Shown piece after piece: positions 1 through 25,417 of a stretch of DNA of 25,417 bases. The notes beneath the pieces are model-generated. The model had not been told where the DNA came from. It saw nothing but the letters and a program-made list of their open reading frames with translations, and did not search any database. Made by a program: the position numbers and the translations under genes. Position 1 is the first letter of the stretch; every line of letters starts with the position of its first letter. This DNA comes from a virus (lineage: Duplodnaviria > Heunggongvirae > Uroviricota > Caudoviricetes): IMG/VR virus record IMGVR_UViG_3300025121_000033. One strand, 5' to 3'.

Positions 1-320
1 TTTACTTTGCCCTCAAGTGCGGCCTTTGCCAAACTGGTATCGACTTTGCCGTCTAGAATGGCTTTAATCAATTCCGGTTGAGCGTCAAGCTTTTCTAAGA
101 GAGGCTCGACACTCTTAAAGAATGTCCGCAACTCTCCCAGCTCTTGACCTTGAGAACCTAACTTCGTTTGCAACTCTTCATATTGGGTTTTAAAGTCACC
201 CTGACTAGCACCGGTATTGTGGCCTGAGTCCCCTGCGTTAGCGCCTCCCGCAGGATCAGTGGTAGAACCTCCAGCACTCCCCGCTTGGCCAGCGGATGCC
301 GGGAATAATTCATCTGCCAT
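1..320 (-). CDS. Probable capsid scaffolding protein, N-terminal part (runs off the left window edge)
   Basis: ATG at 320; hand translation MADELFPASAGQAGSAGGSTTDPAGG...DFKTQYEELQTKLGSQGQELGELRTFFKSVEPLLEKLDAQPELIK..., open to position 1. A disordered N-terminus followed by a YEELxxKLGxQGxELG coiled coil is typical of phage scaffolds; it lies downstream of the portal. Confidence 0.6.
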   Translation of the reverse strand, partial: MADELFPASAGQAGSAGGSTTDPAGGANAGDSGHNTGASQGDFKTQYEELQTKLGSQGQELGELRTFFKSVEPLLEKLDAQPELIKAILDGKVDTSLAKAALEGKV

Positions 321-363
321 ATAAATTCATATATTAAATTAAATAAACACTCTAAAAGATCCT

Positions 364-519
364 TTATGATATTTTTTTACTGTTCTTAAAGTTTTTCTTC
401 GCCAAATCCTTGGTGATGGAGACAAGATCGACCCCTTTTTTATTGGCTTCTTCTCCGTCTTTACTCTTATCTACTAAGGCTTTAACAGCCGAAAAACTTG
501 ATAATACTTCGCTCTTCAT
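364..519 (-). CDS. Small Lys-rich hypothetical protein (51 aa)
   Basis: Not in the ORF track (<60 aa). Hand translation MKSEVLSSFSAVKALVDKSKDGEEANKKGVDLVSITKDLAKKNFKNSKKIS*; TATATG start context; tiles between its neighbours. Confidence 0.5.
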   Translation of the reverse strand: MKSEVLSSFSAVKALVDKSKDGEEANKKGVDLVSITKDLAKKNFKNSKKIS

Positions 520-534
520 ATATATATATTTTTT

Positions 535-687
535 TTAATATTTTATACTCTTTACCGGTTTGATTTTTTTGCTTTTAAAATTTTTTACCGCTGTTTTCAT
601 CACTGCGGATTTCTTAGCGGAAAAAACCATCGGCTTGTATTTTATTTTGCCAATAACTTTACTGGCAGAAATTTTTCCACGAGCCAT
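535..687 (-). CDS. Small highly basic hypothetical protein (50 aa)
   Basis: Hand translation MARGKISASKVIGKIKYKPMVFSAKKSAVMKTAVKNFKSKKIKPVKSIKY*; AATATG context; ATG lies 2 nt from the previous gene's TAA. Confidence 0.55.
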   Translation of the reverse strand: MARGKISASKVIGKIKYKPMVFSAKKSAVMKTAVKNFKSKKIKPVKSIKY

Positions 688-688
688 A

Positions 689-865
689 TTATTTTTTCTT
701 AAGATTCTTTTTTACCTTACCACTAACAGACTTCATCAAATTAGTGTGCTCTCCTTTTTCCATCGTGCCGGCCTCCATTTTTTCTTCATGGCCGCCTTTC
801 TCATGCATTCTTTTCATCATCGCGTCCATGACTTTTTTAGATTTTGGACCCATCATCTTTTTCAT
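689..865 (-). CDS. Small Met/Lys-rich hypothetical protein (58 aa)
   Basis: Hand translation MKKMMGPKSKKVMDAMMKRMHEKGGHEEKMEAGTMEKGEHTNLMKSVSGKVKKNLKKK*; tiles with its neighbours. The + strand ORF 560..907 is its shadow. Confidence 0.6.
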   Translation of the reverse strand: MKKMMGPKSKKVMDAMMKRMHEKGGHEEKMEAGTMEKGEHTNLMKSVSGKVKKNLKKK

Positions 866-876
866 AAAATTGAAAA

Positions 877-1167
877 TTATTTAATCATACCGATCTTCTC
901 GATCTGAAGATCAAAATTTTCTCTGCGTTTTTTCTCGTTATCATTTTTATTTTCGTTAATAGAATGACCAATTATGCAGCATTCCATCACGAGTTTAACA
1001 TTCTGACCAACTTCTTGACCAGCCAAAGACGGCGCCTGCTCCGCGTTCAAGTAAAGTGTTGGATAAGGCATACCGATAGGACAATCCATACCTTTACTTT
1101 TTTTCTGCGTCTTTTTCGCAGAATGCATCTTCACCTGGTTTAATAATACTTCTCTTTTTGATGCCAT
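877..1167 (-). CDS. Hypothetical phage protein (96 aa)
   Basis: Track ORF 877..1197. Start moved to ATG 1167 (MASKREVLL), which has the AATATG context and abuts the upstream stop at 1169. Confidence 0.7.
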   Translation of the reverse strand: MASKREVLLNQVKMHSAKKTQKKSKGMDCPIGMPYPTLYLNAEQAPSLAGQEVGQNVKLVMECCIIGHSINENKNDNEKKRRENFDLQIEKIGMIK

Positions 1168-1168
1168 A

Positions 1169-1402
1169 TTATTTTTTCTTAGGCCGCAACGAACCAAGAT
1201 TGGTCCAATCGCGCACTGGAGTCGTTACCGGCATTAAATTCTTATACGGTTTCCCGAACACAGAATCACTCGGCCGAACGCCAAGTTTTATATCACTCGC
1301 GCGTGTCCCAGTTAATTTCGGTTTAACACCAAACGAAGCTGATTTTGAAACAGCTTTTTTTAACAAAGACCTCTTCGCTGATTTTAATGTGTCTAAAGCC
1401 AT
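1169..1402 (-). CDS. Small basic hypothetical protein (77 aa)
   Basis: Track ORF 1169..1426; start moved to ATG 1402 (MALDTLKSAKRSLLKK); K/R/S/P-rich. Confidence 0.6.
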   Translation of the reverse strand: MALDTLKSAKRSLLKKAVSKSASFGVKPKLTGTRASDIKLGVRPSDSVFGKPYKNLMPVTTPVRDWTNLGSLRPKKK

Positions 1403-1406
1403 ATTT

Positions 1407-1583
1407 TTATTTATGCATTTTACCAAGAGTCTTGGCGAGGATCTTTCTTCGTTTCATAAGCGAAGAGTCACCTTCTTTAACTGATAATTTTGAAGCAGGG
1501 ATTTTTTTACTCTGCGGAATATTTAGCGCAGAATGCAACGCGCCCGGCTTCTTTATCGCTCCTGCGATCCAATTCTTTGCCAT
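1407..1583 (-). CDS. Small basic phage protein of the 'NWIxGAIKKPGALH' type (58 aa), function unknown
   Basis: Not in the track. Hand translation MAKNWIAGAIKKPGALHSALNIPQSKKIPASKLSVKEGDSSLMKRRKILAKTLGKMHK*; resembles a motif I recall from small head-region proteins of uncultured phages; TATATG context. Confidence 0.7.
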   Translation of the reverse strand: MAKNWIAGAIKKPGALHSALNIPQSKKIPASKLSVKEGDSSLMKRRKILAKTLGKMHK

Positions 1584-1602
1584 ATAAAATTGTTATAAAT
1601 TA

Positions 1603-1632
1603 ATCATAACACAAGTACGCATTTTAATCCAA
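1603..1632 (-). promoter_or_regulatory. Sigma70-like promoter with conserved spacer 12-mer TGCGTACTTGTG
   Basis: Minus strand TTGGAT-18nt-TATGAT with TG extended -10; 12-mer at 1610-1621; -10 lies 20 nt upstream of ATG 1583. Confidence 0.55.
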
Positions 1633-1634
1633 TT

Positions 1635-1943
1635 TTACACAGCGCCACTATTTTTCTCGTTACGGTGTCTTTTTAATTCGGCGACGTATATACCAAGATC
1701 CATCAGACCCATTCGTGTGCCTTGGCTTCGTGCGGTCTCAGTAGGATTCTTAAACGGGTCGATACTGAAAAGCGCCTGCTCGGCTAAACGCATCCGGTAA
1801 GCGTTATACTTCTGATAAGCTTCCCAGAATTTCGACTCAGACAGTTCTATTAAAAGCTGTTCCATCTCAGAATCTGTCATTTCGACGTCTTTCGCATCAA
1901 GAACTGGCTCATTTTGAGCCTTTTTAGTAGTTTTTTTCTTCAT
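1635..1943 (-). CDS. Hypothetical helical protein downstream of the portal (102 aa), possibly head-assembly related
   Basis: Track ORF, TATATG start, globular helical composition; function inferred from position only. Confidence 0.7.
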   Translation of the reverse strand: MKKKTTKKAQNEPVLDAKDVEMTDSEMEQLLIELSESKFWEAYQKYNAYRMRLAEQALFSIDPFKNPTETARSQGTRMGLMDLGIYVAELKRHRNEKNSGAV

Positions 1944-1961
1944 ATATGTATATTAATTAGC

Positions 1962-2231
1962 TTAAATTAGCGGTTTCTTGGCTAACATTGGCTTTTTTAA
2001 TGGTGCAACTGCCTTCTGGACAGTGTTCCCGACGCTTTTTAGCGCAGGAGACACCACTGGCTTAACTGGCTTAGCCAATTTACCAAACGCAGAGGCCTGA
2101 TTCCGCACAGCCGCGGCCTTTTGTTGGCCTAATTGACCAGTCGGGTAGTACTTTATTGGCTTTTTAGGAGGCATTTTGTAAGCTGGCGGTTTAATTGGTT
2201 TTGGGCTGCCCCATATTGTGGCTTGATCCAT
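1962..2231 (-). CDS. Lys/Pro-rich hypothetical protein (89 aa)
   Basis: Track ORF with repeated KKP/KP motifs; TATATG start. Confidence 0.6.
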   Translation of the reverse strand: MDQATIWGSPKPIKPPAYKMPPKKPIKYYPTGQLGQQKAAAVRNQASAFGKLAKPVKPVVSPALKSVGNTVQKAVAPLKKPMLAKKPLI

Positions 2232-2288
2232 ATATTTGTTTTTTATTAGTTAAAAGATTGTAGATAAGGCAAATCGACCGAAGTAGCC

Positions 2289-2420
2289 TTATTTTGCGCA
2301 ATTCTTTACTAGTTTTTGCGCTATTTTACGCTTTTTCTTCTTTAAACTACCTATTTGCACTACCATTCTGTTTTGGCTGTCCGCAGTAGTAACGGGGCCA
2401 TTAAAATTTGGAGTGTCCAT
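2289..2420 (-). CDS. Small basic hypothetical protein (43 aa)
   Basis: Hand translation MDTPNFNGPVTTADSQNRMVVQIGSLKKKKRKIAQKLVKNCAK*; ATG 8 nt after the portal stop; TATATG context. Confidence 0.45.
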   Translation of the reverse strand: MDTPNFNGPVTTADSQNRMVVQIGSLKKKKRKIAQKLVKNCAK

Positions 2421-2427
2421 ATAATAT

Positions 2428-4548
2428 CTACTGTTGAATGTTGAAAGTTCTGTTGAGAAGCGCGCTTGTAGGGTTGCTATTCTGATTCACATTAATATTA
2501 GTATTTACCTTCCCTGTCCTGTTCATACCACGCGGATTACCCATTGGAGGCCTTAAAGCACCTCTCTGTTTTGTCGTGTCAGCGGCAGTCGGAGGGGCGC
2601 CAGCTTTTAAGAGGTTAATAGGTGCACCAGCTTCAGCAAATTGGCCCTGGCCGCCTTGTACGGCGACTTCCGGAGTTCCCATAAGGGACATAACCTGCTG
2701 TAGCACATCAGGGGGCACATTTCCGGGAGACAATCCCCCCACTTGGCCTTCCATGCCAGGAGGCATTTGGCCAGCCATTTCTGGCGGCATACCCTCAGCT
2801 CCAGGCATTCCTGGCTGAGCGCCTTCCATACCGGGCAGCATTCCCTCCATGCCAGGTTGTTGTTCTGAAGCGATAGATTCCAAATTCCAGTTCCAGTCGC
2901 GCAATACTTTGCTGACAAGTTTCTTTTGATCAACAAATGGCAAAGTGACAAGCAGTTGGAATAAATCCATGTCCTGCTTTTTATTTATATCATTCTGACC
3001 AGCGATCGAAGGCAACACCGTAGCGCGGAAGTCAAATTCACCATTCAGATCGTCTTTCTCGATCAGTGGGTATTCCGTCATACCGTCATCACCAGTGATT
3101 CTGATTATCATCGATTTAGTCCAGAACTGCCTATACATCGAAATCCAACAGCGCAACACATCAGCGAATCCGTCGCCTAAGTGGTTTACATATAAGCGCA
3201 CGCGCTCAAGAGTAGACTCGCGCAAATGCCGAACCGCTGTAGCACTTTGACCAGCTGCACCAGCGCCCATAGAAAAGTCATCTACGCCGGAAGCATAACG
3301 CATATCACTCTTCAGCAATTCTTCTTCCTTATACGCACTCGCTTTAATATCAGAAAATTCTATTTCGCGCACACCATTCGGATCAGTAGAATATACGATA
3401 CCGAACGGTCTGGTGACTAATTCTTGTTTATTAATATTTGCAAGCGGATTCACAATCCACATTTTGTGGATGTTCAAAGTCATCGCGTCAAGGCGTTGGT
3501 TCTTAACCATATTCAACATGATCTGGGGATTTTCTAAAATCATCGGCAGACCATACCCCTCAAATTCATGCGGAACTTTTAAATAAGGCACATCAAAAAA
3601 CGGCGCTTCTTTAAAGTCATATGGGATGGGCATAAAACCACCCTTCAATATCGGCACGTCATTTACCATAACAGCGTAAGCATCGTCATATGGCCTCCAC
3701 CAACAGAACACTTCGTGCATCTTTAAATCAGGATCTGACTGTGTTTGGTAAATATCCCACGCCACCGCGCCACCCTGACGATAATCAGAACCCTTATTAA
3801 TATAATTATGAGCCGTCTTAACTTCATTACGGATAGAACCGTAGTCAGTCAAATCAGCACCGCCATGAGCGAACGCCATTTCTAAACGTTTTTTATCATG
3901 CCCAGGGAAACGTCTTTTAATTTCCTGGCCAGTTAACACTTGCCGCTTAAACCAGAATTGCTTGCTTTCACGATTGATGTTGTGCCAGTCATACCACAGA
4001 GCATAGTTGTCAACCCACTCCAAAGTCGGAGCATCATAGAAAACTTGTTTTTTCTTTTCCCATTTCAATTTCTTTTTAGATAAATCTTTTACCGTCAAAA
4101 ATTCATGCTCACGCACATCCTTCTTCCACCCGACTTCGAGAAACCCGCTGCCATAAACCAAAGACGACCGGACTAAATCTTCTACAACTTTATCAGCGCG
4201 AGCCTTTTCCCAAGTATAATCGCAAAGCGTTTGCACTTTTGGCGCGCGCAACTGGTCATCTTCGCTTCTGCCCTGGACGGCAAAATCAGGCCGCGCGTCT
4301 AAAATACGCGGCATTAAAGTTTCAACTACAGCCTGCACATACGGGACAAAGATATTAGCTTGCCAGTTTTTAATTTCTTTCCCCCTATCCCCGTTATAGG
4401 CGATATAAAGTTTATAAGACCGATCGAGTCTCGGCTTGATACAGTTTAAAAAATAAAGTTTCGCGTCTTCTTTTTGGAGCAGAAACTTTGCCATCATTTT
4501 TTCTTCATCTTTTCCGAAGTGACTCGCTTGGTACATTAGCGTTGACAT
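2428..4548 (-). CDS. Portal protein (P22/podovirus-like) with a low-complexity C-terminal tail
   Basis: 706 aa directly downstream of terL. Portal-like segments IFVPYVQAVVETLMPRI, PHEFEGYGLPMILENPQ...NMVKNQRLDAMTLNIHKMWIV and RYASGVDDFSMG...QSATAVR; M/P/G-rich tail after about residue 560. Confidence 0.9.
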   Translation of the reverse strand: MSTLMYQASHFGKDEEKMMAKFLLQKEDAKLYFLNCIKPRLDRSYKLYIAYNGDRGKEIKNWQANIFVPYVQAVVETLMPRILDARPDFAVQGRSEDDQLRAPKVQTLCDYTWEKARADKVVEDLVRSSLVYGSGFLEVGWKKDVREHEFLTVKDLSKKKLKWEKKKQVFYDAPTLEWVDNYALWYDWHNINRESKQFWFKRQVLTGQEIKRRFPGHDKKRLEMAFAHGGADLTDYGSIRNEVKTAHNYINKGSDYRQGGAVAWDIYQTQSDPDLKMHEVFCWWRPYDDAYAVMVNDVPILKGGFMPIPYDFKEAPFFDVPYLKVPHEFEGYGLPMILENPQIMLNMVKNQRLDAMTLNIHKMWIVNPLANINKQELVTRPFGIVYSTDPNGVREIEFSDIKASAYKEEELLKSDMRYASGVDDFSMGAGAAGQSATAVRHLRESTLERVRLYVNHLGDGFADVLRCWISMYRQFWTKSMIIRITGDDGMTEYPLIEKDDLNGEFDFRATVLPSIAGQNDINKKQDMDLFQLLVTLPFVDQKKLVSKVLRDWNWNLESIASEQQPGMEGMLPGMEGAQPGMPGAEGMPPEMAGQMPPGMEGQVGGLSPGNVPPDVLQQVMSLMGTPEVAVQGGQGQFAEAGAPINLLKAGAPPTAADTTKQRGALRPPMGNPRGMNRTGKVNTNINVNQNSNPTSALLNRTFNIQQ

Positions 4549-4561
4549 ATATTATATATAA

Positions 4562-6001
4562 TTAGTATGCTGTTGATTTTGGTAGATGTTCTGATTCATC
4601 AATCTGGTTTAATTTGCCCGTGTACAATATTTTAAACCCCTGGAACGCGATTCCAGCCGCGAAGATCGCGTCGTCATGATAACCATCTTGAGCGATCATA
4701 TCATTATTAATGTTGTAAACGAAAGTTAACATTTCATCCAGTAAATCTTTGCTGTGTATTTTTAAAACTCCATCGCGCAACGCTTGCGCTAAATCATCTA
4801 TTAAAATAATTCTGGTTAATTTAGTCGTTCGCCAACCGAGCTTGTCAGTGTAACTTACGCCAATCGTTTCAAACTTAGTCGGCCTGTAGTACAACGACGG
4901 ATAAGATAATTGTTTTAAAACGGTTAGTGTGGTTAAGCCATGGTTGTTAACTTCAACTACCAACAGCGCGTTATTATAAATTTTTCCAAATTTACTGCAG
5001 AGTTCGGCTAATCTGTCAGGCGCAATCAGTCCGCGGTACATCGCAACTTCTTCCCCGGTATTCCTGTCGAAAATTATTGCCACCGAATAGTCACCGCCTT
5101 GCACGCCTTCGGAAACGTCTACGCCCATCACGTATAAATGGTCTTTGTCAGGGTCGCTATAAATTATAAATCCCTCTTCCTCACGCACTTTTTTACCACT
5201 TGCTTCCGGATACTCGTCGCCGACATTCAGAAGATTCATTCTTTGCTTTCTAACAACATTGTAGTCAAAGACCGGGCGGCCAGACGAAAGAAACTCAAGG
5301 TTATACTCTTGCGCGAATCTAAGCGGATCGTTCATTCTACGCGCTATTAAATCGACCTCTTCTCGTGAATATCCCCACCACCAGCCGTATTCTTTTTTAG
5401 TATAGCCATTATTTTTTGACGACCAGATTCGGTGGTATAAATTTGCGACACCATTTGGTGTTGATTCCACGACGATAGTTCCCTTTTCGGCAGTCGCCTC
5501 AAGAGACGCCATCTTTTCTTCTGCTTTCTCCCAAAAAGCCAGCTCAGTACAAAGACAATAATTTAAAGTATACCCACGCCCTACGTTCTCAGTAGACGGC
5601 AGAACTATAATCTTAGAATCAATCTTCGGAAAACTGATTTCATGTTTTGAATTGTAATGAATTGTCGGCTTCAATTGGTCCGGAGTTGTGCGATAAAAAG
5701 TTTTAATTTTATCCAGCAACTCAGAAGTCAAGTCGCTGTTGTAGCCAATCAAAGCCGTGTTCGTCCCCGGAGTGGTGATTGTTTTATGATAAAAATAACC
5801 AGCCACTGCGGTAGACATCCCAAGCTGACGTGATTTAAGAATTATAATACGCTGGTCAGTGTTAAGCGAATTAAATAAATCTTTCTGCGCGTCATTTAAA
5901 ATGAACGGTTGCAAACCCTTTTCTTTGGTCTTGATCTTACAAAAATTTTCAAGATAAAATTTTGGGTCCTTAATCTTGTCCAACAACTCAATATTATTCA
6001 T
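4562..6001 (-). CDS. terL: Terminase large subunit
   Basis: Walker A region IIILKSRQLGMST, Walker B LCTELAFW, coupling motif VESTPNG, RNase H-like nuclease motifs GVDVSEG and HDDAIFA. Start moved from 6070 to ATG 6001 (MNNIELL, TATATG context). Confidence 0.95.
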   Translation of the reverse strand: MNNIELLDKIKDPKFYLENFCKIKTKEKGLQPFILNDAQKDLFNSLNTDQRIIILKSRQLGMSTAVAGYFYHKTITTPGTNTALIGYNSDLTSELLDKIKTFYRTTPDQLKPTIHYNSKHEISFPKIDSKIIVLPSTENVGRGYTLNYCLCTELAFWEKAEEKMASLEATAEKGTIVVESTPNGVANLYHRIWSSKNNGYTKKEYGWWWGYSREEVDLIARRMNDPLRFAQEYNLEFLSSGRPVFDYNVVRKQRMNLLNVGDEYPEASGKKVREEEGFIIYSDPDKDHLYVMGVDVSEGVQGGDYSVAIIFDRNTGEEVAMYRGLIAPDRLAELCSKFGKIYNNALLVVEVNNHGLTTLTVLKQLSYPSLYYRPTKFETIGVSYTDKLGWRTTKLTRIILIDDLAQALRDGVLKIHSKDLLDEMLTFVYNINNDMIAQDGYHDDAIFAAGIAFQGFKILYTGKLNQIDESEHLPKSTAY

Positions 6002-6527
6002 ATATGGATTTCTCCATGTCCGCGTCCTCGGCTCGTTTCTTTTGCACATCATCCGGAATTTGCGGGACATTTACTTCATATAAAATTTTACCGTCAATGG
6101 CGTTTTGATTTTTAAGAGTCGGCGTAGCGTTTTCTTTTTCAGCAATTTTAAGCAACAACTCTTCCCAATTTTTACCATCATTTTCTGACGCTTCATACTT
6201 GTCCAAACCAATTGATTTCAACAGTATGGCGTACGCTTTTAACTTTACGTCGTCTTTAACGGAGTGTAAGGTAATATCTTTTATACCGTTCACCAGTGTG
6301 TCCAAGCCCATACCATTGCGCGCCAGCGCTTCGTGGTACTCGCGCCTAATAGATAATTTATCAAGCGTCCGATACACCTCAGCGTCAGAATGAAACTTGG
6401 CCACCTTCTTCAGCTCGTTTATATCAGTGGTATAATTTAAAGCTTTAAGAAGCAGGTTCTGCTGGAACATCTGGCTCCGGTATTTTTTTGACGGACCGTT
6501 TATTATTGTGAGTGGTTTTAACTTCAT
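5994..6527 (-). CDS. Probable terminase small subunit
   Basis: 177-aa helical protein immediately upstream of terL, overlapping it by 8 nt; assignment rests on position and size. Confidence 0.55.
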   Translation of the reverse strand: MKLKPLTIINGPSKKYRSQMFQQNLLLKALNYTTDINELKKVAKFHSDAEVYRTLDKLSIRREYHEALARNGMGLDTLVNGIKDITLHSVKDDVKLKAYAILLKSIGLDKYEASENDGKNWEELLLKIAEKENATPTLKNQNAIDGKILYEVNVPQIPDDVQKKRAEDADMEKSIYE

Positions 6528-7170
6528 ATATTTCTTCGTTTTTGATTACTACCGGTAAATTACATACCCTCCGATACGCTTTACTGATCGTATATTTTTG
6601 GACACCTGTCTCTTCATTTTCGCAATTAATGTAATTAGAAACGTAATTTACAAATTGCGGATAAGTCATCTTCATGGATTCACCGTAGGCGAGCAATTCG
6701 ATTCTCTCATCCATCCACGCAACGAGTAGCACCCCTTCAAGCGTAATATACTCATAAGGGAACTTATAATCTTGCACAAACGGATCGCCAGTCGTTAATA
6801 AATCAGGGAACCAATCTTTTAAGTATGTGCCTATCGCCCAATTGCGCAAATCCTTGCTTATTAAATTACCAGACCTACCGACGTACCATTTCATAAAAGC
6901 ACCATACACATGGTAGTCGCTCCCGCCTACCATTTTCTTACCACTGCTAATCGTCCCCTTTCTGCCTCTATATCTGAATTTATCTCTCAACCAATGAAAT
7001 TTTACAATGGCTTCAAGACAATCATCAGAAAATTTCTTAATCACTCCGCGCATTCTGTTAACGTATTCGCCATATTCCATTGATTCGCCGCTTACCAGCT
7101 CAGGGTCGCACGCCCAATCCGCATATTTTTTGTCAAAGAGATCTGCATATCGTTTTTTGTGAATCTTCAT
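6445..7170 (-). CDS. Hypothetical protein (241 aa)
   Basis: Long track ORF with globular, aromatic-rich composition and AATATG start; its 3' end overlaps the next gene by 83 nt. Confidence 0.7.
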   Translation of the reverse strand: MKIHKKRYADLFDKKYADWACDPELVSGESMEYGEYVNRMRGVIKKFSDDCLEAIVKFHWLRDKFRYRGRKGTISSGKKMVGGSDYHVYGAFMKWYVGRSGNLISKDLRNWAIGTYLKDWFPDLLTTGDPFVQDYKFPYEYITLEGVLLVAWMDERIELLAYGESMKMTYPQFVNYVSNYINCENEETGVQKYTISKAYRRVCNLPVVIKNEEIYEVKTTHNNKRSVKKIPEPDVPAEPAS

Positions 7171-7189
7171 ATTTATTTTTCATATTCAT

Positions 7190-7789
7190 TTACTGTTGCG
7201 GAGGTCTCATCACTTCGCTGGCTAAATTATTAAACTTTCCCATTAGACCCGGCGCAGTGCCGCCGCCACTAGGAGGCGCGACAGGTGGCACCATTCCCAT
7301 AGTCGCAGGCGCGCCGCCAAGTTCAGGGCCTGGAGGAGGCAACTGGGCGCCAGTCGCGGCAGGCGCTTCGCCTTCCGGAGGTACGAAACCAGTAAGATTA
7401 TTAAACGCGATTTCGAACACTTCGAATAAATCGGGATCAGTTTCAGATAATTTTTCTAAGAACGCGCGCACTGATTCTGGATTTGCCGGATCAACACCAG
7501 CCTTCTTCATGATATCAAATAAGTCACGCAACAAACTGGAGCGTGCTTCATCAGTAATATTACTATCACTTATCTCTTTCGCTTTTAAGTTACTATTTTT
7601 GCTATTCAATTCAGCTGCCTTAGATTCTAAGTCAGCGACCATCTGCTCTTTGCTCATTGCGGAGGCTCCGCCTGGCATCGCCTCAACAGGGGGCATTTCA
7701 CCGCCCATCTGGGCGGCAGGCATCGGTGGCTGAGCGCCACCATTCTCTGACACTATTCTACCAACGTTCTGCGGTAATTTCATCGCCAT
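7190..7789 (-). CDS. Hypothetical protein with Pro/Gly/Met/Ala-rich termini and a helical core (199 aa)
   Basis: Track ORF; tiles with the 1015-aa gene (6-nt gap); TATATG start. Confidence 0.7.
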   Translation of the reverse strand: MAMKLPQNVGRIVSENGGAQPPMPAAQMGGEMPPVEAMPGGASAMSKEQMVADLESKAAELNSKNSNLKAKEISDSNITDEARSSLLRDLFDIMKKAGVDPANPESVRAFLEKLSETDPDLFEVFEIAFNNLTGFVPPEGEAPAATGAQLPPPGPELGGAPATMGMVPPVAPPSGGGTAPGLMGKFNNLASEVMRPPQQ

Positions 7790-7794
7790 ATATT

Positions 7795-10700
7795 TTATTG
7801 ATTATATTTAATATTTAAAGGATATAAACCAATACCGGCATAAGCGCTTAAAATTGCGCGTTCAGTCGCGGTAACGCGTGACTCTTTTGTAGATTTACCA
7901 ACTGGTGTTTTACCCTTAACAGCATAACCAACCTTTCTATACTTATAACTTGGGATATAAGGAAGCGCCACCTCAGGCGTCACTAACCCCAAACCGGCGA
8001 GGTTCGCTGGAAAGACAGTTTCACCAAGACTACGCGCAAAGTATCCAGCTTTCTGAGCGATAGTGGCATCTTGTGGATATAGCGGCTGATCGAAAATACC
8101 GGTTGGGTTTGTGTCACGCAATAAAATCGGGACAATAAAATAATCCGTAACTAACTGCCCTTCAGGAGTTTTCAATAGCGGAATCGAATCGATTATCTTA
8201 ACTATAGCACCACCGACTGTGTCTTCCGTGCGTCTCTCTGACGGTTCAAAGATATTCATCGTCATATGCGAAAAAAACGCGGCCATATTTATATACACAG
8301 GGCTATCTCTAAAAAACGGTATACTAACCATACCGTTCTCTTTCATCCAACTGTAGTATGGGGAATTCAAGGCATCTTTTTCAAGTGGGGAGCGACCGCC
8401 ATTCAGTTCATTAATCAAGAATTGAGCTTTATTAAAAAATGCCGGGTTATAAAGCGCGGTCTGCCCGGTCTTCGCGAGCATAGCGTAAGCAAAACTCGCA
8501 AACGGCATACCGACAAGAGGCATCGAGCGCATTACCTTAACAGCAGTCGGCATAGCGGCGTAGTTCATATAGACGTCACTCGCTACATCAGCAGCTTTTA
8601 AACCGCTAAATTTCCAACGATCAGTCCCGGTATCATGAAAAACATCAACACCGTACTGCACTGGATTAAATCTTTTTAATATCGTCAATTCTTTTTCAGT
8701 GATTCCATTTTTTACCAGATGCGCTGCCAAACCAAGTTTGTACGATTGGTCGGTAGCTTCGAAGAGGGACACCGGCTTATTAAAAACATAATCAAGCGCT
8801 TTGCCCCACAACTTCCCATCATCAGCTGCTTCTTTAGCGGCCGACATCATGTCTTTCCAATAACTTGCAGACCCTAGTTCTTGCGAAATATAAGTAGTCT
8901 CAAGTTCATTACCAGAAATTATTCCACGCTTTTCTAAATTTAATAAAAGTTCTTTTTTAGCTTGTTCGCGCAAACTTTCAAGTTCAACAGTATTAAGTGT
9001 CGGCATCTCCATCTCACGCAAATATTTTGTCATTACTTCGTGGAATCCCGCCTGCGGATTAGTTAATAAATCAGGCCTGATTTTAAATACAGCATAAAAC
9101 ACGTCAGGATAAACTTCAGCCAATTCTTTAAACTCAGGGTGGTTCATTAATTGCATCAAACTAACAGAAGTCTCGCCAGTGCCGAGGGCCTTAAGCGCAG
9201 CGCCAATACCGCTTTTCATTTCTCGCAAAAATCCAGGGTCAGCGATATTGATACCGTACATGTTTGTCATCACCGCGTTGTTCAGCATCGCGAGCGCTGT
9301 AGAAGAAAGTTGACCGATTTTAGTCGTCTTAAACATGTCGATAAAAGCGCGGTACCCCTTCATGATTTGTTCGCCTTTTAATTTATCTTTTACAATCCAC
9401 ATTTGAGAAAATTTACGCGCCGCGTCATCAAACGCTTTCCACCCTGTTTCCGGTTGCGCAAAATCTTTTAATTCGCGCAGTATCGATCGCGCCTCTTCCA
9501 TGGAAACGCCGGCGTCTTTTAATTCTTTAGCTCTTACCTTAATAGTCAAATCATCAAGGAATTCATTGGTTAAAAGATTTTTAAGTTGGTCATGGTCAAA
9601 GTTTTTAGCCTCAGAAGATAAACTCGTCATTAAATCACGCGCCTCGTCAAGAGTGTTCTCAGTACGCACCTTAGCGAATGTGCTTGGGCCCTTCATCATT
9701 GCTTCAAGTTCTTCTTTCGCCATGGCGAGTACATCTGTTTCAGTCGGCATAACACCAAAGCGGTCTCTCATCAAATCAGAAAGTTGTTGCGTCATTTCCT
9801 GCGGTGTTCCTTCGAGTCTATACGTATCACGGAGAGTGCCATCAGCGTCAGCCATAGTAGTCATAGTAGGGAATTTTGCTCTATCCTCTTTAACTATTTT
9901 CGATACCACACCTTTTTTCGCCTCGTGCCCCAACCACCCGCGCGCGCCACCGAGTTCTTGGTACTTAACAGCTTTTTCAGTGCGCTCAACTAAACGCTTA
10001 AAATAATCTTGCGGTGAATATTTAAAATATGAAGCAAATTTCCCGGCGAGTTCCGGGTTTGCGTCAGCCATCTTAGAAAAAACCATATCTGACGCGTTCT
10101 TAATTACGCCTGGGTCGCCTAAGAATTTCTCAGCCGTCCATCCAGTCGCAGCGCGGTACCCTTCTTTAGCTTCAGAAGCCGCGGTCTTTAAAGCCGAACG
10201 CGCTTGTACCACTTTAGGTATAGAAATAAAATCAGCGGGCTTTGTCACCGCTTTTGCAAAATTTAATCCTGTCATTTTTAAAGCCGAAGTCAATCCTTCT
10301 ACGCCGCCTTTGGTAGCACCAGTAAAAATTCGTGGAACGAGCGCTTGGCTTCCAAATGTCACCCAGTTTATTGGGTCAAGAGCAATATCGAGCGCAAGGC
10401 CACCCGCCAAAGCCGTAGGGCCGCTAGCCCCGTACTGTCTTAATAAATCGCCAAAAGTACCACCCTCCTCCATATTGGCTTTTATGTTAGCCAACCCTTT
10501 CTTAGTCCCTTTGCCTAAAGCAGCCTCAACGCCGCCAACAATACCATAAAGCGGTAGCCCTAAACCATGCAGTGCGCGATTAATAACCCCCTGTGGCTTT
10601 TTGCGTGGAGCCAATTCCTCTGCGCTTAAAACTTTTCCTTTATTCTTCGCCGCTTCGTCCTCATACCAGTTTTTCTGAATCTCTAAATCACGCGCACCAG

Positions 10701-10842
10701 TCTCTCGCGCCTTAATACGCGCTAACTGCTTACTCAAAGAGATATCAGAAGAAGACGGAGCTGTCCCAGTCCCGTAAGCAGTAGGCGAAGACTGTAATTT
10801 TTTCTCAATTTCTTTGCGCTGAGCCGAAAGAGTATCCGCCAT
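7795..10842 (-). CDS. Large protein (1015 aa), probable internal virion / DNA-ejection protein
   Basis: Ala/Gly-rich amphipathic N-terminal region with LALDIALDPINWVTFG and a C-terminal YAAMP...PLVGMPFASFAY segment, both reminiscent of podovirus ejection/large polyvalent proteins. No catalytic motif recognised. The CDS is certain; the function is inferred. Confidence 0.6.
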   Translation of the reverse strand: MADTLSAQRKEIEKKLQSSPTAYGTGTAPSSSDISLSKQLARIKARETGARDLEIQKNWYEDEAAKNKGKVLSAEELAPRKKPQGVINRALHGLGLPLYGIVGGVEAALGKGTKKGLANIKANMEEGGTFGDLLRQYGASGPTALAGGLALDIALDPINWVTFGSQALVPRIFTGATKGGVEGLTSALKMTGLNFAKAVTKPADFISIPKVVQARSALKTAASEAKEGYRAATGWTAEKFLGDPGVIKNASDMVFSKMADANPELAGKFASYFKYSPQDYFKRLVERTEKAVKYQELGGARGWLGHEAKKGVVSKIVKEDRAKFPTMTTMADADGTLRDTYRLEGTPQEMTQQLSDLMRDRFGVMPTETDVLAMAKEELEAMMKGPSTFAKVRTENTLDEARDLMTSLSSEAKNFDHDQLKNLLTNEFLDDLTIKVRAKELKDAGVSMEEARSILRELKDFAQPETGWKAFDDAARKFSQMWIVKDKLKGEQIMKGYRAFIDMFKTTKIGQLSSTALAMLNNAVMTNMYGINIADPGFLREMKSGIGAALKALGTGETSVSLMQLMNHPEFKELAEVYPDVFYAVFKIRPDLLTNPQAGFHEVMTKYLREMEMPTLNTVELESLREQAKKELLLNLEKRGIISGNELETTYISQELGSASYWKDMMSAAKEAADDGKLWGKALDYVFNKPVSLFEATDQSYKLGLAAHLVKNGITEKELTILKRFNPVQYGVDVFHDTGTDRWKFSGLKAADVASDVYMNYAAMPTAVKVMRSMPLVGMPFASFAYAMLAKTGQTALYNPAFFNKAQFLINELNGGRSPLEKDALNSPYYSWMKENGMVSIPFFRDSPVYINMAAFFSHMTMNIFEPSERRTEDTVGGAIVKIIDSIPLLKTPEGQLVTDYFIVPILLRDTNPTGIFDQPLYPQDATIAQKAGYFARSLGETVFPANLAGLGLVTPEVALPYIPSYKYRKVGYAVKGKTPVGKSTKESRVTATERAILSAYAGIGLYPLNIKYNQ

Positions 10843-10869
10843 AATAAAAAATTAACATTTTATACTTAA

Positions 10870-10898
10870 AATATACCACAAGTACGCATTTCTATCAA
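10870..10898 (-). promoter_or_regulatory. Sigma70-like promoter with conserved spacer 12-mer TGCGTACTTGTG
   Basis: Minus strand TTGATA-17nt-TATATT with TG extended -10; 12-mer at 10877-10888; -10 lies 28 nt upstream of ATG 10842. Confidence 0.7.
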
Positions 10899-10957
10899 AT
10901 TTTTAAAGAAAAAATCTCAAAAATGAAAAAATTTATCACTTTTAAGTCAAAATCAAC

Positions 10958-10981
10958 AAAAAAAGAGCGAAATTCGCTCTT
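10958..10981 (-). terminator. Rho-independent terminator of the HU-like gene
   Basis: Minus strand AAGAGCGA-ATT-TCGCTCTT followed by a T run, starting 5 nt after the stop at 10986. Confidence 0.75.
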
Positions 10982-10985
10982 AATT

Positions 10986-11297
10986 TTACTTTTTTATCTG
11001 TTTTCCCTCGTTAAGATACAAAACTATCTTCCGACAAGGCGTAAAGCGCAACACTTTTTTCCCTTCCTTAACCATTCTTTCGCCAGTGTTAACGTTAATC
11101 CCAGGCCTATCGCCCAACTTCTTTATCTTAAACTCCCCTAAATCAGGCAGAACGGCAAGACCAAGGTTGCGCGCATCGCGGAAAAGCACAGTGACAATCG
11201 ATCTGTAAATATTCTTAACCGTGGCGATCGAATTGACCCCAGCTTCAGCTCCAACTTTATAAAAAAACTCATCCCCCTGTTCTTTTGTGATCTTCAT
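10986..11297 (-). CDS. HU/IHF-family histone-like DNA-binding protein
   Basis: LPDLGEFKIKKLGDRPGINVNTGERM...KKVLRFTPCRKI matches the HU beta-arm signature (GFGxF...RxGRNPxTGE...FxP); 103 aa. Confidence 0.85.
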   Translation of the reverse strand: MKITKEQGDEFFYKVGAEAGVNSIATVKNIYRSIVTVLFRDARNLGLAVLPDLGEFKIKKLGDRPGINVNTGERMVKEGKKVLRFTPCRKIVLYLNEGKQIKK

Positions 11298-11309
11298 ATA
11301 TTTTAATTA

Positions 11310-11463
11310 CCCCTAGCGGGCGAGGAGTAATATAACGCTTAAAGGAATATTTCCCATTCGGCGTTAGCGGCTTTCCTCGCCTCCGCTTACAATAGCGCAT
11401 AGCGTAGATAACTAGTCCACTCCATGGTTATTCTAAAAGCGGTGATTCGCCGCCAGCTAGGGG
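11310..11463. ncRNA. Unassigned closed multi-stem structured element (154 nt)
   Basis: Intergenic. Closing stem CCCCTAGC(11310-17)/GCTAGGGG(11456-63); inner stems GGGCGAGGAG/TTTCCTCGCCT, TAACGC/GCGTTA, GGAA/TTCC, ATAACTA/TGGTTAT and GCGGTG/CGCCGC. Confidence 0.55.
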
Positions 11464-11485
11464 CGAATAATCTTACTTAACCAGT

Positions 11486-11944
11486 CTAAACAGCTTCGCC
11501 TTCACCTTCTGGTAGAGGTTCTTCAACAGCGCCTTCGCTTTGTTCAACAACTGGTTCAGTTGGTTCAACAGCTCCGCCCATCTCTTCGCTACCTTCTGGC
11601 GCAAGAGCGACAGCGTCGGTGGCGTCAGGCGTGAGGCTTCCTGATTCAGAAGCTCCGGCAGCGTCGGAGGGGGAAAAATCCTCGTCCGGCGAAGGCAAGG
11701 TTTGTTCTTCTACGACCGGATCGATTTTCAACTCCATCTCTGGCACCAGCTCTACGTTGTCCTTAAACACCTCATCGGTTACTTCTTTTTCCAGAACCAA
11801 ACCGTGGTCTAGTAGAGAGCCTAAAAAGCCCATACTTACTTGCCCATTGTACTGGTCTAGTTCGTCTTTCGCCAGCTTAAACGCTTGCGCCGCAGTCAAT
11901 TCCCCATTCTTAACGCGGTGCAACAAGCTTTGTTCCATGTCCAT
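11486..11944 (-). CDS. Acidic hypothetical protein with a disordered E/P/A-rich C-terminal half (152 aa)
   Basis: Track ORF, AATATG start; first gene of the minus block. Confidence 0.75.
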   Translation of the reverse strand: MDMEQSLLHRVKNGELTAAQAFKLAKDELDQYNGQVSMGFLGSLLDHGLVLEKEVTDEVFKDNVELVPEMELKIDPVVEEQTLPSPDEDFSPSDAAGASESGSLTPDATDAVALAPEGSEEMGGAVEPTEPVVEQSEGAVEEPLPEGEGEAV

Positions 11945-11983
11945 ATTGTTTGATATCCCCCATTAGTCTGGGGTCATTGTTTA

Positions 11984-12012
11984 AGTTTGACACAAGTACG
12001 CACAAGCGTCAA
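11984..12012 (-). promoter_or_regulatory. Sigma70-like promoter with conserved spacer 12-mer TGCGTACTTGTG
   Basis: Minus strand TTGACG-17nt-CAAACT; 12-mer at 11991-12002; also spanned by the inverted repeat TTGAC(11987-91)...GTCAA(12008-12). Confidence 0.55.
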
Positions 12013-12029
12013 CCGCTTTTCGCGCTTTC

Positions 12030-12360
12030 CGCGTCAGGCGTTTCAGTTTTATATCATTTTTGTACATTATCTGAAACGGGTTAAACCAGTCGCTAGACGG
12101 GAGGGCGGGCAAAAGTTTAAAAAATTGGCGGATTTTTTTGTAGCCCGGAGGGTGGTATGCCCTTGGCGTTTTTTGGGGAAGTGGTGTTTAGCCGGTAGCC
12201 TGTAGCTGTTACGCATTGTGGATGGTTTAAAAAGACAAAAAGACGCGAGTGGGTTATTCCCCCACCCCCCTCTGAAATCCCTACGGACCCGAAGAGAACA
12301 ACCCCCCCCTAGGGCCCACCGCGTCGTAGCGTCATCGTCGTGCCCTATAGCCCACGCCCG
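12030..12360. other. Non-coding divergent region with G-run then C-run tracts
   Basis: No ORF with the genome's start context. + strand G runs (GGGAGGGCGGG near 12100) switch to C runs (C5, C6, C3, C3, C8 at 12259-12309). Confidence 0.5.
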
Positions 12361-12382
12361 TGTGCCCGTCGCTACTCTCTTT

Positions 12383-12413
12383 TGGACAGTGTCACCACTG
12401 TCCGTTATAAAAT
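12383..12413 (+). promoter_or_regulatory. Sigma70-like promoter for the plus block, with an overlapping perfect dyad
   Basis: TGGACA(12383-88)-17nt-TATAAA(12406-11), or 19 nt to TAAAAT(12408-13); dyad GGACAGTG-TCAC-CACTGTCC at 12384-12403; ATG at 12427. Confidence 0.55.
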
Positions 12414-12426
12414 AAACATTAAGCAT

Positions 12427-12618
12427 ATGAACGCACTCGCTTGTGGTGTGGGTCAGCATCTTGACCTATGCGACGCAGACCTGCGCGCCGTCAACCCTGT
12501 GGCTGCTCGTGCCGCCTCAGTCTTAACGCCTGCAGACATGCACCAAATGACGCTGGATGAGTCGATACAGCGTGAGATAGAAGCAGCGCAGCAAGGCAAG
12601 TTATTCGCTGATTGTTAA
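12427..12618 (+). CDS. Hypothetical protein (63 aa)
   Basis: Track ORF 12340..12618; start moved to ATG 12427 (CATATG), downstream of the promoter. Confidence 0.55.
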   Translation: MNALACGVGQHLDLCDADLRAVNPVAARAASVLTPADMHQMTLDESIQREIEAAQQGKLFADC

Positions 12619-12622
12619 ACAT

Positions 12623-12769
12623 ATGCCGAGGACGCACTACACAGTCGTAGACAAAGAGAGTAACACAACTTACGACTATCTGAACTTCTTTGAAGCCAGA
12701 AGCAAATTAGTAGAGCTCGTTACGCTCGGCATAGCCACGTATATGTTCAGCCAAAGACTTTACGCGTAG
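12623..12769 (+). CDS. Hypothetical protein (48 aa)
   Basis: Not in the track. Hand translation MPRTHYTVVDKESNTTYDYLNFFEARSKLVELVTLGIATYMFSQRLYA*; CATATG start 5 nt after the previous stop. Confidence 0.55.
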   Translation: MPRTHYTVVDKESNTTYDYLNFFEARSKLVELVTLGIATYMFSQRLYA

Positions 12770-12813
12770 CGCGACTACTATCTTTTGGTAATTTAATAAT
12801 TAACTTTAATCAT

Positions 12814-13068
12814 ATGGCATCAGTCCAAACACCAGACGCAAAAAAGCAATACCCAGAAATGGAACGCACATTCGTCGGCAGAGGCTGGCAGAATAAAACT
12901 CAAGATGGCCGTGAGTTTATCAATTTACGCATTGACAGAGGAGTCGCCGCGCAGGTTGATGAGACTTGCCAATTTCAGTTATGGCCAAACAAGAAACGTG
13001 AAGGCAAAAAAGATGCTGATTTCCGCCTCAGCATTCTTATTCCGAAATCAGCGGTAGCACAAGCTTAA
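12814..13068 (+). CDS. DUF736-like small beta protein
   Basis: VGRGWQNKTQDGREFINLRID...FQLWPNKKREGKKDADFRLSI follows the DUF736 pattern (iGaaW...G..YlSl.lD ... l..n.......PDyr). Confidence 0.65.
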   Translation: MASVQTPDAKKQYPEMERTFVGRGWQNKTQDGREFINLRIDRGVAAQVDETCQFQLWPNKKREGKKDADFRLSILIPKSAVAQA

Positions 13069-13075
13069 TGCTTGG

Positions 13076-13111
13076 GGAGGCAGTAGAGTTATTCTACTGC
13101 CTTCTTTTTTT
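13076..13111 (+). terminator. Rho-independent terminator
   Basis: GGAGGCAGTAGA-GTTAT-TCTACTGCCTTC (12 bp, one GU) followed by T7, 8 nt after the stop. Confidence 0.85.
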
Positions 13112-13140
13112 CAACGTCCGTGCGTGTTCGCTACTTTCTT

Positions 13141-13525
13141 TTGCGTGGTGATCAAACCACTCTGCCTGAACTATAGTTCGGACGGAAAACTTCATCACGC
13201 AACTTAAGCTAACAAGCGCGGGTGCATCTTAAACGGGAAAGATGCTTAAATCACCTTCCTCTTCTCGCCATTTGCAACGTTAGTGCCCTTTGATGGGACT
13301 GAAACAGTGGAGACTAAGGAGAATGACTCAGGAGCCTGCGCTTCGAAGCTTTTTAATTTGATAATTTACCTTAAGAGGGTATGTCCGCCGTTCGACTCGG
13401 CAGGCAGGGTGTGAATGAAATAATATTGTTGTGTGCCCAAGTTTAACGAGAAATGGGGTACATTTAAATATCTCGTTTGGCGATATTATTTGTCAGTCAT
13501 TCTGGCACACACCTCCTTGGGCAAG
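13141..13525 (+). ncRNA. Unassigned large structured RNA or structured leader (~385 nt)
   Basis: ORF-free region with consecutive helical domains whose GU pairs work on the + strand; includes a TTCGACT T-loop hairpin at 13387-13401 (see findings). Confidence 0.6.
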
Positions 13526-13548
13526 TTATCAATAATTTATTTTTAATT

Positions 13549-13725
13549 ATGAAAGAATTAATAAACTTAATAAATCAAATTGGCACAATTAATATCCAAC
13601 GCGGCCTCACAGTTGAAGTTAAGATATTAGATGTCAGAAAATCATACGGTAAAATTCAATACCAAGTATCCCCCACCCGCGGAAGCGGAGCGACGTGGGT
13701 TGAAAATGTTAACGATATAAAATAA
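13549..13725 (+). CDS. Small hypothetical phage protein (58 aa)
   Basis: Track ORF 13477..13725; start moved to ATG 13549 (MKELINL); VKILDVRKSYGKIQYQVSP beta-rich motif. Confidence 0.7.
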   Translation: MKELINLINQIGTINIQRGLTVEVKILDVRKSYGKIQYQVSPTRGSGATWVENVNDIK

Positions 13726-13729
13726 TTTT

Positions 13730-13975
13730 ATGCAGAAAAAATTTACTTGTCCCTCATGCAAAAAAAGCTCAACAAAAATATTATATTGCTCACAAAGAAC
13801 AGTATACGCCAATTACAATCTAGCACAACGCAAATTCACATCTAAACTAGTAATGTCTCATAACGAAATCCCAGAAAAATTCAGCTGCACACATTGCCAA
13901 TACATACTAAAAATCGAAGATTATGATCAAGTACAATTTGATAAAATAAATAGGCCGAACTTTAATACTAAATAA
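13730..13975 (+). CDS. Zn-ribbon hypothetical protein
   Basis: CPSC...CTHC pair of motifs; tiles with its neighbours. Confidence 0.65.
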   Translation: MQKKFTCPSCKKSSTKILYCSQRTVYANYNLAQRKFTSKLVMSHNEIPEKFSCTHCQYILKIEDYDQVQFDKINRPNFNTK

Positions 13976-13979
13976 TTTT

Positions 13980-14210
13980 ATGCAACACAAACCACTCAAA
14001 CCGAGACAATCGGACAGACTCCACAAATCATTCCCCATCACATACATCTGTCGCGCTGATTTAGAAGGCGCGGGGTTCGATACAACAAAAGTCGACAATG
14101 CCACCATGGAACACTTAGCCGGTAAAATGGCTGACGCGTATTGTGATGACGGCTTCTGGATTGATTTACCAATCATTGCGGAACATTTAAATATACCACG
14201 AGCAAAATAA
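13980..14210 (+). CDS. Hypothetical protein (76 aa)
   Basis: Track ORF with 4-nt gaps on both sides. Confidence 0.7.
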   Translation: MQHKPLKPRQSDRLHKSFPITYICRADLEGAGFDTTKVDNATMEHLAGKMADAYCDDGFWIDLPIIAEHLNIPRAK

Positions 14211-14214
14211 CCAT

Positions 14215-14475
14215 ATGTCAAAATGCACACATTGTGATAAGGACATGCTTAAAACTGACAGTTGTAGTTTTAATAGCGTTGTCCACGACAACGGCAAAGT
14301 ATACAAGCGCAAGCACGAATGCCTTGCCAAAGAAATTACTAAATGCCACGACTGTAATATGACACCAGCCGATGGCCACTCGCATCATTTCGGTTGCGAC
14401 AATGAAATCTGTCCGATTTGCAAAGGACAAATTATTTGTTGCGATTGCAAGTGGAGCAAGTTAGCGAATAAGTAA
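14215..14475 (+). CDS. Cys/His-rich metal-binding protein (86 aa)
   Basis: CTHC, CHDC, HHFGCDNEICPICKGQIICCDC motifs. Confidence 0.75.
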   Translation: MSKCTHCDKDMLKTDSCSFNSVVHDNGKVYKRKHECLAKEITKCHDCNMTPADGHSHHFGCDNEICPICKGQIICCDCKWSKLANK

Positions 14476-14477
14476 AT

Positions 14478-14777
14478 ATGAAAAAAGATAACTGCACAAA
14501 ATTCATATCTTGCTGCACCTGCCACAGAGAAAGCACTAAGCCAACTAAAAGCGGCCTGTGCCCAAAATGCTTCTCAAGTGATTGGTCAGAATCAGAAACA
14601 CCTAAAAAGAAACCGAAACTATTCGCGTCTATCAGAATCGTTAAAGCTAACAATCGTATCCAAGCCATGCATGACATTGAGAATTGTAATGCGCAATTTA
14701 TAGACAGCGATGAACTCAGCGACGTGATTGTCGAACTCACGCCAGAACTTAGAGACAGTATCTTGAATGCGATATGA
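14478..14777 (+). CDS. Hypothetical protein with an N-terminal Zn finger (99 aa)
   Basis: CCTC...CPKC motifs. Confidence 0.65.
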   Translation: MKKDNCTKFISCCTCHRESTKPTKSGLCPKCFSSDWSESETPKKKPKLFASIRIVKANNRIQAMHDIENCNAQFIDSDELSDVIVELTPELRDSILNAI

Positions 14778-14971
14778 AAAAATACTCAGCCACGATTCAT
14801 TACAGCCGAGAAATATTTGCTGAAAATGAAGATGATGCTGCTCAAATCTTTTGGGAAGATATGGAGCAATCAAATCAAACACCGCTCACAACATTAGAAG
14901 ACCGACTCGTCATTAAAGAAATAAAATCTGATAAAATTCCAATCCTGGATCAAGAGATTGGCGAACTATAA
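14774..14971 (+). CDS. Small acidic hypothetical protein (65 aa)
   Basis: ATGA overlap with the previous gene; the ...AENEDDAAQIF pattern is common in small phage proteins. Confidence 0.65.
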   Translation: MKKYSATIHYSREIFAENEDDAAQIFWEDMEQSNQTPLTTLEDRLVIKEIKSDKIPILDQEIGEL

Positions 14972-14976
14972 CCACT

Positions 14977-15522
14977 ATGCCAAATTGGTGTGAAAACATC
15001 CTCACCGTCACTGGTGAAACAGAAGAAGTTAATGCGTTTGTTAAAAAAGCCAAACGCTCTACACGCAACAAAACAGGAAAATATAAAACTGATTTCTCAC
15101 TCGACAAATTAGTGCCATTACCCGAAGGATTACGCGATACGCAATCTCCTCCCAAAGACGAAGAGACCAAAAAATCCAATCTTGAAAAATATCAAGCTGA
15201 AGATTGGTATCACTGGTGCTGCAATAATTGGGGAACGAAATGGGATGTAACCGCAAGACTTGAATACCACAACAAAGGCGAAGCACAATATTTCTTTGAT
15301 TCCGCATGGTCGCCACCCTGCGATGGAATCTTAGCGATATCGAAATTATATCCAGACTTAGTATTTCACCTTAAATATTGCGAACCCGGCATGGTCTTTA
15401 TGGGAGAATACGAAGCCCAAAACGGAGAGATACTAATGGACGAATCCGAAAATGACGTCTGGGATGAATTTAAAGACGATGACCTCTCTGACGAAGCAGA
15501 ATCATTATTAGTTAAAGAATAA
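14977..15522 (+). CDS. DUF1281 / YubB ferredoxin-like domain protein
   Basis: Hallmark motifs MPNWCEN, DWYHWCCNNWGTKWD, FDSAWSPP and YCEPGM. Confidence 0.85.
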   Translation: MPNWCENILTVTGETEEVNAFVKKAKRSTRNKTGKYKTDFSLDKLVPLPEGLRDTQSPPKDEETKKSNLEKYQAEDWYHWCCNNWGTKWDVTARLEYHNKGEAQYFFDSAWSPPCDGILAISKLYPDLVFHLKYCEPGMVFMGEYEAQNGEILMDESENDVWDEFKDDDLSDEAESLLVKE

Positions 15523-15525
15523 ACT

Positions 15526-17130
15526 ATGCATAAACCATTTCCGTTTACGCTGGGGGCCGACCCAGAATTTAACGTTGTAATCAATAATCGGAAAGCCAAC
15601 GCCCACACTTTAATCCAAGCTGTGCTATCAAAAGAATACAAAGCCACCAGCATGGGCTTTGACATTAACGGTAAAGCCAATATCGGCTGGGACGGATGCG
15701 ATTCCACCGGAGAAATTAGACCATCGCCCGCCAATACACCACACGAAATCGTAGAGAATTTACGCGCAGCATTCCAAGCAGTGACAGCCAAAGTAGCCAT
15801 CTTTGACTTTATCACTCACTCCAAACGCGCTCCAGTCGGTGGCCATATCCACTTACTCTTAGCACAGGGTACAACTGACGCGAAACTCAGAACCATTCAC
15901 AATTGCATGAGCGCATTTTATATGCCGCTCTTACTTTGTGAAGATATCATCAACATGAAATTACGAGTTAAAGACTACGGATTACTCAGCGACTATCGCA
16001 CTCAGAATGTCAGCCAAAATATCACCACATATGAATTCAGAGCACCAAGTGCTGAATGGCTGACAACGCCTAAAATCGCCGAAGCCACACTCGCTTACAT
16101 GGGCACAATCTATCACGAAATATTAAAAAACGGCCCGGAGAAATTCGCTAAAGAATTTAAACATGTCGTCTGGAAAAATGGCAGTCAAGCCGACACCATG
16201 CAACAATTATTCTTAAACGAATTCACTTGCCCAATTGAGAGCATGCTCAAGACCATTACTAAAGCCGTGAAGAAATTTGAGTACTACAAAGAATATAAAC
16301 AAGAAATAGATTATCTCTTACGCCCCAAGACCGTGCTCAAAGATAAACACAACGCCAGTTTCAACATCATGACAGGATGGAAATTAAATCCGCGCCAGCC
16401 GAGTAAGAAAAATCTGCTCAACCAAAAAGCCACAAAGAAGAAAGCCGAAGACATCAACATGGATTTATTTTCTAAAGCCATCAGCCTCCAATTTAATGAG
16501 GATAAGAATGTCGCCTTATTTGCAGAGGATTTCAAAGACAAGATTATCGCGCATGGCTGGAAATTAAAGAACGCTTATTATTTCTACGGGCTCAAAAAAG
16601 GGGTTGAGAAATATTTAGTGTTTAACAAATCCAACGAATGCTTCTACCATGGCGGACAAATCCAAACCGTCGAAGACGCAGTGGCGATTTCTGAAGTAGT
16701 CAAACGCATGAGCCAGAGATTCGAACTCGAAGGCACCATTAACGCCAAAGACAAAAAAGAACAAGCTGATAGACACATCCTTGTCGGCATCCCATACCAA
16801 GTCCGAATCGATCAGGATTTCAAATCACTAGTCTCTCTAGTCTATGACATCGAACACGGGACACTTAAACCGGCGCCGATCGAGCAAAAGAATTTAGTAA
16901 TGCACGCCACAACAAGTGGAAAAAATAGAATTGCGACTCCAGTCGCTGATGCTTATAAAGGAAGTAGCCCGATGCCAATCGAAGCAGAAAGTGGCAACTC
17001 CGCGCTAAGATGTGAAATAGACACCAGAGATAGACTAGAAATGGATCATGGCATACGGCTTGAAAGTCCAGGCATATTTATCGGGCCAAACACACCACTT
17101 CATATCCTACCCGGAGAAGCAGCATTTTAA
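15526..17130 (+). CDS. phiEco32-like COOH-NH2 ligase type 2 (amidoligase) with a long C-terminal extension
   Basis: N-terminal FTLGADPEF, GEIRPSP, GGHIH and YEFRAPS motifs of the glutamine-synthetase-fold amidoligase; 534 aa. Confidence 0.85.
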   Translation: MHKPFPFTLGADPEFNVVINNRKANAHTLIQAVLSKEYKATSMGFDINGKANIGWDGCDSTGEIRPSPANTPHEIVENLRAAFQAVTAKVAIFDFITHSKRAPVGGHIHLLLAQGTTDAKLRTIHNCMSAFYMPLLLCEDIINMKLRVKDYGLLSDYRTQNVSQNITTYEFRAPSAEWLTTPKIAEATLAYMGTIYHEILKNGPEKFAKEFKHVVWKNGSQADTMQQLFLNEFTCPIESMLKTITKAVKKFEYYKEYKQEIDYLLRPKTVLKDKHNASFNIMTGWKLNPRQPSKKNLLNQKATKKKAEDINMDLFSKAISLQFNEDKNVALFAEDFKDKIIAHGWKLKNAYYFYGLKKGVEKYLVFNKSNECFYHGGQIQTVEDAVAISEVVKRMSQRFELEGTINAKDKKEQADRHILVGIPYQVRIDQDFKSLVSLVYDIEHGTLKPAPIEQKNLVMHATTSGKNRIATPVADAYKGSSPMPIEAESGNSALRCEIDTRDRLEMDHGIRLESPGIFIGPNTPLHILPGEAAF

Positions 17131-17145
17131 TCTTAATCACTCATT

Positions 17146-18369
17146 ATGTGTGGAATTATAGCAGCATTCAACAACGAAAAACAACCCGTAAACGAGTGGG
17201 TGATTAATAAGTACGAAGATCAATTCAGCCGCGGGGATAAAGGTTTCGGCATCGTCACTATCGACAATAAAATGAAGATCAAAGTGATGAGAGCCACTGA
17301 ACCAGCCAAAATGATGTTCGACATGCATTTGAATCCAGCGCCGATGATCCTAATGCATCACCGCTGGCCAACATCATCCGCCAACACCATGGACCAAACT
17401 CACCCCATTCTCGTAAGCAACGGCTCACTCAAATTTGACTATCTCGTTATCCATAACGGCGTAGTTGGCAATGATGATGAGTTAAAAGAGGAACACGAAA
17501 AACTCGGCTTCTGTTACAACACCGCCTACAAAGAAGTAAGCGCGTACAGTAAAATTGAAACCGATAAATTCAATGACAGCGAAGCATTAGCAATCGAAGT
17601 AGCACGCTTCATTGAAAACCAAACTGATAAAATCGGCGCAAGAGGATCAGCCGCTTTTGTCGCTCTCCAAATTAAAAAAGACAAAAAGAATAAAGGTAAA
17701 GTTAATAAAGTGTTCTTCGGACGCAACGAAGGCAATCCTCTTATTCTTCAAGCATCAAACAAAAAGATTCTGTTATCAAGCGAAGGAAGTGGAGATGATA
17801 TCAAAGCGTTCGAACTCTATTCATTTACGCCCGGCAAAACAAAATTCACCAAACGTAAAATGACCTTCGCAACTTATCCGACTTACCCACTCGCGACAGT
17901 ATACCCGACAACACCAAGCTGTGGTATAAGAACCAGTGACGAATTCGGGTTCTCTGCTAAAGACAAATGGAGCCACTCGCTCTCCGACAAATACGGAACA
18001 AAAGTAGAATCCAAATATCCAGACGCAGCCATTGAAGCTGATATGCAAAGTGAATATATAGACGAAGAAGTAGATTTAGAAATGGCCATAGAAGAATTCT
18101 CAGAAAATGTCGACCACTTAGTAGAAGAGTACAAAGATTCACTGCGCGAGACATTCATCACTGGCGCATACGACAGTGAGTTCACGATTAAATCAATCGC
18201 CGCTTTTATGCAGTCAGTCGAAGCCAAGGTCGATAAAATAAAACTCAACATGGTAATAGAATCAGAAAACGACTATGAAACAGGTTTACCCCACAAAACA
18301 GCAAATTCTCTCCTCCCCAATGCGGTTTCCACGACAGTTGCTGAATTTGGTCCAGGAATGGAAGACTAA
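17146..18369 (+). CDS. Class II (Ntn) glutamine amidotransferase with an acidic C-terminal extension
   Basis: N-terminal MCGII (catalytic Cys), RGDKGFG, HHRWPT, HP, HNG and DSE motifs. Confidence 0.9.
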   Translation: MCGIIAAFNNEKQPVNEWVINKYEDQFSRGDKGFGIVTIDNKMKIKVMRATEPAKMMFDMHLNPAPMILMHHRWPTSSANTMDQTHPILVSNGSLKFDYLVIHNGVVGNDDELKEEHEKLGFCYNTAYKEVSAYSKIETDKFNDSEALAIEVARFIENQTDKIGARGSAAFVALQIKKDKKNKGKVNKVFFGRNEGNPLILQASNKKILLSSEGSGDDIKAFELYSFTPGKTKFTKRKMTFATYPTYPLATVYPTTPSCGIRTSDEFGFSAKDKWSHSLSDKYGTKVESKYPDAAIEADMQSEYIDEEVDLEMAIEEFSENVDHLVEEYKDSLRETFITGAYDSEFTIKSIAAFMQSVEAKVDKIKLNMVIESENDYETGLPHKTANSLLPNAVSTTVAEFGPGMED

Positions 18370-18751
18370 ATGCTGGGATACAAAATTAAATAATGACCAA
18401 AAATTCCGAGCTATTAAAACCCTTATTCTCACACTAATGTGGCACAACTACCACAAAGAAGAAGAATTAACAGCCCCAATTCTTTTCGACGCTTTCATGC
18501 GCAACCCGTCTTACTTTACTGATGTACCGGGGAAAATTGAAATATGGCAAATGTACGCTTGCGATTATAGACATAAAATAATCTACTTAAGCGCGAACAG
18601 CCCGTCGATAATCTCAGCCCTCCACGAATTTGGTCATTATAAATACGGTCGAAGTGAATTAAAAGCCTGTCGATTCTCAGTCCATCTGTTTAAAGAAATC
18701 TTCCCAATAGCATACAAAAAGCTTAAATGGGAAGGCCACATGTTAAAATAA
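18275..18751 (+). CDS. Putative zincin-like metallopeptidase (HExxH)
   Basis: IISALHEFGH followed by ELKAC; preceded by a YACDYRHKIIYL beta strand; overlaps the GATase 3' end by 95 nt. Confidence 0.6.
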   Translation: MKQVYPTKQQILSSPMRFPRQLLNLVQEWKTKCWDTKLNNDQKFRAIKTLILTLMWHNYHKEEELTAPILFDAFMRNPSYFTDVPGKIEIWQMYACDYRHKIIYLSANSPSIISALHEFGHYKYGRSELKACRFSVHLFKEIFPIAYKKLKWEGHMLK

Positions 18752-18755
18752 TTCT

Positions 18756-19259
18756 ATGCCAGTAGAAACTGAAGCCGTAGTCATGAACTCACAATTCGAT
18801 AGACTCGGCGTAAAACAACACAAACTCGTTGAAAAGAAACCCATCTGCGACGAATGCGCGCTAATAAACAATCGCATTCTTGGCATAATCAAAGTCAAAC
18901 GCAAATGCGCCCTCTGCAAACGAAAAGCATATTGTAGTCTCACCACCCCGCCACAATTCCAAACACACAGAGAAAGAGAAGATTCAGACGACGATCCAAT
19001 ATTCCGCTGCCCTGATTGCGGAGAAGAAGTCACGCATCTCAATTATTATATACCCTGCACAGAAAACGGAACATATCGCCTATCAACCAATTCAGGCGGT
19101 GGAGATTATAATGATGGTGACCACGACACTAGCGGCGACGCGACTTTCTCTTGCCCCGAATGCGGAAACGACATTGATCGTGATGAAGTCGAAAACAATC
19201 ACACCACTAGAGAAGAAGAAGATGGTGAAGAAGATGAGGAAGGAGGTGGCGATAAATGA
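18756..19259 (+). CDS. Multi Zn-finger protein with an acidic tail
   Basis: CDEC, CALC, CPDC and CPEC motifs; C-terminal EEEDGEEDEE. Confidence 0.7.
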   Translation: MPVETEAVVMNSQFDRLGVKQHKLVEKKPICDECALINNRILGIIKVKRKCALCKRKAYCSLTTPPQFQTHREREDSDDDPIFRCPDCGEEVTHLNYYIPCTENGTYRLSTNSGGGDYNDGDHDTSGDATFSCPECGNDIDRDEVENNHTTREEEDGEEDEEGGGDK

Positions 19260-19270
19260 ACACATAAAAT

Positions 19271-19579
19271 ATGCCAAACAATTTAGCCAACTTCGTTTTT
19301 AAGATTCCAAACTCTCACATTGAATTATCATTCCACGCCTACAAAAATAATAACTGGAAGATAACATTTTTCAATTCAGAGAACAACAAACAAAAACTCT
19401 TAGAAAGAAGTTTCAACCCTGAGCAAACAAAAGCGCTCACCAATTTGCTCATCGCGTCTTGCGCCTCGCACGAGAATACCCTCTACGGCAAAACGGCAAT
19501 AGACACAATCACAGCGCTCAAAATCGAAATTCAAAAAATAAAAAAGGAATATGTCGTCAAGACACACCCTCACATTTGA
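19271..19579 (+). CDS. Hypothetical protein (102 aa)
   Basis: Track ORF, AATATG start. Confidence 0.6.
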   Translation: MPNNLANFVFKIPNSHIELSFHAYKNNNWKITFFNSENNKQKLLERSFNPEQTKALTNLLIASCASHENTLYGKTAIDTITALKIEIQKIKKEYVVKTHPHI

Positions 19580-19778
19580 AGTGGATGTCCGCACAATTAA
19601 ATACGGCATAGCCAAAGTCAAAGCGCACTCCGCCGATGAAGCCATGGAACTTGTCCGGCACGCGCACAACAAACTGCAATTCATTGAAGAATGGAAAAGC
19701 ATTGAAATGGAACCCGTATCAGCGAAAATCCGCAACCAGGACTTTACCAGTCTTGACGTTGCTCTCAGTCAATTATAA
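19551..19778 (+). CDS. Hypothetical protein (75 aa)
   Basis: Track ORF, AATATG start; VKAHSADEAMEL pattern. Confidence 0.65.
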   Translation: MSSRHTLTFEVDVRTIKYGIAKVKAHSADEAMELVRHAHNKLQFIEEWKSIEMEPVSAKIRNQDFTSLDVALSQL

Positions 19779-19791
19779 TTTATTCAAACTT

Positions 19792-20235
19792 ATGTCCAAA
19801 ACATACAACCAGTTAGTCGACATCGCGCGCGAAAATGCCCGTGACCTTCTCCGGATGGAAATGGTAAACGGCGTCCGCTCTGAATTGAACGACTTTAACA
19901 AAGCTCTCGCTCAAGTAGAAAAGGAAGTCACCGCCGTCAATCACAAAATCGCCGTAGTCGAATTTAAGAAAACCCAAGTACAAGACGCCGACCCGGAAAA
20001 GGCCGACAAATTGAAACGCTATGATGAAGATCTGGCTTATCACGCAAAATCCTTGGAGAACCTCAACAAAGAAGCCGAACGCTACAACAAAGAAGTTGAC
20101 GCAGCGAACGCTCAAATCACCAAAATCTCCAGTGGAGAGGTGCTCGTGTCCGCACAAGCATTAGACGAGTTGTCACAAGAGTTGTTAAAGAATATCGTAA
20201 CAGCCGCAACCGTAGATCAGTCAAAAGAAGAGTAG
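19792..20235 (+). CDS. Coiled-coil hypothetical protein (147 aa)
   Basis: Track ORF 19636..20235; start moved to ATG 19792 (MSKTYNQ); heptad-rich; followed by a terminator. Confidence 0.75.
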   Translation: MSKTYNQLVDIARENARDLLRMEMVNGVRSELNDFNKALAQVEKEVTAVNHKIAVVEFKKTQVQDADPEKADKLKRYDEDLAYHAKSLENLNKEAERYNKEVDAANAQITKISSGEVLVSAQALDELSQELLKNIVTAATVDQSKEE

Positions 20236-20246
20236 AATTTCTCTTT

Positions 20247-20290
20247 AGGCGTAGTAACCCCTTCCAAAAGGGCTACTACGCCTTTTTTTT
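20247..20290 (+). terminator. Rho-independent terminator ending the plus block
   Basis: AGGCGTAGTA/TACTACGCCT 10-bp stem plus an inner CCCTT/AAGGG stem, followed by T8. Confidence 0.85.
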
Positions 20291-20291
20291 C

Positions 20292-20583
20292 TTCGAATTA
20301 ACTCGAAGTTTTTCACAAATGTTCGAATTAATTCGAGTAGAAGCACATTTAAACCAGACACATCATCGTTGGTGGGCTGTCATTTTGAATACGCCAATAG
20401 CCCATTTCCAGTAGCTTTAGCTATAATAAGCTGGCTTTTTAGCCGTTTTTTAGACGTTTATATACTTACCCAGTCAACATCTTGGCTATAGTAGGCATAA
20501 ATAATGACGCTTAAGCTATAATCTTAGTAGGATGAAGATAATCTTAGTAGAGTGGATAAGACAAATGTTCGAATTAATTCGAA
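20292..20583. repeat. Three copies of the 16-bp palindrome TTCGAATTAATTCGAA
   Basis: Copies at 20292-20307 (1 mismatch), 20322-20337 (1 mismatch) and 20568-20583 (perfect). Copies 2 and 3 share 22 bp ACAAATGTTCGAATTAATTCGA. TAATCTTAGTAG occurs twice at 20519 and 20539. Confidence 0.85.
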
Positions 20584-20635
20584 GTTTTTTCCCGCCCCCC
20601 TTTGTTTTACCCCCTTTAGGCGTTTGCAGAGATTG

Positions 20636-20835
20636 GCGTCAGGCGTAGCAGCCTCTTAACCCCACTGCGTCAGGCGTAGCAGCCGCTCGCCCGTAGCCCA
20701 GCTGCGTCAGGCGTCAGGCGTAGAGCCCGTGGCGCCACTGCGTTAAGCGCAACAGCCTTAGGCGTCAGGCGTTAAGCGCAACAGCCTTAGGCGTCAAGCG
20801 CGTGCCTTAAGCTTTACAGCTTTACAGCCTTAAGC
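20636..20835 (+). repeat. Nested direct-repeat array built on GCGTCAGGCGT
   Basis: 11-mer at 20636, 20667, 20704, 20711 and 20762; 18-mer GCGTCAGGCGTAGCAGCC twice (31-bp period); 28-mer GCGTTAAGCGCAACAGCCTTAGGCGTCA twice (20740, 20769); GCTTTACA twice; CCTTAAGC twice. Confidence 0.9.
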
Positions 20836-20983
20836 TCAACACCTTATGCTTTATACTTTATAGTATTATATATACGATCATAGCCTATGTGCCTATGTGT
20901 GTGGGACTCCTCTTCCCCTTATATCCCCCCTCTCCTCTTTTTTTCTTTTTTTTTCGCTAAGATTAGGGAAGAAGTGCTTTATC

Positions 20984-21011
20984 AAAAAAGAGCCGTTAAA
21001 ACGACTCCTTT
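20984..21011 (-). terminator. Rho-independent terminator ending the right minus block
   Basis: Minus strand GAGTCGT-TTTA-ACGGCTC (one GU) followed by T6; a second hairpin GTAAAAGG/CCTTTTAC lies adjacent at 21014-21035. Confidence 0.7.
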
Positions 21012-21157
21012 CGGTAAAAGGTGTTTGCCTTTTACGCTCTTTCGCTTCCAGCGTAACCCCAGAAATTAAACCGAGATTGGTTGGGCCCAGAGCATGCTTT
21101 TGAAGTATGAATTAATGCCTCATGCACATCAAAACACTCTTCTTCAAGCGCCCCTCC

Positions 21158-21550
21158 CTAAGAGATCTTAAAGCTCTTAGAGAAAAGCCCTTGGACTTCA
21201 ACTAAAGCGCTTTGCATTTCCTTGAGCGACTTCTTGTCTTTTGCTTGCTTCTTCATTTGTCTTAACATCTTAAACGACTTGTTTGAAAGCTCATCAATCT
21301 TAAAATGAACGCGCTTCCGAAACTTAGCCGGATCATAATCAAGCACATCGATAAACGCAGATAAGAGTGGCGACTCTTCAGTAAAAACATGCCTATCTTG
21401 CATTTTCTTAGCGAGAACTTCCTCACTCATCTCATGCACAATATGAATTCGAGTAGCTAAGTGCTCAATTAAAGCGCATGAGAAGACAACAGCGCCACGC
21501 TCGTTGATACTTTTAAATACTACTGGTATATCCCAATTTATTTTTTCCAT
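21158..21550 (-). CDS. Hypothetical protein (130 aa)
   Basis: Track ORF, AATATG start, 1-nt gap to the upstream gene. Confidence 0.75.
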   Translation of the reverse strand: MEKINWDIPVVFKSINERGAVVFSCALIEHLATRIHIVHEMSEEVLAKKMQDRHVFTEESPLLSAFIDVLDYDPAKFRKRVHFKIDELSNKSFKMLRQMKKQAKDKKSLKEMQSALVEVQGLFSKSFKIS

Positions 21551-21551
21551 A

Positions 21552-21827
21552 TTAGTCGATTACGGGTAAATTATGTAGAAAACGACTTACGTCCCAAATA
21601 TAAGGCCCATGCATAGAGACAGTTTGACCGGACATCCATTTTGAAAATAATTTATAATCGCGTTTTGTCATCTGTTCTTCAAGGAGCCCCCAAGGGACTA
21701 CATAACTAAAATCTTCAATTTTAAGTGGCTTCTTAGTAAAACTGTGGAGAAAAACTTTCCGCTTCGGAGGTTTTACTTTTGACATTTTGGCGCTTCGGAG
21801 CACGGCTCTTGTGATTTCTTTTTTCAT
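21552..21827 (-). CDS. Hypothetical protein (91 aa)
   Basis: Track ORF 21552..21845; start moved to ATG 21827 (MKKEITRAV); KWMSGQTV...YIWDVSRFL motif. Confidence 0.7.
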   Translation of the reverse strand: MKKEITRAVLRSAKMSKVKPPKRKVFLHSFTKKPLKIEDFSYVVPWGLLEEQMTKRDYKLFSKWMSGQTVSMHGPYIWDVSRFLHNLPVID

Positions 21828-21828
21828 A

Positions 21829-22095
21829 TTATTCCCATTTAACAAAGTAGTTACCGCACTTACACTTCACGTCGTGAAGTGGGAACTCTTCTTTTTTAAA
21901 ACCTTTCACGTCTTTACAACATGGCATGACGATTGTGACGGGCCAAACAGCGTTTGGTTTTATCATAGCGCCCTCTGCGAACATTTCTTCCAAATTGGCG
22001 AGCGATTCCGGAACTGGTTTAACATCGCGGATAAGAATCCCAATATTTTTTTCCCACTTCTCCTGCGGCCGCCGCTTAACAACAATATTTGACAT
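21829..22095 (-). CDS. Hypothetical protein with Cys motifs (88 aa)
   Basis: PCC...KCKCG; tiles with 1-nt gaps. Confidence 0.7.
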   Translation of the reverse strand: MSNIVVKRRPQEKWEKNIGILIRDVKPVPESLANLEEMFAEGAMIKPNAVWPVTIVMPCCKDVKGFKKEEFPLHDVKCKCGNYFVKWE

Positions 22096-22096
22096 A

Positions 22097-22402
22097 CTAT
22101 TTATCCTTTAAAGCGATTTGTAAAATCACCAAGTAATTAATTGCGTCATTGATTGTGTCCGACATTTTTTCGTCTTCAACGGTTGGTGCTTTATCCAGTA
22201 AAACGCCGATGCGGGAAATCTTATCAGAAAGACGAACGAAGACACCCTTTTCTACTGTAATATTAGCCAAAATCTGACATAGGCGAAAGTTCTTTAACGG
22301 ATCTTCGGCGGTCGCGTAATCGGCGTTTTTGGCATTTAAAATTTTATAACATGCGTCATAAACTTCCGCGGCCTGATTAGTAAATTGTTCTTTTGTGATC
22401 AT
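22097..22402 (-). CDS. DUF1599/Nmad1-like (nucleotide modification associated domain) helical protein
   Basis: KNADYA...DPLKNFR...GVFVRLSDKISRI...DEKMSDTINDAINYLVI pattern. Confidence 0.75.
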   Translation of the reverse strand: MITKEQFTNQAAEVYDACYKILNAKNADYATAEDPLKNFRLCQILANITVEKGVFVRLSDKISRIGVLLDKAPTVEDEKMSDTINDAINYLVILQIALKDK

Positions 22403-22971
22403 ACAGTTTTTTCCACAACGTAACTTGCTTCATAATCAGCCGTCTGCAGTAGCGTCACTAATTTATGTTTAGAAGCCGTTTGATACGCCATTCCGGACGG
22501 ATAATTAAAGTGTGTGCCGGGGTCGCACATACCCATGTGCCAACGAATCGCGAGGACTTCTTCATCAGTCAACTGCATAAATCTTTGCAGAATAAAAACT
22601 GATTTTTCGCCATGGCCGGTTGGGAAACTGTCTTCTACTTTCCAACCTTGTTTATTCTTCCAAGGACCCAGCCCGTCGTCTTTATACCAAACCTGCCCCT
22701 CTTTATAAAAATCTATTTTACAAACGTCATGGAGTAGCGCGCAAATTATTATTGACTGATCAGGCACGTCTAGTTTAAAACGTTTCACTTTTTCATCCAG
22801 TAACTCATACACGTTTAGGCTGTGTTCGGCGAGACCGCCGGTATAATTACAATGGTATTTGGTTGACGCCGGCGCTGTAAAAAAGTCCGACTCATTCAAA
22901 TACGCAATTACGTTTTCCATGCCGTGGCGGTTAACCGTCTCAAGCAAAGATAATATTTTAGCTTTAATCAT
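22399..22971 (-). CDS. HD-domain phosphohydrolase (YhaM-like HD subfamily)
   Basis: APASTKYH...GGLAEHSLNV, ALLHDVCKID, GHGEKSV, AIRWHMG and LLQTAD motifs. Confidence 0.9.
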   Translation of the reverse strand: MIKAKILSLLETVNRHGMENVIAYLNESDFFTAPASTKYHCNYTGGLAEHSLNVYELLDEKVKRFKLDVPDQSIIICALLHDVCKIDFYKEGQVWYKDDGLGPWKNKQGWKVEDSFPTGHGEKSVFILQRFMQLTDEEVLAIRWHMGMCDPGTHFNYPSGMAYQTASKHKLVTLLQTADYEASYVVEKTV

Positions 22972-24659
22972 ACCTTACTTTGAATTTTCGCGAACACCTT
23001 ATTAAATAACTCGCTCTCCAGAGAAACGCCGTTGTCGATTACTTGCGTAATGATTGCGTGCTTTTCTGTTAATATCTCATTCATCTGGCTATCTATCGTG
23101 TCGTTCGCGACCAACTGATAGATAGTGACAGATTTGGCCGTTTGGCCGGGACGGTGGACGCGGTCAGAAGCCTGAATATGATCAGCCGGTGTCCAACTGT
23201 AATCCAGAAACAAGACGCTTGAGGCGGCCGTGAGCGTAATCCCTACGCCCGCACTCTTAATCCCACCGAAAAATATCTTCTTGCTGGGGTCATTTTGGAA
23301 CTTTTCGATCATTATTCGGCGTAACTCTTCGTCTGTTTTGCCCGTCAGGAGGTACGAGGATGCCCCGTAGTGCTCGTTTAGCTTCTCCAGTGGCGCATTA
23401 TAGCAAGAGAAGACCAAAAGCTTCTCTCCGCCGTCAATTATTTCGTCTATTATCTCTTTAGCGTAATCCAGTTTAGCAAGAGTAGTGATTTCGCGCAACT
23501 CATTTAACTTAACAATTTTCTCCGCGGCCATGCTACTTTCAATTTGCGCTTCGCTTTTCTTTTTGTATTCACGAAGGTAATCTTCAAATGAGTCTAACGC
23601 TAAGTCGTATTTGAACCGTGTGTCGTTATCCAGATCGACAAAACGGTTAACATATTGCTTCTTTGGAAGCTCAGACAACACATCATCTTTAGTCCGGCGG
23701 ATAAAATAATGACTGATTTTCTGAGTCAGCTCAGGAATATTGGTCGCACCACGCGTATTCCAGCCCCACCTATCCATAAATCCTCCGCAATAGCGCTCAG
23801 TATAAGCGCGCCAGTCAGTCCAGTTATGTGGATCAACCAGTTGAAGCGAGGTGAACAGCTCAACAGGGCGTGAAAGCATCGGCGTACCAGAGAGTAAAAG
23901 TATTTTTGGAACTCTCTCCGCAATTTTCTTTACGTTCTTTGTGCGGATACTGGTAGGCGTCTTACAATAATGGCTCTCATCAAGAATCATCAGAGAGAAC
24001 TCAAGGCTAGACAGTATTTTAATAAATTTATTTAAGATATCATAGTTGATGACAACAACATCATTTTCTACAATCGCTTGAATAACTTCAGCGTCTTTAT
24101 TTTTACTACTTAACACCGCCGGCTTTAAATGAGTCCACTTCAGCACTTCGCTATGCCACGAATATTTTACAGATGCTGGACAAACTATTAATGTCTTTTT
24201 TATTTTCTCGTGAACCACATATCCTAACGCTTGTGCCGATTTACCACAGCCGGGAGAATCAGCGAGTAAAGCCCGACCATTGTTATTTACGAAGAACTCA
24301 ACCCCGATTTTCTGGTATTCGTACAATGGCAGTTTAAGGCCATCGATACGAATACCAGATTCTTTTTTTGTCTTAATCACCTGAGCCGACTGTGCGACAG
24401 CCTGCTCGTTTGCTTTTCTTTGTTTGTATTCTTCAACCAACACTTCAACTTCAGGTGTAAACTGCGTATCAGGGAATTCTTTCTTGATTAGAACAGCGAA
24501 TCCCAAATCATTAAAGCGCCATCTACCGGTATTGAACATAAAATTTCTCCACCCGTAAGTAGTTTTTAGCTTACGGCAGTACTCCAGTAGTCCGAATGAA
24601 AATGGGAACACAAAGGCGTAAGCGTGGTACTTGCTTTTCTCTTTAATAATTTGGAACAT
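22968..24659 (-). CDS. SNF2-family (SMARCAL1/HARP-like) helicase
   Basis: Motif I ADSPGCGKS, DESH, LLSGTP, FIRRTKDDVL, GVGITLTAA, WTPADHIQASDRVHRPGQ. Start moved to ATG 24659 (MFQIIKEK); the N-terminal F.F...W.F..GRWRF region is HARP-like. Confidence 0.92.
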   Translation of the reverse strand: MFQIIKEKSKYHAYAFVFPFSFGLLEYCRKLKTTYGWRNFMFNTGRWRFNDLGFAVLIKKEFPDTQFTPEVEVLVEEYKQRKANEQAVAQSAQVIKTKKESGIRIDGLKLPLYEYQKIGVEFFVNNNGRALLADSPGCGKSAQALGYVVHEKIKKTLIVCPASVKYSWHSEVLKWTHLKPAVLSSKNKDAEVIQAIVENDVVVINYDILNKFIKILSSLEFSLMILDESHYCKTPTSIRTKNVKKIAERVPKILLLSGTPMLSRPVELFTSLQLVDPHNWTDWRAYTERYCGGFMDRWGWNTRGATNIPELTQKISHYFIRRTKDDVLSELPKKQYVNRFVDLDNDTRFKYDLALDSFEDYLREYKKKSEAQIESSMAAEKIVKLNELREITTLAKLDYAKEIIDEIIDGGEKLLVFSCYNAPLEKLNEHYGASSYLLTGKTDEELRRIMIEKFQNDPSKKIFFGGIKSAGVGITLTAASSVLFLDYSWTPADHIQASDRVHRPGQTAKSVTIYQLVANDTIDSQMNEILTEKHAIITQVIDNGVSLESELFNKVFAKIQSKV

Positions 24660-24663
24660 GATT

Positions 24664-24909
24664 TTATTTTTTATTTTCGAGCTGGACTTTAATCTTCGGC
24701 AGTGACATGTGTTTTTTGCGCAGTTGCAAAATAGCATTCACTCTCGCGGTAGTTTCTGTCGGCTCATACAACTTGATTTTTTTCTTGCCGACCACCGCGG
24801 ACGATTTAATTAAGCCGAGCTGTTCATAATACACTAACTTTGATTTGTTTACCCCGACCGCCAACGCAATCTCACTCAACAAAACCAAATCTTTCTTTTT
24901 TTCTACCAT
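24664..24909 (-). CDS. MerR-type helix-turn-helix DNA-binding protein (no effector domain)
   Basis: LSEIALAVGVNKSKLVYYEQLGLIK...RKKHMSLPKIK; 81 aa. Confidence 0.8.
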   Translation of the reverse strand: MVEKKKDLVLLSEIALAVGVNKSKLVYYEQLGLIKSSAVVGKKKIKLYEPTETTARVNAILQLRKKHMSLPKIKVQLENKK

Positions 24910-24971
24910 AACTAATATAAATTAACTCACCCGACCGCGCCTCTCTCAAAAACGCGGCCGAGTTTTATTTC

Positions 24972-25355
24972 TTATGTTTGGGGAACAGAGTTAACTTCTA
25001 CCACTTTGACCAAGCGCCCTTCTCGGCGAGCGAACTCAGTGAATCTTTTTCCCATCGTTTCTGTATCACCGATACACAACGCTCGATAGCGCAAATATAA
25101 TGCGCCATGAGAATGGGCCGCGAGCGCGCGATGTCTCTTCACTAAAGAGAATGGTGTGCGAGCTAACGCTAATTCGATCAAGACATTAAATTCTTCTTCG
25201 GTCCAACCGCCGCGTCTCCCTTTTTTAGAAGCTGAAGCGGTATTTCCCGAATCTTCTTTACCCTCCGCTGTTTTGCCGAACAAAGCCGACACAACCAACT
25301 GTGATTCCTCCAAAGAGGAACATTCGAAAGTAACTCCGTCTTTTGTAATCTTCAT
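24972..25355 (-). CDS. Hypothetical protein, possible Myb/SANT-like helical segment
   Basis: RRGGWTEEEFNVLIELAL; TATATG start. Confidence 0.65.
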   Translation of the reverse strand: MKITKDGVTFECSSLEESQLVVSALFGKTAEGKEDSGNTASASKKGRRGGWTEEEFNVLIELALARTPFSLVKRHRALAAHSHGALYLRYRALCIGDTETMGKRFTEFARREGRLVKVVEVNSVPQT

Positions 25356-25417
25356 ATATGGATATAATTTTAAAATTTATTTTGAGATCGACCTTTAAAT
25401 AAATGATTTTCTAACAC

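Follow-up and report, generated by a model that had tools for sequence, protein, structure and literature searches.

Structured RNAs without a known function, among them GOLLD, ROOL, tRNA-like genes, and Y-RNA-like RNAs, are an open problem in phage biology. Here, we ask what is encoded in a gene-free stretch (positions 13141-13525) of a Caudoviricetes sequence, IMG/VR record IMGVR_UViG_3300025121_000033; the window hereafter means the whole 25,417 nt of DNA analyzed. An earlier note had proposed that the stretch is a single structured RNA of ~385 nt, either a novel phage noncoding RNA or a multidomain leader controlling the operon downstream. Judged by sequence comparison, its 3′ part (175 nt) belongs to a family of structured phage RNAs that is both new and well supported. 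The 5′ 210 nt would be a phage-specific structured leader.

The source phage, ~90 kb in size, has been recovered only from metagenome assemblies (groundwater and others). In the window, the portal, large terminase, and other structural genes are on the - strand, and an array of small ORFs runs on the + strand from ~12427 up to a ligase gene. The stretch forms the junction between these structural (- strand) and early (+ strand) modules. The terminator of an 84-aa gene (12814-13068, +) is the left border of the noncoding DNA, and the ATG at 13549 marks its right side (Table 1). The ORF that begins there starts 16 nt past the end of the outer stem of the RNA and has no Shine-Dalgarno sequence.

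The stretch holds no credible ORF. No gene is called in it on any sister contig, and the conserved part has stops in all three + frames in the window copy. ARAGORN finds no tRNA or tmRNA gene in the window. The 84-aa protein is common to 16 contigs, and window positions 13060-13560 are 100% identical in all six sister contigs fetched. A search for relatives of a downstream 81-aa ORF found none. The closest relative of the ligase (84% identity) is on a 2.6-kb contig that ends short of the region, and tblastn with the ligase against 50,697 GenBank phages gave no match.

Members of the conserved RNA family

The conserved folded RNA occupies positions 13358-13532 on the + strand. It spans two features named earlier, a T-loop hairpin (D3) and a long hairpin (D4), and extends 7 nt beyond 13525. 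We detected it in six other contigs: five from phages (L016, L025, L080, L081, and L083) and one, L084, from a Blastocatellia MAG. Two of these, L016 and L025, were reached via relatives of the upstream 84-aa protein, which is just 63% and 38% identical, respectively, to that of the window. In both, ~35 letters around the T-loop hairpin and ~25 letters at the 3′ end of D4 are nearly unchanged. Pattern scans of IMG/VR and 185,579 genomes yielded four new members altogether, namely L080, L081, and L083 (all IMG/VR) and L084. None of these four has a protein in common with the window.

Copies of the RNA share long blocks that are identical letter for letter. The neighboring genes are unrelated, except that three contigs of the phage's own clade have upstream genes in common. 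Near letter-for-letter conservation across phages without common genes is one reason why the family matters. It is also small (~125 nt in the shortest members) and amenable to probing, crystallization, and pull-down. Overall, the members measure 128, 128, 129, 136, 153, 172, and 189 nt (n = 7). Of 151 Blastocatellia genomes, a single one has the RNA; this points to a mobile element, and the reading as a host core gene was dropped.

A covariance model built from the seven members (R1) scores them at 123-138 bits, and the next nonmember at 23.5 bits. The window's own match (128.4 bits, model positions 1-136, 13352-13539, +) arises partly by construction, because the window is among the training sequences; the independent evidence is the alignment itself. 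Covariance model search finds a single copy in the window. For annotation, the family accounts for a 175-nt gene-free stretch, and the model can be used to look for further copies.

The RNA matches nothing in the collections that we searched. At gathering score, no Rfam 15 family is matched over the window or eight related loci, and this includes the models for hammerhead, twister, HDV-like, pistol, and hatchet ribozymes and for GOLLD and ROOL, whose cores the earlier note had not recognized either. At E<=10, Rfam 15 gives merely chance matches well below threshold across 12950-13700, and no relevant match on the related loci or the shortest member. No match was found by blastn of the region and two short members against the 50,697 GenBank phages. 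A profile search of 1.84 billion proteins for spurious ORFs across the element returned three matches, broken into many short stretches, none of which spanned the element. Full-text search of papers for the conserved words gave chance matches alone, in unrelated papers. A screen of >5 million viral sequences in IMG/VR, where three carriers of our RNA are also found, reported 10,006 candidate structured RNAs, many of them tRNA-like (Fremin, Bhatt and Kyrpides 2023, PMC10690425). The word "new" is measured here against Rfam 15 and the GenBank phages.

The fold and its support

P0 and P1 together make up the long closing stem of the RNA; the other parts are a three-way junction, an arm capped by a T-loop, a pseudoknot, and a variable hairpin (Table 1). 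The helices named in the earlier note are all present where it placed them, and the MFE fold reproduces them. Their arrangement differs from the one described. Rather than being separate consecutive domains, D3 and D4 both lie inside one element closed by P0, a 14-bp stem that had gone unnoticed. D3 is not a domain of its own and corresponds to the inner part of P2. The supposed long hairpin D4 is actually P3, a 5-bp pseudoknot, the variable hairpin, and a small hairpin.

Table 1. Positions of the features in and around the gene-free stretch (window coordinates)
Feature	Position	Strand	Description
Intrinsic terminator of the 84-aa gene	13074..13106	+	15-bp stem, then T run; strong
Motif copy GCTACTNTCTTTT	13130..13142	+	Candidate promoter or start signal, putative
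D1	13141..13202	+	11-bp stem around an inner hairpin; MFE fold
D2	13206..13354	+	Long-range stem (13206-13223/13334-13350) enclosing a branched domain, then short U run; MFE fold
P0, outer closing stem	13358-13371 with 13519-13532	+	14 pairs; double changes in 8/14; 96.9% of cells paired
3-nt bulge	13372..13374	+	UAA here, GUA in most others; final A invariant (alignment)
P1	13375-13379 with 13514-13518	+	GAGGG with UCCUU; 100% of cells paired
Linker UAU	between P1 and P2	+	Alignment
P2, 8-bp T-arm	13383..13405	+	Loop UUCGACU 13391-13397, closed by G-C
P3	13408-13413 with 13508-13513	+	GGUGUG with CACACC; 6 invariant pairs; in MFE fold
Pseudoknot	13414-13418 with 13497-13501	+	AAUGA with UCAUU; double changes in 4/5 pairs
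P5, variable hairpin	13419..13490	+	72 nt here; 3 bp and a tetraloop in shortest members
Small hairpin	13491..13507	+	UGUCAG-UCAUU-CUGGCA; loop = 3′ half of pseudoknot; 97.6% paired
3′ strands of P3, P1, P0	13508..13532	+	13510-13518 = CACCUCCUU
First ORF 3′ of the RNA	13549..13725	+	58 aa, no known family; called gene on sister contigs
phiEco32-type COOH-NH2 ligase	15526-17130		Downstream end of small-ORF array, then amidotransferase-like gene

We show that the fold is supported by covariation. The alignment of seven sequences is clean except for one variable insert, and it contains 48 pairs and 336 pair cells. Standard pairs occupy 96.4% of these cells, versus 37-46% in controls whose 3′ partners were shifted by 1-3 columns. 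Changes on both sides occur in 18 of the 48 pairs, versus 3-6 in these controls, and none of 500 shuffles was as good as the observed values. Covariation is present in P0, P2, the pseudoknot, P5, and the small hairpin, and is strongest in P0, the pseudoknot, and the base of P5. Since P3 is invariant and the changes in P1 are one-sided, these two helices rest on thermodynamics and context. The earlier note had looked to homologs and covariation; the 3′ element provides both, in its 18 double-change pairs among seven sequences, while D1 and D2 have no homolog.

The structure belongs to the + strand. The alignment has 47 G-U cells versus 9 A-C cells, and pairing is 96.4% on the + strand versus 85.1% for the mirrored - strand. 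The view that G-U wobbles mark the + strand thus stands for the conserved RNA. Length differences between members are not multiples of 3. From the strand bias, the stops, and these lengths, it follows that the element is a + strand RNA structure rather than a coding sequence or a DNA palindrome. Folding is also better than in dinucleotide shuffles, as had been expected of the ~385-nt stretch: 13141-13525 folds at -123.7 kcal/mol with z -3.84 (+) and -3.24 (-), and 13357-13536 gives z -4.35 (+) and -4.06 (-).

Individual helices vary to different extents. In P1, two pairs alternate G-U with G-C or A-U. In P2, two pairs show G-C to A-U double changes, and the stem has a C.A mismatch that is U.G in one member. 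The P2 loop, together with its closing pair, is the same in all seven sequences. The tRNA T-loop consensus is G53-T54-Psi55-C56-R57-A58-N-Y-C61, and the P2 loop, G-UUCGACU-C, fits it exactly. P3 stacks on the small hairpin in the second branch, and the loop of this hairpin pairs back to the linker after P3. The resulting pseudoknot occurs as AAUGA/UCAUU, AAUCC/GGAUU, AUACC/GGUAU, and AGAG/CUCU. At the base of P5, three of four pairs show double changes, and in one member the small hairpin changes from G-C to A-U and from U-G to U-A. On their 3′ side, P3 and P1 read CACCUCCU(U), and these letters are fully paired in the model. Positions 13510-13518 have the letters of the 16S rRNA 3′ tail, a likeness to which we attach no weight.

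Every helix can form in the window copy, where P0 and P2 each contain a single mismatch (A.C and C.A, respectively), and the MFE fold of this copy on its own gives the same nested helices. We rejected TTGATA (13359) and TATGTC as a -35/-10 promoter. The sequence TTGATAA covaries with its 3′ partner TTATCAA (P0) in every member and is therefore RNA structure. With family and fold resting on seven distinct members, 13358-13532 very probably belongs to an uncatalogued family of structured RNAs, found mostly in uncultivated phages, that adopts the fold of Table 1.

What the conserved RNA may do

Genes next to the RNA differ from copy to copy. The ORFs downstream encode small proteins unrelated to one another. 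In five of the seven members (window, L016, L025, L081, and L083), the copy is co-oriented with the next ORF and lies 14-35 nt before its start codon. In L080, ~100 nt and another closed structure separate the copy from the next ORF. The L084 copy is in a 1.1-kb chromosomal spacer whose two flanking genes, one moeA-like and one unknown, are on the opposite strand; no co-oriented ORF of at least 45 aa was found downstream, and PADLOC and NCBIfam gave no match for the unknown genes beside it. We recognized no expression platform (terminator or RBS-sequestering helix) 3′ of the conserved RNA, and neither the window nor L016 has a Shine-Dalgarno sequence downstream of it. The conserved letters are almost all base-paired.

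No protein family was found to co-occur with the RNA. In L081, the copy lies ~30 nt upstream of a 64-aa ORF, which is followed by an intein-containing RtcB RNA ligase gene. No RtcB was found in the other carriers searched. A link to RNA repair was dropped, with RtcB beside one copy only and no TROVE found. The L081 phage also has 29 tRNA genes; two other carriers have none, and a link to tRNA clusters was likewise dropped.

We tentatively consider it possible that the RNA acts in trans, as a self-contained module that mimics part of a tRNA. The neighboring genes differ and one copy has no downstream gene, and a self-contained module is therefore favored over a gene-specific riboswitch. The RNA's own closing stem joins both of its ends. 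Its helices are nearly invariant across phages that differ in genes, ribosome-binding-site style, and GC content, and it occurs sporadically. Because the helices are almost invariant and the T-arm is exact, we suggest that the RNA would be recognized by a partner found in many hosts. The likeliest partner would be a factor that reads T-arms, or other translation or tRNA-processing machinery, with the RNA as mimic, decoy, or scaffold. Taken as a whole, the description of a portable, tRNA-mimicking RNA module from an uncatalogued phage family, preceded by a private D1/D2 leader, is on balance probable. If a universal host factor is engaged, this would be a new RNA-based route for phages onto translation or tRNA metabolism.

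The likeness to tRNA is confined to the T-arm. Compared with the tRNA T-arm (RF00005), the loop UUCGACU and its closing G-C agree with the consensus letter for letter; however, the stem has 8 bp with a C.A mismatch, versus 5 bp in tRNA. Unlike tRNA and tmRNA, the conserved RNA has no acceptor stem, D-arm, anticodon arm, or CCA, and it does not form a cloverleaf. Neither a D-arm-like partner to the T-loop nor an acceptor-like end bearing CCA was found, which excludes mimicry of an entire tRNA.

The architecture in which the RNA joins its T-arm to a pseudoknot fits no catalogued family. Plant-virus tRNA-like structures (Tymovirus TLS, RF00233) are 3′-terminal mimics of whole tRNAs that end in CCA. 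They resemble the conserved RNA as viral RNA elements that join a T-arm and a pseudoknot, whereas our element is internal, self-closed, and without an acceptor end. Rfam shows no significant match; a 13-bit match in L080 falls beyond the borders of the element. HK022 put RNAs and other phage antitermination RNAs are, like ours, structured, located in early operons, and co-oriented with genes, but they have no likeness to it in sequence or structure, and one copy of the conserved RNA is chromosomal without a downstream operon.

YrlA-type Y RNAs are modular, with a long end-to-end closing stem and a tRNA-like T-arm, and they also occur in phages (Chen et al. 2014, PMC4201824). The conserved RNA likewise has a long 5′/3′ closing stem and a T-arm (P2). 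In Salmonella, rtcB is in an RNA-repair operon that also encodes YrlA (PMC4201824), and the L081 copy is just upstream of an RtcB gene. The differences are as follows. YrlA is defined by a D-arm-like stem-loop and a GNCGAAN0-1G motif near the 5′ end (PMC4201824), and both are absent from our alignment. In the conserved RNA, the loop of the second hairpin varies, covarying with the linker. Instead of acceptor-like and D-like hairpins, a pseudoknot makes up the branch that follows the T-arm. Set against a ~4 kb same-strand criterion, no Ro60/TROVE match was found in the L080, L081, and L083 records or among ten window ORFs scanned.

It is unlikely that the RNA instead acts in cis on the next ORF, whether as a riboswitch, as an operator bound by a protein, or as a structure controlling translation, for example through opening and closing of P0 beside the site where ribosomes land. 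The earlier idea of a leader of the downstream operon holds as to position, 16 nt before ATG 13549, and the close co-oriented placement recurs in five copies. The compact, pseudoknotted fold with invariant core letters is aptamer-like, and P0 of L084 offers a possible alternative hairpin, because its 3′ strand can also pair with sequence farther downstream. On the other hand, the downstream genes are mutually unrelated, no co-oriented ORF follows the copy in L084, and the L080 copy is ~100 nt and another structure away from its next ORF. There is no terminator or sequestered RBS, nor, in the window and L016, a Shine-Dalgarno sequence to sequester, and few conserved unpaired positions are available for a ligand pocket. 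With downstream ORFs unrelated, one copy lacking any, and no expression platform, we do not assign the RNA to the riboswitches; a riboswitch, or equally a ribozyme, would represent a new class.

A further reading is that the family is a new class of RNA for host takeover. Here, the RNA, as a compact pseudoknotted module, would present its T-arm, and the strand with the 16S-tail letters CACCUCCU, to the machinery of translation or of tRNA processing and repair, and so redirect or protect early translation. Such a takeover, which we regard as unlikely, would operate in hosts as unlike as Shine-Dalgarno-less bacteria and Acidobacteriota.

The 5′ part of the stretch and the proposed transcript

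The 5′ part of the stretch, D1 and D2, is most likely a leader structure private to the source phage. Over 13110-13356, the z-score against dinucleotide shuffles is -3.10 (+) and -1.83 (-). At D2, there is a weak terminator-like site (13331-13344). No homolog of D1/D2 was found in any fetched locus or in the other carriers of the conserved RNA. Over D1, all contigs from this phage have one and the same sequence (100% identity), and no closer relative was found; support for D1/D2 comes from the moderate z-score.

Related phages differ at this position. In L025 and L016, the conserved RNA is elsewhere in the operon, with one or two more ORFs before it. In L012 and L002, the slot holds long noncoding stretches with z -5.85 (+) and -2.85 (-), and z -6.59 (+) and -4.22 (-), respectively. 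Neither resembles the window in sequence, and neither matches R1. In this phage clade, the slot thus seems to gather structured RNAs that are not homologous to one another, as the L012 and L002 stretches are very structured yet unlike that of the window.

These observations bear on whether D1 and D2 join with the conserved RNA into a single large functional RNA or multidomain leader of ~385-400 nt, which we consider improbable. The stretch is contiguous and without a credible ORF, folds well over its entire length (z -3.84), has a candidate start signal just 5′ of D1, and has structured counterparts in the slot of L012 and L002. However, D1/D2 is missing from all other carriers, and the L012 and L002 stretches share neither sequence nor R1 with the window. 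The conserved part is closed by its own 14-bp stem and is found alone elsewhere, and D1/D2 is just moderately better than shuffles. Of the novel phage RNA proposed earlier, the conserved and covarying 3′ 175 nt therefore hold up. The single ~385-nt RNA does not, with D1/D2 absent from the other carriers and the element elsewhere in the operon in L025 and L016.

A T-arm is the kind of feature that tRNA-processing enzymes read, and the conserved RNA carries one. It might be a signal for processing or stability within polycistronic phage transcripts: a new self-cleaving ribozyme, a fold that protects the 5′ end of the downstream message, or, owing to its T-arm, a substrate of RNase P or RNase Z. 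The element is intercistronic in the small-ORF arrays of five phage contigs, and its compact pseudoknot and invariant helices are like those of small ribozymes. Cleavage by RNase P is known for the YrlA of M. smegmatis, which has a T-arm, with the acceptor stem as a major RNase P determinant (PMC4201824). In contrast, the conserved RNA has no 7-bp acceptor-like stem stacked on its T-arm and no CCA, it matches no known ribozyme family, and a pure stability element would not require such sequence conservation. We regard this role as very improbable.

A function at the DNA level, as a replication origin, packaging site, or hairpin promoter, is extremely unlikely: the - strand also beats shuffles (z -3.24, -4.06) and the structural and early modules meet at the stretch, but pairing is strand-specific (47 G-U vs 9 A-C; 96.4% vs 85.1%), a pseudoknot and T-loop are present, the copies lie within co-oriented gene arrays at varied genome positions and on one bacterial chromosome, and there are no iterons and no AT-rich unwinding pattern.

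For the trans-acting module that we prefer, as for the private leader, we infer transcription, the RNA ends, and any processing of the conserved RNA from the DNA letters. The + strand transcript would start just past the terminator at 13074-13106, possibly at the GCTACTNTCTTTT copy at 13130. If GCTACTNTCTTTT is the start signal, the transcript would begin at ~13143, at the first base pairs of D1, and would pass through D1, D2, and the conserved RNA into the small early-type ORFs. With at most one mismatch, GCTACTNTCTTTT occurs at 12371, 12774, and 13130, always on the + strand and each time just before a + strand unit. With at most two mismatches, there are 12 matches, versus 3.3 expected. Words like GCTACTNTCTTTT are also present at the corresponding places in the relatives L016 and L002.

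Possible relatives of the conserved RNA

A second group of IMG/VR contigs, GC-rich in composition, was observed around a CCGCCGTTCGACTCGG match in each (L029, L030, L034, L043, L049, L053, L054, L056, L067 and L073). These contigs have about 80 conserved letters in common, surrounding a T-arm that is almost identical to P2, the T-arm of the conserved RNA, its C.A mismatch included. An Rfam search of the group gave no match, and against R1, the covariance model built from the seven members of the conserved RNA, the match is limited to the T-arm. The group is possibly a sister family. The GC-rich element of contigs L027 and L035 matches R1 weakly over its full length (23.5 bits) and has a tRNA gene directly downstream. 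One possibility is that this element is a minimal relative of the conserved RNA.

Features in the relatives and other contigs, with the recurrent word of the window
Feature	Coordinates	Strand	Remarks
Long gene-free stretch	L012:491-875		Same slot as in the window, after DUF736-like gene
Long gene-free stretch	L002:5345-6095		Same slot as in the window, after DUF736-like gene
Recurrent word GCTACTNTCTTTT(G)	Window 12371-12383, 12774-12786, 13130-13142	+	One ahead of each + strand unit
GC-rich element, ~94 nt	L027:5917-6010	-	Closing stem, T-arm and one hairpin; L035 identical
RtcB RNA ligase gene	L081:4975-7104	-	Split by intein with HNH endonuclease domain; record G153
Second closed stem-loop domain, GGGTACAG ... 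CTGTACCC	L080:~7690-7755	+	Directly 3' of conserved RNA

Surroundings and 16S-like letters of the conserved RNA

The RtcB gene lies just downstream of the RNA copy in L081; the phage concerned is 115 kb long and has 29 tRNA genes. For the second domain in phage contig L080, Rfam returned a tymovirus tRNA-like element at chance level only (13 bits). Within the conserved RNA itself, CACCUCCU is unchanged in all seven members. Positions 13510-13518 of the window, on the 3' strand of helices P3 and P1, read CACCUCCUU and are fully paired. These are the same letters as the 3' tail of 16S rRNA (the anti-Shine-Dalgarno region), a match that may be coincidence.

The early region in the window and its relatives

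The 84-aa protein encoded at window 12814-13068 (+), which served as a useful synteny anchor, matches DUF736 weakly. It is conserved in a wide clade of groundwater phages, where it heads the early region, with F20, G22, W25, N27, NKKREG and DAD invariant. Elsewhere in the window, a 1015-aa ORF (7795-10842, -) without a match in Pfam or PHROG sits between the structural genes and an HU-like gene.

The gene-free stretches of two relatives, L012 and L002, are very strongly structured on the + strand (z of -5.85 and -6.59, respectively). They have no sequence kinship to the window and no match in Rfam, and may be further undescribed RNAs.

Possible expression signals

The recurrent word is also present in relatives L016 (~2913 and ~3283) and L002 (~5243), and a short hairpin immediately follows window copies 1 and 3 on their 3' side. 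The word may serve this clade as a promoter or start signal of its own. At window 12814, 13549, 13730, 13980 and other gene starts, the start codon follows an AT-rich word (TTTAATCATATG or TAATTATG, for instance) and lacks a Shine-Dalgarno sequence. The pattern suggests that the host does without Shine-Dalgarno pairing and is, e.g., Bacteroidota-like. Unlike the window, carriers L081 and L083 have GGAGG sites.
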